Shown: positions 1-64,000 of the stretch, in pieces
Layout of the letters: each line of letters opens with the position of its first letter
How positions within the stretch are numbered: the first letter of the stretch is position 1
Source: a virus
Strand: one strand, 5' to 3'
DNA: 64,000 nucleotides
Virus record (IMG/VR): IMGVR_UViG_3300027742_000011
The notes under the pieces: model-generated
The model's database searches: none
What the model was told of the DNA's origin: nothing
Seen by the model: only the letters and a program-made list of their open reading frames with translations
Position numbers and translations under genes: made by a program

Positions 1-351
1 ACACTGTTCGTAAATAGGATTATCTATCATAATCGTCTCGATTTTCGATGTTAGTTCTACTTCTGCAGCAGTACGTTCTGCTGCTTGATTCACTAAATCA
101 GTTCCAAAAGTCGAAATGGCATTTTTGATTCGAGTTTCCATTTCTCTATTTAATTTATTTTGTGCACCGACTCTTTCTTGATTAGCTAACTGTTCAGCTT
201 CAACGCCGGAGTCGTATGCATTATCAACAGCGTTAGTGTGATACCAATAAGCAAGGCAAACTAACAGTACTGGAACAATAATTTTCCAATACTGCTTAAA
301 AATTTCACCAATCCATTTTCCTGCTCCTAAGAGCTTAAATATAAACAACAT
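1..351 (-). CDS. Putative inner-membrane spanin (Rz-like), runs off the window edge
   Basis: Not in ORF track. Manual translation MLFIFKLLGAGKWIGEIFKQYWKIIVPVLLVCLAYWYH...IYEQC shows one N-terminal TM segment then an Ala/Glu-rich coiled coil; open to position 1. Confidence 0.5.
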   Translation of the reverse strand, partial: MLFIFKLLGAGKWIGEIFKQYWKIIVPVLLVCLAYWYHTNAVDNAYDSGVEAEQLANQERVGAQNKLNREMETRIKNAISTFGTDLVNQAAERTAAEVELTSKIETIMIDNPIYEQC

Positions 352-352
352 G

Positions 353-532
353 TCATTTGCCTTTCATGAAATTATTGAAGCTGAGAATTGATCTCATCTT
401 CTTTGTATCCTTCTCATTCTCTCTTTTATACTTGTTTTTCTTTTTACCCATTGGTGGTTCACCATCTTGACCTACGCCAGTACCAGCGATATCTCCTCCA
501 CCTACAACATTTGTCGGAGCTTCTTCATTCAT
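353..532 (-). CDS. Small conserved-looking T4-like protein (59 aa)
   Basis: Manual translation MNEEAPTNVVGGGDIAGTGVGQDGEPPMGKKKNK...MKGK*; ATGA overlap with the upstream stop. Confidence 0.7.
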   Translation of the reverse strand: MNEEAPTNVVGGGDIAGTGVGQDGEPPMGKKKNKYKRENEKDTKKMRSILSFNNFMKGK

Positions 533-1167
533 AATGGTAAACCTAAAGCTGTTAATTCTTTATTGAGTATATTAAAATCATCATCATCCAATTCAGTTTT
601 AAGAATATTGACCATTTGCGAATCAGTATCACTTTTAAATTCATTTAAGAAGCGATCATGTCTGTTAAGGTGAGATTGGATTGCTAAATGATTTAGTCTA
701 TGCCAATATTCATCAAGAACACTTGCTAATTGTGGGTTTCGAGTTTTAACCGATGTAAATTTGGTTCTAGTTGCGTCAGCAGCCTTTCTGAGCATTTCAG
801 AAATTGTATGTAGATCGTTGCGTGGATTTTCTTCTGGAACCCCTTCTTCCGTAATCATGCCTACTGAGAAGTGGACAAATTTAAGTCCATTCAATTCTTC
901 AGAGATATGGACAACTAAACCATCATCACGGGTAATAGGGTCTGTGAAAATCGTTCCAGTGTCTGCATATTCATATACAGTCCAGCCTTCAGAGATATCG
1001 AAGCCAGTTTCGCCGAGATAATCTAAAATCTCTGCTGGCTCTGCCTGAGTTTTAACGTATTTGATTCCGTCCAATTCTTCACCTAATTGACCAACCGCGC
1101 CCCTTGGTGCTGTAGTTTCAAACGCCCGTCTGAAGTTGTCAATCTCTAATTGTATATTTTCCATCAA
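529..1167 (-). CDS. Hypothetical protein
   Basis: 212-aa ORF, translationally coupled to both neighbours. Confidence 0.7.
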   Translation of the reverse strand: MMENIQLEIDNFRRAFETTAPRGAVGQLGEELDGIKYVKTQAEPAEILDYLGETGFDISEGWTVYEYADTGTIFTDPITRDDGLVVHISEELNGLKFVHFSVGMITEEGVPEENPRNDLHTISEMLRKAADATRTKFTSVKTRNPQLASVLDEYWHRLNHLAIQSHLNRHDRFLNEFKSDTDSQMVNILKTELDDDDFNILNKELTALGLPL

Positions 1168-1556
1168 ATTTTCCTTAATACTTCTACTATATATTCGTCC
1201 ATTGAAATATCACTCGAGTGCAGTGCTGGCTTATATCCTACCTTTTCAACTTTAGGTGGCATTCTGTTTAGAAACAACAAAAACGGTTTTAAATATTCAT
1301 GGTAATCATTTAATTTTAGGAACAACATGGGAGTCGTTCCATGGCCGAACATATTATAGAGAACAATTAAATGGTTTAAGATGAGACGTTCGCGTAGCTC
1401 GCCCGAATCTCTGTATTTGCCAAATAGTCGTTTAAGATATTTAAATCTTTTTAAATCATCATGAAATTCATCTTGATTATAGCACTGCGGGTTATCATAA
1501 AATTTGGCTGCATAGAGTATAAAATTATCATCATTTAAATTGTTGTTTCTAATCAT
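1164..1556 (-). CDS. Conserved T4-like phage hypothetical protein
   Basis: LNDDNFILYAAKFYDNPQC...RLILNHLIVLYNMFG pattern, familiar from T4-like myophages. Confidence 0.75.
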   Translation of the reverse strand: MIRNNNLNDDNFILYAAKFYDNPQCYNQDEFHDDLKRFKYLKRLFGKYRDSGELRERLILNHLIVLYNMFGHGTTPMLFLKLNDYHEYLKPFLLFLNRMPPKVEKVGYKPALHSSDISMDEYIVEVLRKI

Positions 1557-1561
1557 TGGTA

Positions 1562-1807
1562 TTAAACTAACCTTACCTTTACATCTCCACTGGACGTGTA
1601 GTATGGTTCCCCAACATTTACACCTGCACCGGCTGCGCCGGGATCATCATCATAAGGTCCGACGAATATTGAGCTCTTTAACATTGAGCCTTCTATTACA
1701 GACGTCGTCGTGTTGGCTCCATCAACCTTTTCTATAATGAAACGGTCATTGGAGCCAACAGTATTAGCCGATGGCAACTCATTAAGCTTTTTTGCTCTGC
1801 TTGACAT
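1562..1807 (-). CDS. Hypothetical late/virion protein
   Basis: 81-aa ORF within the late gene run. Confidence 0.6.
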   Translation of the reverse strand: MSSRAKKLNELPSANTVGSNDRFIIEKVDGANTTTSVIEGSMLKSSIFVGPYDDDPGAAGAGVNVGEPYYTSSGDVKVRLV

Positions 1808-1813
1808 AAACTA

Positions 1814-2377
1814 TTATTCAGGCAGTTCGGTGTCGTCTGTAGCGTCACCAGTAATAGTGTTCATAGCCACAAGAGTTTCATATTGGACTCGACCAGCTCG
1901 ACCACCAGCAGTTGCCGTTAGAGTTGCGCCTGAACCGGTACCGGTAGTAATTGTTACCGTAGGGTTCTTAAGATCAAATCCATCGCCTGCTGCAGTAATA
2001 GTTACAGACGTAATAACGCCTGAACCATCAGTTCCGATTGTACCGGTTGCGTTTGTTCCATCAGATGTTACCGCAAATGTATCGGCATTATCGTATGCAG
2101 TACCACCGACAGTCACGGCAATATCTGTGATAGAGCCGGTACCAGCAGTTCTAAGTACCCAACCAGAGTGAGTTACTTTAGATGATTCACCATTGGTGTT
2201 TGCCATTTCAGCAGATGAAACACCGAACTGACCGACGGCTGCACCTTCGACAAATGCACCTACGGTAGTATTACCAAATAGTGCTGTTTGATTTGCAGTA
2301 TTTGCTTCTGTGTTTGTTTGAGATGGTGCATAAAACGCTGAATTTGCGGCATCATCCGTATTTCCCCAAGAACCCAT
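1814..2377 (-). CDS. Gly/Thr-rich virion structural protein
   Basis: GTx-rich beta repeats and C-terminal AGGRAGRVQYETLVAM; SD AGGAG and upstream AATAAATA late-like box. Confidence 0.7.
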   Translation of the reverse strand: MGSWGNTDDAANSAFYAPSQTNTEANTANQTALFGNTTVGAFVEGAAVGQFGVSSAEMANTNGESSKVTHSGWVLRTAGTGSITDIAVTVGGTAYDNADTFAVTSDGTNATGTIGTDGSGVITSVTITAAGDGFDLKNPTVTITTGTGSGATLTATAGGRAGRVQYETLVAMNTITGDATDDTELPE

Positions 2378-2416
2378 TTACTTTCTCCTATATGTTCTTA
2401 TTTTTATTTATTAATC

Positions 2417-4294
2417 TTATTTAAGTAGTTTTGGGTTCTTATGACCCGCCGATTTTTTACTTGCTAATCTGGCTCCAGCTTCTCTATTATAAGCTTTACG
2501 ATCTAGATCTTTAGATTTATTATAGTGATCTGTCTTCTTCTTATCATATTTCCACCATCTTTCACTTTTTCTGTTATGGATGTTTTCACCCGCTTTGGCG
2601 TCGTCGTATACTCTCGACTTCTCTATGTGTTTGTCACTTTTCTTATGGTTTTTTTTAGCAGATTTCTCTGCCTTTTCGCTATAAGATTTTAAAGTATCAT
2701 CTGACAATTCACTTAAATAGTTCTCTAACCTAACAACACCGCTTTGAAATGCAACTTCTATATATTCATCATTTTCAGAAAGAATGTTACCGAAACCGTA
2801 TTCGACGTGTTCAATAATATCTTCACCCTGAAGATTAAAATTTTCATGCATGCGTGTTTGAATGCGTGTGATACGGGTTTCATGTGGGTGCTCGTGATAT
2901 TTCAAAACGTTCGCTGCCAATTTAGTACCCATATGCTTGAGATGGTAAGCATGATTAGTGTCATTGCCGCCATGACCTTGTAAGCCATCATATGAATAAG
3001 ATCCACCAATATTATTATGGAATTGAACATGGGCGCTATGTTTAGATACTGTAGCAGTATGATAGCGACCAGTATCTGGTTCAAATTTGCCATGAACAGA
3101 ATTGTGGTCAGTCTCACCGATTTTATTATAGCCATGATCCGCCAAACTTTTTCCTATATGTTTGGCGAATGCTTTTTTAGTTTCTTTACGATACTTTTCT
3201 TGTTTGCCATGATCCGCTTTTGCTTCATCTGCCGCCATTTTTCTCCAATCATTGTGAACATAAACATCGAAATGACCAGCGTGTTCTTTTTTCACATCAC
3301 GATGTGAAGGTCTATAGTGTTCGCCACCCTTCTGATATTTTGAGGCATGTGGATTATTCTTACCTAAGCGACCCTTAAGCAATATTCTTTCATGTGGTGC
3401 TTTGTTTTTCTTAAGGTCTGCCAACTTCTTTTCAGATTTAGCATCGCCTGGTTTGTGAGTAAATCGGTATGCTGATGTTCTTTCAGTAGTAGACTCTTCT
3501 AAGTCTTCAATCTCTTCCTTTTGGAAGTCGTCGACTTCGCCTTGTGCATCAGGAGATGAGTCCATGCCCGATTTAGCAGCCTTAGGTACGTATGCACCGA
3601 GTTTATTTTTAGAGAGTTCTGTCATGAGATTGTGGCGAGTAGTATAACCTCTACCTTCCCAAAGAACATCAACCCAACCCTCTTCAAGAGATTCGATTGT
3701 GCCTATAGCAAGGGATCGGTCGATTAATTGATCACCGACTTTAAAATCTTCTTCATTCATTTTATCTACGGCTTTTTCAATACCCATTTGTCTGTTTGTT
3801 ACTTTCTTAAGAGCCTTTTTAATCTTTTCATTATTCATACCCTCTTTAGAATTATAGTTCTTCTGGATAGTATTATGAAAATCTACAGATTTAGAACCAC
3901 GGTCCATCGCAGCTTTCTTAATGTATGAAGCATGTGTCTTTTTAGAGAGTTCATCAATCTGTTGTTGCTCATCAATCTCTGTTTCTTCAGTCTTTATTGT
4001 AGATCTTCCAGCCTTCTTAATATATTTTAAATAATTTTTTCTGCTCTGTTCGCGATTATTACTGGAAGGATCGTTTGCAAATGCTCTAGCAGCTTTTGGA
4101 TCAATAGGAAGACTCTCTTCACCCTTCTTAGCTACATAAAGATCTTTCTTGAATTTATTCTCATCATTGCGCTCGTCGAGCTCGACTTCTTTCTTACCTT
4201 TAACATCTTTAGTCTTCTCATCGCCATCTTGGTAAGAACAATCATCGGCTTTCTTTTTTTCCAATAACGATCTGATTTTATCATTTAAATCCAT
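2417..4294 (-). CDS. Large Lys/Glu-rich modular late protein (possible internal head protein)
   Basis: 625 aa with repeated E-L-S-x3-L-x2-Y-x2-K-A modules; AATAAATA box and AAGGAG upstream. Confidence 0.7.
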   Translation of the reverse strand: MDLNDKIRSLLEKKKADDCSYQDGDEKTKDVKGKKEVELDERNDENKFKKDLYVAKKGEESLPIDPKAARAFANDPSSNNREQSRKNYLKYIKKAGRSTIKTEETEIDEQQQIDELSKKTHASYIKKAAMDRGSKSVDFHNTIQKNYNSKEGMNNEKIKKALKKVTNRQMGIEKAVDKMNEEDFKVGDQLIDRSLAIGTIESLEEGWVDVLWEGRGYTTRHNLMTELSKNKLGAYVPKAAKSGMDSSPDAQGEVDDFQKEEIEDLEESTTERTSAYRFTHKPGDAKSEKKLADLKKNKAPHERILLKGRLGKNNPHASKYQKGGEHYRPSHRDVKKEHAGHFDVYVHNDWRKMAADEAKADHGKQEKYRKETKKAFAKHIGKSLADHGYNKIGETDHNSVHGKFEPDTGRYHTATVSKHSAHVQFHNNIGGSYSYDGLQGHGGNDTNHAYHLKHMGTKLAANVLKYHEHPHETRITRIQTRMHENFNLQGEDIIEHVEYGFGNILSENDEYIEVAFQSGVVRLENYLSELSDDTLKSYSEKAEKSAKKNHKKSDKHIEKSRVYDDAKAGENIHNRKSERWWKYDKKKTDHYNKSKDLDRKAYNREAGARLASKKSAGHKNPKLLK

Positions 4295-4325
4295 TACACC
4301 TACTCCTTTTATTTTTATTTATTCA

Positions 4326-4553
4326 TTACGCATTATCAATGATTTTTTGCTTTATTTGTGTTAAACGTACACCCTTTTTACAATACTTATTGGCCACTTC
4401 TGCCGCCGGTGTATTTTTTTGCTCTGCCTCAGGATTATCGAGAGGTGTTTCAACTTCAGGTTTTTTGTTTGACATAATATCTCTTGCGATATTAGCTTGT
4501 GTTTTAAATCTTTTCATTTGATAATATCTCGCGTTTTCTTCTGTTTTCTCCAA
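4326..4553 (-). CDS. Hypothetical protein
   Basis: 75-aa ORF between the two large late genes. Confidence 0.55.
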   Translation of the reverse strand: MEKTEENARYYQMKRFKTQANIARDIMSNKKPEVETPLDNPEAEQKNTPAAEVANKYCKKGVRLTQIKQKIIDNA

Positions 4554-6922
4554 ATGACTTTACCATTAGGAGTGGTTACCTTTACATTCTTATAATCAGA
4601 TGCGTTAGTATGAACTATTGGAATTCCTTCGATCTTACCTTCTTTAACCGCACCACCATCTGAAGCAACTTTCTTGTGGTCTTGATCTTGGCCCGGTGTA
4701 TCTTTTTTATAATTTTCTACAGAAGAATCTGTACCAATTTCTCGGTCTTTAGGTTCGATTTTCATCTCATCAATTTTCTTAGAAGAATGTTTCAAGAAAG
4801 ACTTCAATTCACCTTTAGATTTACCATACTTCTTTTTAAAGTTGCCGTTATCCATATCATCCGTATCGAAGTGAATGCTTGACATTTTACCTTCTTTAAG
4901 ACGATTGCGACCTTTTACGAAGTCAGAATATTTGAGTTTCTTGTATTCTTTCTTCTTGGCTTTCCAAGTTTTACCCGAGTGATATTTGTATTCGCCAGCG
5001 TGGTAATCGTGTTCGGATTTATGATGATCTGCTTTCCTCTGCTCAAGGGCAGCTTGATGGGCAAGTTCTTCTTCTGCACCTCGAGCATGTTCTTTACTCT
5101 CAAATCCGTGATTTTTCCATTCGCCGTTACTTAGATCGCGCTGGATGCTGCGGCTATCATTGGCTAATTCTTTATGTATCACGTGTTGATTGTGGTGGCT
5201 GTTAGCTTTTTCTAAATGATGCTCAGCCTTTTTCGTCTTTTCAGCTTTATCATGTGCCTTACTCTGACGTTCTCTTTCTCGTTTAGTTTTACCACCGGAA
5301 GCTAGATCGGCTGCATTTGCTGAGGCTCTCTTGCGTAAAGCCTGAAGTTCTTCAGGTGAATATCTTCCCTCTTCAATTTGCACAAAGTCTTCCTTCGTGC
5401 AACGAGGTACCTCTTTACCGTTTACAACAGTGACACCTTTTTGCCTGAAACCCTTTTTACATGGACTTTTCGGATCAACGATTCTCTTGCCGAACTTATC
5501 AACAGTGTCAGTCCATGCCTCTTTCATAGATTTCTGGGCACGGTAAATTCCGTCATCTCTGTTAACGGCTTTACGTCCTATTTTAGCCATGTTTGGAGTA
5601 TCTTCTGAATGTTCCCCATCCCTTTTGTTTTTATTATTACGGAGTACATTATACCTATCGTATTTTTTATCCATTTCTGGCTTGGCTTTTTTAATGTATC
5701 TATTTTTAAGATCGTCAGAAACTTCATTTAGCTTTTCATTTTCTTTTAATTGGAGATGCTTCTTATGGACTGACACCTCTTTATAGGTAGTTGGATTACT
5801 TTTGGTGCGAATACCCGTACTAGTCGGAACACTAATAATCACATGGTCTTTTTTATTGCTATCATGGCCTTGTATATAACCATTACCGTGTGGGGTCTTC
5901 TGGAAATATTTATATTTGCTCTGAGTGGCTTTACTCTTTGCAACTTCGTCTGAAGAGTGCTTATCCTTATCAAAGGAACCTCCAAGCTTCTTGGTTGCTC
6001 TTTTTACACCATCTTCGCGGTTCTGTCTTTTCTTTTCCCAGCGGTCATAGGTTTTAACTTCCGGGTCATCGTCACCGTAATCTTTTTTAATTTGTGCATG
6101 ATAATCTTTATTCCAGTGTGGCTTTGATTGGCCATCAGCCTTTGAAATGTAATTCTTTAAGACACGATTAGAAACTTCCATAATATCACCAGACTCGAAC
6201 TCATGTAAATCGCGATCCTCAGCGAAGTATGATTTACCGCGGTTAACATATGAATTGACTCTTGCGAATGCATATTGTTCTGGAGAGTATTTGTATTGTT
6301 CTTTCCACACTTCAAGTCCTCGAGTGAACACTTCACCGAGAACATTGATATCGATTCCACTTTTGTCTGATTTCTTCTGAAGTGCTCTATAAGCAGACGA
6401 ATCTTCATTTACTATATCAGAAAATTTCTTGTAAAATTTGATGTATTTGTTCTTCTTGTTTGTAGCATCCTTAACACGAGCATCTTTACGACCGGTAAGT
6501 AATTCGTCGAAAGATTCATTGAATCCTTCTCTAACGTGTTCTTTCTTACCTAGATTGTCGAGCTTCGCACCTCTAAGGAAAGATTGTAGCCTTTTAGCTT
6601 CAGCTTGTTGAATGCGCGGCATCAACCGCATAGCAATCTTTTTAATAATCTTTTGCTTTCCGGCAATCTGTCTGTCGACATTAATTTTCTGTGAAGGGGA
6701 AAGATTTTCATAATCAGCACCCAACTTGCCAGCAAACTTACGTCTTACGATTTTGCGTGCTGCGGCGAAGGCTCTCTTATGGATAATCCTCTTTGGCGCT
6801 TTCTTGCGTTGAGCAATTTTCCTTGCAATTCTTAATTTGTTCTTGTTTTTCTTTACGATCATAGCTCTTTTCTTACGTTGTTGTAAGTCTAAAACTTCGT
6901 CGATATGTTCTTCTTCGTGCAT
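4514..6922 (-). CDS. Large Lys/Arg-rich modular late protein (possible internal head protein)
   Basis: 802 aa; modules include KKSDKSGI..LGEVFTRG...YAFARVNSY, PCKKGFRQKG...VPRC and REIGTDSSVENYKKDTPGQ. Confidence 0.75.
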   Translation of the reverse strand: MHEEEHIDEVLDLQQRKKRAMIVKKNKNKLRIARKIAQRKKAPKRIIHKRAFAAARKIVRRKFAGKLGADYENLSPSQKINVDRQIAGKQKIIKKIAMRLMPRIQQAEAKRLQSFLRGAKLDNLGKKEHVREGFNESFDELLTGRKDARVKDATNKKNKYIKFYKKFSDIVNEDSSAYRALQKKSDKSGIDINVLGEVFTRGLEVWKEQYKYSPEQYAFARVNSYVNRGKSYFAEDRDLHEFESGDIMEVSNRVLKNYISKADGQSKPHWNKDYHAQIKKDYGDDDPEVKTYDRWEKKRQNREDGVKRATKKLGGSFDKDKHSSDEVAKSKATQSKYKYFQKTPHGNGYIQGHDSNKKDHVIISVPTSTGIRTKSNPTTYKEVSVHKKHLQLKENEKLNEVSDDLKNRYIKKAKPEMDKKYDRYNVLRNNKNKRDGEHSEDTPNMAKIGRKAVNRDDGIYRAQKSMKEAWTDTVDKFGKRIVDPKSPCKKGFRQKGVTVVNGKEVPRCTKEDFVQIEEGRYSPEELQALRKRASANAADLASGGKTKRERERQSKAHDKAEKTKKAEHHLEKANSHHNQHVIHKELANDSRSIQRDLSNGEWKNHGFESKEHARGAEEELAHQAALEQRKADHHKSEHDYHAGEYKYHSGKTWKAKKKEYKKLKYSDFVKGRNRLKEGKMSSIHFDTDDMDNGNFKKKYGKSKGELKSFLKHSSKKIDEMKIEPKDREIGTDSSVENYKKDTPGQDQDHKKVASDGGAVKEGKIEGIPIVHTNASDYKNVKVTTPNGKVIWRKQKKTRDIIK

Positions 6923-6939
6923 CTGTTTCTTTCCCTAAT

Positions 6940-6970
6940 AAAAAATGCCCCTTGACAAAGTCAAGAGACA
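6940..6970 (-). terminator. Intrinsic terminator-like hairpin just upstream of the 802-aa gene
   Basis: Minus strand TGTCTCTTGAC-TTT-GTCAAGGGGCA followed by T6. Confidence 0.6.
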
Positions 6971-6971
6971 G

Positions 6972-7070
6972 CTAAATCGTAAAACCAAAACAATCCCATT
7001 TCTCCGACGAATTATCTAGCTCGGGAGAAGTAGTAATTGTATCGTGGGTGTTTAATATTTGTAAATCCAT
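6972..7070 (-). CDS. Possible 32-aa leader ORF
   Basis: MDLQILNTHDTITTSPELDNSSEKWDCFGFTI*, with AGGA upstream. Confidence 0.3.
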   Translation of the reverse strand: MDLQILNTHDTITTSPELDNSSEKWDCFGFTI

Positions 7071-7150
7071 CAAAGAGTTTTCCTAAGACTTATCTTTGTT
7101 AAAACGGGATTGCCTTGGCCTTACCGCCGCACAGAACTGCCTGTACAGTT

Positions 7151-7786
7151 CTATTTATAAAAGGAAAATTCTTGAGTCTTTAAACCTAAACCATGGCGTA
7201 CTTCGTAGTATAATGCTTGAGCGAGTTTAATTTGGTTAGTTGGGCACATGTCGATAAATGTGCCCATATCGTCACGTAAAGCTGCTTCTCGCATTTTAGT
7301 AGCGCTAGAGCCATGAACACCTAGACCACCCTCTGAACGAGTGCCCGCAGACTTTACTTGAATAGTATCAAAAGTAAAATCCTTGCCATTATAAAGATTA
7401 ACAATCCGCGTATATTCTTTAACTCTATCTTCACCACAAATCATCGTCACGTGATTATAACCATCATTGCATATATTTTTCAGATGCGCAATAAAGTCTG
7501 GACTTTTTTTGGTTGCGGCAACGAAGTTTATTTCTGGGAAAAATAGATTGAGATATTTCATCTTAGTGAAAATGTCGAGTGGATTTTTTTTCTTACTAAA
7601 AGTTTTAGACACGACGACCATATGATCAGCATCTGAATAATATGCCAAGTCGAGAATGTAATTTAAAACCTTCGCGTGACCTATTGTCGGCGGATTAAAT
7701 CTACCAAAACTAAATATGATTTTCTTATCAGCTTTAACCACTAAACTTCTCAAAGTTTGCATGACTAAAGATGTCTCTATTAACAA
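7151..7786 (-). CDS. Cytidylyltransferase-like (HIGH-motif) nucleotidyltransferase
   Basis: FGRFNPPTIGH and SSATKMR motifs. Confidence 0.8.
   Translation of the reverse strand: MLIETSLVMQTLRSLVVKADKKIIFSFGRFNPPTIGHAKVLNYILDLAYYSDADHMVVVSKTFSKKKNPLDIFTKMKYLNLFFPEINFVAATKKSPDFIAHLKNICNDGYNHVTMICGEDRVKEYTRIVNLYNGKDFTFDTIQVKSAGTRSEGGLGVHGSSATKMREAALRDDMGTFIDMCPTNQIKLAQALYYEVRHGLGLKTQEFSFYK
7152..7159 (-). promoter_or_regulatory. T4-type late promoter
   Basis: Exact TATAAATA. Confidence 0.75.
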
Positions 7787-8714
7787 GTTTCACAAAGGTA
7801 CCACCAGATCGCGTTACGTATCCTTCATGACCTACTTGGTCGTCGCCAATATACATTTCAAGATCACCGCAACTTGAGCGTTTGTCGAGATAGTCGATGA
7901 GACTCCGTTTGTATCTTAATAAGGCGAGGTAAACTCGTAATATCTCATAAGGATAATTGTATTTATAAACAATGTCCCCTAGAGTTTGTTCATTTATTTC
8001 AATTCTATTTCTAACAAGACTATTAATTTCCTTTAACAGTACATTAATATTAGTTAATGAAGTTTTTTCATATGACTCATCTGAAATGTGACTAAAAGCT
8101 TCTTCCAAATCATAATATTCTTTTGGGGATATTAAACCATTGTTATCAAATCTCGTTATAGTTTTATCCGGGATATAATATCGCCCGCATAGAGTATTTT
8201 CATCACAATGGTGACCCATCGGGTGCGCATTACCGTGTCTATCATAGCGGGTATGTATAGCTAGAACCATCTCATAATCTACTGAATGAGCGCGCTTCTT
8301 AAATTTGTACGTAATGTTATTAGGCGTGCGGGAGCCGTCTTCTATATCTTTATGAAACAGCAAATCTGCCTGGAAGATATTACTATCTTTGTGGAGACTG
8401 GGATAATTTTTATAAAACTCATTCATCGTAGGCCAAAGTTTCTCAAGTTTTTCTACCAAACCAGGACTCCTAGCTCCATGATTTTTATGAATGTCTGATA
8501 CGGAGTAATTAATTTTAGGTGTCTTATTAAAATAAGATTTAGAAGAAAGAAAGAACTTTTGCTCGACTGGACATATGCCGAATACTAATGCTGGCATTCC
8601 GTCGTATTTGATAGAATACGATTCTTGTTCCAGCGCGACCAAAGAAGACTTGGCACTCTGATAGTTCATTAATGCCAAGTCTTCTAAGTGGTGTATATGA
8701 CTAACTTTCTGCAT
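7734..8714 (-). CDS. Conserved T4-like protein with covalent nucleotidyltransferase (ligase-fold) motifs
   Basis: HIHHLED, KYDG (motif I-like), QADLLF, EGYV (motif IV-like), VKLVNR. Confidence 0.65.
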   Translation of the reverse strand: MQKVSHIHHLEDLALMNYQSAKSSLVALEQESYSIKYDGMPALVFGICPVEQKFFLSSKSYFNKTPKINYSVSDIHKNHGARSPGLVEKLEKLWPTMNEFYKNYPSLHKDSNIFQADLLFHKDIEDGSRTPNNITYKFKKRAHSVDYEMVLAIHTRYDRHGNAHPMGHHCDENTLCGRYYIPDKTITRFDNNGLISPKEYYDLEEAFSHISDESYEKTSLTNINVLLKEINSLVRNRIEINEQTLGDIVYKYNYPYEILRVYLALLRYKRSLIDYLDKRSSCGDLEMYIGDDQVGHEGYVTRSGGTFVKLVNRDIFSHANFEKFSG

Positions 8715-8722
8715 TGTATATC

Positions 8723-8992
8723 CTAACTGTTCTTGAGACGATCCAATGCTATGACAACTTCTCCTACTGCAGCATTCACTTCAGCTCCCATAATTTTAGC
8801 CAAGCCGTTGCGGTCAGATAGGTGCATACTTTCTTCAAGTCTTTCAATATCGACACCTATACTAAGTTTTTCCTTTGACATCGGAACCCATTTTTGCCCA
8901 TTAAACTCTTCGCCTTCAGAGTTTGTTAAACAATCTAAGACATTTTCCAAATGATTAATTAAAGCTGTCTTAAGTTCCGCATCGATACTCAT
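8723..8992 (-). CDS. Hypothetical protein
   Basis: 89-aa ORF, coupled. Confidence 0.55.
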   Translation of the reverse strand: MSIDAELKTALINHLENVLDCLTNSEGEEFNGQKWVPMSKEKLSIGVDIERLEESMHLSDRNGLAKIMGAEVNAAVGEVVIALDRLKNS

Positions 8993-9156
8993 GGTCGAAC
9001 TCCTTGAAAAACAAACCTAGGGGTTCTACCGTTAAACCCACCGCCACCATTTAAAAACAACTTCATCGTGCGCAACTTCTTCATATTAGGACTTTTCATA
9101 AGAGTGTAATTGGTGTTAGTTTCGATTACAGCATTTTCGATGATTTTATATTTCAT
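8989..9156 (-). CDS. Small hypothetical protein (55 aa)
   Basis: Manual translation MKYKIIENAVIETNTN...LNGGGGFNGRTPRF; ATGA overlaps at both ends. Confidence 0.65.
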   Translation of the reverse strand: MKYKIIENAVIETNTNYTLMKSPNMKKLRTMKLFLNGGGGFNGRTPRFVFQGVRP

Positions 9157-9707
9157 TTAAAGTCCTTGATCTTGTGTTTAAATTCATCATTAGTTCTTTT
9201 ACCCATCGGTGTATTATCCGTTGTTGATGGTTCACCGATTAGATTTTGGGCAGTTTCTTCCACGTCATACAATTTCATTCGTGATCGATCAATACCGATT
9301 GTAAAACGTCGGTTAGTTGTTGTATCACAGTATCGATTTTTCAGCTGTTTTACCATAACCTGATTTACACTTTCAAGTTCTTCTGACGATATAAGTGCTA
9401 ACATTAAATCAGCGGTTGCTGGAAGACCAAAACTGTTCTTGGTCAATACACCATTACAATAGAATAGATTATCACCTGAAGTAGAAATATCCACAGTTTC
9501 CATTTCTCCCATCGGTTCAATCGCCATAATACGTTCATTGTAATCAATTTCAGAATCAGACAACTTTTGTTTATCAAGCTTTTCAGTTTCAAGCTTATAC
9601 AACAAGTCAGTTAGAACATCGACAGGCATATCTCCAACCGGGTATTCATTTAGCACTAACCATTCTGCTTTCGCGAGACATTGCAAATATAGATTATCAG
9701 TTGGCAT
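9153..9707 (-). CDS. gp41: gp41 replicative helicase fragment 3: C-intein 2 plus C-terminal extein
   Basis: ...TVDISTSGDNLFYCNGVLTKN|SFGLPATADLM; likely start MPTDN at 9707 with GGAG 7 nt upstream. Confidence 0.9.
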   Translation of the reverse strand: MPTDNLYLQCLAKAEWLVLNEYPVGDMPVDVLTDLLYKLETEKLDKQKLSDSEIDYNERIMAIEPMGEMETVDISTSGDNLFYCNGVLTKNSFGLPATADLMLALISSEELESVNQVMVKQLKNRYCDTTTNRRFTIGIDRSRMKLYDVEETAQNLIGEPSTTDNTPMGKRTNDEFKHKIKDFK

Positions 9708-9981
9708 TAGTTTTCTCCACATTTAAATAATCGCCAACACTTAGCATTCCACTTTCAATAGAAATTCTACCACGCTTAGTTGGAAACACATGTTCAGCCG
9801 AAACGATAATAGTTTTGCCTGACTCGAGCTTAATCTCATAACACTGTTTGAGCTTGGAATGATGCACCATGTGGACAGTCTTATAGCGATCATTAGATGT
9901 TATCTGGTCGCCGACTTTTACATCTTTAATTTTCTTCTTACTACCATCAATTAGAGTCACTTCTTCCTCGGCATAGATACA
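9435..9981 (-). mobile_element. Split intein 2 in gp41 (N-half 9700-9981, 94 aa; C-half ends at 9435)
   Basis: DTSE|CIYAEEEV...SAEHVFPT (blocks A and B); LTKN|S (block G); resembles gp41-1-type split inteins. Confidence 0.9.
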
Positions 9982-10929
9982 CTCTGAGGTGTCAGTCAAC
10001 TCAACATCAGAGTTGTTAAATCCAGAACGCGTAACTTGGGTAGCTGAAAAAATGGGAACATCATATTCAACAGCTAGACCACGAATTTCTTCAGCAATAG
10101 ATTTAATGTATGTGTATGAGTTTACATTTGAACCAGTTTTAACACGAGACGATGCACAGATGTTGATATAATCAATATAGATCATATCTGGCACGAAACG
10201 CTTTTTGATCTTCAACTCATTCAAAAGGTGACGGAAGTGACCAGCATGAGCAGAAGATGTTGGATATTCTTTAACAATCAGTTTACCAAGAGTTCTGGAT
10301 TTTACTTTCTCGATTTGCTTAGTGTAATAATCCTTTGGAGCATTTTCCAAATCTTGAATCTTGATGTTGAGTAGATTTGCATCGATACGTTCTGCAATCT
10401 TTTCTTCAGCCATTTCCATAGTGATATAAAGGACATTTTTATTATCCATCAAGTTGGCTGCAGCGAAGTGACACATTGCCAAACTTTTGCCAACACCTGT
10501 ATTGTGAGATTCAATTCCAGCAGTATAATACCTATGATTGTCATGATTAACCTGAATATCTACAATTGGAATTTTTTGACCAGTCAAATTTACAGATACA
10601 TTTGAAACGCCATCCTTAGTCATGATTTTAGGTAAAGAGTTTTCTGAAACCGTATGACCACCCATCCGATTTTGCTTAAAGTGCATGCATTTTATTTCCA
10701 AATCACCTGCGGATATCCATTCACCTAAAGGAGTTTTGAATAAGTGATCAGAATTACATCTGACAGTATAACCGTTTTCAGTTTCTACAAAATATTCTTC
10801 GTGCTCACCCTTATCTACAAAGGTATTAACACCTACCCAACCATCGGGCGAATCTACTTCAATTTCATATCCGTCTTTTAACAACTGATCAATATCACCA
10901 ATTGGCATTTCTTTTTCAACCCAATTCAT
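9697..10929 (-). CDS. gp41: gp41 fragment 2: C-intein 1, helicase core, N-intein 2
   Basis: ...YYTAGIESHN|TGVGKSLAMC (Walker A), YITMEM, IYIDYINI, ATQVTRSG, DTSE|CIYA. Confidence 0.92.
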   Translation of the reverse strand: MNWVEKEMPIGDIDQLLKDGYEIEVDSPDGWVGVNTFVDKGEHEEYFVETENGYTVRCNSDHLFKTPLGEWISAGDLEIKCMHFKQNRMGGHTVSENSLPKIMTKDGVSNVSVNLTGQKIPIVDIQVNHDNHRYYTAGIESHNTGVGKSLAMCHFAAANLMDNKNVLYITMEMAEEKIAERIDANLLNIKIQDLENAPKDYYTKQIEKVKSRTLGKLIVKEYPTSSAHAGHFRHLLNELKIKKRFVPDMIYIDYINICASSRVKTGSNVNSYTYIKSIAEEIRGLAVEYDVPIFSATQVTRSGFNNSDVELTDTSECIYAEEEVTLIDGSKKKIKDVKVGDQITSNDRYKTVHMVHHSKLKQCYEIKLESGKTIIVSAEHVFPTKRGRISIESGMLSVGDYLNVEKTNAN

Positions 10930-10977
10930 AAAAACCTCAATTTAATAAATAATTCTAACAGGAACAGGAGTCTATAC

Positions 10978-11625
10978 ATGAATATTTATAAGAAAATATA
11001 CGATAAACTGTGCAAAAATGGAAAAAACTTAAAAGAGCATTATGCTCCTAAATCTAATATACATAAACACCACATCAGACCAAAGCATGCTGGCGGATTA
11101 GATAAAAATTCTAATTTTACCTATCTGACAGTAAGAGAGCACATCATAGCACATTTTCTACTTTGGAAAATATACCAAAGCCCAAACGATTTAAGAGCTA
11201 TGAAAATGTTAGGTGCAGAGCTTACACCTAAACAAAGATCAATTGTTGGTAAATATTGTCATGAAAATGGAATAGGATTTCATTCTAAAAAATATCAAAA
11301 CAATAAACAGTGGCATTTAGATAGAGCTAAAAAATCAAGTGAAACCCAAAGGAAAAATAAGATTGGAGCTTTTTTTGATCCTGAGCTTAAAAAGGAAATA
11401 GCTTCTAAAGGTGGTAAAGAAGGCGTAAAAACCCAAAGGAAAAATAAGATTGGAGCTTTTTTTGATCCTGAGCTTAAAAAGGAAATAGCTTCTAAAGGTG
11501 GACAGGCGCTTAAAGGTTTAATATGCGTAACCAATGGAAAGCACAGGACAAGAATTAAACCAGAGCTCCTAAACAAATATATCTCGGAAGGATATAAAAA
11601 AGGTTTTACACTTTACGATATCTGA
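10978..11625 (+). CDS. Free-standing HNH homing endonuclease, antisense, inside the fractured gp41
   Basis: HKHHIRPKHAGG...LTVREHIIAHFLLW; AGGAG SD; AATAAATA upstream. Confidence 0.85.
   Translation: MNIYKKIYDKLCKNGKNLKEHYAPKSNIHKHHIRPKHAGGLDKNSNFTYLTVREHIIAHFLLWKIYQSPNDLRAMKMLGAELTPKQRSIVGKYCHENGIGFHSKKYQNNKQWHLDRAKKSSETQRKNKIGAFFDPELKKEIASKGGKEGVKTQRKNKIGAFFDPELKKEIASKGGQALKGLICVTNGKHRTRIKPELLNKYISEGYKKGFTLYDI
11342..11501 (+). repeat. 73-bp perfect direct repeat (11342-11414 and 11429-11501) in the HNH gene
   Basis: Offset 87 nt; encodes QRKNKIGAFFDPELKKEIASKGG twice. Confidence 0.9.
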
Positions 11626-12226
11626 CTTTTACCTTCGTTTCCGGGTGCACGCACCCTGCGAGGATGATTGTTAGAGTTTTACGTGATATGCCGCCTTTAG
11701 TGATATCATTCAGTTTAGCGATATCGAAAGGTACTTTGACTTCATCAAGGTGGTAATAATCGAAACGCCTATCAGCATCTTCGAGAAAGTCGTGACCAAT
11801 ATTCGTGTCAAATGATACTGCAAGGGCATCACTTAACATCTGTGGGATTGCGCCCTTCGATAAGTCTTTCTCCTCATCCATGACTTTAATCGATTCCATA
11901 ATAGCGTTATGGAGAGCTTTATCTTGACAAAACTTTTCAGTAGAGTCTGACAACCATTGGATTTGCTGTTCGCACTTTTCGAGTCCATCTAACGTTTCAG
12001 TGCATTCTTTAAACACCGCTTCTTCAATAGGAATTTTCTCGAGATCGAGATACAGTGCTTCTTTTGTTGGTGATGCGCTATACTTAGCTATATATCGTTC
12101 GATTAATTTATAAACGACTTTGTCTGCATTCCTGTGAAAATACTCAGGCTTTAAGAATGCAATCGTCTTACGGACGAATTCATCATTATATAATAGATTT
12201 GATAATATAATCTTCTCAATATTCAT
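11606..12226 (-). CDS. gp41: gp41 fragment 1: N-terminal domain plus 15-aa N-intein
   Basis: MNIEKIILSNL...SFDTNIGHDF...LNDITKGG...ILAG|CVHPET. Confidence 0.92.
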   Translation of the reverse strand: MNIEKIILSNLLYNDEFVRKTIAFLKPEYFHRNADKVVYKLIERYIAKYSASPTKEALYLDLEKIPIEEAVFKECTETLDGLEKCEQQIQWLSDSTEKFCQDKALHNAIMESIKVMDEEKDLSKGAIPQMLSDALAVSFDTNIGHDFLEDADRRFDYYHLDEVKVPFDIAKLNDITKGGISRKTLTIILAGCVHPETKVKVRYRKV

Positions 12227-12282
12227 TCAATCTCCACTTACTAATGTTGAGAGCAGCTTTATTTTGATACTGCTCTCGATTT

Positions 12283-12399
12283 CTACATATCTACAAATTT
12301 TCGCCAATGCGCTTTTTCTTCTGGAGTTTTTGCAGCATGCATCTTTTGACTATTTACCTGTATACCTCTATGTATACGAACTAAACCGAAATGTGACAT
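12283..12399 (-). CDS. Small hypothetical protein (38 aa)
   Basis: MSHFGLVRIHRG...RKFVDM*; AGGAG SD. Confidence 0.45.
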   Translation of the reverse strand: MSHFGLVRIHRGIQVNSQKMHAAKTPEEKAHWRKFVDM

Positions 12400-12441
12400 A
12401 TTATTCGTCTCCTATATTTGTTTATTTGCAGTGGGATGTCG

Positions 12442-12690
12442 TTATTCTTTAACATACTCGAGAACTTCGACTTTTCGTGTAAATTCTATGGAAACTTTCA
12501 CGATCCTATACCTCTCATCTATTCGCGTTAAATGTCTAAAAAAAGATGTGGCCGTCAATCGGTCTTCAATAATAAAAGCTTCATCAGCTGGCACCCATTC
12601 TGGAGAAATATATTTCTGCTGATATCTATCAGTAAAACCTTTTCTCTTTAGAAAACAATTAGTTTGAGTATCTATTAGGGCGTAATACAT
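12442..12690 (-). CDS. Hypothetical protein
   Basis: 82-aa ORF coupled to the uvsX stop. Confidence 0.6.
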   Translation of the reverse strand: MYYALIDTQTNCFLKRKGFTDRYQQKYISPEWVPADEAFIIEDRLTATSFFRHLTRIDERYRIVKVSIEFTRKVEVLEYVKE

Positions 12691-13757
12691 TATTCGTCTT
12701 CTATATTTTCAAATACTTCCGCGACTTCATCTTCTTCAACAAGTTTACCATGCGATACTTGATATGTTTTCTTCACAAAATCTTGAAACTTTTCACATGC
12801 TATAATTGGTTCCCAAAATTCGGCGGTATTGGTCTCTTTTAACCTTAAGTTTTTTCCTATAATTTCACCTGTATCCATATTTACTCGCTGGTACCAACCC
12901 ATTTTAGGCTTTATCACATGACCAGCTTCTAAAGCTAAATCTAAAAGACCAGACCATTTAGAAATACCACCAGTAAACTTGACAGTAATAGGAATTTTAG
13001 ATTTTTCTTTAACATATCTAGATTTTTCTACGTTAATAATGAAGTTATAACCAAGAAGTTCTTTTCCGTCTTTATCTTGCTGTCTACCGATAATAAACAC
13101 ATTGTCGGACGAATACATTCCTCCAGACCCGCCGGATACGATGGGCTTACTGAACATTTCCATAGTCATGTAAACATGATTAACTACCAACATTGGAATA
13201 TTTTTTAGATTTAAGTGTGGAGTTACCATTCTAAAGAATGACTTTAATTGTTTAGCTCTAGTCATATCAGCTACAGATTTTCCATCAATTGCATCATCTA
13301 CTTCCTTTTTAGAAGCCATATTACCAATAGAATCTATAGCGATTACGAGCTTATCTCCTCTAACAACGTCTTTTAGTTGCGTCATAACATCAAATTTCAT
13401 TTGTTCAATGTCAGTCAGTGGTGTATGGACCACTCTTTCCATATCTAAACCTACAGCATCAAAATACCCCTTTGGAGTACCAAATTCTGAATCATAAAAC
13501 AAACATACTGCATCTGGATATTTGTCCATGTAGGCTTTTACTGAAATTAAGGTGAAAAGTGTTTTAAAGTGACGAGATGGGCCGGCCCACTGAGTAAGTC
13601 CCGGTGTTAAACCACCATGTAAGTCGCCAGAATACGCGACATTAATAGCAGGAATAGATGTCGTAATCATATCTTTAGCATTAAAGAATTCAGATTCAGA
13701 TAGAACTGCAGTTTCTTTAATTGTTGAATTTTTTTTAATTTTATCCAATAGTGACAT
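12690..13757 (-). CDS. uvsX: RecA-like recombinase UvsX
   Basis: AGPSRHFKT Walker A, YDSEFG, IDSIGN, VSGGSG. Confidence 0.95.
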   Translation of the reverse strand: MSLLDKIKKNSTIKETAVLSESEFFNAKDMITTSIPAINVAYSGDLHGGLTPGLTQWAGPSRHFKTLFTLISVKAYMDKYPDAVCLFYDSEFGTPKGYFDAVGLDMERVVHTPLTDIEQMKFDVMTQLKDVVRGDKLVIAIDSIGNMASKKEVDDAIDGKSVADMTRAKQLKSFFRMVTPHLNLKNIPMLVVNHVYMTMEMFSKPIVSGGSGGMYSSDNVFIIGRQQDKDGKELLGYNFIINVEKSRYVKEKSKIPITVKFTGGISKWSGLLDLALEAGHVIKPKMGWYQRVNMDTGEIIGKNLRLKETNTAEFWEPIIACEKFQDFVKKTYQVSHGKLVEEDEVAEVFENIEDE

Positions 13758-13761
13758 GGTA

Positions 13762-13980
13762 TTATCCTTTTAAAATTGTATTTAGTTTATCAATGAATTC
13801 GTCAATTTTTTCTGCTCGACCAGGCCACTCTATGATTGGCTTCGTTTCGGCATCTTTTCTTAAATTGTTAAGTAATGGCATAACGGCGTCGTAGATTTGT
13901 TGAGCTTTGTCTGTTTTTACAAGTGTCTTCTCGGCCTCGCCAGCAGTGTAAGCGCTAAAGCCAAAATCAAAATCATCCAT
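13762..13980 (-). CDS. Conserved T4-like hypothetical protein
   Basis: MDDFDFGFSA...WPGRAEKI; start refined by AAGGA SD. Confidence 0.7.
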   Translation of the reverse strand: MDDFDFGFSAYTAGEAEKTLVKTDKAQQIYDAVMPLLNNLRKDAETKPIIEWPGRAEKIDEFIDKLNTILKG

Positions 13981-14332
13981 TCCGTGGTTTCCTTTTATGC
14001 GGTGGTTCTTTTTCCCATAAATTTCCACTATTAATTATGTCTTGACGATGTTCATCTAATGTTTTAGGTTTAAATTCTTTTTCCATCTCTTTAAAATACA
14101 GAGGTTTGAGATCAATTAGAAAAGTTCTGAGGCGGTCAGCCAAGTCAATATCATTTTCAGATCCGTCTACATTATCGAGCAGTTCAATCAATCTATTTAC
14201 CGTAAACTCATCTAGAGGTAATTGTTTAGAAATTCTATTATAATAGTATGCTTGCTCCCAAATGTGCATTCGTTGGGCGCTCTGTTCAGCACAAGTTTCA
14301 TAATTTGTATAATATTCATTTAAATTGATCAT
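13973..14332 (-). CDS. Hypothetical protein
   Basis: ATGA-coupled to the gp43 stop. Confidence 0.6.
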   Translation of the reverse strand: MINLNEYYTNYETCAEQSAQRMHIWEQAYYYNRISKQLPLDEFTVNRLIELLDNVDGSENDIDLADRLRTFLIDLKPLYFKEMEKEFKPKTLDEHRQDIINSGNLWEKEPPHKRKPRNG

Positions 14333-15264
14333 GAGAACCAATCCTCCAACGTTGATACCTTTTCAGCATTCCATCCGATAGCTTTCAGTATAGATTGCAG
14401 GGGATCAATAAACGACTTTTCAAACTGTAAATCGTAATCAATGTATCTCTCTATCTCGAACTCAGGCGGCAGATTGTCTGGACATGCTACAACGTTCGAA
14501 AAGTATGGATTTGGCTGTTTAAGTTGAGCATACCGAATTTTATCGCCGCTGCCTATCTGCTCATATTTATCACCAATATCGTGTTCTTTTAGCAATCTAT
14601 TAAATAAAATTGAACCTTTTACATGGATGGGAGTACCGCTTACGAATCCTTCTTTCGAAGCCCATTTATCTATATCCGAGATACCTCGGGGAAATGCGAT
14701 TTGTTCGAAGTCGAACTCTGTAAATTCATCTCTAAATTTCTCAACATATTCTTGAAGATCACTTTCCTCTTTCAACATGATAATTTTCAGGGCATTCTTA
14801 ATTGCATTTCTACAAACCGCAGGAGTAGATGATTTGATCGCTTCGATACCAGACATTTTAAGTTTAGGCTCTGAGTATTCAACTCCTTCTTGGTTGAATA
14901 CGTTGAGAATATATCTCTTCTTCGCAGTCCAAATTCCCTTGTTGGCTATGCATTCTCTCTTCATTTGCATTTTCTGTTGAGATGCCTGCATCATTTCTGC
15001 GAGTTCTTCGTAATAACGATCGATAGCTGGCTCAAGCTTCTTTTCACAGTATTGATCAAGAATTCTAGATATTTCTTGATCGGATTTGCCTTCAGGAATT
15101 ACCTTCTTGACAAGTTCATCTAGAGTAATGTAAACTGAATTATGCACGCATATATCATTAGCAAAAAAGTTATGATTATCTTCAACTTCTATATCATAAA
15201 CATAATCTTCAATCTCACCTAAATCTTCTACTGTATAGTTTAAATCAAATTTTAGTTCTGACAT
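14329..15264 (-). CDS. gp43: gp43 DNA polymerase C-terminal fragment (42-aa C-intein plus extein)
   Basis: VYDIEVEDNHNFFANDICVHN|SVYIT; KKRYILN; MSGIEAIKSSTP. Confidence 0.93.
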   Translation of the reverse strand: MSELKFDLNYTVEDLGEIEDYVYDIEVEDNHNFFANDICVHNSVYITLDELVKKVIPEGKSDQEISRILDQYCEKKLEPAIDRYYEELAEMMQASQQKMQMKRECIANKGIWTAKKRYILNVFNQEGVEYSEPKLKMSGIEAIKSSTPAVCRNAIKNALKIIMLKEESDLQEYVEKFRDEFTEFDFEQIAFPRGISDIDKWASKEGFVSGTPIHVKGSILFNRLLKEHDIGDKYEQIGSGDKIRYAQLKQPNPYFSNVVACPDNLPPEFEIERYIDYDLQFEKSFIDPLQSILKAIGWNAEKVSTLEDWFS

Positions 15265-16312
15265 GTTTTAAAATTCTTTCAATGGTTTTATTAGGATCTT
15301 TTGTATAATCATATTCCCAAATGGTAATGCATTCAATGTTACGCTTTTCTAATATTAGTTTTAATTTATAATCGTCTTCTTCCCATCTCTCTTTAGCCTT
15401 CACTTTAGTCTGACCCCGCCCCCTTAAGCATTCATTCGGATGATATAATTTTGGATTTCCATGATAATGATCTCCATGATATTCTATTGCAAAATTTAGT
15501 TCTGGACAAACGAAATCGTATTTTTTATAAGTGTTGTTATCTAAAATGCCATACTCACCGCCATTTTCCGCATAATAGCATTTCTTGTGTGTAAATGGTT
15601 CTGACCTTATTAGTTTAGAAAATAACCTCTGTGATGCTTTTGAGTATGGCGATTTTGATTTTCTTACATATTCTTCATATTTAATTTTACCATCATCGCC
15701 ATATTTTCTGATGAAATTTTCTAAAGTTAATGCCTTTTTAGAATTAATTTCTAAATATTTGGATTTTCCTAAGTACTCTTCTGTATTTGTATATGCTTGC
15801 TTTTTACAATATTCATCGAATCTTCTTGTACCTTCATATTCGCCGTATTTTGAAACTAAATTCTCTAATGTAACTGCTCTAGATTTATTAAATTCATCAA
15901 ATTTAGTCTTTGTCCATCCGTGTTTTTTATTTTTATACTCAAAGGAATTTGTATATGCTTGCTTTTTACAATATTCATCGAATCTTCTTGTACCTTCATC
16001 TTCGCCGTATTTTGAAACTAAATTCTCTAAAGTTATGGCCTTTAGAGAATTTAGTTTATCATACTTTTGTTTTCCTAATTCTTCACCGTACATTAAAATG
16101 CATTTTTCTAGAGATACAACTGATCCTAAGTGTAAACAAGTCTTAACAATATGATACAAATCATCTATGTTTGGATTTCGGTATTTAATAATATTTTCAA
16201 CCGAAGATTTGTGTATGTTATTTTCTAAATATTCAATCTGGCTGCATGTTAAACTGCATTCAATGTTTACTTCTGAACCGTATTTCTTATATTTTCTTAT
16301 TATTTTCTTCAT
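15245..16312 (-). CDS. Homing endonuclease, Vsr/PD-(D/E)XK-like, between the gp43 halves
   Basis: YDFVCPELNFAIEYHGDHYHG, ITIWEYD; N-terminal TLENxxxKYG repeats. Confidence 0.8.
   Translation of the reverse strand: MKKIIRKYKKYGSEVNIECSLTCSQIEYLENNIHKSSVENIIKYRNPNIDDLYHIVKTCLHLGSVVSLEKCILMYGEELGKQKYDKLNSLKAITLENLVSKYGEDEGTRRFDEYCKKQAYTNSFEYKNKKHGWTKTKFDEFNKSRAVTLENLVSKYGEYEGTRRFDEYCKKQAYTNTEEYLGKSKYLEINSKKALTLENFIRKYGDDGKIKYEEYVRKSKSPYSKASQRLFSKLIRSEPFTHKKCYYAENGGEYGILDNNTYKKYDFVCPELNFAIEYHGDHYHGNPKLYHPNECLRGRGQTKVKAKERWEEDDYKLKLILEKRNIECITIWEYDYTKDPNKTIERILKHVRTKI
15786..16030 (-). repeat. 83-bp direct repeat with 1 mismatch (15786-15868 and 15948-16030)
   Basis: Offset 162 nt; encodes LENLVSKYGExEGTRRFDEYCKKQAYT twice. 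Confidence 0.9.
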
Positions 16313-18389
16313 CTGTTATCATTGAATCCTTATCTGTTCCTATTATATTTATAATACTGTGAATTTTTGGATTCAGTTTATGTGGTTTTATAGATGATAT
16401 TTTTTTTGTGTTTACGTTCCGTGCTATAATACTATGATCTTCTGTGACAACAACAGACTTCCCGTCATTGTTCGTAATCCTAAACATCCTCTTTTTTACT
16501 TTATGTTTCATAACATAATTAATACTTTTTGTTTCTAATTTTCCTTCCTTAGAAACTGAAGGCGTAGTGTCATTTTCACACAATTTAACATAATTGTGAT
16601 TAAATTTATCGCACTTTAAGAAAATGTCTTCTTTGAGATTATAATAATCTTCAATTGTCATATCTACACCGTTTACATTTATAACAGACTCACCAACGAC
16701 TGAATCCGTATCAGACGCGATCACATAATCAGCGTTTTCAGTACCAAGAAGTTTGTTGAAATATTCATTCAAGCGGTCTGCAATCCATCTAATTGAAAGC
16801 TGGCCAGACATTGTAATAGCTTCAGCATGATTAATATCATACCAACGGAAATACCTGTTGCCGAGAGCACCATAAGCTGAGTTGAGCTGAATCTTTTTAG
16901 CCATTTGAAGATTATTGAGCTTAGATATTATTTTCTCTAATTCCCACCTCTCTTTCTTATCAGAAGTGATCTGAAGCTTCTGTTGAGCGCTGATCATTTG
17001 CTTCTTGTAGACTTTACGATCATTATACATTTTCTGCATAAGAGCTGCAAGAAAACCTTGTTCGCTCTTGTCGTAAAAGCACCCATTGGCGCAATATGAA
17101 TATTGGTCGTCTAGGTTCACCTTTCTTTCTAAAAGATCATCAATCGACGGGAACCCTGACATCTTACCTCTGAATTTCTCAGGTGAGATATTATATTGCA
17201 TGATAAGGTGTGGATATAGTGAATTCAAGTCAAATGATATCACCCACTTGTGTAGACCGGTTTGAGGTGCCTTAACATAACCACCAACTAGTGGAGCATT
17301 AAATCCTGGTTCATTTTTCATTGGGATCACGTAACCCTGATCCATCAGATAATTGTGGATCATGATGTCCCATTGACGAACTGAAGCTAAAGTATCTTGA
17401 TAGTTTACTTTCGCGTCATACGCTAGAGCAAAAACTAGATCAATGAGTTTAAGTTTTTCTTCTAATTTGAAAACCAAATCGACATCGTGAATATTGTAGG
17501 CTACGTACTTTTGAGGATCTTTTGCATACAAGTCATCAAGGTTGCCATATTCAGAATAATCAATCTTCTTTTCACCAAGCTCCTCTTGACATATGAAGTC
17601 AAGTCTATAACTTTCACGTGGTGTATATATGAATTTCTTATAAAGCTGCATGTAATCTAATACAGCGATACCTTCAATTCTAAATGAAGGGCAAGGTTTA
17701 CCTTTGATATAAACTTCATACTGGTTCAATTTGCCCCAAGGGCTAAGTTCTTTAGCGAATTTCTCACCAAGAACACGAATAATTCTATTCACTAAATATG
17801 GAATATCATAAAATTCACAGTTCCAACCCGTAATTACATCGGGATCGAGATACTTCCAGATTTCTATAATCTTGATTAGCATCTCTCTTTCACTTTTACA
17901 ACGATAGTAAACTACGTTTTCATTAGTTTCTTCAAAGTCTTTCACACCAAACACGTAACGCATATTACCTTTTCTTAAGGTAACACAAGTGATTTCATTT
18001 GGTACTGTTGTAACTGAGGTTGCGATGTCCACTCTTCGAGTCATCGCGTTTTCGATATCTATACCTACAACCGAGATATTCTCAGGTTCATAGTTTATAG
18101 TGCCTTGGAAATTATCATAGATAAACGCATACTGAAAGGTTGAAAGACCGTAGATGGAGAAACCGCCCACATCTTCATATTGTTTAATAAATTGCCGTGC
18201 ATCGTACATCGTGTTGAAATTTTTCTTTTCAACATACTTACCATCAAGCGTTTTGAATTGTGTTTCTGTTGAAGCTGGTACGAATAAGTATGGGGAATAT
18301 GAATAGATTTCTTTATGGGGTTTTCCTGCCTTTACACCTTTAGCATATATTCTTCCCTTGTTAAGGAAGATGTTTGTGTAAAAATCCAT
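16287..18389 (-). CDS. gp43: gp43 family B DNA polymerase N-terminal fragment plus N-intein
   Basis: Exo DIE, FDIPY-like (YDIPY), YNIHDV; SFDLNSLYP; KIQLNSAYG; ASDTD|S. Confidence 0.95.
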   Translation of the reverse strand: MDFYTNIFLNKGRIYAKGVKAGKPHKEIYSYSPYLFVPASTETQFKTLDGKYVEKKNFNTMYDARQFIKQYEDVGGFSIYGLSTFQYAFIYDNFQGTINYEPENISVVGIDIENAMTRRVDIATSVTTVPNEITCVTLRKGNMRYVFGVKDFEETNENVVYYRCKSEREMLIKIIEIWKYLDPDVITGWNCEFYDIPYLVNRIIRVLGEKFAKELSPWGKLNQYEVYIKGKPCPSFRIEGIAVLDYMQLYKKFIYTPRESYRLDFICQEELGEKKIDYSEYGNLDDLYAKDPQKYVAYNIHDVDLVFKLEEKLKLIDLVFALAYDAKVNYQDTLASVRQWDIMIHNYLMDQGYVIPMKNEPGFNAPLVGGYVKAPQTGLHKWVISFDLNSLYPHLIMQYNISPEKFRGKMSGFPSIDDLLERKVNLDDQYSYCANGCFYDKSEQGFLAALMQKMYNDRKVYKKQMISAQQKLQITSDKKERWELEKIISKLNNLQMAKKIQLNSAYGALGNRYFRWYDINHAEAITMSGQLSIRWIADRLNEYFNKLLGTENADYVIASDTDSVVGESVINVNGVDMTIEDYYNLKEDIFLKCDKFNHNYVKLCENDTTPSVSKEGKLETKSINYVMKHKVKKRMFRITNNDGKSVVVTEDHSIIARNVNTKKISSIKPHKLNPKIHSIINIIGTDKDSMITDEENNKKI

Positions 18390-18456
18390 GAATGTTCCTC
18401 AATAATAAATAATCTAGTATAATATATATACGCCAAACTCAACATTGGAGAAGTAA

Positions 18457-18999
18457 ATGGCTGTTAATTTTCGTAAGCATAGTGATGTTTTTGACAAATC
18501 ACTCGCTGTAATCTTGTATCACGAAGGTGGATATGTTAACCATCCTAAAGATCCAGGTGGCGCAACCAATATGGGTGTCACAAAAAGGGTCTATGAAAAG
18601 TGGATCGGAAAGAAGGTAAAAGATCTTGACATGAGTCTAATCACTCAGAAAGATGTTACCCCAATCTATAAGAAAAACTATTGGGACAAGATTAAAGGTG
18701 ACAAACTTCCCGCAGGTCTAAGCCTTGCAGTTTTTGATTTTGCTGTAAATGCTGGTGTTAGTCGCGCATCTAAATATCTTCAACAATTAGTTGGAGTAAA
18801 GCAAGATGGCGCAATCGGACGTAAAACTCTTAAAGCAGTAGATGAATATGTAAGCACATATTCAAAAAATGTTGCGGTTAAGAAGTATTCACAATTGAGA
18901 CTCAATTTCTACAAGCGCCTAAAAACATTCCCTACATTTGGTAGAGGATGGTTAAGAAGAGTTGATAGTGTAGAACAGTCGGCTTTAAAGATACTCTAA
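18457..18999 (+). CDS. Endolysin, glycoside hydrolase family 108 with peptidoglycan-binding domain
   Basis: HEGGYVNHPKDPGGATNMGVT, FDFAVNAG, FGRGWLRR. Confidence 0.9.
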   Translation: MAVNFRKHSDVFDKSLAVILYHEGGYVNHPKDPGGATNMGVTKRVYEKWIGKKVKDLDMSLITQKDVTPIYKKNYWDKIKGDKLPAGLSLAVFDFAVNAGVSRASKYLQQLVGVKQDGAIGRKTLKAVDEYVSTYSKNVAVKKYSQLRLNFYKRLKTFPTFGRGWLRRVDSVEQSALKIL

Positions 19000-19032
19000 T
19001 CAGAAGGGGGAGTTTTAACTCTCCCCTTCTGA
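19000..19032. terminator. Hairpin between convergent endolysin and hsp20 (likely bidirectional terminator)
   Basis: TCAGAAGGGG...CCCCTTCTGA. Confidence 0.65.
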
Positions 19033-19037
19033 ATATC

Positions 19038-19472
19038 TTATTTAATTTTTACTTTCTTCTTTTTGTCTTTCTTCTTAATATAATTAAGAGAAACAATCAG
19101 AAGACCGTTTTCAAAATTCGCTTGAATAGATTCATGATCGATATTGTCATTTAGACGGAATTTTTTGGCGAATGCTCTTTTAGCAATTCCTTTATGGACA
19201 TAGTTGGTTTCAGTATCCGGTTCAGATTTATTAGCCTTAACCACAAGCATGTCCCCATCAATTTCTACGTTGACTTCGTCTTTAGTAAATCCTGCTACAG
19301 CAATCTCGACAGAGATACCATTCTCAGTTTTAACGACGTTATGAGGTGGGTATGTTTCGAAATTGCCTTGTGATAAAAACTTATCAAAGTTCTTAAACAA
19401 TACATCTGCACCTAGAAGTACTTTATCCATACTATCGATGTTTTTCTCAAAATCTTTAAAATTAAATGCCAT
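19038..19472 (-). CDS. hsp20: Small heat-shock protein (Hsp20/IbpA family)
   Basis: YPPHNV, EIAVAGF, HKGIAKRAF, FENGLL. Confidence 0.93.
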   Translation of the reverse strand: MAFNFKDFEKNIDSMDKVLLGADVLFKNFDKFLSQGNFETYPPHNVVKTENGISVEIAVAGFTKDEVNVEIDGDMLVVKANKSEPDTETNYVHKGIAKRAFAKKFRLNDNIDHESIQANFENGLLIVSLNYIKKKDKKKKVKIK

Positions 19473-19539
19473 TTAATTCTCCTATTAAGCAAGTTTGGTG
19501 GCTGAGAGTCCAATTATGCAACTCTCAGCCATATTTATG
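19473..19539 (-). promoter_or_regulatory. hsp20 leader: CATAAATA late-like box, 11-bp hairpin and ROSE-like SD hairpin
   Basis: TGGCTGAGAGT...ACTCTCAGCCA, then CTTGCT-TAAT-AGGAG. Confidence 0.55.
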
Positions 19540-19546
19540 ACGATTA

Positions 19547-20344
19547 TTAGCATTCGAAAATCCTTTGATCGTCAAAATCCGGATTTTCGCCATTGTAGCC
19601 ACGGGGGTTACAAATGATTCGAGTTCCACCTATACTATAGTCATTAGATGAATGCACGTGACCATGTGTCCACATTTTAATTTGTGGGCGCGCTTCGATA
19701 AAATCAAATAACTCTGAACAAAAGCCGCCATTCATGTAAATTTGATCTTTAAATCGAGGCGTAACACTTAGTCGAGAAGGAGCATGATGGGTACAGACCA
19801 CAACATTCTCTTCACCTGCACTCTCTTTATCGATGAAACTTAAACTATCACGATGTTCCATAAATGTATCGTAAGGATTCAATTTACGATATGCACCTTG
19901 TCTATGTCTAGTAATGATTTTGTAATCGTTCATACCAGAGTTTATTGTAGAATATGTGATTGGGCAGTCTTTATTCACATCTGTCCACAGACATGTACCT
20001 ATAAACTTAATGTTATCAATTACAATAGATTGCTTTTCAAGAAGGTGAATGTTCCTATACGGAGCTACTTCTTTGCGAATGATTTTTAATGTGTCTTCAA
20101 ATCTTCCGTGGTAATGCTCATGGTTACCAATAACATAAATCACATCTTTCCAGTTCTGACTACAATGCTGTAAGAAATTTCTGAAGTGATTAGCGACACT
20201 ATAATATGGGCTATTTACATTGCGCTTAAAATATTCCGCAACTAAGATATCCCCAGACAAAATAAGAAGATCCGAGCGAGCATTAGTTGGTCTATAAGTG
20301 TGTTCAAATTCTAAATGTAAATCACTAACTAATTGTATCTTCAT
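19547..20344 (-). CDS. Calcineurin-like metallophosphoesterase
   Basis: SDLH, GDI, GNHEHY, THHAPS, GHVH. Confidence 0.9.
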   Translation of the reverse strand: MKIQLVSDLHLEFEHTYRPTNARSDLLILSGDILVAEYFKRNVNSPYYSVANHFRNFLQHCSQNWKDVIYVIGNHEHYHGRFEDTLKIIRKEVAPYRNIHLLEKQSIVIDNIKFIGTCLWTDVNKDCPITYSTINSGMNDYKIITRHRQGAYRKLNPYDTFMEHRDSLSFIDKESAGEENVVVCTHHAPSRLSVTPRFKDQIYMNGGFCSELFDFIEARPQIKMWTHGHVHSSNDYSIGGTRIICNPRGYNGENPDFDDQRIFEC

Positions 20345-20588
20345 AAATCAAATTATTCCTTATCCAGTTTCTCGTGCGGTAGACCCTGTTACCATTTTTA
20401 GAGAGCTGATAATACTTATCATTTTTACTAATTCCAATATGTTTGTAAGTGAATCTATTACCATTGTAAACGGTAAGACGTTTCATCACACCTTGGATTT
20501 TGATAGAGTATAATCGCCCCTCTTCAAGGTTCCAAAAATATCCCGGCAGGCCTTCAACTGCTGCGTATTTTTCATGAAAATTAATCAT
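20325..20588 (-). CDS. Hypothetical protein
   Basis: 87-aa coupled ORF. Confidence 0.55.
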   Translation of the reverse strand: MINFHEKYAAVEGLPGYFWNLEEGRLYSIKIQGVMKRLTVYNGNRFTYKHIGISKNDKYYQLSKNGNRVYRTRNWIRNNLIYEDTIS

Positions 20589-20818
20589 AGTTCAACCCAT
20601 CTAATAGTATGTTTAAATCCGGCTTGTGTCATAGCTGACCAATATATGTATAACAGCCCATGTGAGTGAGCACTACCCATGTGGACAGTATCTCTAATAG
20701 CATAGGGAACCCAATCTGTAACATATTGTGTAAGAGCATCATCTAAAGATTTCGCAGATGAGCTTACAATCGTACCTTTAGGACAGATGATGATATGGAT
20801 TTCGATTTCTTCACTCAT
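20585..20818 (-). CDS. Hypothetical protein
   Basis: 77-aa coupled ORF. Confidence 0.55.
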   Translation of the reverse strand: MSEEIEIHIIICPKGTIVSSSAKSLDDALTQYVTDWVPYAIRDTVHMGSAHSHGLLYIYWSAMTQAGFKHTIRWVEL

Positions 20819-21014
20819 CGATTGCCACCAAATCTGCTAGAGCACACGTATAGAATTGTGATGCTCCGTCTTCGATGACACATACGTGCGGAATACCTGT
20901 ATCCAGAGTGTCGTCGCTATCAAGACCATACGTATAACCATTATACATTTTCACAACAGTTCCAGCTTTCAAGCCGCTTGCCTGATCTTCATTTACAGTA
21001 TATTTAGTGTTCAT
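20811..21014 (-). CDS. Hypothetical protein
   Basis: 67-aa coupled ORF. Confidence 0.55.
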   Translation of the reverse strand: MNTKYTVNEDQASGLKAGTVVKMYNGYTYGLDSDDTLDTGIPHVCVIEDGASQFYTCALADLVAIDE

Positions 21015-21691
21015 GGTACCAATACATCCTTTGCGTTAGTGTGGCATAGTTTAATGCGTTCATTTCGCATGTCTTCAGTAGATTTCCCAAGCTTCTTTTC
21101 ATTTTCAGAGCTAACGCGAATGCCCCAACCGTTTTTGTGAAGATCACCACCCATACACGTGTTAAACAGCGCTTGATATCGCTTCTCTTCAGGAGCAAGA
21201 GTTTCTACGGTTTTAGTTTTAATAACGGTTTTGGTTACTATTTGCGGCGTCATATCTATAAAATCTAACGCTTTAGCATCACAATATTCGTGTTGGCCGG
21301 CAAGCGGATCAACCTTATGATCATCAAACGCGTACAATGAAACTGATTCCTTACATTTAGCATATGCGTCGCCATATTTGGCCGCAATAGTTTGTACGAC
21401 TGGGACTTTAACTCTGACAGTTTTGTAGTCCGGAGGAGGAACTGACGATAAGACGGCATACACTATCCACATAATCCCGACTCCTTGTGCTGCTGCCCAC
21501 ATACGCCATGTGGGATTACTGTACTCGAGAGAGCCGTATTTGGGGGTAGTACTCCCATGATCGCGCTGAACCCACGAGATAACACCGACAACGGCACAAA
21601 CTACCGTCGCAAGTATGAATGGCACAAATAAAGTATCTGCTATGCCATTCGCAAAATGTCCAATCCAACTAATCATATCAATTCCATTCAT
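21011..21691 (-). CDS. Membrane protein with Cys-containing soluble domain
   Basis: Two N-terminal hydrophobic segments, 226 aa. Confidence 0.65.
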   Translation of the reverse strand: MNGIDMISWIGHFANGIADTLFVPFILATVVCAVVGVISWVQRDHGSTTPKYGSLEYSNPTWRMWAAAQGVGIMWIVYAVLSSVPPPDYKTVRVKVPVVQTIAAKYGDAYAKCKESVSLYAFDDHKVDPLAGQHEYCDAKALDFIDMTPQIVTKTVIKTKTVETLAPEEKRYQALFNTCMGGDLHKNGWGIRVSSENEKKLGKSTEDMRNERIKLCHTNAKDVLVP

Positions 21692-21699
21692 ATAAGTGT

Positions 21700-22308
21700 T
21701 TAATCGGGGCCAGAGTTATTACCCCACGGGTCTTCGTTAGGCGCGTATTTGTATTTTTCAAACTGAGCAGTAATCTTCTTTTCCAGTTCATCGAAATGAA
21801 CTGGGCGATAGTCCTGTTGCTCAACACAAACACTCATATAACGAGGATCGATCTTATCATTCAACATCACACGATTGCCATGTAGATGACCGTGAACATT
21901 TACACGAAAGCGCGCAATTGAATCCGGGTGAATTGGGATATGGGTCATGACCCAGCGAGCTTTACCGCCAGACATGGTCACATTAACTCCACGCAAAGCT
22001 TCAAAGCCAGCTGCATAATAATCTTTATTCTTAAATGGGTCATGATTACCCATGATCAAGATTTTACGACCATTAAGACGTTCAAGTGTTTTAAGATTTT
22101 TTCGAGCAATGACAACATCACCCAAGTGATATACGGTATCATGCGGTTTTACAACTTCATTCCAACGTTCAACCATTGTATTATCCATCTCTTCGTTTGA
22201 AGTAAATGGTCGCAATGGCGTGCCATCGGGGTTCTTGAATTTTGCCCAAGAATTAGCATGTCCGAAATGAGTATCGGAAATTACAAATCTGTTTACATAT
22301 TTAGTCAT
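21700..22308 (-). CDS. Short metallophosphoesterase
   Basis: SDTHFGH, LGD, GNHD, THIP, HGHLH. Confidence 0.9.
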   Translation of the reverse strand: MTKYVNRFVISDTHFGHANSWAKFKNPDGTPLRPFTSNEEMDNTMVERWNEVVKPHDTVYHLGDVVIARKNLKTLERLNGRKILIMGNHDPFKNKDYYAAGFEALRGVNVTMSGGKARWVMTHIPIHPDSIARFRVNVHGHLHGNRVMLNDKIDPRYMSVCVEQQDYRPVHFDELEKKITAQFEKYKYAPNEDPWGNNSGPD

Positions 22309-22549
22309 ATCGAATCGTTTTTCCTTTGAACCAACCCTCGCAAACAGTTCCTTTTACTGCTGCGCCTGTCGCCGTTTTTGCTCGAAAGCCGGTTTTAAAT
22401 GCGTCATCTTCGCTACACGAGAAGAATTCATATCCAGTAATCTCAATGTCAGTGTGACCTTGAATTTCGAGCAATTTACTAGCGCTCTCATCACGGGTGC
22501 AGGCGGCGATTGAAGCGGTCATTGCTACAAGTAAAATCACTTTCTTCAT
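22301..22549 (-). CDS. Putative lipoprotein
   Basis: Signal peptide with IAA|C lipobox. Confidence 0.65.
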   Translation of the reverse strand: MKKVILLVAMTASIAACTRDESASKLLEIQGHTDIEITGYEFFSCSEDDAFKTGFRAKTATGAAVKGTVCEGWFKGKTIRYD

Positions 22550-22562
22550 ATTATTTTCCTTT

Positions 22563-22748
22563 TCAATCTTCTAAAATTTCTACAGCATCGCAATTAAACC
22601 AGGTTCGGCCATCATCAGTCATTGTAGGAAGTTGATCATGATCAGGATCGTAGCCTTCACATACTTCTAAAATTTTATCGTGGAATTCTTCATACCAAAA
22701 ATGACCTTTGCCTGGAATGATTCGAAACTTTGTACCAACACCAATCAT
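22563..22748 (-). CDS. Hypothetical protein
   Basis: 61-aa ORF. Confidence 0.5.
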   Translation of the reverse strand: MIGVGTKFRIIPGKGHFWYEEFHDKILEVCEGYDPDHDQLPTMTDDGRTWFNCDAVEILED

Positions 22749-22924
22749 GTTACAGCCTTTACAATTTTGTTTTCAGAGTTAAGAACATAACCCTTAATAT
22801 CAAAAACACGGGTCATTAGAGACTCATATACTTTTTCAAAAGTCGGCTGGCCATCCTTCAAACCAAACACAACGTCTTCAATTTCCATTAGGGCGAGTAA
22901 CGCGTCATCACGATCTATCATCAT
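22745..22924 (-). CDS. Hypothetical early protein (59 aa)
   Basis: Manual translation MMIDRDDALLALME...; AAGGAG SD directly after an early promoter. Confidence 0.6.
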   Translation of the reverse strand: MMIDRDDALLALMEIEDVVFGLKDGQPTFEKVYESLMTRVFDIKGYVLNSENKIVKAVT

Positions 22925-22945
22925 ATCTGCTCCTTTGTTATTATT

Positions 22946-22974
22946 ATAATATCAAATCTGAGCAAAAATGTCAA
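22946..22974 (-). promoter_or_regulatory. Sigma70-type early promoter
   Basis: TTGACA-17-TATTAT. Confidence 0.75.
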
Positions 22975-22992
22975 CCAAATCCGCGATTTATT

Positions 22993-23199
22993 TTACACGG
23001 GACCAATTTCTGCGCAAACGCGGTCAAAAATCCATTGATGTGGATCACCCGTGCGCGCTTTTGCTGTACCATATGGCATCTCGCCTGAGCTTAAATAATA
23101 TTCAAAAGCATATGGGTAAAATTCAGGATTATTATACACCATATATTCAGCATTTTCCAAAGTTATATTAAACTTCACGATTGGGCACTCATTATTCAT
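22993..23199 (-). CDS. Hypothetical protein
   Basis: GEMPYGTAKARTGDP motif; coupled to the ligase stop. Confidence 0.6.
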   Translation of the reverse strand: MNNECPIVKFNITLENAEYMVYNNPEFYPYAFEYYLSSGEMPYGTAKARTGDPHQWIFDRVCAEIGPV

Positions 23200-24331
23200 A
23201 ATCACGCACAATCTTAAATTTTGGGAAGCGGGGTTTACCAGCTGGTGTATAGTTTTGAAACATTACAGTTCCAGGTTTGCCGATAAATTCTTCTTTATTT
23301 TCAAGAAGCTTTTGGCAATATTCAAATGTCCCATTCGGCATTGCTGTAAAAGTTTGACCATCTGGAAGTTTGCATATTACTCTGCTCGCGATACCGGCAC
23401 GATTGCCTTCTCCTTCAGTAATATCAAGGATTTCAAATTCTTCATCTTGGAATTCTTTCCATTTCAGAAGCTCTTTCGAACGTTTGTTAAGATACAACAT
23501 ATCAACAAGGCGGATCATTGCACCTTCATACCCGTCTTCGATAAATGATGATGCAATTTCGGCAACTTTATCTACATCAAATTCGATGAGTAGAGTATCG
23601 ACCAATTCTACACAATCGGTATTTTCAAAATTATCATAGTAAATGAACTTGAAACAAGCTTGTCGCGCACTAAATCCAGCCGGCTTTCCAATATCGGCGT
23701 CAAAGATATAAAATTTAAGCTTTTCCTTAGATTCGGCTAAGTCTTCTGTAGTTGGTTTCTTTTTATTAATAAGCGACGTCAACTTATCGAAATTGTCACG
23801 GAAGGTGTGATTGTAAAGCTCGCCGTCCAAGGTCAGATCGGGATACTCTTCAAAAATAAACTGAACTGCTTCAAAAATGTGAGGAGATGAAAGGATTTCT
23901 TTACCAGAACGATAAAACATTCCTTTACTATTAATGATACAACGAATCCCATCCAATTTTGGTTGAATGTAAACTAGAGATACACCGGCTTTAAGAAGAA
24001 ACTTTAAGCGATCTTGCCATTTCGAGGCGAGCATAGGTTTAAAATGTCTAACACGATCTACGTCATCTCGACTCTTCCAATAATCGCGTTCGAGCCTATG
24101 TTCATATAGCGACTCAATTTCTGATGCGGCCTGTTCTTCAGGTGTAGTTTCGTTTGCTTTACCAACGTTTTTACCTACAGCAGTAGTCCATTTTGAAACA
24201 ACTTTCTTTCCATCTTCCTGACCAGATGTTGTTCTAAATTCAGAGCCTTGCTGCTCGGCAAACCAAATTTGTATTTTACCTGCTGAAGTACGCTTATAAA
24301 GAGTGTCACTTTTAATATTCATCGTACCCAT
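23192..24331 (-). CDS. ATP-dependent DNA ligase
   Basis: QPKLDGIRC, LDGELY, EGAMIR, LLKWK, PRFPKF. Confidence 0.93.
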   Translation of the reverse strand: MGTMNIKSDTLYKRTSAGKIQIWFAEQQGSEFRTTSGQEDGKKVVSKWTTAVGKNVGKANETTPEEQAASEIESLYEHRLERDYWKSRDDVDRVRHFKPMLASKWQDRLKFLLKAGVSLVYIQPKLDGIRCIINSKGMFYRSGKEILSSPHIFEAVQFIFEEYPDLTLDGELYNHTFRDNFDKLTSLINKKKPTTEDLAESKEKLKFYIFDADIGKPAGFSARQACFKFIYYDNFENTDCVELVDTLLIEFDVDKVAEIASSFIEDGYEGAMIRLVDMLYLNKRSKELLKWKEFQDEEFEILDITEGEGNRAGIASRVICKLPDGQTFTAMPNGTFEYCQKLLENKEEFIGKPGTVMFQNYTPAGKPRFPKFKIVRDYE

Positions 24332-24549
24332 GTCTTTCTATTCGAATATTGCACGATATCTACATCCGTTCCAAAACCTTCGTCAATAATTACCCATTCT
24401 ACCACCTCATGTTCGATACACAATTTTCCCCACCAAGTCTTACCGACCCGCTTATTCTCAGTAACCTCATATTCGATGGCAACTACATCAGTGTCAGTTA
24501 GATCGCCTACGAATGGTTTTTCAGACGTTTTCATCATCGCACTCCGCAA
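24319..24549 (-). CDS. Hypothetical protein
   Basis: 76-aa ORF. Confidence 0.45.
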   Translation of the reverse strand: MRSAMMKTSEKPFVGDLTDTDVVAIEYEVTENKRVGKTWWGKLCIEHEVVEWVIIDEGFGTDVDIVQYSNRKTWVR

Positions 24550-24742
24550 ATACCACAGTTAAACCAATTGCAAGAAGCTTCTTCATAGCAAGCATCCAAA
24601 AATAAATCCAGCCGCTAAAGAAAGAGGAAACAGCCAAATGCCATGGGAAAACTGAGACATAAATCCATTCCAAAATGCATTTTCAATATTCTTACCAATT
24701 CCTAAAAAATGTTTCTTATATAGCATCATATTATTTTTTCCT

Positions 24743-25777
24743 TTAACCCTGTCGAATAAGATATTTATTAGAAATTACTTTAAAACTAAATTCGCTTTTC
24801 ATATCCTTAAAAACCAATCCTTCACGATATTTAGCATTGATAGACTTACCGTCCGCATAAGCAATAAGCTTATCCATGGTGTCAATACCAAGATTTTCTA
24901 AAGTATCATCTAATCCTATTACAGGAACATGATTAATCTTTTCTAATAGGCCATTACGTTCAAAATATTCAGCGGCTTCATGTGGAAGCATGTAGCGATA
25001 TTCATCAATTAGAAAAATATTGAAAGCGTAGAAGCTAATCGCAGAAAGGCTTTCGATATTACCCTGAACACCAGGACCCATCATTTCGCCCTGAATGGCA
25101 ATGTTGTCTTCACAATGATTTTCCATCCAACCTCTCATACCACTTTCATTAAACAGTTTAACGAAAGCATTACCGACATCATCAATCTTAAGACTTAGAT
25201 TACGAGAACATACACCGACATCGCCGCGATTGTGATACATGGTCATGCTACTACCTTCAAGCTTGACTGTAACTTCATATTGGCGATCTAGATTAGCGAA
25301 AATATCGCTGCCGATATTTTGACAACGTTCTTGATCAGTCTTACGGAGAAATTCAGGAAAGTTACCTCTAATTTTACCAGCAAGCTGGGCAGGAATAATT
25401 GGCTCCCACTTATGAACATCCAATAATTCAGCAAAATCTTGATCTTGATGAAGACCATTAAATTGTTGGGCAGCCTCAGGAAAGCTCGCAATCGGTAGAG
25501 CTAGACCTTGTGATACTTGACCGCGCAATCTAATAGTCTTCAGACGTGCACCATGATGACCTTGCCAACTGATTTTATTATTCATTAGAAATTGGAAACG
25601 ATGATCACTTTCTGGAAGGAAGCTATCGATTTCAAAATAAAGACAATCGTCTCCCTCTTTGAACTCGCCCTTTTTAGATACTACATCCCAGCCACCTACT
25701 CGCACACATTCGATCGCATCTGCATTTTCGATAGGACGAACTCCATCGATTTTTCTAATTGTCGCCATTTTTCTCAT
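24743..25777 (-). CDS. RNA ligase, DRB0094/Rnl2-like, with N-terminal OB-like domain
   Basis: IENADAIE, KTDQER, KLEGSS, QGEMMG, EGLVFK, FKVISNKYL. Confidence 0.9.
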   Translation of the reverse strand: MRKMATIRKIDGVRPIENADAIECVRVGGWDVVSKKGEFKEGDDCLYFEIDSFLPESDHRFQFLMNNKISWQGHHGARLKTIRLRGQVSQGLALPIASFPEAAQQFNGLHQDQDFAELLDVHKWEPIIPAQLAGKIRGNFPEFLRKTDQERCQNIGSDIFANLDRQYEVTVKLEGSSMTMYHNRGDVGVCSRNLSLKIDDVGNAFVKLFNESGMRGWMENHCEDNIAIQGEMMGPGVQGNIESLSAISFYAFNIFLIDEYRYMLPHEAAEYFERNGLLEKINHVPVIGLDDTLENLGIDTMDKLIAYADGKSINAKYREGLVFKDMKSEFSFKVISNKYLIRQG

Positions 25778-25878
25778 GGTGTTTCTTTCTTCTTGTGTAA
25801 TATTTTATTTGATGAAATTCTTATAATCTTTCTTATAACTTTTTGGTTGGAATTGTCAACAATGACTTTCATGAGCCG

Positions 25879-26199
25879 TCATTGATCCAGCTCTACCCCG
25901 TCTATACTATAGCTCTCGCCAGGCGTTCCACACATAGGTTTACCGTTCCTATCTAACCGCGGAATCGTATTACTTTCAAGGGTATTAATAATATAATTGC
26001 AGCGCGTTGCAGGATCTACCCAAATTCGTATAAACTTTACGTTAGATTCTGAGTAAAGACCGCCGTATCCACTGATGGAACTTCCATCAACTGGAACTGG
26101 GTCGCGCCCTTCCGTACAAGCTGCTGTGACTAAGACAAGAGCTGCTACAAGAGTAACTTTAATATTCTTCGAATAGCAATACATCAATAAATCCTTCAT
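25879..26199 (-). CDS. Putative lipoprotein
   Basis: VTAA|C lipobox; DPATRCNY...PMC. Confidence 0.55.
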   Translation of the reverse strand: MKDLLMYCYSKNIKVTLVAALVLVTAACTEGRDPVPVDGSSISGYGGLYSESNVKFIRIWVDPATRCNYIINTLESNTIPRLDRNGKPMCGTPGESYSIDGVELDQ

Positions 26200-26677
26200 C
26201 AGTTGTTGGTTGTTGATATGAGGTGGCCATATTCTTTAATACCTTGTTAGGTATAGTTTTGCCAAGTCTTTCATTTAATCGTCGATAATGTTCCTCGGCA
26301 TCAGGTGTAGGAAATACAAAAGCTCTAAGTTCATGCGTATTTTCAAAGATCTTTACAAATCGTGCTCTTGATTTCGGTGTCAAATTTGTACGATCGATTA
26401 CAACTATTTTATGTTGAATCTTAGCAAGAACTTTCGCTACATTGAATACATACGCTTGAGCTGCTTTACCGTATTTGGTAAATCCTTCATTATAAGTGAT
26501 GCCGTCTTTATCTGCCTTTTCTTTGATATAGTTATCGGAAGACACTACGCGAATATCTTCATCCGGATTGAGTTTAAATAATTCTTCAATCCAAGTAGAC
26601 TTACCAGACGCTGGCATTCCAACTAAAACCCAACACTGCGGTTTTGATACGTCCATTTCATTTATTTCAGCCGTCAT
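26159..26677 (-). CDS. P-loop kinase, polynucleotide-kinase-like
   Basis: VGMPASGKST, VSSD, VIDRTNL. Confidence 0.85.
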   Translation of the reverse strand: MTAEINEMDVSKPQCWVLVGMPASGKSTWIEELFKLNPDEDIRVVSSDNYIKEKADKDGITYNEGFTKYGKAAQAYVFNVAKVLAKIQHKIVVIDRTNLTPKSRARFVKIFENTHELRAFVFPTPDAEEHYRRLNERLGKTIPNKVLKNMATSYQQPTTDEGFIDVLLFEEY

Positions 26678-26940
26678 TCTAATTTCCTAGTTTCGACCAT
26701 ACCTCGAAACTCCCAGTTCCAAAATTTAGTCTTCTTAAAATTGCTTCTTGTAGCCTCATAATCAATTTCATAAGGTATGCTTGCAGAGCTTGTCATCCAT
26801 TTTGCAGCTTTAGTGTGTTTTAAGTGCAAATCTTCAGATTTCAAATACTCTTCAAAATTCTTCTTACGTAGAGTTTTAAGACAAATATAAAAAGAAAGTG
26901 CGAAAGCTGACACAATTCCTACCATTATTTCAATAAGCAT
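26674..26940 (-). CDS. Hypothetical membrane protein
   Basis: N-terminal TM segment. Confidence 0.6.
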   Translation of the reverse strand: MLIEIMVGIVSAFALSFYICLKTLRKKNFEEYLKSEDLHLKHTKAAKWMTSSASIPYEIDYEATRSNFKKTKFWNWEFRGMVETRKLE

Positions 26941-28141
26941 TATACTTTACTCCTTGTAACCAAGCATCTCTCAACACTTCGTATTTAGCAGTTTTAGAAA
27001 GAGTCTTTCTAATCGTGCCCATCACATCGCGGCATAGGCTTTCACGTGAATAACCGTCAAAGGTGCGGAAAAGCATTTGCGCATCATATTTATCTAGTTT
27101 AGGAACATGTTCAAGAGCAAATCTTTTTCTATCAACATTACTCTGGTGAATTGTTTTTGCAGTAAGTTCTATAGCAGAAACTTTATTCGCAATTGCTTCT
27201 AAAATTTTCTTCTCGAATTCAGATAGGCGAACACGTTCAACATCAGTCACGTTCGCTTTAATATCGTCTAGATTGTTATCTAAAATTAACTGAACAATAT
27301 TACGGTCTTGAAGGATTGCTTCTTTCGCCTTATGAATTTGAACATACCAATGACACTTAAGCTTAGTCATGTGGCCGCCATCAAAACGAACAACGAAACC
27401 TTCGACATCTTCCATATCGTGAACATGCTTCACAAAATCATCAATACCATTTGAGAAGTTGAAAGCTTTCACGACCGGAATATTAAAGTGCTTTTCATTT
27501 TTTTCTAACCACAAATGATCTGTATATGTGCCGGTTTCTATATTGCGGATGGCCGTCAAAATAAGTCGATCTTCGGGCTGATCTAGAACAATACGTTGTT
27601 TGTTAGAACACCATTCGAAGATCGGAGTTGCGCCTCTTTCAATATACCATTTAGCCATTTCATCATACTGAGGATTGTTTTTCACAAAGGTCTGGACTGG
27701 CTTTGCCACATCAGTATCACCCATTTTTGTTCCCCAGATTAGGTTGTCACCAACCATAAATGGAGCGATCATCGAACCGTCAAGTTTATCCAAAATGACA
27801 TGATCGTTGGAAAGGTTAACATTATTCTGTAGTGTCTCATCGCGCTCATTCACATTAAAGAATTTGTGATAAGGTCGACGAATGATAGCACGAGTTTCAG
27901 TATCAAAGATAATGCCACGGCATTCACGGCGAAGCGCATTCGCAAGCGCACGCTCTGCTCGCATTTTCGCGCTTCCACCAGTGACCTTTACCGGTGGAAA
28001 AGTGTCTTCGAAGTTTACATTATAGTTTACTACAGTGTAACCTTCCTTCTCAGCGACAACAAATTCATCGCGACCTTCGATTGCTGGAAGCAAATCATCA
28101 AGAGTTCTAATGGTTGGAAATTCATATTCAAATTTCATCAT
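26930..28141 (-). CDS. rnlA: RNA ligase 1 (T4 RnlA-like)
   Basis: RECRGIIF, KFFNVNE, KLDGSM, FEW, EGFVVRF, KLK. Confidence 0.9.
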   Translation of the reverse strand: MMKFEYEFPTIRTLDDLLPAIEGRDEFVVAEKEGYTVVNYNVNFEDTFPPVKVTGGSAKMRAERALANALRRECRGIIFDTETRAIIRRPYHKFFNVNERDETLQNNVNLSNDHVILDKLDGSMIAPFMVGDNLIWGTKMGDTDVAKPVQTFVKNNPQYDEMAKWYIERGATPIFEWCSNKQRIVLDQPEDRLILTAIRNIETGTYTDHLWLEKNEKHFNIPVVKAFNFSNGIDDFVKHVHDMEDVEGFVVRFDGGHMTKLKCHWYVQIHKAKEAILQDRNIVQLILDNNLDDIKANVTDVERVRLSEFEKKILEAIANKVSAIELTAKTIHQSNVDRKRFALEHVPKLDKYDAQMLFRTFDGYSRESLCRDVMGTIRKTLSKTAKYEVLRDAWLQGVKYNAY

Positions 28142-28359
28142 GTCAATACTTCCTCAGTAATAGGATTACGGATACCATTGGTTTTAATCTTTACCTTTTC
28201 GTATGCTTGACCGGAAATGCCCCATTCACCCAGCTTCTCAATCAAAGCATCAGCTTCCTCGCTAGTATATGGGCCATATGCATCTTCAAAATTCCGGGTC
28301 CAACATTGGCAATCGCCTTCGTTGTATGTGTCGAGTTCTATGATTAAATAGTTTTTCAT
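28138..28359 (-). CDS. Hypothetical protein
   Basis: 73-aa ORF. Confidence 0.55.
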   Translation of the reverse strand: MKNYLIIELDTYNEGDCQCWTRNFEDAYGPYTSEEADALIEKLGEWGISGQAYEKVKIKTNGIRNPITEEVLT

Positions 28360-28677
28360 TTATTGAACTTTCTCAAAACCGCAAATTGCAACCTCATATG
28401 ATAGATCATTTACAACAAACCTATCACCTACCATCGCTGAGCGATGACCATAGATATGGCCGTCATGCTCTTCAAGCGGCTTGATAACTTCAATAGAAGG
28501 GTGATAATCATAATTTGGTGTACCATCTTTAAACTCTGGTCCACGACTCCAACTACCCCCAACATTTTGGATACGGCGCCATGCTTGTTCAAGAGCATCT
28601 TCAACACAATTAGTATCGATCACTGCAACGTTTGCAACATGTTCTTTAGCGAAATAAACAGCAACTTTCATAATCAA
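28360..28677 (-). CDS. Hypothetical early protein
   Basis: HRSAMVGD motif; first gene after an early promoter. Confidence 0.65.
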   Translation of the reverse strand: MIMKVAVYFAKEHVANVAVIDTNCVEDALEQAWRRIQNVGGSWSRGPEFKDGTPNYDYHPSIEVIKPLEEHDGHIYGHRSAMVGDRFVVNDLSYEVAICGFEKVQ

Positions 28678-28695
28678 TCTCCATTTGATAAAATT

Positions 28696-28724
28696 ATCTT
28701 ACTCTATTTCAAACAAAATGTCAA
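28696..28724 (-). promoter_or_regulatory. Sigma70-type early promoter
   Basis: TTGACA-17-TAAGAT. Confidence 0.7.
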
Positions 28725-28726
28725 CC

Positions 28727-28757
28727 AAAAAAAGGGCCCAGGCATAAAGCCCGAGCC
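28727..28757 (-). terminator. Intrinsic terminator
   Basis: GGCTCGGGC-TTTAT-GCCTGGGCC then C and T7. Confidence 0.8.
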
Positions 28758-28794
28758 TGAGTCTTAGGGAGAAGTGAGTAATTTAACCCATTAC

Positions 28795-29445
28795 TCAGTG
28801 GGATGCGAGAAACTCTTTAACTGATTCAATCGTCTTCTTAACAATCTCATCATCTTCGGGTAAATAGACGAAGCCGTAACCATTTGCTGATTTAAAGTTA
28901 TCAATGTTCTTATAGTGGTCATCAATAAGAAAGGCTTTGTCATGGGCAAGAATGGCTTTATCTCTACCTGAAGTGGTAGTGCAAAATGGAACATCAATCA
29001 ATGATGGGAAATGCTTCTCGATAAAGCGTGATTTTTGATCACGAACTGTAGAAATTGGCCGATAAAAATATCCAGTAGAAGTCAGAATTGCAATATTAAT
29101 TAGGCCTTGTTCTTTAAGATCATTTAAAGATGCTACAAGCAGCTTCGAATTGATCACCGTTTTCTGGTCTTCAAACATATTCTGTTTGACATAATCAGGT
29201 AGATATTCATTAAACAATTGTGACTTTGATACTAAATGCTCTTCTAATCTTGAAGTATTGATACCATAAAGATTAAACATACCTCTGTCCATGTCGGCAA
29301 TCACACCGTCCATGTCGAGATACACAATAGGTAAATTTAGTTTACTTTGTTTCATATTAATTCCATAGTGCTCCATAATATTTGGCGAAAAGCTGTAGAC
29401 CATTCTCTTTTCTTTTTCTATATTCTGACAGACCCACATCATCAA
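28795..29445 (-). CDS. HAD-family 5'(3')-deoxyribonucleotidase-like protein (true start may be near 29355)
   Basis: YLDMDGVIAD, ILTS, K, LIDDH. Confidence 0.85.
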   Translation of the reverse strand: MMMWVCQNIEKEKRMVYSFSPNIMEHYGINMKQSKLNLPIVYLDMDGVIADMDRGMFNLYGINTSRLEEHLVSKSQLFNEYLPDYVKQNMFEDQKTVINSKLLVASLNDLKEQGLINIAILTSTGYFYRPISTVRDQKSRFIEKHFPSLIDVPFCTTTSGRDKAILAHDKAFLIDDHYKNIDNFKSANGYGFVYLPEDDEIVKKTIESVKEFLASH

Positions 29446-30028
29446 CCCAATATTTAAGCTTATCTGGGTCTTTTTGATGATTGAATGTCAATGTTTTCGC
29501 ATTGTCTAGTTTACTATCATTGTAGACCAATTCTAACTGATCACTATTATGGCGAAATTGGTCTTCGCCTTCGCCATCTTTAGCAAGCTCAGTGAATGTC
29601 CAAATCATTTCACCGAGTACGAATTTCCACCTCTGTTCACCAAGATCCTCCATTACGGCATCGTAACCTCCATCATTTGATTCATAATGGAGGTTAGGCG
29701 GAACATCTTCGTTAGACACGGACGGGATGCCGTTTTGCTGGTCTCTCAATTCGACGAGTATAGGTGCAACTATAAGAGCAATTGTATGATCTGCACCCCA
29801 AACATCAAAACCATCGACTTTAATTTTGATTTTGCGTTTTCTATTTCTAGACACCCTGTTGATTGGTTCGAAAGCGATATCAAGGACATCGAAAAGACGA
29901 TAAATTACTTTATCATACCACAAATAATTATCTTCTGTCAGATTGCCTCGACGATTATTGTAAAGACGTTCCCACCTATTAATGCGAATTAGATCACGCG
30001 GATATGGTCCAATGTCAATCTTCATCAT
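29357..30028 (-). CDS. Conserved phage hypothetical protein
   Basis: DVWGADHTIALI, WKFVLGEMIWTF, GLQLFAKYYGALW. Confidence 0.7.
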   Translation of the reverse strand: MMKIDIGPYPRDLIRINRWERLYNNRRGNLTEDNYLWYDKVIYRLFDVLDIAFEPINRVSRNRKRKIKIKVDGFDVWGADHTIALIVAPILVELRDQQNGIPSVSNEDVPPNLHYESNDGGYDAVMEDLGEQRWKFVLGEMIWTFTELAKDGEGEDQFRHNSDQLELVYNDSKLDNAKTLTFNHQKDPDKLKYWVDDVGLSEYRKRKENGLQLFAKYYGALWN

Positions 30029-30335
30029 CTACCTTATAGAATTTTATAAACAGTATGCTACTAAATATAGCACCAAGGCCGATAGACCCAATTAAGGGAT
30101 TGTTAGAAAGTATCGCAAAGTATATAAGACCGAGCAAGAAGCATCCGAAAAGACCGAGAAGAGTACCCGACATTACTAGTATCTTCGCGGGGATACTGAT
30201 AATATTCCAGTTGGGTTCAACATATGTAGGTCCGCGACCGTATTTTTCGCGAAGTTTTGGAGGTAAATTTTGTGTATTCACCCTTGACATGAAACACTTC
30301 ATATACCAATCTAAATACTTATCAATAATTTTCAT
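30015..30335 (-). CDS. Membrane protein
   Basis: Two C-terminal TM segments. Confidence 0.6.
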   Translation of the reverse strand: MKIIDKYLDWYMKCFMSRVNTQNLPPKLREKYGRGPTYVEPNWNIISIPAKILVMSGTLLGLFGCFLLGLIYFAILSNNPLIGSIGLGAIFSSILFIKFYKVDDED

Positions 30336-30538
30336 GTCGCAATATTCTCCAAATATGATTTTACTTTATTCAACAAGTCTTCTCTTCGCTGAAGCATATC
30401 ACGAAAATGTGATTTACTATTTTCGCTTAAATCATCGTAGGCTTCTGATTGAATAAATATTTTTGTAGTCGAAACACCTTGTTCGACAAGAGTTAAAAGA
30501 GTAACGACTTCCAGATTGGTAAGCTCTAAATTATCCAT
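30332..30538 (-). CDS. Hypothetical protein
   Basis: 68-aa ORF with AGAGG SD. Confidence 0.55.
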   Translation of the reverse strand: MDNLELTNLEVVTLLTLVEQGVSTTKIFIQSEAYDDLSENSKSHFRDMLQRREDLLNKVKSYLENIAT

Positions 30539-30765
30539 AATAAATCCTCTATTTGTTTAATTCAATGCCATCAGTGTTTGTTTGTTTAGTAGGTATAGGT
30601 TTACATTTGACTATGGCGCCATGTTTCTTAGTGCAAATGATCAACAGACCGTCATCTTCAACATAAGTTTATCATCAACACAATGTTTTGTGCCTCTAAG
30701 GGGTGCTTACACCGAAGCACCCAGACAAAAAACTGCTACAACTAACATCACAAATTTCATAATAA

Positions 30766-30996
30766 TTATCCTGTGTTAGAGTCATCAGAATAAGTAAATT
30801 TTGCTTTGCCCTCAATTGCTACACATGGTTCAGAGTTGGGAATATGCACCAATCGATCACCATCCTTTTCATAATACTGTTTACCCAAATAACAATGAAT
30901 GCTGTCGGGTTCATTAAACTGAGTAGACACGATCCACATGGACAATCCACCCACCATTATACCGATTAGCGCTCCAAAAATAAAATCACCTTTCAT
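30766..30996 (-). CDS. Membrane-anchored hypothetical protein
   Basis: N-terminal TM segment, two Cys. Confidence 0.55.
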   Translation of the reverse strand: MKGDFIFGALIGIMVGGLSMWIVSTQFNEPDSIHCYLGKQYYEKDGDRLVHIPNSEPCVAIEGKAKFTYSDDSNTG

Positions 30997-31498
30997 ATAT
31001 CACCTCATTCAAAAGTTTTGAACAATCGTCGCGATTGTATAAGTTGTAGACTGGAATACCGGCATCCCATGCCATTCTAATAGCAAAACCAGTTCCACCA
31101 ACATCTTTACCATTCTTAGTCCAACATACAACGAACTCTGAAGGGTCGACCAAATCTATTCCAAGAATTTGGTGGGCATTTCTTTGCATCATACATTGTG
31201 CGCCATAAGAAAGTTTATCGAAAACTGGATGAAATTTTCTACCGTATTCTTTCTGTTTTTCTTGAATTTCTGTTGAAAATGCTTTTACGAAAAGATCACT
31301 GGCCGAATTATTAAACCCTTTCCATGGGAGATATATCTCTTTTAATCGCCCAGCGGCGCCTTCAAAGGCAGTATCAGCGCCTTCGGCTGCACCAGAACGG
31401 AGTATGTATCCTCTACCATGAAGAATTGCTGCAAAAGACCTCATAGCTTTCGCAACATCTGGTTCAATAACTCTTGAACCTATTCCTGTATAGAACAT
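30986..31498 (-). CDS. SLOG/DprA-Smf-like protein
   Basis: YTGIGSR, LRSGAAEGAD, RN, GGTG. Confidence 0.8.
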   Translation of the reverse strand: MFYTGIGSRVIEPDVAKAMRSFAAILHGRGYILRSGAAEGADTAFEGAAGRLKEIYLPWKGFNNSASDLFVKAFSTEIQEKQKEYGRKFHPVFDKLSYGAQCMMQRNAHQILGIDLVDPSEFVVCWTKNGKDVGGTGFAIRMAWDAGIPVYNLYNRDDCSKLLNEVIYER

Positions 31499-31900
31499 TC
31501 AAGTTGTCCCTTTATGAGCTCTCAAATACGCTATTAAGCGTGCGCTGGCCTCACTCTGAGCATGACCATAATATTCTTTAAATGGAACAGCAATACCATT
31601 TTCCAATTGAACATGCCAACCTGCATTCGCCGAGTCATAGCAAGTATGTGGAAATGCCCATGGGAAGGAAAATGTTTTCTCTACAGCATCGACCGAATTG
31701 TAATAGTCGGGTTCGCAAACAGTTTTAGGAGAAGGAGCAAATTCATGAATAAGTTTATTCACAACACGAATCTCATCCTCCTCAAACACTGGGTCAGCAA
31801 TCGCGGTGATTGCCATAATGAGTTGATCAATCTTTTTTGATTGTTTCTTCACTGAGATCATAGACATTCGCGTCATCCTTATATTCATAATTAAAATCAA
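31499..31900 (-). CDS. Hypothetical protein (true start probably about 30 nt downstream)
   Basis: PDYYNSVDA...W...EASARLIA. Confidence 0.55.
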   Translation of the reverse strand: MILIMNIRMTRMSMISVKKQSKKIDQLIMAITAIADPVFEEDEIRVVNKLIHEFAPSPKTVCEPDYYNSVDAVEKTFSFPWAFPHTCYDSANAGWHVQLENGIAVPFKEYYGHAQSEASARLIAYLRAHKGTT

Positions 31901-32163
31901 GACCGCTAAAGCTAATCTTTTTCAATTCTCTCACAATTAAAGACACACCAGCGAAAGCAATTGCTCCAGCAACCATAATTTTCTCATGTGTCATAATTGC
32001 TATCCATTAACCAAGAGTTGGCCGTATCCATCCAATCTTTTTCTTCATTATCCAACACTGCTTCACGGCGAAGTGTTAGAAGACGGCAGTACTCACTTTC
32101 AATAGCGGTGCGACCGTCTTCTAATGTTGGAAAATCATATACTTTGATTTCCATAAAATATCC

Positions 32164-32499
32164 TTAAGCTGAAAAGCGGAGCTGAGCTTCTTCAATCGAA
32201 CACTTATAAAGCTTACCATCAGCGGTAGACTTATAGATGACGGGATATTTATGTTTACGTTGATCGTAACGAACAATCTGTTTTCCATTACGAACATCAG
32301 TAGAGAGACCGAAAACGCGGAGAGCATTTTGGAGCGCAGCATTATTATGACGTTCATCCATTGAAGATGAACCACTAAGCTTCAAAGTAAGCTTGTTTAG
32401 AGTTAAATCAGTATCACTGAACGATCCACGAGCACCTTCGCAAAGTTCCAAACCGTGAGCTTCAGCATAAGTTTTTACAAGCTCATTAACTTCAGCCAT
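32164..32499 (-). CDS. Hypothetical early protein
   Basis: 111-aa ORF. Confidence 0.65.
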   Translation of the reverse strand: MAEVNELVKTYAEAHGLELCEGARGSFSDTDLTLNKLTLKLSGSSSMDERHNNAALQNALRVFGLSTDVRNGKQIVRYDQRKHKYPVIYKSTADGKLYKCSIEEAQLRFSA

Positions 32500-32573
32500 A
32501 ATCTTTTTGAACGTTTTTCTTATCCATTGAAGTGTAAGTCATAATGTAGAGTCTCCGTTTTGATTATGATACT

Positions 32574-32602
32574 ATTATACCATAGTATCAGACAAATGTC
32601 AA
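32574..32602 (-). promoter_or_regulatory. Consensus early promoter with extended -10
   Basis: TTGACA-17-TATAAT, TG present, AT-rich UP element. Confidence 0.85.
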
Positions 32603-32631
32603 CTTTATTTTGAATTTATTTCTAATTAATT

Positions 32632-32967
32632 CTAGGTAATTGGAAAAGGACCGCCGACGATGAGATGTTCGTTCTCATCCCAGATAGTGTCGAGATATTT
32701 CCAGGCTTCAGTAGAAAGACAGTCACTAGTCGATCCAGGAGTGTCGTCAACTTCCAAATCGATGAAACCTTTGTCTGAAAGAGAAGACCAAAACCCGGCA
32801 GCTTCGTGTTTACTATAGCCATTTAAGATAAGATCATCGGGGCTAATCCACGTCATTTCGTCATTCTCAAGATCGCTAGGACGTGAGCCACCCATAGCCG
32901 AAAGACACTCGTTTACGAGCACTAGAGAAACATGAAGTTCTCGACGTGTAAGGTTCGTATTTAACAT
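32632..32967 (-). CDS. Hypothetical early protein
   Basis: 111 aa; GGAG SD. Confidence 0.65.
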   Translation of the reverse strand: MLNTNLTRRELHVSLVLVNECLSAMGGSRPSDLENDEMTWISPDDLILNGYSKHEAAGFWSSLSDKGFIDLEVDDTPGSTSDCLSTEAWKYLDTIWDENEHLIVGGPFPIT

Positions 32968-32996
32968 GTAGTATCTCCATTTGTTTTGATATTCTT

Positions 32997-33025
32997 TTTA
33001 TATCAAATAACCACAGAACTGTTAA
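32997..33025 (-). promoter_or_regulatory. Early promoter
   Basis: TTAACA-17-TATAAA; shares a 33-bp identical block (32986-33018) with 33308-33340. Confidence 0.7.
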
Positions 33026-33042
33026 CTTTTTTGAATTTATTT

Positions 33043-33291
33043 CTAGTTTTTACGTTTTCCGTGAACTGGAAAACTCCAACCGGTTCCTGAGTTTTCATTC
33101 CAGCCTACCATTCTACCTGATTCCAAAAGCCACCAATTCATTACGTTTTTATGTATTCCGGGCCATGATCTCCATGATTTCATGTCCATTAAAGAATATT
33201 CTTTAATGACATCTTCTTCTAGAAGAGAAGCAGCTCTCGTATTATAAAAGCTTTGAAAAAATTCTGGGGGCAAACAATCTTTAAGTTTCAT
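33043..33291 (-). CDS. Hypothetical early protein
   Basis: WPGIHKNVMNWWLLESG. Confidence 0.6.
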   Translation of the reverse strand: MKLKDCLPPEFFQSFYNTRAASLLEEDVIKEYSLMDMKSWRSWPGIHKNVMNWWLLESGRMVGWNENSGTGWSFPVHGKRKN

Positions 33292-33318
33292 TTTACATTT
33301 CCGCTAATTGATATTCTT

Positions 33319-33347
33319 TTTATATCAAATAACCACAGAAGTGTCAA
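33319..33347 (-). promoter_or_regulatory. Early promoter
   Basis: TTGACA-17-TATAAA. Confidence 0.75.
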
Positions 33348-33350
33348 CTT

Positions 33351-33914
33351 TTAAATAAGAGATTTGTCAGTAACATGGATTTCTTTTAGAGGATAGTCTT
33401 GAAAAACTGTAAGAGGACTAAACCTATTACCCAAACCGAGGCCTGCCCACAGGCTTGTTCGAATTTCAAAGTGTAAATGAGAATCTGATCCTCGCATACC
33501 TTTCGCATTTCCACTGTCTCCGACGGTACCTACAACGTCACCCATCTTAACTACCTGTCCTTTTTTAACAGTAGCCTTTGATAGGTGACAGTAGGTCGCG
33601 TATAGAATTTCTTTGGAGCCATCGTTTCCAATATCAAATTCGAACTTGAGCAATATGTGCAATCCGAGTGCACCTCTATTTCTAACATCGGCAATTACTC
33701 CATCAGAAATAGCATAACATCTATATCCGATAGGGGCATAAAAATCCCAGCCCTGATGCGGTTTCTTCTTGCCATTAGCTTTACGTCTCACCATACCGTA
33801 TGTGTTGTTTGGTGACATTCGTCTGATGATCGAGTATTTTACAGGATACACAATACCCTTTGGCAAATCGACATGTTTCACATCAACATCATATAGCGAT
33901 GTGAATTCTTTCAT
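33351..33914 (-). CDS. M23 family peptidase
   Basis: HQGWD, YCHL, VGDSGNA, HLHFE. Confidence 0.88.
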   Translation of the reverse strand: MKEFTSLYDVDVKHVDLPKGIVYPVKYSIIRRMSPNNTYGMVRRKANGKKKPHQGWDFYAPIGYRCYAISDGVIADVRNRGALGLHILLKFEFDIGNDGSKEILYATYCHLSKATVKKGQVVKMGDVVGTVGDSGNAKGMRGSDSHLHFEIRTSLWAGLGLGNRFSPLTVFQDYPLKEIHVTDKSLI

Positions 33915-34330
33915 TGCTTCTTTGCTCCGATATTATACTTTTGGACAAGAGTCCACTCTTCTTTTTCTTTATAAGGAAGAATTTTAATCTGACTGAGCGG
34001 GGCGATTGGTGCCTCAGAGGCGTCTACGTTATGTATCTTTACAAGACCCCAATCTTGAAGAAGATTGGTAATAGTATTTCTTCGACCGCGATCTTCTTCT
34101 GAGAAGTTTGACGGTTTACCATCAAGCTCAAAGAGTTCCTTGAAGTGTACAATAGCATATCTACCCTGCTTATGCAGAATATGACACGATTGGTATAAAG
34201 CTTTTTCTTTTCTTGAAGCGACACCAATACGTGTAAGTGTTTCTCTGATTTTAAGGAAGTCGTCTTCTTCACTGATTACGATCTCAACGCCCTTACCATT
34301 AAAAATATCATTTTCCATAGTGTTATCCAC
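33911..34330 (-). CDS. regA: Translational repressor RegA
   Basis: DDFLKIRETLTRIGVASRK...LYQSCHILHKQGRYAIVHFKELF. Confidence 0.95.
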   Translation of the reverse strand: MDNTMENDIFNGKGVEIVISEEDDFLKIRETLTRIGVASRKEKALYQSCHILHKQGRYAIVHFKELFELDGKPSNFSEEDRGRRNTITNLLQDWGLVKIHNVDASEAPIAPLSQIKILPYKEKEEWTLVQKYNIGAKKQ

Positions 34331-34532
34331 CCTTATTCATTTTTGTTTTATTTTTTTCTATATCGTCAGGTGATAGTATAGACAATGCTGATCTAGCTTT
34401 TTCGATGTTATAGTTATAATATTCCATCACAAACTTTAGATTTTTATTATCATCTTTCTTCGCCCATTTACTAAACCTCTTACGAGGTCTAATGATATTT
34501 ATCAAATCATAATAATCCATCATAAACTTCAC
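34323..34532 (-). pseudogene. Duplicated 3' half of gp62
   Basis: IRPRKRFSKWAKK...EYYNYNIEKARSAL; 34382-34490 matches 34697-34805 with 7 mismatches in 109 bp. Confidence 0.8.
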
Positions 34533-34602
34533 TTTTCATAAATAAATTATGGTTCGCGAGACGACAATCTCCAACCACACTAGAAACTTTCAAGGAGTTA
34601 TA

Positions 34603-34641
34603 ATGATTGGTAGATGGCACAATGAGAAATGTCGGAATTAA
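34603..34641 (+). pseudogene. 12-aa mini-ORF, possible remnant of a deleted antisense endonuclease gene
   Basis: AAGGAG SD then MIGRWHNEKCRN*; CATAAATA at 34537-34544. Confidence 0.4.
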
Positions 34642-35009
34642 CCGCCTCTATTCATCTTTTGCTTAATGTTTTCGAGATCACTTTCGTTCAATATCAACAA
34701 TGCTGATCTAGCTTTTTCGATGTTATAGTTATAATATTCCATCACAAGCTTTAGATTTTTATCGTCTGTCTTCTTCGCCCATTTACTAAACCTCTTACGA
34801 GGTCTGATTGAATTGATTAAATAATCATATTTGATATCGTCATCTAGATCGCTTAATAGATTGACTTCATTGGCGTACATTATAGTGTCAGGGAAATAGC
34901 TCAGGCCTCGATTGATCATAAAGCTGTTGTAATCTGACTTAAAATTGATTTCGTCTTTATTGTCCTTTTTGTTAAAGGTGATATTATTCAGAATATTCCA
35001 CAAACTCAT
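34638..35009 (-). CDS. gp62: Clamp loader small subunit gp62
   Basis: YNSFMINRGLSYFPDTIMYANEVN...IRPRKRFSKW. Confidence 0.92.
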   Translation of the reverse strand: MSLWNILNNITFNKKDNKDEINFKSDYNSFMINRGLSYFPDTIMYANEVNLLSDLDDDIKYDYLINSIRPRKRFSKWAKKTDDKNLKLVMEYYNYNIEKARSALLILNESDLENIKQKMNRGG

Positions 35010-35478
35010 TACTTACTACTCTCTCAATCATATCAAAAAATTCTTCTTTGGTGTCAGTTAATTCCATACTGTATTTATCACAAAGTATCTGAACATTGCC
35101 CTTTCTCCAAAAACCATCTGGACAACATACTATTACAAAGCAGTTCATCATAGAAATTAAACCTAGTTCCATAAGTGTGATAGGACTTTTAGTTTCAGGG
35201 TCAAAATATACTACAACCAAGTTTGAATTTTCTAGACCATTTAACTCCCACGAAACCTGTTCATTAAAATTCGTGTTCAAAGTATCTTGAACCCAAGAGG
35301 AGTCCCAATCATCTCTACGTGGATTTAGAATAGTCCAGTCGTCTTTACCCTTTTCAGTAATAAGGCTGGTAACAGTTTCCTGCCACTCTTCAGCAACGCC
35401 CATTTCAATGCTTCCTGCTAGAAATACAGTTTTACCAGATTTAGAATATTCACCGGGCGCTTTTACTTCCATAGTCAT
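34984..35478 (-). CDS. Nucleoside 2-deoxyribosyltransferase-like protein
   Basis: VFLAGSI, WQ, LNPRR, WEL, SPITLMELG. Confidence 0.8.
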   Translation of the reverse strand: MTMEVKAPGEYSKSGKTVFLAGSIEMGVAEEWQETVTSLITEKGKDDWTILNPRRDDWDSSWVQDTLNTNFNEQVSWELNGLENSNLVVVYFDPETKSPITLMELGLISMMNCFVIVCCPDGFWRKGNVQILCDKYSMELTDTKEEFFDMIERVVSNEFVEYSE

Positions 35479-35918
35479 ATCAATCTTCCTTTAATTGCTA
35501 GGGACGCTTTCTCTAAACTGTCAAAAATGGGTACATTGAATTCAATGCAAGCCGATTCAATTAAAGCCTTTTTCCAAAACCCAGCATCCATACATATATA
35601 TGTGTCTTTATACTTGCAGAGATCAGCTAAATCCAACAACGAAACTGGACTCTCAGTGTCTTCGGAAAAGTGTAATAATACAATATCAGCATCTTGGAGT
35701 GCTTCGTTTACCCACCTAACGCTATTGACAAACGCTTCAGATGTTTCATCTGCGACTTCTTTAATGTTGTCTCCCTTAGGATTAAGTAAAGCGACATCAT
35801 AATCATTAAAGAGCTTAACAAATTCGTCTCTCCAATCTCTTTCTACTGTCAATGACCCACCTAAAAATACAGACTTGACATCAGTCGGATACGGATTTGG
35901 CGCTTTTACTTCCAGCAT
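35475..35918 (-). CDS. Divergent NDT-like paralog
   Basis: MLEVKAP, VFLGGSL, WR, LNPK, SPVSLLDLA. Confidence 0.7.
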   Translation of the reverse strand: MLEVKAPNPYPTDVKSVFLGGSLTVERDWRDEFVKLFNDYDVALLNPKGDNIKEVADETSEAFVNSVRWVNEALQDADIVLLHFSEDTESPVSLLDLADLCKYKDTYICMDAGFWKKALIESACIEFNVPIFDSLEKASLAIKGRLI

Positions 35919-36102
35919 CTTTTTTATTCCTCAATATTTCTGCGCTTGCATTCCATAAACCTGCGCACTCATTACATAATTTCATCTCAATTGGTCCTTC
36001 GGCTGTGTCGAGTTTAAGTATAGCATCCTCGGACTTTTTCAATCGCTTATCACAACCACCGCATTTGGGTTGGCGACCTAATCCTAGCTTTTTACTTATC
36101 AT
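35881..36102 (-). CDS. Small Zn-finger-like protein
   Basis: CGGC...CNEC. Confidence 0.6.
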   Translation of the reverse strand: MISKKLGLGRQPKCGGCDKRLKKSEDAILKLDTAEGPIEMKLCNECAGLWNASAEILRNKKDAGSKSAKSVSD

Positions 36103-36316
36103 AAATTTTAACCGAAACCAACTCGACCTCTACAATAATATATTCATCTATATCTGATTGGTTCGCTGCATTCACCGCAGCGCTTTTTTGAGTAAACACT
36201 CTAGCATTATGTTTATCCGGCCCCCAAACCGTCCTAGACTCATACATATTACCAGTATTTCGACGGTGATACATGTACTGGCTCATGTCACTGTTTACTG
36301 CAATAAAATGACTCAT
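36092..36316 (-). CDS. Hypothetical protein
   Basis: ARVFTQKSAAVN motif shared with neighbour. Confidence 0.6.
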   Translation of the reverse strand: MSHFIAVNSDMSQYMYHRRNTGNMYESRTVWGPDKHNARVFTQKSAAVNAANQSDIDEYIIVEVELVSVKIYDK

Positions 36317-36522
36317 ACTAATTCAACTTTCAATATTGCTTCAACAATTTCAACGTCTGTTCCATTTTCTCGTTGTCTGTGCCCTTCGAAGTTGTAATTA
36401 TATGAATTTACAGCAGCAGATTTTGTATTATATACTCTAGCCTTTTGAAGATCCTCAGTCCATTCAAAATACCCGCCAGCAGCTTTCACATAACCTTTCG
36501 GCCCACTAATTAAATATTTCAT
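36313..36522 (-). CDS. Hypothetical protein
   Basis: ARVYNTKSAAVN motif. Confidence 0.6.
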   Translation of the reverse strand: MKYLISGPKGYVKAAGGYFEWTEDLQKARVYNTKSAAVNSYNYNFEGHRQRENGTDVEIVEAILKVELV

Positions 36523-37463
36523 TGAAACTCTCCTTCTACCATGATTTCAGTCAAGCAGCAGACAAAATTGATTTCGGTATCTGCTGCAAAGGCATGTTGA
36601 TATTGATACTTACCAATAATCAAAACAATATATGGAATAGTTTCTTTTGTAAAGAATTGAGAGGCCTGGTCATAAATTTTGCGATACAGAACGTCTGCGT
36701 CATTATCAACGTTTTGACCTGCCCATTTGCGAACTCCAGTGAAATTCTTATCTTTAAGAAGTTTCATCAGATCTTTAAGATTTGCTTCTTGGAAATTTGC
36801 CAGAATACCTGAGTCAATCTTACCAGTTGCAGCATATCTTTGCAAGTCATTAAGAGTCTTTCTCCAATCAGGATAATGTTTCTTAATGACTTCAGCGATC
36901 ACGGGCTTTTCAAATTCTACATTTTCCTTCTCAAGAATGATAGAAACTCTATTTAAGAACTCCATTGCCAGTTTACTAGCATCAGCTTTCTTAATGTTGA
37001 ATTTGATCAGTGAACATCTCGACTTCAATGGGTCGATAATTCTATTTTCGTAGTTGCACGTTAAAATGAACCCGCAATTCTTAGAAAATTCTTCCATAAA
37101 ATTACGAAGCGCTGGCTGGGTTGAGTTTGGGTTTAGATAATCAGCCTCATCGAGTATGACATATTTGCGACCACCAGAAAGAGATACTGAGCTAGCAAAC
37201 TGTTGGATATCATTTCTTAGTGTGTCGATATTTCCCTTCATCGAACCATTGATAACGATATAATCGCATCCTAATTGTTCTAGCATCGCCCGAGCAATTG
37301 TGGTTTTACCTACGCCAGCTCCACCCGAAAGAATAAGATTAGGAATACTTTCTTGGTTTACGAACGTCTGAAAGGTTTCTTTTAAATCTGTAGGTAGGAT
37401 AGTTTCCTCTACAGTCTTTGGTCTATACTTTTCAACCCATAGTGGGTTATCATCATTAATCAT
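36519..37463 (-). CDS. gp44: Clamp loader large subunit gp44
   Basis: WVEKYRP, GGAGVGKTT, ILDEAD, LKSRC. Confidence 0.95.
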   Translation of the reverse strand: MINDDNPLWVEKYRPKTVEETILPTDLKETFQTFVNQESIPNLILSGGAGVGKTTIARAMLEQLGCDYIVINGSMKGNIDTLRNDIQQFASSVSLSGGRKYVILDEADYLNPNSTQPALRNFMEEFSKNCGFILTCNYENRIIDPLKSRCSLIKFNIKKADASKLAMEFLNRVSIILEKENVEFEKPVIAEVIKKHYPDWRKTLNDLQRYAATGKIDSGILANFQEANLKDLMKLLKDKNFTGVRKWAGQNVDNDADVLYRKIYDQASQFFTKETIPYIVLIIGKYQYQHAFAADTEINFVCCLTEIMVEGEFQ

Positions 37464-37659
37464 TCATCACCTCAATCACATTATGCATTTGGAACAATTT
37501 CCAAAATCCACGATTCATATTTCCACCGTCAGACCTTTTAACTATATATCCCATAAAAACGTTATTTCTGCACGAAGAATAAACTTTTTCACAAGAATAT
37601 TCAAATACACCAAATGGGGTGATGCTATATGCAACATCACCCTTAATCACAATTTTCAT
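37456..37659 (-). CDS. Hypothetical protein
   Basis: 67-aa ORF. Confidence 0.5.
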   Translation of the reverse strand: MKIVIKGDVAYSITPFGVFEYSCEKVYSSCRNNVFMGYIVKRSDGGNMNRGFWKLFQMHNVIEVMND

Positions 37660-37675
37660 AATATACTACCTTCAA

Positions 37676-38341
37676 TCAGCTTCCGTACGAAGAAGATGCC
37701 TCGACCGCGATATAATATTCTACAAGTGGTCCTTTAAAGTGTGAAAGACCTTTTGATGAGATTTCGACTTCATAATCACCTGGCAAGACTTTTAAGTGTT
37801 CCGCTTTAATAATCATTTGGAACTTGTCAGATGTTTCTGACTTACCAACCGCAACACTATATCTGTCGGCAGATGGGTTTTTACTATCGATAGCATCAAG
37901 AGTAATATTTTCTCCGTCGCCGACGATGGCCATTTCTGGTAGGCTTAGAACGTTCAATGCTTTCATAAAATCATTAAGCACTTCAGCTTCAAGCTTGAAA
38001 GAGATTTCCGGTGCTGGAAATTTAATGTCCTTTTGTGGAGGAACAATAATCGTATTTGGATCTGCGAAGGTGTAATTGATCCTGCGACGACCTTCCTTAA
38101 GTGTAAGGTTCTTGTCTCCAATCTCCACATCTGCATTTTCGAAGAGTGAAAGAGTAGACAAGAACCTTGATAAATCGTAAATTGCAAAGCTTGATGCAAT
38201 ATTGTGTTCAATAGTCGCTTTTGCCAAAATGGTTTTATTGGCTGAGATTGTTGAAAGGGTATTACCAGCTTGGAACATGATTCCATGGTTAATGCCCGAA
38301 TAGTTTTTCAAAATCTGTAGTGTTACATCATCAAATTTCAT
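37676..38341 (-). CDS. gp45: Sliding clamp gp45
   Basis: MKFDDVTLQILKNYSGIN...FAIYDLSRFLS...YYIAVE; ATGA-coupled start. Confidence 0.93.
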   Translation of the reverse strand: MKFDDVTLQILKNYSGINHGIMFQAGNTLSTISANKTILAKATIEHNIASSFAIYDLSRFLSTLSLFENADVEIGDKNLTLKEGRRRINYTFADPNTIIVPPQKDIKFPAPEISFKLEAEVLNDFMKALNVLSLPEMAIVGDGENITLDAIDSKNPSADRYSVAVGKSETSDKFQMIIKAEHLKVLPGDYEVEISSKGLSHFKGPLVEYYIAVEASSSYGS

Positions 38342-39765
38342 AATATTTTCCATTTCGTAGTTCCACAATTCCAATAACGTCTATATCCGTTATTGAACAT
38401 ATTTTGTGCTTCAGTTAATTCATTATTAAAGTGATCTAATAATTTATGTTGTTTATGTTTCTGGGCGGCAAGTCTATTTATCGTACCAATATCCTTTCTC
38501 CAATAATAATAACTTGGTGAGTTTACATGTTCTTCGCTAAAGCCACATTGAAGATATGATTTGCCATCAAACTTATCATTATCGGAATATGATATAAGAT
38601 TATCTGAATATGTCCTTAAAAAATGCTTTATCAATTTAGAGGTTCCTCCGACAACTGACGTATCCAATTTATGACACATTCTTATAAGTTCATATGTTTT
38701 ATCTTTTGTATATCTACTTATGCCAAATGTTGCAACAGACACAAGATTATTTTTATAAAAAAGACCAATTTTTATAGAGGAATTTGTATATCCTTTAAGG
38801 TGATTTTCATTAATAAATCCTCTAGCAATATTTGTGTCTAATTTTTTAATATCTGTATTTCGACCATATATTCTGATGTTTGATAATCCTAATCTACTTT
38901 TAATGATAGATTTTATAATATCTTGTTTTTCGTACCATTCATAGTCGGTAAAACTCAAAAACTTTAAACCCACATCTCTACATTTTTTATATTTTGTAAA
39001 GTGTTTGTTTTTTTCGTCTTGATCTTCTCTATAATTATATGAGTGCCAATAAATTCCATTAACTTCTATTGCCAAATCATTTACTAAAATGTCTATCTCT
39101 AAAGGAGGTATGCGAGTCCTATCATTCTGTTTAGTTTCAAGTCCTAATGATTCTACATAATCATTTACTTCTCTTTGGGGAGTTGATACATCATGTGAAG
39201 GAAATTCTAAATCAAATTCATTTATTCTTTGACACAAGAATGAATAACTTATTCCATATTCAGAGCAAATATCATATAACCTAGGTTTCTTTAATAATAA
39301 TTCTTCTACAAATGACTTATCACGAAAAAACTGTGTATTGTTATCGCGCTGCATTGGGTGGCCACCATTTGAATTCCAAGTATCTATTCTTTTTTGTATA
39401 GAAACACTAGACTTTGACGGGTGATCTACACCATATTTTTCCATGCAAGTCGATTTAATTTTTTCTTGAACGTTATTATCTAAAAATACATTTTTTACAC
39501 CATACTTTTTATATGATGTATTTTCTCTAGATTTTTCCATACAAGATCTATCACCACACGTCTTTAAATACCCTTTAATGAATGATTTAAAAATTTTTGG
39601 CTTTTCACAAAAACATTTCTGTATATCAAAATTGTTATGATAACAATAAGCAGCTTCTACAATGTTTTCTGTATTATATTTAGATGATAGTTTTTCTGTA
39701 AGTTTACTATCTTTTAATATAGCAGACTTTCTTATTGAACCATCACCTAAAATGGGAAGTTTCAT
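38338..39765 (-). CDS. Hef-like homing endonuclease (PD-(D/E)XK core plus C-terminal domain)
   Basis: KKYGVKN repeats, EIDILV..LAIEVNGIYWHS, NGYRRYWNCG. Confidence 0.8.
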   Translation of the reverse strand: MKLPILGDGSIRKSAILKDSKLTEKLSSKYNTENIVEAAYCYHNNFDIQKCFCEKPKIFKSFIKGYLKTCGDRSCMEKSRENTSYKKYGVKNVFLDNNVQEKIKSTCMEKYGVDHPSKSSVSIQKRIDTWNSNGGHPMQRDNNTQFFRDKSFVEELLLKKPRLYDICSEYGISYSFLCQRINEFDLEFPSHDVSTPQREVNDYVESLGLETKQNDRTRIPPLEIDILVNDLAIEVNGIYWHSYNYREDQDEKNKHFTKYKKCRDVGLKFLSFTDYEWYEKQDIIKSIIKSRLGLSNIRIYGRNTDIKKLDTNIARGFINENHLKGYTNSSIKIGLFYKNNLVSVATFGISRYTKDKTYELIRMCHKLDTSVVGGTSKLIKHFLRTYSDNLISYSDNDKFDGKSYLQCGFSEEHVNSPSYYYWRKDIGTINRLAAQKHKQHKLLDHFNNELTEAQNMFNNGYRRYWNCGTTKWKIL

Positions 39766-40873
39766 TTTTTCTTCTTCATGGTATTCATATCAACGGTTGC
39801 CGCTTGACCAATAGACGCTAAGTCCTTTAAGCTACCACCAAAGATATACATTCCAACGTGTTGTAGTTCCATCCAAGGGCAGAGCCACACTTTCATTCCT
39901 GCTTTACGTGTCCATTGGCAAAACATATAATCTTCACTTAAGTATCTATTCGAATCTTCACAAATCGGAGTATCAAAATACGCCATAATTTGTCTAGAAC
40001 CGTCAAAATGTTCTGTTCGCACGTGATCTGGCTTATAAAGTTGTTGTGGATATGCTTCTGCAAACTTTACAAAAGTATTTTTCCTAATCATCATAAACCC
40101 TGTTCCAGACTCTAGAACCTCTACTGGCTCGTCAATTCTGATCGTCTGTTTGCCGCCGGCTGGATTAAAGACATAATCACCTACAAACTTATCAAGAGTA
40201 TTTGGATCTTCATCCGCAACACCTTTATCTACAGCAGCCTTAATCTTTTCCCAAGAAATGCTTTTCTTAGGATATGGACCACAGATAACGTCATATTCAT
40301 CGTTGTCTGGGTTTTGATCTTGTAATGCTAATAGTGCAATTACGTCATTAGCATTAAAACCAATATCCGAATCGATAAACATCATATGAGTGCAGTCTGA
40401 TCTTATAAATTCATCCGCACAATAATTTCTAGCTCTAGTGATTAAACTTTCATTAAATAGAAAGTAGTGTTTAAGCTCAATTCCGTAGTGAGTGCAAAGT
40501 GTTGATAAATCTGCAATTGATCTAGTATACATTCCAGCACATTGTCCCAAAATATTCGTATTAATTCGCAAAATTAATACCGCATCAAATGCTGCTTTAT
40601 ATCACTATAAAGATTAGACTATATCTTCATCCTCTTTAAGAGGAGCTGGGCGCTTCGGAAAACATAAGCTTTTTTCCTACTCCTTTCGGATAGTCGTTGA
40701 ACCTTCTCTTTCGAGCTTGGCTGCTGATAATCTCTTTGAGACGTCCCAGCAATTCACCCAGTTATCATTTCTAAATTACTTTAGAATGAGGCAGATTTAC
40801 CATACATAGGGGTCGCAACCATCAATTTTCGTGTTTTTAGTGTTTCAATTGGTACATTAATGTTTACTGCCAT
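39762..40873 (-). CDS. GT-A-like glycosyltransferase, spliced (exon 1 40799-40873, exon 2 39762-40547; 286 aa)
   Basis: Joined reading VATPMYG|GQCAGMY; FIDSD (DxD), ESGTGFMMI, YLSEDY. Confidence 0.85.
40548..40798 (-). mobile_element. ORF-less group I intron, 251 nt
   Basis: Exon ends in U and intron ends in G; P AATTGCTGGGAC, Q TATCAGCAGCC, R GTTCAACGACTA, S AAGATATAGTCT; P7 GACTA/TAGTC; GNRA-capped P6, P8, P9. Confidence 0.92.
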
Positions 40874-40875
40874 AT

Positions 40876-41505
40876 TTATTTTCCTTTTCTGTTTTTACTA
40901 ATTAACATTTTTGTTTTGTTAGTATGTTTTTTCCCATAAAACGGATTATTTTTACCTGATTTATCGTAATTTCCGAATTTTGAATCCTTTGGTATTATTC
41001 TACCTTTATTCCAAGTTGAATATTTTTCATCAAAAACTTCTTTTGTAACTCTTTTATTTTTTAAGCCATCATTTATCCAAATTTTGTTTTTGTGATTACC
41101 ATCCGCCGAAAGAAAAGCTTCCAAGTGTTTTTTTCTATTTTCTTTACATAAAAATTGATTAGTTGCACTTTCTCTTAATTTTTCTTTTAGAGCATCATCC
41201 ATTATTATAGCAAAACCGCCAACAGATTTATTTAACCAAAAATCCCAATTGCCAGAATTATATAATTCTTTAAGATAATGGTGTTCATATTTAATGGCAT
41301 TCGTTATATTCTCAAATCTTTCATCTATAATAATCATGTCTGGCTCACCATTTTTATCTCTAAAATAATGAACATATTTAGATGATGTGAAATATTTTAT
41401 CCACAGATCATCTTCTGGTGCACATTCATTAGCATATCGAACACCATAATAATAAACATTAAATTTTGACCAGCCTATTATATATGTATACGCTTCGTTA
41501 TTCAT
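40876..41505 (-). CDS. Free-standing GIY-YIG (Seg-like) homing endonuclease with NUMOD3
   Basis: AYTYIIG...YYYGVR, YFTSS, GKNNPFYGKKHT. Confidence 0.82.
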   Translation of the reverse strand: MNNEAYTYIIGWSKFNVYYYGVRYANECAPEDDLWIKYFTSSKYVHYFRDKNGEPDMIIIDERFENITNAIKYEHHYLKELYNSGNWDFWLNKSVGGFAIIMDDALKEKLRESATNQFLCKENRKKHLEAFLSADGNHKNKIWINDGLKNKRVTKEVFDEKYSTWNKGRIIPKDSKFGNYDKSGKNNPFYGKKHTNKTKMLISKNRKGK

Positions 41506-41522
41506 TTTTATACTCCCATGTA

Positions 41523-41530
41523 TATTTATA
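41523..41530 (-). promoter_or_regulatory. T4-type late promoter of the GIY-YIG gene
   Basis: Exact TATAAATA. Confidence 0.75.
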
Positions 41531-41547
41531 CATAGAAGTATTTAAAG

Positions 41548-41619
41548 CTACATTGGGGTCGCAACCATCAATTTTCGTGTTTTTAGTGTTTCAATTGGTA
41601 CATTAATATTTACTGCCAT
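41548..41619 (-). pseudogene. Truncated copy of glycosyltransferase exon 1
   Basis: MAVNINVPIETLKTRKLMVATPM*; 41550-41619 matches 40804-40873 with 2 mismatches in 70 bp. Confidence 0.88.
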
Positions 41620-41669
41620 TTATAGTATTCCTTTATTATATATAGTATATTACTGGAGATTAGTTAATC

Positions 41670-43277
41670 ATGAAGAATTTTATTCAAGAAAATTGTATGA
41701 CAAAGACTGGCAGAATTGGTTTCAATAACAGATGCCATAATAGTATTTGGTGGGAAAATAAGAATTTTCATAATCAACTCAATAAAATTGTATCTCTGAC
41801 ATCATTTTTGAAAGATGCGTCTTCAACAGTGCCACAAAGATGTTGGCATATTCTCAATGATATTTATATAACTCCTACATGTAAGAATAATAAATGTAAT
41901 GAAAATACAAATTTTAAATCTTTCTCTAAAGGTTATTATAACTATTGTAGTAAGAAATGTTCTTCACAATGTGAAGAACGCAATAAAAAAATAGTTAATA
42001 ATACTAATCATGCAGAGATGGTTAAAAATCTTAAGAGGTCAAATTTAGAAAGATATGATGTAGAATATAGTTTTCAGAGAAAAGACGTAAAGAATAAATC
42101 AAAAAAGACTAAACTTAAAAAATATGGTGATAGTAATTATTGTAATTTTGAAAAGGCAAAGAAAACTAACATTAAAAAATATGGCTCTGAGTTTTATTTT
42201 TCATCAGATATCGGTAAAGGTGTGTTAGAAAAGATGCGAATTCAAAATAATGGTTCTTTAAAATTAGATAAGGCTACAAACACCCTTTTAAATGATATTA
42301 ATTATCTTAAAGAAATGAATAAGAATTTAAATATTGATGAGATAGCTGATGAACTAAACGTGACTAGAACAGGTCTCAAAAATATTTTAGTAAAAAATGA
42401 TATAGAATTAAAGAAACATAAAAGAAAAACTAAGCTACATACTCAGGAAGAAATTTATGATTACTGTAAACATCTTACTGATAAAGTTGTGTGGAATGAT
42501 AGGAAAGCAATTAATCCAAAAGAATTAGACATCTATTTCCCAGATCATAGCGTTGCTATAGAATTAAATGGTTTATATTGGCATTCATATAATTATATAG
42601 AAAATTCTGAAGAGAAGATGAAACATTATGCAAAATATCAAGAGTGTAAAGACAAAGGAATTAGATTAATACAATTAACAGACCGTGACTGGTCGAATAA
42701 GAAAGATATATGCAAAGGAATAATTGCTAATTCGGTTGGAGTATGTAGTGAAAAAATTAGAGCCTCTAAATGTGTAATTCGAAAAATGAATACAAAGGAA
42801 GCTAAGGAATTTCTAAATGATAATCATATACAAGGGTATTCAGCATCATCAATAAAACTGGGTCTTTATTATAAAGAAACCTTAGTTTATATCATGACAT
42901 TTTCTAAACCAAGATTCAGTGTTAAATATGATTATGAGCTCATTAGATGTTGTTCTAAATTAAACACAAAAGTATATGGTGCAGCATCTAAGATATTAAA
43001 ATATTTCAATAAAAATTCTATCATTAGTTATTGTGATATATCAAAATTTGAAGGTAAATTATATGAGAGTCTTGGTTTTGAATATAGTCACGCATCTAAA
43101 CCAAATTATTTCTACTTTAAGAAAGATGTAATTATTCCAAGATATAAGGCTCAAAAAGCCAACCTTCATAAAATTCTTGATGTTTTCGATTCAAATAAAA
43201 CAGAAGCTGAAAACATGTTCATTAACAATTATAGAAGATATTGGGATTGTGGGAACAGTGTGTTTATTCTGGAATAG
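41670..43277 (+). CDS. Hef-like homing endonuclease, antisense
   Basis: ELDIYFPD..AIELNGLYWHS, NNYRRYWDCG. Confidence 0.8.
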   Translation: MKNFIQENCMTKTGRIGFNNRCHNSIWWENKNFHNQLNKIVSLTSFLKDASSTVPQRCWHILNDIYITPTCKNNKCNENTNFKSFSKGYYNYCSKKCSSQCEERNKKIVNNTNHAEMVKNLKRSNLERYDVEYSFQRKDVKNKSKKTKLKKYGDSNYCNFEKAKKTNIKKYGSEFYFSSDIGKGVLEKMRIQNNGSLKLDKATNTLLNDINYLKEMNKNLNIDEIADELNVTRTGLKNILVKNDIELKKHKRKTKLHTQEEIYDYCKHLTDKVVWNDRKAINPKELDIYFPDHSVAIELNGLYWHSYNYIENSEEKMKHYAKYQECKDKGIRLIQLTDRDWSNKKDICKGIIANSVGVCSEKIRASKCVIRKMNTKEAKEFLNDNHIQGYSASSIKLGLYYKETLVYIMTFSKPRFSVKYDYELIRCCSKLNTKVYGAASKILKYFNKNSIISYCDISKFEGKLYESLGFEYSHASKPNYFYFKKDVIIPRYKAQKANLHKILDVFDSNKTEAENMFINNYRRYWDCGNSVFILE

Positions 43278-43440
43278 TAATAATCTGCGATTCACTGCTT
43301 GTCGGAATAAACACAATGGAGTCATTCTCTGTCAAAAACCCATCTTTAAGCAGCTTGTTTTTAATTTTGCGCGACGTACTCACAAAATCTTTATCTAGCG
43401 GATTATTATTCTCGCTATTTAGACGATATACTAGTTTCAT
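43264..43440 (-). CDS. Small hypothetical protein (58 aa)
   Basis: Manual translation MKLVYRLNSENNNPLDK...ITIPE*. Confidence 0.45.
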   Translation of the reverse strand: MKLVYRLNSENNNPLDKDFVSTSRKIKNKLLKDGFLTENDSIVFIPTSSESQIITIPE

Positions 43441-43708
43441 TTTTATTATCCTTAGTTTGTTGTATTAATCTCTTCGCAAAGAATTCAATTTTCTCTGCGT
43501 CATAGAGATATGAATTTCCAGGCTTACCATTTCCTTGGCGAGCTGCGGTCATTCTCCACACAGCTTTAAGAATGTTTCCCTCAGCAAAAGACATGCCGAG
43601 CGCTTCGATAATATCGTTACACTCGGCATCATATTCTTCTCCTAATGTAGTAGGATGTTTAACGTGAACTCGATAATAATCGTTTGATCCGCCAGACAAT
43701 CTCTTCAT
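43415..43708 (-). CDS. DUF3310-like protein
   Basis: SNDYY...ECNDIIEALGMSFAEGNILKAVWR...YDAEK. Confidence 0.65.
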   Translation of the reverse strand: MKRLSGGSNDYYRVHVKHPTTLGEEYDAECNDIIEALGMSFAEGNILKAVWRMTAARQGNGKPGNSYLYDAEKIEFFAKRLIQQTKDNKNETSISSK

Positions 43709-44920
43709 TCAAAAAAACCCCATAACTGAACTTTCATTTCTATTGATTTCTTCCAGAACTTCTCTCGAATTGTTGTTCTGGAGTAGATATTTAGCCTCGA
43801 CCCAGTTTCTGTTTCCCTGTAAAGATTCTTTAATTTCAGTCGCCATATCCATAGCAGTTTTTACTGGAACATTTTGGCATATGTGGTTGATTGATTTTCG
43901 AGGGCTTAACAGTTCAAAGTCTGCAGGCATTCCCATAATAGTCATCGCTTCTCTAAAAGTAATGTAGCGATCTTCGACTGGATGGGTTAAGCGCTTCGGG
44001 TAAAGACCTACAAAAGCACCGATATGATCTTTTGGAATGATCACACCTCGCCTCATAATATCTTTTCCACTCTGCAACTTATTGTATTTATACACACATT
44101 CATCATATTCTTTAGAAAAGTTATGTTTTTTCATCCATTCTGCTACATCCATATAAGAATATCCCATCTTCTCGATGTAAGCGAAAGTGTCATTTTCACG
44201 AACAGATTTGGCAGGCTCTACTAGTTTAGAATGTTCTGTATGTGATCTTCCATTGTGGATTACTTCTAATATAAACCGATAATATGGATTAACTGATGGT
44301 GCTTTGCGGTTAATAGGCTCTTGTTGAGAATTAATGCTGGCTGCAGATTTGATTTCCTCTTCAATTGTAGTTCTAGGTCTAGAATAATAATTGAAGATCG
44401 GAACCTTATTCCCTTTCCAAAAGAAATAGAACGATCTTTCTCTAACTTGAGATATACCATGCAGTAGACTTTTGGTTCTATAAGCGGACATCGAATATCC
44501 GAACTCATCGGCAATATCAATCATCTCTTCTCTAAATGTCTTGCCGATTTTACCAACAAATCCTGGTGCATTTTCAGAAAAGAAAACTTTTGGTTTAATT
44601 TTTTCTAAAACAAATTTTGTTGTTTTTATCATCCAATCGTTATTAACGTTAGAATCGCCATATTTATTGCTTAATTGAGATAAACCCGCGCACGGACAAA
44701 TACTACCAACAATATCTACATTATAGTTTATACACGGTATACCATCATCTAAATTGTAATATGGAATATTATTATTATAGTAGTTTAATAAATGGCTATC
44801 ATTCTCTTTAAATGCACTATAACTCAAAATATATTTAGGTTTTTGGTTTAAAACTTTACCTATAGCTATGTCTAATCCGCCTATTAAGGGAACAATAGAA
44901 GCGTATGTTATATTTGTCAT
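43709..44920 (-). CDS. C5-cytosine methyltransferase-fold protein with atypical SAM motifs
   Basis: CPCAGLS (IV), ENAP (VI), QVRERS (VIII), ITFREA (IX); motif I reads IVPLIGG and motif X reads CQNVP. Confidence 0.8.
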   Translation of the reverse strand: MTNITYASIVPLIGGLDIAIGKVLNQKPKYILSYSAFKENDSHLLNYYNNNIPYYNLDDGIPCINYNVDIVGSICPCAGLSQLSNKYGDSNVNNDWMIKTTKFVLEKIKPKVFFSENAPGFVGKIGKTFREEMIDIADEFGYSMSAYRTKSLLHGISQVRERSFYFFWKGNKVPIFNYYSRPRTTIEEEIKSAASINSQQEPINRKAPSVNPYYRFILEVIHNGRSHTEHSKLVEPAKSVRENDTFAYIEKMGYSYMDVAEWMKKHNFSKEYDECVYKYNKLQSGKDIMRRGVIIPKDHIGAFVGLYPKRLTHPVEDRYITFREAMTIMGMPADFELLSPRKSINHICQNVPVKTAMDMATEIKESLQGNRNWVEAKYLLQNNNSREVLEEINRNESSVMGFF

Positions 44921-46545
44921 AGTGAATATTTCCAAAGAGTTGTTCCGCAATCCCAATATCTTCTATATCCAGCAGAAAACATATTTTCGCTTTCTGTTTT
45001 ATTTTCATCACAGTTATCCAATAATTTTGGCAACTTATGTTTTTGGGCATTCATGCGATTTAACACTTTCCCCGACTTCCAATAATAATACCCTGGCAGA
45101 TTTTCGTGAACTTTCTCAAAGCCACATTTTTTATATGATTTGCCTGAGAATTTATTATTAGATGTATATGATATTAAGCTGCCTGTATGATATGTCAAAG
45201 CACCTTTGAGCAATTTACTAAATCCACCAACTATATTTGTATTTAACTTAAATGCTAATCTAGCAATTTCCCAATCGTATAATTTAGAAAATCTACATTT
45301 ACTAATACAAATTACACCAACTAAATCATTATCATAATATAGACCATATGCACTATTAAGTGGGCATTTGCCTTTAATATGATTAGACTCTAAAAATTCA
45401 TTGGCAGCTAATTTGTCAATTAAGGCAAATTTAGTTTTCCTAGCAAAAATCTTATTTGACAAATTTAGTCTGGATCTAATAATAGATTTTAATACGTCTT
45501 TTTTGTTTTCCCACTCGTAATCTGTAAATGATATAAAATCCAAACCCAAATTGCGACACAATTTCATTTTGTTATAATGTTTTAGCTTCTCTTCTTTAGT
45601 TTCTAATTTATCATACGAGTGCCAATAAATTCCATCTACTTCAATAGCCAGATTATTAACCAATACGTCGATTTCATAGGGAAATATAGTTTTTCTGTCT
45701 TCACACAGAGGCGAAAAGCCAATACTTTTAACAAATTCAGCAACTTCATAATGACATTTTGAAAAATTCGAATGGAGAGGATTAAATCCATATTCTTTTA
45801 TCTTTCTACCCAGCCAATTCGGATCTACATCATATATACTTGCCAAAAGATTTAAGTTTACCTGCCTATTGTGTACCAGCTCCTTAAGAAATAAAGGATC
45901 GTTTAATTTTACTCTACCCGGCCTTTTATTATCTTCTAAATGTTGACGAGTTTTGATGGATCTTCTGCGGTTGCTTTCTAGCATAGAAGGATATTCTGCA
46001 CCATATCTTTCTAGGTTAGTTTTTTTAGTTTTTTCTTTAACCTTTTCTAACTTGCTAGGGTCACATCCATATTTTTTAATATTGTTTTCACTTCGGATGC
46101 TAATAATATGTGTGTTTTGTGTTGGATATTCTACTCCATATCTCTCTAAATTGGTCCTTTTAATTTTATTTTTGATAGTTTTAGACTTTAAAGGATGATC
46201 AGTTCCATATCTCTCTAAATTGGTCTTTTTAATTTTATTTTTAGTTTTTTCTAATTGATATGAATTTTTTACCCCATATCTTTCTATCATAGTTTTTTCT
46301 GTAGCTTTTTTCTTACAATCTAAAGAACCGCACGATTTACTATATCCTTTAGCAACACCTTTAAATTTGAGTTGTGCACCACAAAAACATATAGCTTTTA
46401 CACTATCATGAATGACGTGATAAATATGTTGATTAATATTATCAGATTCTATATTAGATCTTTTCTTTATTTCTAAGACCAATACTTTATCTTTTAATAT
46501 TGCAGCAGTATTAATTGCTCCGTTTTTCCGCCTTGGTAGTTTCAT
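44917..46545 (-). CDS. Hef-like homing endonuclease
   Basis: TNLERYG repeats, EIDVLV..LAIEVDGIYWHS, AGYRRYWDCG. Confidence 0.8.
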   Translation of the reverse strand: MKLPRRKNGAINTAAILKDKVLVLEIKKRSNIESDNINQHIYHVIHDSVKAICFCGAQLKFKGVAKGYSKSCGSLDCKKKATEKTMIERYGVKNSYQLEKTKNKIKKTNLERYGTDHPLKSKTIKNKIKRTNLERYGVEYPTQNTHIISIRSENNIKKYGCDPSKLEKVKEKTKKTNLERYGAEYPSMLESNRRRSIKTRQHLEDNKRPGRVKLNDPLFLKELVHNRQVNLNLLASIYDVDPNWLGRKIKEYGFNPLHSNFSKCHYEVAEFVKSIGFSPLCEDRKTIFPYEIDVLVNNLAIEVDGIYWHSYDKLETKEEKLKHYNKMKLCRNLGLDFISFTDYEWENKKDVLKSIIRSRLNLSNKIFARKTKFALIDKLAANEFLESNHIKGKCPLNSAYGLYYDNDLVGVICISKCRFSKLYDWEIARLAFKLNTNIVGGFSKLLKGALTYHTGSLISYTSNNKFSGKSYKKCGFEKVHENLPGYYYWKSGKVLNRMNAQKHKLPKLLDNCDENKTESENMFSAGYRRYWDCGTTLWKYSL

Positions 46546-47560
46546 TTATAAATCTTTTCGATATCTGTAAAGCTTGATTTATTGCCATATCCATATCTAT
46601 ATATACATACTTACCACAACGACCAACGAAAGTAGTTTTAGCATTTTTAATTTTAGCATATTTTTCGTAGGTTTTTCTGTTATCGCCATCGATATCCTTT
46701 ACAGGATAATATCTCTCCATATTATTTTCCTTATAGTCACAAGGATATTCTTGAGTAATGATAGACCACTTATCATTTTCGCCATGGCCCGGTAGTCTTT
46801 GCCAATTAGTAAAGCGGGTGGTCGGTCTATCATCCGTGTAATTAACAGTCGCTACATCGATATGCTCTAACTGTTCAGAAGGAACCGTATTGGTCATAAA
46901 TTGAATTGAACGATATGGAAGTTCGCCATATTTAAAGTCATAGTACTCATCAATAGGCATAGAGTTAAACACGTGTGAATATTTCTTTTCCATGGACTTC
47001 TTAAACTCGGTATTCAATAGAACACGTATATTAGAATGACCCAAGATGTTATGCACTAATGAAGTGTAACCACATTTTGGCATATATTGATACTTATCAT
47101 CTGGAAAATAATACTCGTTATCATCATCACGAATAGGCACACGATTAATAATATCAGGGTTAAGTTCTTCTAACTCCATTCCCCACATCTTACGAGTGTA
47201 TGGCCGATAGAATGTATCAATAACATTCTCTTCACCAACAATTCTTTTCGTTTCGGCATTAACAGGAAGAGTTACAAGTTGCCCGTCTCTCAGTTGAGCT
47301 TTAACTTTATGTTTATATGGGAGCCACTCAGTAAACTGTGAAAGATAGTCATACACCTTTTCATTGTTCGTGTGAAATAGGTGTGGGCCATATTTGTGGA
47401 CTCGAATATTCCCATCCGACATTTCGTGCTGATAATCATACGCATTACCAGCGATATGACCTCGTTTGTCGATTACATCAACATCATATCCTGCTTCGGC
47501 CATTTCACGTGCAATAATTGCGCCAGTAAAACCGGCACCGACTATTAAAATTTTCTTCAT
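46511..47560 (-). CDS. glf: UDP-galactopyranose mutase
   Basis: VGAGFTG FAD motif, AGNAYD, HKYGPHLFHT, ERYYPV, GRCGKY.Y.DMD. Confidence 0.92.
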   Translation of the reverse strand: MKKILIVGAGFTGAIIAREMAEAGYDVDVIDKRGHIAGNAYDYQHEMSDGNIRVHKYGPHLFHTNNEKVYDYLSQFTEWLPYKHKVKAQLRDGQLVTLPVNAETKRIVGEENVIDTFYRPYTRKMWGMELEELNPDIINRVPIRDDDNEYYFPDDKYQYMPKCGYTSLVHNILGHSNIRVLLNTEFKKSMEKKYSHVFNSMPIDEYYDFKYGELPYRSIQFMTNTVPSEQLEHIDVATVNYTDDRPTTRFTNWQRLPGHGENDKWSIITQEYPCDYKENNMERYYPVKDIDGDNRKTYEKYAKIKNAKTTFVGRCGKYVYIDMDMAINQALQISKRFINETTKAEKRSN

Positions 47561-48654
47561 CGTTTCGCTTCCAGAACCTCATTAAGTTCTAACTGGAAAA
47601 TCTTTCTGTCTAACGGATGATTTTCGTATAGGGCATTGTGTTGCGCTCTAGTGAATTCGATAAGTTGTTTGTCACTCATCGATTCAATATCTTCAGCCTT
47701 CTTATTAGACAGCTGTTCATCTTGGTAATATACAAACAGCTCTTTAGGATCACCAATAAGGATAGACCCTGTGTCTGCTACTTGAAGAGGGCGCGCCCTC
47801 CACCAACCAGAGCCCGAGTGGAAGTAACCAGGCATTAAGCAACCCCACTGCTCTGCGTATCGGCGGCACATTTCATCTTCAGTAATTCTTTCAGATTTCT
47901 CTTCTTTCGCTCGTGCGCCATAGCTTTTTAGTGGCCATTCAGGATTTTGTTCCTTTAACCACTTCTTGGTTTTCTTATGCACGAGAGAAGCGAAATTCCA
48001 CACTTTCTGCTTATCTTCAAAATCAATAGCAGCATCGAAAATGCTAGTAACGCCTGAATGAAAATTGTTGGCTGGTGTTCTGTTCGAGTGATATGGATTT
48101 GGATTGAACCGAAAGACTCTTTCTGGGGCCCAATCGAGATTTAGTAGAGATAAATCACCGCGATCGAATGCTGAGATTAGAAGTCGATTGCTCTTTTCAA
48201 GCATGATCTCACAACCTTTAGCAAAGTCAGTTCGATGCTTATTAAGAGTTTCGATTGGATACTTAGTTTGTTGTAAGTCTAGTAGATATTGTCTAAATGC
48301 GTAATCGTCGTCGCGTGTAAGATTTTCAGCAAAACCACGAATGCCACCGTAAATTTGGTCTACTTGCCAGTCGTCGAATGCTAAAATGGCGTCGGGTCGC
48401 TGGGATAAAGCATAAGTTCCGGCATAAAGGTTTTGACAGAAGGATTGAGGACTATGCATGTAGAATATTACTTCATCATACCCAGAAATATCTTCTCCAA
48501 GCTTTACTTCTTTCTGAATCACCTCATATCCCATATCTCTAAGACCTCTAAGGACAGAATAATGAGATGGAACAACCTTAAGCTGTTGTTTTAAGAAATG
48601 ATCTTCATTACATTGTAAAGTATTCATTCCATTTACTAAAATAGTTTTAGTCAT
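47557..48654 (-). CDS. Putative DNA/nucleotide glycosyltransferase (GT-B-like)
   Basis: Rossmann-like N-terminus, AFDDWQ, LMPGY.HSGSGWWRARPLQ; position next to gp42 and glf. Fold is inferred. Confidence 0.5.
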   Translation of the reverse strand: MTKTILVNGMNTLQCNEDHFLKQQLKVVPSHYSVLRGLRDMGYEVIQKEVKLGEDISGYDEVIFYMHSPQSFCQNLYAGTYALSQRPDAILAFDDWQVDQIYGGIRGFAENLTRDDDYAFRQYLLDLQQTKYPIETLNKHRTDFAKGCEIMLEKSNRLLISAFDRGDLSLLNLDWAPERVFRFNPNPYHSNRTPANNFHSGVTSIFDAAIDFEDKQKVWNFASLVHKKTKKWLKEQNPEWPLKSYGARAKEEKSERITEDEMCRRYAEQWGCLMPGYFHSGSGWWRARPLQVADTGSILIGDPKELFVYYQDEQLSNKKAEDIESMSDKQLIEFTRAQHNALYENHPLDRKIFQLELNEVLEAKR

Positions 48655-49111
48655 GTATTACATTTCCTTCTTCGTCTAAGCTAATACATTGAACGCGGGC
48701 TTCTTTAAACATGCGTTTAGTAGTATTAGCAGACAATTTCCACTTATCACTAATGTCTTTTGAATATTGCATGACGACTTTCGATATGCCTACTTGAATT
48801 ATACCCTTAGCGCATTCATGACATACCGGTAAACCATAAACGTAGAGGTGCGCACCTTCAAGGGACACGCCATTCAACGTCGCATTATAAATGCAATTCA
48901 TTTCACCGTGTACAATATATGAGTATTTCTCTTCGCGATTCTCTAGTCTCTCATCGGAATCACTAATCCCTCTCGGAAAGCCATTATATCCTTGTGAAAG
49001 AATTTGTCTCTTATCGCCGACAGCAATTGCCCCGATCTTTGTAGACGGGTCTTTTGACCATTGCGCCACTTGCTTAGCAATTTCGAGATATCGGTTTGTC
49101 CATTTACTCAT
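48647..49111 (-). CDS. cd: dCMP deaminase
   Basis: SKDPSTKIGA, GYNG, HGEMN, PVCHEC. Confidence 0.9.
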   Translation of the reverse strand: MSKWTNRYLEIAKQVAQWSKDPSTKIGAIAVGDKRQILSQGYNGFPRGISDSDERLENREEKYSYIVHGEMNCIYNATLNGVSLEGAHLYVYGLPVCHECAKGIIQVGISKVVMQYSKDISDKWKLSANTTKRMFKEARVQCISLDEEGNVIHD

Positions 49112-49123
49112 AAATGTATTATC

Positions 49124-49858
49124 CTATAACTTTTCCGAGTCCAACACGTTGTTCCACTCTTTTTTAGTAAGTTGCTTGCCCGTTTGCGCGAACGATTCTA
49201 TGCGCCAAAAGTCTCTCTCGTAGATGTGGAGGCTTCCTACTTGCCAGTAAATATCACCCTTATCTAATTCTAGATCATTAGCCAGTTTAGTCAAAACATA
49301 GTCAGCCCATGCGCGATCATTACGATATCCAAATACGACGTCGTTCGATCTCATTTGCACGATTACATGAAGCTTATCATTTCTTATAACATACTGATGC
49401 GCGTTTGTACACATAAAGTCGCTTCGACCTTTATAATTATAGTCGAGATGCATATTTGGTCGAGTGTAAATCATGATAGCTCGGCGACTATCTTTATTTT
49501 CGATCAATTGTTCCTTCACAGCCTGATATTGCATGTAATTGTCTGGATGGAATACACACCAACCATAATTAGAATTGATGAAACCGTCTTCATCTGCGAC
49601 TTGTTGCCAAATCGCCGGAGTTTTATCAGGAATATCTGCAACATTTAAAGAACAGCTTTCATACCACCGAATTTCTCTATCAACATAGTCCCAATTTACT
49701 GGACCAAAGATGGTGTCTTCGTCTGCAATCAAGCTTGCGCCTACCCACTCGATAGTTTTCACACCAGTTTTATCGGTGACAAACTCTTCTCTGTGCAGTT
49801 TTTCTTTAAAAATTTCTCTTACGAGACTTACTGGTACATATGTTGAATAATCCATCAT
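49124..49858 (-). CDS. gp42: dCMP hydroxymethylase (T4 gp42-like thymidylate synthase family)
   Basis: DKTGVKTIE, INSNYGW, SRRAIMIYTRP, DFMCTN, MRSNDVVFGYRND (Asp at the cytosine-specificity position). Confidence 0.85.
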   Translation of the reverse strand: MMDYSTYVPVSLVREIFKEKLHREEFVTDKTGVKTIEWVGASLIADEDTIFGPVNWDYVDREIRWYESCSLNVADIPDKTPAIWQQVADEDGFINSNYGWCVFHPDNYMQYQAVKEQLIENKDSRRAIMIYTRPNMHLDYNYKGRSDFMCTNAHQYVIRNDKLHVIVQMRSNDVVFGYRNDRAWADYVLTKLANDLELDKGDIYWQVGSLHIYERDFWRIESFAQTGKQLTKKEWNNVLDSEKL

Positions 49859-50205
49859 TTCCCCTTTTTTCTATTCAAAAAATCTCGATCTTTCGATTGA
49901 CCATCTATACCATGTCTCAAGTACGCACACATAAATGAACTATAGTTAATCAAATCTTTTGCGCTGTCTCCAAGAGACTCGAAGTTAGGAGCATACGTTG
50001 GGTCGTTCTGCATTGCTTCCATAACTGAGCGCATTCGAAGCATTTTAGCATGCATAATCTCAAGAATAGTTAAGCAGCCTGATGGATAGTAATCGGCCTG
50101 GCGAATCATTGAATTTGGATTCTGATAGTCATTTGATTTTTGTGTCTGTAAATCGATACACTCTTTTAGGACTTTAATTGATTCTTTTTCGGGATTTTTT
50201 TCCAT
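49855..50205 (-). CDS. Nucleotide-modification-associated (Nmad1/DUF1599-like) protein
   Basis: KSNDY, KMLR, DLINYS. Confidence 0.6.
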   Translation of the reverse strand: MEKNPEKESIKVLKECIDLQTQKSNDYQNPNSMIRQADYYPSGCLTILEIMHAKMLRMRSVMEAMQNDPTYAPNFESLGDSAKDLINYSSFMCAYLRHGIDGQSKDRDFLNRKKGK

Positions 50206-50795
50206 TCATTAAACCTTTCATTTTTGCATCTTGAATGTACTGTGGAGGTAGTAATATCAAACTCAGCTGCTACATCTTTTGCTGAATTGTATGCTTCACC
50301 TGAAATGATATAAACGAACTTATTTTTCAAATCGGGCTTAGGTACTAATTCTGTAATACCAACCGCCTCATAATGAAATGTGTAGTGTTTATCTTTCAAA
50401 TTTAAATCATTTTGGTATTTGATCAGAGCCGTATTCTCTTCTCTTGTAATCGTATGAGTTCGACATCGAGATTTATACCAAGAAGTAGCTCTCTCCAATT
50501 TGTCTATGTTGAAACGATCTTGATTGAAGTGATTAAAAAAATCACGAGAAGATTTTGTTCTCGATCTATAATGATCGTGAGTGTTCAGATTAGATTTACC
50601 GAGTACCGCATTATCATGCGCTTGTACCGACATTAATCCCGAATCTACGTCTGGAGATAGATAATATGAATCTTTATGTAAGGCGATCGCCGCATTTATA
50701 TACGGAGCCTCATAAAATCCTAAAGCCTTAAGGCCTTCATATTGAGCCATCCCTACCACAGAATGAATGTGATATTTGCTGGGTTTATTATCCAT
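50166..50795 (-). CDS. Hypothetical protein with NUMOD1-like HTH C-terminus (possible endonuclease)
   Basis: IISGEAYNSAKDVAAEFDITTSTVHSRC. Confidence 0.55.
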   Translation of the reverse strand: MDNKPSKYHIHSVVGMAQYEGLKALGFYEAPYINAAIALHKDSYYLSPDVDSGLMSVQAHDNAVLGKSNLNTHDHYRSRTKSSRDFFNHFNQDRFNIDKLERATSWYKSRCRTHTITREENTALIKYQNDLNLKDKHYTFHYEAVGITELVPKPDLKNKFVYIISGEAYNSAKDVAAEFDITTSTVHSRCKNERFNEWKKIPKKNQLKS

Positions 50796-50797
50796 TA

Positions 50798-51259
50798 TTA
50801 CACTTTATATTTAGAGAAATTCAAATCGTAAAATCGCTGAACAGTGTCTATATCCTTATAGGTATATATACTCTGCATTTGGACAATGGGGTAAAATCTT
50901 TGAATTGGCAAACCTTTTCCAAAGCTACCCAGCTTAAATGATGTTTTGTTTCTCAAAAAAAGAATTTCGACATATTCATTTATGCTCATTGGAACACTTA
51001 CAAAAATGTTAATGGGACAGTTGTCAATCTTCTGCCATTGTGATTTTTCTATCGCGAACGTATTAGGATAAGGGTATTTGCCAACACGAGTTCTAGCTTT
51101 CACTTCTACTGGAAACCCATTAAATATCATGTCCTTCTCATCGTCGTAGATGTCTGAAGACATTGTAGTTTTTTTAACACTTTTTAGATAGTCGTAGACG
51201 AGAGCTTCGGCGCAATCACCCAAAGCACGCTTATGATTTGAATTTCTTTCTTCTAGCAT
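50798..51259 (-). CDS. PD-(D/E)XK nuclease-like protein
   Basis: GDCAE...D..FNG..VEVKAR. Confidence 0.6.
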   Translation of the reverse strand: MLEERNSNHKRALGDCAEALVYDYLKSVKKTTMSSDIYDDEKDMIFNGFPVEVKARTRVGKYPYPNTFAIEKSQWQKIDNCPINIFVSVPMSINEYVEILFLRNKTSFKLGSFGKGLPIQRFYPIVQMQSIYTYKDIDTVQRFYDLNFSKYKV

Positions 51260-51672
51260 CAGCTGACCGAATATGTAGACTCAGTGGTCACATTCCCAAG
51301 CTTCTTAAATCCATAAACTGTAAGATAATCTATAGAGGTAATTCCGAAAGCTTTAAAGTGATCTTTCACAGCAGCATCGACAGTTTTACCATAACTAATA
51401 TTACCGTTTGATCCATTTCTAACCATGTAACTGTGTGACTGGATACTAGACGGATCATCGCATTCCTTAGTGAACTGCGAACTTGCGAATGTTTTTATAC
51501 CATGTTCACCGAAATCGACTTCAAGAAGATAACGTTTAATAGGTCTATATCTATATTCATACTTTGTTTTCAACGTGATTACTGTTCCAACTCGACCATT
51601 AAAGTCCTCGTTTGTACCATTATATTTGACTCTACTACCAATTTTCACATCATCGTGTTTTAAAATACTCAT
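51259..51672 (-). CDS. Hypothetical protein (KOW/SH3-like N-terminus)
   Basis: KIGSRVKY...GRVGTV. Confidence 0.55.
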   Translation of the reverse strand: MSILKHDDVKIGSRVKYNGTNEDFNGRVGTVITLKTKYEYRYRPIKRYLLEVDFGEHGIKTFASSQFTKECDDPSSIQSHSYMVRNGSNGNISYGKTVDAAVKDHFKAFGITSIDYLTVYGFKKLGNVTTESTYSVS

Positions 51673-51681
51673 CTTATTTCC

Positions 51682-52311
51682 TCAATCATTTACATAAAGT
51701 TGTTCAAGAATTTGCATTCTTAAAATGTCAGCAGCAATATCATGAATACAGTTGTGCTGCTCAAACATACTGTGCCATTCTTCCAAATTTTCATTAGGAA
51801 TAAAACTATTCGTTCGTCTATCTTTAAAACCCGTAAGAGCATCAATAAGTGTTCTTGTGTCTCTTACCGACCAGAACTTCAGGTTCTTGTCATGTCTTTT
51901 ACTTTCACCTAAAGTCTGTGCAATTCTCCAGATGATAATGGGGTCAAAAGTATTTGATCTTGACCACCAATAATCTAAAGGACCCTTGGTTTCAATGTAA
52001 GACATGAAACCATCAAAGAAACTTTCCAAACTCACATCTAGTGCAGCCGGTTTGATTCTCTTCCTCGCTGCAGCGCCCTGTTTTGACCACCATTCGACCG
52101 CACCACTTTCTACTTTAAATCCATACTTCTTAACTTGCGCTGCTACATCAAGTTTAATGTAATTAGCATTTTCTACAATCTCTTTGAATGTGTATGGATT
52201 ATCACTCGTAAATCTATTCCTGTCAAAGACAAACGATGCACAATCTAGGACCGCACACTTCATAGTGTTTTGTCCCATGGTTTCAAAGTCAAATATTAAT
52301 TCTTTACTCAT
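51682..52311 (-). CDS. dexA: DexA-like 3'-5' exonuclease
   Basis: LIFDFETMG, WSRSNTFD, VRDTRT, HNCIHD. Confidence 0.8.
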   Translation of the reverse strand: MSKELIFDFETMGQNTMKCAVLDCASFVFDRNRFTSDNPYTFKEIVENANYIKLDVAAQVKKYGFKVESGAVEWWSKQGAAARKRIKPAALDVSLESFFDGFMSYIETKGPLDYWWSRSNTFDPIIIWRIAQTLGESKRHDKNLKFWSVRDTRTLIDALTGFKDRRTNSFIPNENLEEWHSMFEQHNCIHDIAADILRMQILEQLYVND

Positions 52312-52327
52312 TTCACGTCTTTCAATT

Positions 52328-52531
52328 TTATTTTGTATACTTTGATGCGATCTCATCTTCAACGCCCCAGCGCCAGAATTCACCTCGCTCTACACACTTG
52401 TTTTTCGCCATCGCGCAAACACACGCAAAACAGTATTCACCTGTCTTATTTTTATGCGGCAGATGCTCGCCCCCACAGGGTTGCTTTGATGTCGTGTTAG
52501 AACTCGTATTTAGATTTAATTCTTTACTCAT
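52328..52531 (-). CDS. Small Cys-rich protein
   Basis: PC...CFACVC...C; begins MSKEL like dexA. Confidence 0.5.
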   Translation of the reverse strand: MSKELNLNTSSNTTSKQPCGGEHLPHKNKTGEYCFACVCAMAKNKCVERGEFWRWGVEDEIASKYTK

Positions 52532-52743
52532 TTCGCGCCTTTCAATTTATAAACGTGATCATCTAAAAGGTGGCCGTAACCCTGATCAAAGCAGCATTGA
52601 ATTTTTTCAATGATCTCATCGTTGCAATGTTCCTGTTCAATTTCTATAATTTTATCTTTATGCGCTTTAATACGATCATAAGCTTTATAAAAGTCATCTA
52701 ATAGAGCTTTGGCCTCTTCTTCCGTGTATCTTTTGAAGGTCAT
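52528..52743 (-). CDS. Hypothetical protein
   Basis: 71-aa ORF. Confidence 0.5.
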   Translation of the reverse strand: MTFKRYTEEEAKALLDDFYKAYDRIKAHKDKIIEIEQEHCNDEIIEKIQCCFDQGYGHLLDDHVYKLKGAK

Positions 52744-52774
52744 TTAATACTTTTTACCACCGTCTTCATACCAA

Positions 52775-53389
52775 TCAGACATGATTATCTGCCTTTGGCA
52801 AGGTACCATGATTATCTTCATGCGATGGGGCAGTCCAACCTTCAGGCTTCATCAAATCTGGCAGACCTAGTGGGTTTGGTCTTTCTTTTTTGATGCCGCG
52901 CTGCTTTGTCATGTTTGCATTATGAACTGCATTCCATGCTTTTTCTGAATCGATATCGAAGATATCAAGAGTACCAATGGCAACGACACACAGATCAACT
53001 AGTCCATCTACCACTTCCTCGGGATTATTCATATTATCCTTAATTTCATTAAGCTCTTCTTCAAGAAATGCTACGCGAAATTCTAACATTTTCTGCAGCT
53101 TCTCTTTATCAAAGTTACGAACCGTTTCGTGGAAACCGAACTTATCATGCATATCATATAAGTCTTGAACCCATTTACTGCGATCAACTTTTCCTTCTAC
53201 TCTATTCTCAATCATTTTCCATACCTTTTCATATTCTGGCCAATCACTTTCCACTACAGCATAAACTCTTTCTACTGGTTTTATTTGCTGCAAAAGGTGA
53301 TTTAGTGCCTTCTCTTCAAGAGTTCCTAAATCTTTTCTTTTTATAACATAATATCTATCTTCACGTTCAAAATTACTCATTTTTTCCAA
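52775..53389 (-). CDS. All-alpha NTP pyrophosphohydrolase (MazG/PRA-PH-like; possible dCTPase/dUTPase)
   Basis: FLEEELNE...EVVDGLVD...ANMTK...DLMKPEGW. Confidence 0.8.
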   Translation of the reverse strand: MEKMSNFEREDRYYVIKRKDLGTLEEKALNHLLQQIKPVERVYAVVESDWPEYEKVWKMIENRVEGKVDRSKWVQDLYDMHDKFGFHETVRNFDKEKLQKMLEFRVAFLEEELNEIKDNMNNPEEVVDGLVDLCVVAIGTLDIFDIDSEKAWNAVHNANMTKQRGIKKERPNPLGLPDLMKPEGWTAPSHEDNHGTLPKADNHV

Positions 53390-53402
53390 TCATTTTTTTC
53401 GT

Positions 53403-53492
53403 CTATGTGGCCATCCTACTAAAGTTGGAATGTTTTTCAAATTTAATTACAGAGTGAAATTTATCGTACATAGTGTCCCCGTTCCAATTCAT
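53403..53492 (-). pseudogene. Orphan copy of the gp46 C-terminus
   Basis: GDTMYDKFHSVIKFEKHSNFSRMAT* versus gp46 GAQLHDKFHSLIKFEKHKNFSKMVN. Confidence 0.8.
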
Positions 53493-53498
53493 CAAATT

Positions 53499-53514
53499 AA
53501 TAAATATATTTATA
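53499..53514. promoter_or_regulatory. Back-to-back late boxes
   Basis: AATAAATA on + (53499-53506) and TATAAATA on - (53507-53514). Confidence 0.55.
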
Positions 53515-53528
53515 CTTGGAGATTTCAT

Positions 53529-54236
53529 ATGCAATACATTCCTTATACTTATCTTATTGGTTGGTCTAAATTAAACAAATATTATTATGGTTGCGAATAT
53601 GGAAATATTGTTAAAGTAGCAAACCCATCTAATCTCTGGACATCATATTTTACATCTTCAAAAATAGTTCAAAAATATAGAATGAAATATGGTGAGCCCG
53701 ATATTATTCAGATTCGTAAAACATTTTGTTGTGCTAAATCCACAAAAACATGGGAAGAAACTGTTCTAAGAAAAATGAAAGTTCTTACCAATGATATGTT
53801 TCTTAACGAGAATATTTCTGGTTTAGAATTTGGTCTAACTTCAAAGAGATTTTCTGGAAGAAAACATACCAAAAAATCTAACGAAAAAAATAGACAATCA
53901 CAACTTGGTCGAAAGCATTCAAATGAAACCAAAAGAAAAATATCTGAAGGTAATAAGAATAAAATTATATCTAAAGAAGTAAAAGCTAAAATATCAAAAG
54001 CTAATTCTGGAAGAAAAATGTCTGAAGAATTTTGTAAAAAAAGATCAGAATATACTACTGGTAAAAATAATCCAAAGTATGACCCTACATTATATGATTT
54101 TGTACATCCAATTTATGGTAAATTAAGATGTACAAAATATTATCTGAAGACCGAATATGGAGCAACTAATATACAGAGAGTTATTAAAGGAGATCCTAAA
54201 TACTCTCATTCTGCTGGATGGAAGGTAAGTCATTAA
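53529..54236 (+). CDS. GIY-YIG (Seg-like) homing endonuclease with NUMOD3 repeats, antisense
   Basis: PYTYLIG...YYYGCE, YFTSS, GRKHSNETKRKIS; GGAG SD. Confidence 0.82.
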   Translation: MQYIPYTYLIGWSKLNKYYYGCEYGNIVKVANPSNLWTSYFTSSKIVQKYRMKYGEPDIIQIRKTFCCAKSTKTWEETVLRKMKVLTNDMFLNENISGLEFGLTSKRFSGRKHTKKSNEKNRQSQLGRKHSNETKRKISEGNKNKIISKEVKAKISKANSGRKMSEEFCKKRSEYTTGKNNPKYDPTLYDFVHPIYGKLRCTKYYLKTEYGATNIQRVIKGDPKYSHSAGWKVSH

Positions 54237-55947
54237 CCATTTTACTAAAATTCTTATGCTTTTCGAATTTAATTAGTGAATGAAATTTGTCGTGTAATTG
54301 AGCACCCTTATGGGAGATGACGAATACATTTGTATCTACTGTAAGTGACTCGAGAATTTTCAGAAATTCTTCTGTACCATTACCATCTAGAGAGCTATCA
54401 AACACTTCATCCATGATAAGGAGATTTGTAGATGTCGAATTTCTAAGTTTAGCGATTGCTCTCCATGTAAACATTAAAGCAAGGTCAATTCTCATCTTTT
54501 CCCCTTCGGAGAAAGATGCATATGTGAATTCGTCTCTAAATCTTGATCTAATTGTTTCTGAGAATTTTTCATCCATCTCGAAATTAACGAAGAAGTCCAT
54601 CGAAGCGAGGTACTTGTTTACGAGCTTATTAATGATGGGTATATATTGTCTTATGATATGAGTTTTGATTCCGCCATCTTTAAGGAGAGCCGCGGAAATA
54701 TCAAACAATTCTTTACTGTCTATCAATTCGTATTTATAATCAATTTTCGCTTTCTTGTCTTTTTTTAGCTTATTGATTTCAGTTGAATTCAAATCAATTT
54801 GTGTAGTATTGTTCTGAATATCTTCAATCTCTTTTTCAAGCGTGGTAATGTTTCTCTGATAAACGCGAATCTCACCCATATTATCTCTAATATCACTCTG
54901 GAGTTTATTAATCCTGTCGTGAGTAGTATTAATCTCTAGAAGTCGACCATTTGCCTTCTTATACTCATCTTCTAATTTAAGAAGAGCTTTTTCAGTATCT
55001 TGGAGTTGTTCTTCTCTATCATGGAGTCTTTCTGTTTTAAACTCAGCATCAATATCCTGTTTACACGTAGGGCAACTATCGTGCTTCTCGAAGAAGCCGA
55101 TTTCCTTTTTAATGTTCTTAACTTTTGACTCGATAGTGTTTTCTAATTGAACAATCTTATCGAGCCGCGAATTTGCTTTATTTTGATCAGAAATAGACTC
55201 AAGTAAAACATCAACATCAACTGATAATTTTCTAACATTCTTATCGAATTCTTCAATATCGGCCACAGTCTTATCGATCATTCTTTTCTTGCGATCAATA
55301 ATCTCGTCGTTATTAGTCATGAGAGACTTAACATGCTTCTCATTCAGTACAATTTTCTGTTCTACCATTTCAATTTCATAATCAGCAGACTGCATATCCA
55401 TTCTATTTTGAGATACTTTTTCTTTAAGTAACAAATTCATGATAGAGAATATTTGAATATCCAGCAAGTCTTCAATAACTAAACGCCTATCACCAGTAGG
55501 AAGCTGCATAAACGGTCGATAATCTGCTGACCCTAGAACAACAATCTGTCTCATAGAGCGGTCTGACATTTTTAAAATAGTCTTCTCGAGCATCTCTTGG
55601 TATTCACGAATATCAGAATTCTGATTGATTAGTTGATCGCTCTGATATACTTCGAATATATTCGGTTTCATGCCGCGCCTCACCATATATTTCTTTTTAC
55701 CAATTGAGAACTCTACTTCTACAAGTAAGTTTTTCTGTGTAATAGAGTTCACTAATTGGGGTTTGTTGATGTTGCGAAATGCTTTACCAAACAGCGCGTA
55801 AAATAAAGCATCAAGCACGGTAGATTTACCTGCGCCGTTCGTGCCAATTATCAACGTCGATTTTGATCTATTTAAATCTATTTCGGTAAATTGATTGCCA
55901 GTGGATAAGAAATTCTGCCATCTAAGTTTTTCAAAGATGAGCTGCAT
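54196..55947 (-). CDS. gp46: Recombination endonuclease ATPase subunit gp46 (Rad50/SbcC-like)
   Basis: GTNGAGKS, CPTC hook, FSEGE, MDEVFD, SH. Confidence 0.95.
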   Translation of the reverse strand: MQLIFEKLRWQNFLSTGNQFTEIDLNRSKSTLIIGTNGAGKSTVLDALFYALFGKAFRNINKPQLVNSITQKNLLVEVEFSIGKKKYMVRRGMKPNIFEVYQSDQLINQNSDIREYQEMLEKTILKMSDRSMRQIVVLGSADYRPFMQLPTGDRRLVIEDLLDIQIFSIMNLLLKEKVSQNRMDMQSADYEIEMVEQKIVLNEKHVKSLMTNNDEIIDRKKRMIDKTVADIEEFDKNVRKLSVDVDVLLESISDQNKANSRLDKIVQLENTIESKVKNIKKEIGFFEKHDSCPTCKQDIDAEFKTERLHDREEQLQDTEKALLKLEDEYKKANGRLLEINTTHDRINKLQSDIRDNMGEIRVYQRNITTLEKEIEDIQNNTTQIDLNSTEINKLKKDKKAKIDYKYELIDSKELFDISAALLKDGGIKTHIIRQYIPIINKLVNKYLASMDFFVNFEMDEKFSETIRSRFRDEFTYASFSEGEKMRIDLALMFTWRAIAKLRNSTSTNLLIMDEVFDSSLDGNGTEEFLKILESLTVDTNVFVISHKGAQLHDKFHSLIKFEKHKNFSKMVNDLPSIQQNESI

Positions 55948-56163
55948 TTAGATTCTTCCCTCGTCTTTAAGTTTTTTGTAAGAGTCTAGGGCTTCTTTCC
56001 CTTCGCGGGCCGCTTCTTCTATGCTTGAGGCGGAAAGACAAAACATAGGACTCCCATTTCTTACGGCTAAATAGCTACCATCTTCACAAATTTCTATCTG
56101 AAAGACGGTTTTAGTATTCACACCCTGTTCTAATATCTTATTCAATGCTAAGTGCCTCCTCAT
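55948..56163 (-). CDS. Hypothetical protein
   Basis: Between gp47 and gp46. Confidence 0.55.
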   Translation of the reverse strand: MRRHLALNKILEQGVNTKTVFQIEICEDGSYLAVRNGSPMFCLSASSIEEAAREGKEALDSYKKLKDEGRI

Positions 56164-57203
56164 AAAGAGCTGTGAGAAACATGTCAAGTTTCTGTTGCGT
56201 TTCTGGTTTCTTATCGATAACTTCCGCGGACTTTCTTAAAATTGAAAGTGTGTCTTCGGCCTCTTCGATCATATCGTCATCTTCTAAATTTAGATTAAGA
56301 TTATCTTCGATAATTTGAAGGTCTAAAACACCTGCGGCTTCGACCTTATCGATGAACATATCAAAGTGGTATGGGTTTGTTTTATTATGTATAATGACTT
56401 TCACGTACGAGCCACTTAAATATTCAGTATCGAAAGCTAAAAGATCCTCTAATGGTTTGGCGGAGTCATTATAATGAAGCTTATGGAACATTTTATAAGG
56501 ATTTTGGATAAACTCCAACTCTCTAGTGTGAGTGTCGTACACGTGGAATCCTCTATCATCATCCCAATCCGACCACGTTATCTCGTACGGGCTCCCAAGA
56601 TATGAGATATTACCTCGACTCGATTTATGGTGAAAGTGCCCTGAGTATACTGTATCAAATTTAGAAAATATGTCTGTTGGAAACCCATGATCGTTTACTG
56701 CGCCGCGATACATCTCGAAACCTTGAATTTCAAGATGACCAAACAGCACGTCAGCTTTCGTAGATTTTATATATTCCATAGATTCGAGATAGTTTCCTGA
56801 GCATACCCATGGAAGAATAGCTAAAGTGATATCATCAATCTTGATGTCAGTTGGTTCTGAATGGTATTTAATATTGAGTTTACTGTGACCATACAATTCA
56901 TTCATTGAATTGTACTCGTTCGTATTTTTAAATGCTGTATCATGATTTCCGATAATCACATCAGTGCTAATACCCAATTCATCAAATTTGGAAAGGAATC
57001 GTTTAAGATTACGAGCTGTCACGTAGTTGATATATTTTCTACGATCAACAATATCACCTAAGTGGATGCAATGTTTAATGTTGTTTTCTTTCAAATATGG
57101 AAAGAAAATATTGTCATAAAACTTATTAAAATATTCTGCGAAAGCTAAACTGTCACCTCTGGCACCGAAAGTGCGTGTCAGTAATTAAAGCTATACGTGC
57201 CAT
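56138..57203 (-). CDS. gp47: Recombination endonuclease nuclease subunit gp47 (Mre11/SbcD-like), with a +1 frameshift near 57168
   Basis: MARIALITDTHF in one frame after AGGAGG SD, then GARGDS...LGD..DRR, GNHD, GHLE, SGHFH in the +1 frame. Confidence 0.9.
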
Positions 57204-57975
57204 ACCGACCACCTCCTTTTCTTAATTGTGTTTCTGTTAAAATTTGTTCCTCTAAAGCTATGTTAGGAGGAACAATGCTAAGTATATATCGTATATCTTC
57301 TAGAGATACAGGACCATTTTTGCCCTTTCTAAAAAAGGGGTTAAGCCCGAGTTGATAATATTTATACTGGGCTTTATTAAGACCTGTTTCTCTTTCTAAT
57401 TCAGACCAGCCAATATAAATTTTTCCTTTGTATTCAAGCTGTTTGCAATTGGCAAACTTTGATGCTTGTGATGCCTTTTTCTGATTTCTAACAAACTCTT
57501 TAGAATTTTCTGATCTCCATTTAGACATATTTTCTTTCATAGTTTTAGAAAATTTTTCTCTTCTTTTGTCGTCATCTTTCCAAGAGTTAGTCACACCATC
57601 AGAAACAGATTTAATCCAATTCGGATTGAATTTAGATGGATGATATGACTTTAGAAAGTTAGAATGAATTTTTCTAGCCAGATCATATTCTCTAGAAGTA
57701 TATTTCCTAGACATTTTTGATGTCTTCGAGAAAGCCATTCTATGAAGAGCCCAATGCATCTTTCGCTTATCTTCACCTATAGTCATTTTTGTAAGAAGAA
57801 GATGACATACAAAATGTTCACGAGGACTTATTTTTACTATATTTTCAACTTCATTACTTCCACCCAAACATTTGGGAATTATGTGATGATTTTCAATTAT
57901 TCCTTCAGGCGACTCATCCTTTCTTTTGTTAATTAAAGAGTAGTAAAATTTCGTATATTTATTTTTTAATATCAT
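57178..57975 (-). CDS. HNH homing endonuclease
   Basis: ENHHIIPKCLGGSN...SPREHFVCHLLL; TATAAATA at 58005-58012. Confidence 0.85.
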   Translation of the reverse strand: MILKNKYTKFYYSLINKRKDESPEGIIENHHIIPKCLGGSNEVENIVKISPREHFVCHLLLTKMTIGEDKRKMHWALHRMAFSKTSKMSRKYTSREYDLARKIHSNFLKSYHPSKFNPNWIKSVSDGVTNSWKDDDKRREKFSKTMKENMSKWRSENSKEFVRNQKKASQASKFANCKQLEYKGKIYIGWSELERETGLNKAQYKYYQLGLNPFFRKGKNGPVSLEDIRYILSIVPPNIALEEQILTETQLRKGGGRYGTYSFNY

Positions 57976-58003
57976 AGCTTACCCATTTCGGTGCTTACTA
58001 TGA

Positions 58004-58186
58004 TTATTTATACGATCTCATTCTATCACTCTGCTGTTCATACTTCTTAAGAGCTATATCACATACTTCAGTAATATTCTCCAACATCATTTTGTTGTTA
58101 AATTTTACGTTATCGGGAGTCCTATCATCTAACATAGATTCAATCGTCTGTTGAATGACGACTGGGACCGTGTTCATTTTACTCAT
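58004..58186 (-). CDS. Small conserved hypothetical protein
   Basis: 60 aa in the gp55-gp47 interval. Confidence 0.6.
   Translation of the reverse strand: MSKMNTVPVVIQQTIESMLDDRTPDNVKFNNKMMLENITEVCDIALKKYEQQSDRMRSYK
58005..58012 (-). promoter_or_regulatory. T4-type late promoter
   Basis: Exact TATAAATA. Confidence 0.7.
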
Positions 58187-58209
58187 TTTAGTTCCTAAGT
58201 CTTATTGTA

Positions 58210-58773
58210 TTATTTATGTGTCGAAAAGATTTTTTCGGCAACTCTTTTTATATTTTCTTTAGTTTCTATGTCCGCGCGGATTTTGTCTCTGACGCGGTCA
58301 TCTACTATCTGAATCAATTGCTCAACAATACCATCGATCTTGAATTTTAATATTTCGAAACCAGGTTTAATAAAGAAACAACCATAGTTTTTGTCATATT
58401 TAGCTATGCCATACGTATTCACTAGATTTGCTTTTAGTTTTCGGGTGAAGAAAAAAAACCTGCGAGCTTCATATTCTATAGTTCTATGTTCATCATAAGA
58501 TATGGTTATGGTCTTCGTGACTGGGTCTATGTCAACCTCAAGTTCATCAATTTGACGACGAAAATCTATATCTTTAAGATATTTGGCTCTATTTAAATCT
58601 AAATCAATTGACGATACTTGACTTAGTATGCGGCTCTTCTCGTTTAATAATTTAACACTAGCTGGAGCTGTCGCATCTCGATATTTTTTATTGAGATACT
58701 CATTAATATCATTCTTTGTTATCTTCGGCGGCGATAGTATCTTTTTCACTTGTTCCATTTCATTCATCATCAT
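58210..58773 (-). CDS. Hypothetical protein
   Basis: 187-aa ORF. Confidence 0.6.
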   Translation of the reverse strand: MMMNEMEQVKKILSPPKITKNDINEYLNKKYRDATAPASVKLLNEKSRILSQVSSIDLDLNRAKYLKDIDFRRQIDELEVDIDPVTKTITISYDEHRTIEYEARRFFFFTRKLKANLVNTYGIAKYDKNYGCFFIKPGFEILKFKIDGIVEQLIQIVDDRVRDKIRADIETKENIKRVAEKIFSTHK

Positions 58774-59317
58774 TTCCCTCTACGAAATTTTCAATACCTT
58801 TCTTTTTCGGTGTCTTCTTCGGTTTCTTCTTTTTTTCAAATTTCTTCATAAGTTCTACATTCTGATCTGAATATAAATCAAGAGAAACATTATCGAAGTG
58901 TGGCGCATCTTCTGGACTATCAACTAACGTATTCATGGTGTATGAATTTTGCATTGACTTGATTTTAATGTACTGTTGTTTTTTCTCTTTATCGATGCGT
59001 CGAAGAAACGCAAACCATATAATTTGAGTAACATAAGCAAAGGCATTAGTATATTTTTCAGGATTAAAGTTGTGGACATACTGAATACAATTCTCGATAC
59101 CATCTGATATCATTTCTTCTTTATATGAATATCCTATAAAGTTTGGTCTGCTAGCAAGTCTAGTAGCAATCTTATAAATGCTTTCACCGAGATACTTATT
59201 CATTTGCGGACGTCTTTCATCCGCTTCTTCAGCTTCTCTACATTGAATAATATATTGCTTGAGCTCTTCATACAGCTCTTTATTATTCACATAATGTGGA
59301 CCCTTCTTGCGCGCCAT
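58760..59317 (-). CDS. gp55: Late transcription sigma factor gp55
   Basis: HYVNNKEL, YSYKEEMISDGIENC, FAYVTQIIWFAFLRRI.KEKK. Confidence 0.95.
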   Translation of the reverse strand: MARKKGPHYVNNKELYEELKQYIIQCREAEEADERRPQMNKYLGESIYKIATRLASRPNFIGYSYKEEMISDGIENCIQYVHNFNPEKYTNAFAYVTQIIWFAFLRRIDKEKKQQYIKIKSMQNSYTMNTLVDSPEDAPHFDNVSLDLYSDQNVELMKKFEKKKKPKKTPKKKGIENFVEGNDDE

Positions 59318-59327
59318 AGCGACTCCT

Positions 59328-59657
59328 TTATTGTGTTGTAAAATTTGGGGTGTGGTCGGCCAAACGCTTTTTGGCCATTTCGACTTCGCGGATGATGTCT
59401 AAATAATATAACATCATTTCTTGCGACGGCGTAGTATGCACTATAACATGCCGGCCCGAAAATGTAAACAATTTTTCGTTCGAATGGGGCATAAATGGGA
59501 TCAAATGTGTTGCGGCATGGTCATCTTCACTCGACACCAATTTAGTTACCATCTGATAACATTCAGATAGATTAAAATACTCGTCAGTCATACCATCACT
59601 TTCAGATTTGCCGATAATTTCTGTGCCATCTATCAATCTTATTATAACTATATTCAT
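59328..59657 (-). CDS. Conserved Sm-like hypothetical protein
   Basis: IRLIDGTEIIG...LIPFMP. Confidence 0.65.
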   Translation of the reverse strand: MNIVIIRLIDGTEIIGKSESDGMTDEYFNLSECYQMVTKLVSSEDDHAATHLIPFMPHSNEKLFTFSGRHVIVHTTPSQEMMLYYLDIIREVEMAKKRLADHTPNFTTQ

Positions 59658-61144
59658 TTCTTAAGCTTCTTTACTGGTATATTATATATTTTATATGAGA
59701 AACCTTCAGCATCATAAATTTTTACGCGTTCTTCGAAGTGTTTTAATGCATAGTTCTTCGCTTTGCCGTTCGTTAGATTGTCGACGATATCGTAAAGATA
59801 CACTGTTAAGATTTCAGGATGCTTTCTTAACATGCGCCCGATGGCTTGAAGAACTGTAATTTTAGCCTTCGATGGGTGAGCGGCAATCATATGCTTTAGT
59901 TTCTTGATTGAAATACCTGTCGATGTTGTGCCAAGAGACGCCAAAAGAATCGCCGCCGCTTCCTCTTCCATCTGAACCCTGATAATTTCTCTTTCATTAG
60001 ATTTTGTTTCACCAGCAATAAAAAACACTGGTCCGATAGCGCCTAGCTCAATAAGCTCTTTAAGCTCTTTACCGTGTTTAATTCGGTGAAAGAAAACTAA
60101 TTTGTTGTTGTCAAGTGAGAGAGTTAGATTCTTAATGAAGTTGTTTCTTTCAGGCATTTCTGTAATATAAGATATTTCATCTGCATACTTCATCCCTTTC
60201 GCTTCTTTACAGATTTCATCATCATAATTCAGAATGAGACATTTTATTTCCAACTGAGCCGCGTAGCCGGCATCCATCATTTCTTTCGATGAAATAGACT
60301 TGTATTTTGGACCAAAGAGGCCGATAATTGTTTCAGCGAATAGTGGATCTTCTTGAAGAGTACCAGTCGTCCCAAATCTATATTTGGCATTTACGAGCGC
60401 ACCAATAATAGCTTTCAATTGGGTGGCCTTTGCACCGTGGGCTTCATCGCCAAACACCATCCCGAATTGGTGATACCATTTCTTTGGCATCTTAACCTTG
60501 CCGCCGTTATTGAGACTCTGCCATGTAGAAATGACGATATCAGCATCGAGGTCATTATCTTTTAATAGACCGTCAGTAGAAAGCATGATACGACCTTTAA
60601 ACCCATAAGATTCAAAATCTTTTGCCATTTGAGTTACAAGACCGGTTCTAGGTACAACAAGAAGACCTTTGTCGATCATACCTTTATTGAAGTACCACAT
60701 ATACAAGACATAAATCATAAAAGACTTACCAGACGATGTAGGACTTACAAGTGTTCTACGATTTGATCGAATACATTTTGTGATAGATTCGACTTGGTAA
60801 TCTCTACTATCAAGCCAATCCGGTGGATTAAGAGACTTAATAAATTCTTCTACTTCATGTATCGAAACATTCTCATACACAAAATCATCATCGAAAGTAA
60901 ATTCATAGTCTCGTGAATCACAAAACTTCTTTACTTCTTGTGCCAATCCCATAGGACAAACACCAGTGTGAGAATTGAGAATTCGTATCTTACCATCCCA
61001 CACCCTTGCTCGAAATTTGGGTGAAAACTTATAACCTTCTATGAAGTGAGTAAATCGGTCGTGCAGCTCCATTAGAACTCCTGGATCCGCCTTTACTCTC
61101 ATATCTGAATAGTCTATAAACTGTAAATGTACTTTGTCTGTCAA
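59654..61144 (-). CDS. uvsW: SF2 helicase UvsW
   Basis: SPTSSGKS, GDEAH, GTTGT, QAIGRMLR. Confidence 0.95.
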   Translation of the reverse strand: MTDKVHLQFIDYSDMRVKADPGVLMELHDRFTHFIEGYKFSPKFRARVWDGKIRILNSHTGVCPMGLAQEVKKFCDSRDYEFTFDDDFVYENVSIHEVEEFIKSLNPPDWLDSRDYQVESITKCIRSNRRTLVSPTSSGKSFMIYVLYMWYFNKGMIDKGLLVVPRTGLVTQMAKDFESYGFKGRIMLSTDGLLKDNDLDADIVISTWQSLNNGGKVKMPKKWYHQFGMVFGDEAHGAKATQLKAIIGALVNAKYRFGTTGTLQEDPLFAETIIGLFGPKYKSISSKEMMDAGYAAQLEIKCLILNYDDEICKEAKGMKYADEISYITEMPERNNFIKNLTLSLDNNKLVFFHRIKHGKELKELIELGAIGPVFFIAGETKSNEREIIRVQMEEEAAAILLASLGTTSTGISIKKLKHMIAAHPSKAKITVLQAIGRMLRKHPEILTVYLYDIVDNLTNGKAKNYALKHFEERVKIYDAEGFSYKIYNIPVKKLKK

Positions 61145-61582
61145 TTAAAAAGCCCCAACTTGAAATTTCTCCCAATCAAGAGCTTGTTTGACTAGAAAGC
61201 CTCGATTTTTAAACGAATCGATAATGCTTTTCAGCATCTCTACTTTCTCATACTGAATGCCAATTTTTAAATTTCGTTTAATTATATCATCATCTGCGTC
61301 GATATAATTGTTTAAGTCTGCTTTCAATATCTTGCCTTGTGGCGGAAGCTTCCAACCCTTTTCTTCTGTTTCGGGGGTTGGACCCATAAAATAGAATTCG
61401 TGTTTATCTAACTTCAACCGCTTATGCTCTTCTTTATATTTCGTAAGAATGAGCTTCTCTTGAATGTAAATTCGATAATATTTATTGTGTAATTGTGGAA
61501 TGCGAATAGATTCATTACCCAGATCGGTCTTATCGATCATGGCATCTTTATCCCATTCTGCTAAAATTTCTTCAAGCTTCAT
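61145..61582 (-). CDS. uvsY: Recombination mediator UvsY
   Basis: WDKDAMIDK...IPQLHNKY...RGFLVKQALDW. Confidence 0.88.
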   Translation of the reverse strand: MKLEEILAEWDKDAMIDKTDLGNESIRIPQLHNKYYRIYIQEKLILTKYKEEHKRLKLDKHEFYFMGPTPETEEKGWKLPPQGKILKADLNNYIDADDDIIKRNLKIGIQYEKVEMLKSIIDSFKNRGFLVKQALDWEKFQVGAF

Positions 61583-62094
61583 AAATCTAGTAGTGCTTTC
61601 TTTCGCTCACGTTTAAGCTTTTTCCATTTAGTAAGAGCTTGTTTTCGATAAATTACTGATGCTTCATTTAAGTGACATTTACCGTTTAAATGCGACAATT
61701 CATGTTGAAATACACGAGCTGTTAATCCATCAAAAACTTTTGTAACCACTTCACCAGAAGGTTCAGCATAACGTACACGAATTCTTTTAGGTCTTTTAAC
61801 TTTAACCAATAGACCGGGATATGATAAGCATCCTTCTTCAAGTGTAACCGTTTCCTCAGACACATCGACGATTCTAGGATTAAAGCATACTACGATCTTT
61901 TCACCCATCATCGCAAATGCCCTATGCTTTTCACCAATCTGATTTGCGGCTAGACCAATACCTTTCTGAATAATCATTGTTTCAGCTAAGTCTCTAGATA
62001 GGGATATTGGGTCTGTTCCAGGCTCATCGAAGTCAAATAGACCAATCGCTTCTTTTAAAATTGGATCACTATCATCTACTAATGTTCTAATCAT
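61579..62094 (-). CDS. def: Peptide deformylase
   Basis: GIGLAANQ, EGCLS, QHELSHLNG. Confidence 0.92.
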   Translation of the reverse strand: MIRTLVDDSDPILKEAIGLFDFDEPGTDPISLSRDLAETMIIQKGIGLAANQIGEKHRAFAMMGEKIVVCFNPRIVDVSEETVTLEEGCLSYPGLLVKVKRPKRIRVRYAEPSGEVVTKVFDGLTARVFQHELSHLNGKCHLNEASVIYRKQALTKWKKLKRERKKALLDL

Positions 62095-62612
62095 TTCTCT
62101 AATTCCCGAAGAATTTCCATAATATGGAATTTAGTGTTTCTATCTGCATCTAAATAGGCAAAATCGTAATCATACTTAAGTAGCATCTCTACGATTTCTT
62201 TATCCTTTTTCCTCGATTGATCTTCATCATGATGCCTACCTACCTGAGAAAAAGGCTTTGTTCTATTAAGATATATATTTAAGTTATCGTATGATTGGAA
62301 AGCTTCGTGTGTAAGTTTTTCAAAATACTTTGGCATGTAGCTTTTACTAGAATAAAGTGGTGCTAATATGATAGAAGAATCTGTAATTGCGTAATCTACC
62401 TGATCTTTCAATCTCCAAAGCTTCCTGTTCTGCTTTGCCATTACATAGATTTGATCTTCTAATGCTTCTTTTCGATTTTCCCACGACAATTCTTTCGCGT
62501 ACTCATCTACCAATTCAACATTCATTCCATGCCACTTCATCAAGGCAAATAAGTCTGCCGCAACAGATGACTTACCAGCACCTGGACCAGCATACATGTT
62601 AATTACTTTCAT
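62091..62612 (-). CDS. P-loop kinase (NadR/AAA_28-like)
   Basis: INMYAGPGAGKS, EYAK, ITDS. Confidence 0.75.
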   Translation of the reverse strand: MKVINMYAGPGAGKSSVAADLFALMKWHGMNVELVDEYAKELSWENRKEALEDQIYVMAKQNRKLWRLKDQVDYAITDSSIILAPLYSSKSYMPKYFEKLTHEAFQSYDNLNIYLNRTKPFSQVGRHHDEDQSRKKDKEIVEMLLKYDYDFAYLDADRNTKFHIMEILRELEK

Positions 62613-62679
62613 TCACAAACCTTTCATTTCAATTAGTTTAGTCAAGAGATATTTAGATTTGTTTCAATCCAGTATAACT

Positions 62680-62708
62680 ATTATACTATAGTTTGACATA
62701 TATGTCAA
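62680..62708 (-). promoter_or_regulatory. Consensus early promoter overlapping a 16-bp palindrome
   Basis: TTGACA-17-TATAAT; TTGACATATATGTCAA at 62693-62708. Confidence 0.8.
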
Positions 62709-62717
62709 CTGTTATTT

Positions 62718-63200
62718 TCAAATATCTTCAAAAAACATTCTTAAAAATGTAAAACTAGCCGTAGCAGTTAAGTATTGTACATCTTCTAGTGTCGTATCGA
62801 ATTCGATAGGCGAGATGAGTGTAGGAAAACACTCTGTAAACTTAACATTGATATTTGGTCTTTTTGATGAATTTAGAATTACTAAACTTGCATCTGATTT
62901 AATATTTTGGTATTGGGTGTCGAGATTGTCTGGATGACCGAGTGATACCATCCAATCAAAAACATCTCTGTAGCTGGACATATTTTCATTAATCTTAAAT
63001 GTGATTGAAAATGTGTCATAGTCGATATTACCAGGAGTAGGAATTCTTACAAATCCAGTACCGATTCTGGCTACACCGAGAGACATTCCAGGAAATGAAG
63101 CACCCTGAACATGAAATTCAGTATTTGGTAAATTGTTAATTTTAAACACAAACCCTAATGGAGATAGGTTATTGATGTCGACGTTATTTAATCCAGCCAT
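62718..63200 (-). CDS. gp3: Tail completion/tube terminator gp3-like protein
   Basis: LSPLGFVF, FPGMSLG, F.INENM..Y..VFDW, FTECFP; late promoter upstream. Confidence 0.8.
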   Translation of the reverse strand: MAGLNNVDINNLSPLGFVFKINNLPNTEFHVQGASFPGMSLGVARIGTGFVRIPTPGNIDYDTFSITFKINENMSSYRDVFDWMVSLGHPDNLDTQYQNIKSDASLVILNSSKRPNINVKFTECFPTLISPIEFDTTLEDVQYLTATASFTFLRMFFEDI

Positions 63201-63235
63201 AATTTTCCTGTGTACATATCCTGTAGACTATGGTA

Positions 63236-63243
63236 TATTTATA
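63236..63243 (-). promoter_or_regulatory. T4-type late promoter
   Basis: Exact TATAAATA upstream of gp3. Confidence 0.75.
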
Positions 63244-63265
63244 AAATCAAAATTGGAGATAAACG

Positions 63266-64000
63266 GTGCTAAATGACGATGAATTTAGTGATCGTATTAA
63301 AGGATACGAGAGTACCTACACTGGTGCTCGCTTAGAAGGTGACTTTTTCATCGCGCGGATCGACGGTCGGGCGTTTTCTAAATACACTAGATACATGCAA
63401 AAACCATATGATACAAACATGTCATGGGCCATGCAGAATACTACACATGCCTTGATGGAAAAAACTGATGCTGTGGTTGGATACACTCAATCTGACGAAA
63501 TTACGTTAGCATTTAAAAGTTCTGCGTGGTTTGACGGCAAGGTTCAAAAGTTGGCGAGTGTCATATGCGGCATTACAACTGCTGAATTTGTTCGGAGGAT
63601 GCTTGAAACAGAACACCGCGAACATACATTAGAAAATCTACCACACTTTGATTGTAGAGTTTTCTCTGTCCCAACACAACAAGAGCTCGTAAACGCTGTT
63701 CTTTGGAGAGTACATGATTGTAAGAAGAATGCTATTTCATCTGCGGCAAGGGCACAATTTTCACATAAATCGCTGCAGGGTAAAAGCGGTATAGAAATGA
63801 TTAGAATGCTGCGCAATGAAAACATCTCATTCGAAGATCACTATCCAAGCTTTTATAGATTTGGGCAGACACTGTACAAAGAAAAGGAAACTCAACAAAT
63901 TCCTGATGAGATTTGGAATCTTATTCCTGATAATAAGAAGCCAGAAAGTAGAAGCTTTAAAAGGCACGTGATTAAAACTACAGCCGAAGAAATGACCTAT
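63266..64000 (+). CDS. tRNA-His guanylyltransferase (Thg1-like), partial
   Basis: Not in ORF track. GTG start after GGAG; RIDGRAFS, YTQSDEI, KVQK, PHFDCRV, KNAIS; open to the window end. Confidence 0.9.
   Translation, partial: MLNDDEFSDRIKGYESTYTGARLEGDFFIARIDGRAFSKYTRYMQKPYDTNMSWAMQNTTHALMEKTDAVVGYTQSDEITLAFKSSAWFDGKVQKLASVICGITTAEFVRRMLETEHREHTLENLPHFDCRVFSVPTQQELVNAVLWRVHDCKKNAISSAARAQFSHKSLQGKSGIEMIRMLRNENISFEDHYPSFYRFGQTLYKEKETQQIPDEIWNLIPDNKKPESRSFKRHVIKTTAEEMTY

Follow-up and report, generated by a model that had tools for sequence, protein, structure and literature searches.

Introduction

Canonical DNA cytosine C5-methyltransferases (C5-MTases), such as M.HhaI, M.HaeIII and the LlaJI-type enzymes of PF00145, share a common fold in which motif IV provides Pro-Cys, motif VI Glu-Asn and motif VIII QxRxR, with the target-recognition domain placed between motifs VIII and IX. 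Their further signatures are F-x-G-x-G-G in motif I, a Glu/aromatic pair in motif II, PCQ in motif IV and Gly-Asn in motif X. In vitro, C5-MTases deprived of SAM add formaldehyde to cytosine, and in the hands of Liutkeviciute, Klimasauskas and colleagues they reportedly exchange hydroxymethyl groups or add nucleophiles at 5-hydroxymethylcytosine (hmC). To our knowledge, SAM-free chemistry at C5 has been known so far only as an in vitro side reaction.

A phage relative with a cofactor other than SAM is CmoX, a DNA cytosine C5-carboxymethyltransferase (PDB 8YF3; PMC12783734). Its Arg350, at the motif X position of HhaI N304, contacts the carboxymethyl group of Cx-SAM; the enzyme reads SPPC, keeps the Phe, Glu, Phe and Asp that bind adenine and ribose, and has as its partner CmoA, the Cx-SAM synthase (PMC12783734). 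In phage clusters that combine a C5-MTase, a TET/JBP enzyme and glycosyltransferases, the MTase makes 5mC, which TET converts to 5hmC after replication (PMC8256090). T4/RB69-type pathways use gp42 or a 5-hydroxy-dCMP synthase together with DNA glucosyl- or arabinosyltransferases, and a C5-MTase homologue is not among the pathway genes described (the word 'methyltransferase' occurs 0 times; PMC13326640).

The window, i.e., the whole stretch of 64,000 nucleotides of viral DNA analysed here, encodes a protein of the C5-MTase fold. It has the catalytic motifs and the domain order of the canonical enzymes, whereas the cofactor side reads V-P-L-I-G-G, lacks the motif II pair and shows PCA and (small)-Q. 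Motif IX is shared as well. In place of restriction enzymes, its genomic partners are DNA glycosyltransferases and thymidylate-synthase homologues of the dCMP-specific kind.

Sequence and predicted fold

The open reading frame was confirmed exactly at the following position:

43709–44920, minus strand: C5-MTase-fold gene (403 aa, P0001), stop codon included; assigned by PF00145, AF2 and Foldseek

Its ATG shares ATGA with the stop codon of the upstream homing-endonuclease ORF, and its TGA directly adjoins the following ATG. The PF00145 profile matched residues 14–364 with 77.1 bits (cut-off 22; E 2.1e-21), beginning past motif I at profile position 11, and no HMMER alignment of residues 1–60 to solved MTases was obtained. 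The AF2 model had a mean pLDDT of 95.6, with the Rossmann-like half also confident, and its best Foldseek matches were M.HhaI ternary complexes (E 1.3e-14; target-normalised TM 0.68). Thus the 403-aa protein is a PF00145 member with a confidently predicted, M.HhaI-like two-domain structure. Among solved structures, CmoX was the best match by sequence. No near relative among cultured phages was recovered by megablast, either with the gene or with 25 kb of the window as query; the only matches were short and lay in the polymerase.

A profile score above threshold, a full HhaI-like fold and a confidently folded Rossmann-like half also suit an ordinary SAM-dependent 5mC writer with a divergent pocket. 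Such an enzyme would act on cytosines escaping hydroxymethylation, if substitution is partial, or on host DNA, the benefit being that the DNA is shielded from restriction or from cytosine-specific nucleases encoded by the phage itself. This alternative is considered serious and, on the evidence below, rather unlikely.

The motif register was set by HMMER alignment to M.HhaI and by hhalign alignment to canonical LlaJI-type MTases (probability 99.5%), and conservation was counted in 133 cluster representatives of the MTase-like family, a large one, with 28–57% identity. The motifs are located as follows:

44876–44893, minus strand: motif I loop V10-P-L-I-G-G15, in place of F-x-G-x-G-G (opposite FSGVGG in hhalign; P, L, G and G each in at least 129/133)
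44798–44824, minus strand: motif II region S33-YSAFKE-N40-D41 (strand 31–33, helix 35–47; canonical Glu and aromatic absent)
44687–44698, minus strand: motif IV C75-P76-C77-A78, catalytic Cys retained, PCQ changed to PCA (alignments and the 133 representatives)
44567–44575, minus strand: motif VI E116-N117-A118, canonically ENV (E116 in 133/133)
44435–44449, minus strand: motif VIII Q158-V-R160-E-R162 (R160 and R162 in 133/133)
43865–43879, minus strand: motif X C348-Q349-N350-V-P (Q349 at the HhaI N304 / CmoX R350 position)

Motifs IV, VI and VIII had been read as intact from the letters alone, and both HMMER and hhalign bear this out (CPC, ENA and QVRER). C77, E116-N117 and Q158/R160/R162 line up with HhaI and are invariant, or almost so, in the representatives, and the target-recognition domain is complete and strongly conserved. 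The intact catalytic motifs would equally serve a 5mC writer, and a conserved target-recognition domain suits a short or non-specific methylation target.

Cofactor pocket

The cofactor side departs from the canonical enzymes. V10-G15 stands where canonical enzymes have F-x-G-x-G-G, as the earlier note had claimed; hhalign placed V-P-L-I-G-G opposite F-S-G-V-G-G with a confidence of 5–9. P11 is present in 131/133 representatives, L12 in 130/133 and G14 in 132/133, so that motif I keeps two of its three glycines and has a bulky Leu for the first. Across the family, F-x-G of this motif is changed to V/I-P-L. After strand 31–33 a conserved Glu/aromatic pair is absent, and S33, F37, N40 and D/E41 are conserved in place of the ribose-binding Glu and the aromatic residue; in hhalign, part of the canonical N-E-F is aligned to a gap within a low-confidence stretch. 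At D58, the motif III position, 92/133 representatives have Asp and 104/133 have Asp or Glu. Residue 78, canonically the Gln after Pro-Cys, is Ala, Ser or Gly in 132/133.

For motif X, three independent alignments agree in placing C348-Q349-N350 opposite G-N-(S/A), with Q349 in 130/133 and N350 in 127/133. The counterpart of Gly-Asn is therefore C348-Q349, and the earlier reading of this motif as QN was out of register. The change consists of Gly to a small residue and of the Asn beside the transferred group to Gln. Adenine and ribose are held by F18/F25, E40/E47 and W41/F48 in HhaI/CmoX (PMC12783734), and conserved counterparts of these are absent in the MTase-like family.

The claim that the cofactor motifs are altered thus holds for the family as a whole, with the cofactor side of the pocket remodelled; 'degenerate' does not describe them well, since they are rebuilt, fixed and near-invariant in the 133 representatives. 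Judged from sequence conservation, the pocket changes are not decay. For a 5mC writer, the retained G14-G15 and the motif III-like Asp are favorable, whereas the missing adenine and ribose holders, the Leu at the first motif I Gly and the Gln that throughout the family replaces the Asn near the methyl group argue against SAM-dependent methylation.

CmoX is changed at the same motif X position and has, as here, a small residue after Pro-Cys. However, the present protein carries Gln349 and CPC, does not conserve the adenosine-binding residues and has gp42 as its partner. As it lacks both Arg350 and SPPC, its membership in the CmoX group was rejected. Among the ORFs annotated between 36.5 and 56 kb of the window, none resembled CmoA.

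Genomic context

The gene lies downstream of a set of nucleotide- and sugar-related genes:

52775–53389, minus strand: MazG-like nucleotide pyrophosphohydrolase, candidate dCTPase (phrog_671, E 1.3e-21; syntenic in relatives)
49124–49858, minus strand: gp42-type dCMP hydroxymethylase (T4 gp42, 1B49, E 3.7e-77; DFMCTN and RNDRAW kept)
48647–49111, minus strand: dCMP deaminase (PF00383, E 8.5e-19)
47557–48654, minus strand: 365-aa protein, candidate DNA glycosyltransferase by position alone (phrog_14998 only)
46511–47560, minus strand: UDP-galactopyranose mutase (PF03275, E 1.2e-51)

The gp42 orthologue is 4.2 kb upstream of the MTase-like gene and retains the catalytic Cys and Asp179; with this orthologue the phage, which is T4-like, is predicted to make 5-hydroxymethyl-dCMP. 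The gp42 orthologue, the dCMP deaminase and the pyrophosphohydrolase are common to T4/RB69-type pathways, and Rhizobium phage RL38J1 likewise has a UDP-galactopyranose mutase. That hmC fully replaces C in the phage is an assumption.

Co-occurrence of VPLIGG with gp42, which had been proposed as a check, was strongly positive across independent phage lineages. Where close loci had 5 kb or more of upstream sequence, the gp42 orthologue, an Asp-type (dCMP-specific) thymidylate-synthase homologue, was present in 42/42. Among the divergent loci, a thymidylate-synthase homologue was found within 10 kb in 75/155, and 74 of these 75 have Asp at the position of E. coli N177 (Asp-type). At the L143 position, 55 of the 75 have Asp, i.e., the hydroxymethylase type with Asp at both diagnostic positions, and 19 have Cys, a different, S-TIM5-like type. 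Three of four contigs without a homologue within 10 kb have an Asp-type one elsewhere, and the pairing is also present in cyanophage S-TIM54, Bacillus phage G and Pseudoalteromonas phage XG4. In the control set of canonical viral C5-MTase loci, which was alignment-based and mostly from one temperate-phage group, a thymidylate-synthase homologue was found in 0/80 (Fisher p 1e-17, to be read with many of the associated loci coming from related lineages and hence not fully independent).

Since gp42 is present, phage DNA with full substitution would offer an ordinary 5mC writer few sites to act on. The suggestion that such a writer would be redundant is supported to this extent, full conversion of C to hmC being assumed, and the family occurs almost exclusively alongside enzymes that already occupy C5, which speaks against 5mC formation.

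DNA glycosyltransferases are the usual neighbours of the MTase-like gene, which directly follows them. A T4-type alpha-glucosyltransferase (PF11440, E 4e-69) is immediately upstream in 20 related loci, and some of the remaining loci have different sugar genes in the same place. The 365-aa protein is co-inherited with the mutase, the two being paired in about 15–19 of 80 related loci. For another neighbour, a 269-aa phrog_1574 protein that is a putative glycosyltransferase, no sequence match was obtained in Pfam or PDB. The 559-aa (XG4) and 560-aa (S-TIM54) neighbours were rejected as one family, being mutually unrelated, and the 97-aa DUF3310-like gene directly downstream was rejected as a partner, being absent from 80/80 related loci.

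The C5-MTase/TET/JBP clusters likewise have a C5-MTase homologue adjoining DNA glycosyltransferases and concern cytosine hypermodification, but here 5hmC would arise before replication, from gp42. No TET-like match was found among the window ORFs scanned (36.5–56 kb), and PF12851 (Tet/JBP) matched 0/4 related contigs in a search that was weak, since its positive controls were also unmatched. With gp42 in the window and no TET found in these scans, a TET-coupled pathway was rejected.

Interaction with the sliding clamp

The C-terminus of the protein was compared with the replication proteins of the same phage:

43712–43741, minus strand: C-terminal tail RNESSVMGFF, predicted sliding-clamp-binding peptide (tail motif and docking model)
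37676–38341, minus strand: gp45 sliding clamp, start MKFDD chosen from relatives (phrog_223, E 8.9e-72)
14329–15264, minus strand: DNA polymerase, C-terminal part, ending STLEDWFS (phrog_262, E 9e-102)

C-terminal clamp-binding peptides are present on gp43, gp33 and gp55 of T4/RB69, and in animals DNMT1 is linked to PCNA. The tail studied here is likewise short, hydrophobic and C-terminal, and resembles that of the phage's own polymerase, but it is borne by a DNA-modification enzyme and its binding is predicted. The tail motif was found in 110/120 close relatives against a background of 3.6%. It is also present on the glycosyltransferase candidates, and not on those cassette neighbours that have the size of a mutase or an epimerase.

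The docking model of the tail with gp45 scored 0.65, compared with 0.01 for the best control, a pass that may reflect only its likeness to the solved RB69 clamp-peptide complex. The docking mark was reached by 58/80 solved complexes and 2/110 mismatched pairs, and the runs had a contact agreement of at least 51% and a partner pLDDT of at least 85. In the predicted interface, residues 375, 394–400 and 402–403 of the MTase-like protein occupy the interdomain pocket of gp45. The tail is thus predicted to dock the enzyme on the gp45 clamp and hence on phage DNA. A clamp tether would be equally apt for a post-replicative methylase, as in the DNMT1/PCNA case.

Discussion

Since the cofactor pocket is rebuilt and a clamp tail is predicted, the enzyme probably performs chemistry on the phage's own modified DNA and not ordinary methylation. 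The preferred reading, in which our confidence is evenly balanced, is an enzyme that is tethered to the clamp and acts on nascent hmC DNA by covalent Cys-C6 chemistry, ordinary methyl transfer from SAM playing no part. The stronger statement is offered tentatively, with doubt prevailing: a natural DNA enzyme of the C5-MTase fold that has lost the use of SAM and, at the fork of an hmC phage, exchanges, extends or installs the C5 substituent of cytosine. Its product could be an undescribed hypermodified cytosine, or the reaction could be a post-replicative route of hydroxymethylation.

For the mechanism, we infer the substrate, cofactor and product. The enzyme would ride the gp45 clamp behind the fork, beside the DNA sugar-transferases, where its target would be 5hmC, or cytosine left unmodified, in newly made phage DNA. 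A cytosine-type base would be flipped out of the DNA and attacked at C6 by Cys77, CPC, ENA and QxRxR being kept. The hydroxymethyl group may then be exchanged or derivatised, or a C5 group may be installed post-replication; ordinary SAM methyl transfer would not be used.

After the 5mC writer already discussed, the next alternative is a special case of this non-SAM chemistry. The enzyme would finish substitution after replication by adding hydroxymethyl to residual C, with formaldehyde or a one-carbon donor of the folate type as the source, and would thus make all cytosines available to the sugar-transferases. The in vitro addition of formaldehyde to cytosine is a chemical precedent, the location of the gene directly after glycosyltransferase genes and a predicted clamp tail that puts the enzyme on nascent DNA are compatible with it, and so are the 55 hydroxymethylase-type enzymes among the 75 thymidylate-synthase homologues near divergent members. 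However, the other type accounts for 19 of the 75, folate-binding features were not identified and T4 does without such an enzyme; this proposal is regarded as improbable.

A DNA-binding protein, non-catalytic or limited to a single turnover, that flips or reads C/hmC, and either marks or blocks unmodified DNA (Alc-like) or recruits enzymes at the clamp, would agree with the altered cofactor pocket, the predicted clamp-docking tail and the strongly conserved target-recognition domain, but it is very unlikely, since the (near-)invariance of Cys77, Glu116, Arg160 and Arg162 in the 133 divergent representatives is hard to explain without catalysis.

If the preferred reading of clamp-tethered, SAM-independent chemistry is true, hundreds of phage lineages that pre-modify cytosine would have an extra step of DNA chemistry carried out by a repurposed methyltransferase fold, which could bring to light a novel DNA base or enzymatic reaction, and sliding-clamp recruitment of DNA-modifying enzymes in phages would be shown. 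Enzymes specific for 5hmC are of use in epigenome sequencing.

Among the sequences searched, the MTase-like family was confined to contigs of phages and to metagenome bins; when bacterial and archaeal genomes were scanned with a closer alignment, only 14 loci were obtained, all of them in such bins. A literature search did not find a paper on this subfamily. Members are also encoded by three groups of cultured phages (the S-TIM5-like cyanophages, Pseudoalteromonas phage XG4 and Bacillus phage G), so that the proposal is open to direct testing. In the longer, fused members, the only informative added domain was one CXXC zinc finger.

Fold and catalytic motifs

The gene analyzed here and the short ORF behind it are placed as follows:

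43709-44920, minus strand: MT-like gene (ORF with a PF00145 match), encoding the MT-like protein P0001 of 403 aa
43415-43708, minus strand: 97-aa ORF, beginning right after the MT-like stop codon

The start of the MT-like ORF and the stop of the homing-endonuclease ORF before it share nucleotides (ATGA); at the other end, the MT-like TGA directly abuts the ATG of the 97-aa ORF. Residues 14-364 of P0001 matched PF00145 with 77.1 bits (E 2.1e-21), beginning at profile position 11, past motif I. The AlphaFold2 model, for which 102 homologues were used, had a mean pLDDT of 95.6. Its top structural matches were M.HhaI ternary complexes (E 1.3e-14, TM 0.68 by target), with DNMT1/MET1 catalytic domains and the phage DNA cytosine C5-carboxymethyltransferase CmoX among the further ones. 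The modeled C5-methyltransferase (C5-MTase) fold is secure.

Motif registers were determined with HMMER against M.HhaI and by profile–profile alignment against canonical LlaJI-type enzymes (probability 99.5%). These alignments upheld the reading of motifs IV (C75-P76-C77), VI (E116-N117-A118) and VIII (Q158-V-R160-E-R162) as intact and also recovered motif IX. P0001 is established as a C5-MTase fold equipped for catalysis.

Rebuilt cofactor side

Motif I indeed reads V10-P-L-I-G-G15, aligned opposite F-x-G-x-G-G, which means that Phe is replaced by Val and the first Gly by Leu. Motif X is altered as well, although the reading of GN as QN in the earlier note was off by one: three alignments agreed in setting C348-Q349-N350 opposite G-N-(S/A), so the changed residue is the Asn (N304 in HhaI). 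Three changes had escaped that note, namely PCQ to PCA in motif IV, a strand beta-2 without the conserved Glu or the aromatic residue after it, and an acid at the motif III position (D58) that not all members keep. Residues 1-60 showed no similarity to solved methyltransferases by HMMER.

Conservation was counted in 133 full-length cluster representatives with 28-57% identity.

Residues of P0001 conserved in the 133 representatives
P11: 131
L12: 130
G14: 132
N40: 124
C77: 132
A/S/G78: 132
E116: 133
R160 and R162: 133 each
Q349: 130
N350: 127

The unusual residues, P11, L12 and G14 of VPLIGG included, are as strongly conserved as the catalytic ones, and the rebuilt-pocket signature was present in all clades of the tree of the representatives. 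The SAM-binding motifs, previously called degenerate, are therefore rebuilt rather than decayed, and it is established that the cofactor side is rebuilt in a manner common to the whole family. The usual adenine- and ribose-binding residues appear to lack conservation, and the two polar residues expected to flank C5 and the transferred group would be swapped, Gln of PCQ for Ala and Asn of motif X for Gln. These swaps recall the Ser and Arg of CmoX, where room arises for a larger group. Arg350 of CmoX, at the HhaI N304 position, contacts the carboxymethyl group of carboxy-SAM, and its mutation abolishes activity (PMC12783734).

Family size and distribution

Homologues of P0001 numbered 2,576 at E<=1e-5 in a 90%-clustered collection; in a 50%-clustered library, the E<=1e-3 threshold gave 891 clusters and the E<=1e-30 threshold 235. 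A scan of 185,579 species genomes of bacteria and archaea turned up just 14 MT-like loci, all in metagenome bins, and confinement of the family to viral sequences is established. The only cultured phages with a member are S-TIM5-like cyanophages, Pseudoalteromonas phage XG4 and Bacillus phage G. More distant matches, sharing 25% identity across the C-terminal three quarters, came from Streptococcus phage phiD12, whose enzyme proved to be canonical LlaJI-type, and from one Oscillospiraceae phage.

Genomic neighborhood

Downwards on the minus strand, the window carries a MazG-like pyrophosphohydrolase, dexA, three small ORFs, an orthologue of the dCMP hydroxymethylase gp42 (E 3.7e-77 to T4 gp42, catalytic Cys and Asp179 retained), dCMP deaminase (cd), a 365-aa protein without family assignment, UDP-galactopyranose mutase, a homing endonuclease and the MT-like gene. 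The DUF3310-like 97-aa ORF, two homing endonucleases, a 269-aa phrog_1574 protein, another endonuclease, and then the sliding clamp gene gp45 and gp44 follow.

Gene order is constant across 80 related viral contigs (53-60% identity): gp46, MazG, gp42-like, cd, variable cassette, MT-like, sometimes dexA, phrog_1574, gp45, gp44. Which genes fill the cassette just before the MT-like gene depends on the locus: a T4-type DNA alpha-glucosyltransferase (PF11440, E 4e-69) in 20, the 365-aa protein with the mutase in about 15, and elsewhere an epimerase, an inositol-1-phosphate-synthase-like protein, a 5-hmdU DNA kinase helical-domain protein or unassigned 350-390-aa proteins. The MT-like gene is thus constant while the sugar part varies. 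In some relatives, the cassette combines a myo-inositol-1-phosphate-synthase-like protein with the kinase helical-domain protein (L073:4741-5958 and L073:6800-8077 in one related contig), a hint that cytosine derivatives there could be phosphorylated or carry something other than sugar. Just downstream of cd, a protein of about 120 aa (L004:6674-7039, homologues in 18 related loci) weakly matches the uracil-DNA glycosylase superfamily (PF03167, E 1.4e-4).

The proposed co-occurrence with gp42 was borne out in close relatives, where a gp42-like gene was present in 42/42 loci whose upstream flank reached 5 kb or more. Another 155 loci came from divergent clades and shared 25-74% identity with their seed alignments. 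A thymidylate-synthase homologue lay within 10 kb of the MT-like gene in 75 of these 155, and 74 of the 75 had Asp at the N177 position (E. coli numbering; Asp-type, dCMP-specific); at L143, 55 had Asp and 19 Cys. A distinct type with Asp at N177 and Cys at L143 (HCPPCHPN) was seen in S-TIM54 and 19 divergent loci. Among 73 divergent loci with full flanks, 43 had an Asp-type enzyme within 6.1 kb, 51 a glycosyltransferase-like neighbor and 69 one or the other. Three of four searched contigs without a homologue within 10 kb have an Asp-type one elsewhere; none of the four matched Tet_JBP, a search that was also blank in its control genomes.

Cultured phages gave the same picture. In S-TIM54, the MT-like gene is two genes from a 'ThyA' with Asp at N177; in phage G, an alpha-glucosyltransferase-like gene lies close to it and a second thymidylate-synthase homologue, also with Asp, is 13 kb away. 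A six-gene run in XG4 (L084:100-6580) comprises a gp42-type enzyme (E 5.6e-62), a HAD-like protein, a nucleotidyltransferase-kinase fusion, two glycosyltransferase-like proteins and, last, the MT-like gene; it parallels the RB69 and DLP3 arabinosylation clusters but has a gp42-type enzyme. With the same query set, 0/80 control viral loci around canonical C5-MTases (FxGxGG, GN) had a thymidylate-synthase or glycosyltransferase match (Fisher p 1e-17), a comparison that is indicative rather than balanced since the controls are mostly temperate phages of one host group. Tight linkage of the MT-like gene to enzymes occupying cytosine C5 before replication and to DNA sugar-transferases is established.

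C-terminal tail

The last residues are SSVMGFF in P0001 and STLEDWFS in the phage polymerase. The tail [S/T/N][L/I/V/M]xx[F/W/Y] was found in 110/120 close relatives and 32/127 divergent representatives (background, 3.6% of internal 12-mers). SLESFF-like tails also occur on many alpha-glucosyltransferase-like and 350-390-aa cassette proteins, and mutase- and epimerase-sized neighbors are mostly without them. The predicted complex of P0001 with gp45 scored 0.65 (best control 0.01), a mark reached by 58/80 solved complexes and 2/110 mismatched pairs, a pass that may come from likeness to the solved RB69 clamp-peptide complex. Contact agreement between runs was at least 51% and partner pLDDT at least 85; the predicted interface comprises MT residues 375, 394-400 and 402-403 and gp45 residues 32, 35-39, 102, 104-109, 179, 198-199 and 210-216. 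The model supports binding, and docking on the clamp is predicted only. Among representatives P0121-P0270, many divergent members have no T4-type tail and end in ...(K/S)x(V/L)LF, which resembles the bacterial beta-clamp-binding motif and which could tether them to the host clamp in other phage types.

Proposed reaction

The MT-like enzyme probably acts on the phage's own nascent DNA, where full substitution with 5-hydroxymethylcytosine (hmC) would make ordinary methyl transfer to C5 impossible. Since C5 would be blocked, the adenine- and ribose-binding residues appear not to be conserved and Ala and Gln are swapped in, a reaction other than SAM methylation is favored. The reaction may exchange or extend the hydroxymethyl group or, alternatively, place a C5 group onto leftover cytosines. 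For C5-MTases, SAM-free reactions of the exchange, extension and installation type at C5 have in vitro precedents. The leading alternative, compatible with everything computed here, is a genuine SAM methylase whose pocket is odd and which covers cytosines that escape substitution; most members keep two of the motif I glycines and an acid like that of motif III (D58 is Asp in 92/133 representatives, Asp or Glu in 104/133). The idea that the enzyme may process hmC is partly supported by strong comparative evidence, including the rebuilt pocket and the gp42 linkage.

The searched text of published work describes hypermodification of phage cytosine by CmoX with CmoA (PMC12783734), by MT, TET and glycosyltransferases, and by gp42 or 5-hydroxy-dCMP synthase with glycosyltransferases (PMC8256090, PMC13326640). 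Neither there nor in the searched text of further papers, including metavirome association studies (PMC8670742, bioRxiv 10.1101/2023.12.21.572611, 10.1101/2024.12.05.627091), is there any mention of the subfamily or of a gp42 cluster that contains a C5-MTase homologue.

Additional ORFs in the window

Homing-endonuclease genes are packed around the MT-like gene, and the polymerase is read as two ORFs:

38338-39765, minus strand: DUF7487/phrog_3339 paralogue, 475 aa
41670-43277, plus strand: DUF7487/phrog_3339 paralogue, 535 aa
44917-46545, minus strand: DUF7487/phrog_3339 paralogue, 542 aa
40876-41505: GIY-YIG/NUMOD3 gene
16287-18389 and 14329-15264, minus strand: DNA polymerase ORFs

The four endonuclease genes were found in 0/80 syntenic relatives. 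The 97-aa ORF, which matches only C-terminal parts of nucleotide/polynucleotide kinase PHROGs (phrog_4521, 7063 and 236), is missing from all 80 too and is therefore probably an accessory insertion. Between the two polymerase ORFs (14329-18389) lies a 355-aa ORF (phrog_22677, function not assigned), an arrangement suggesting that gene 43 is split or that an element has inserted there.
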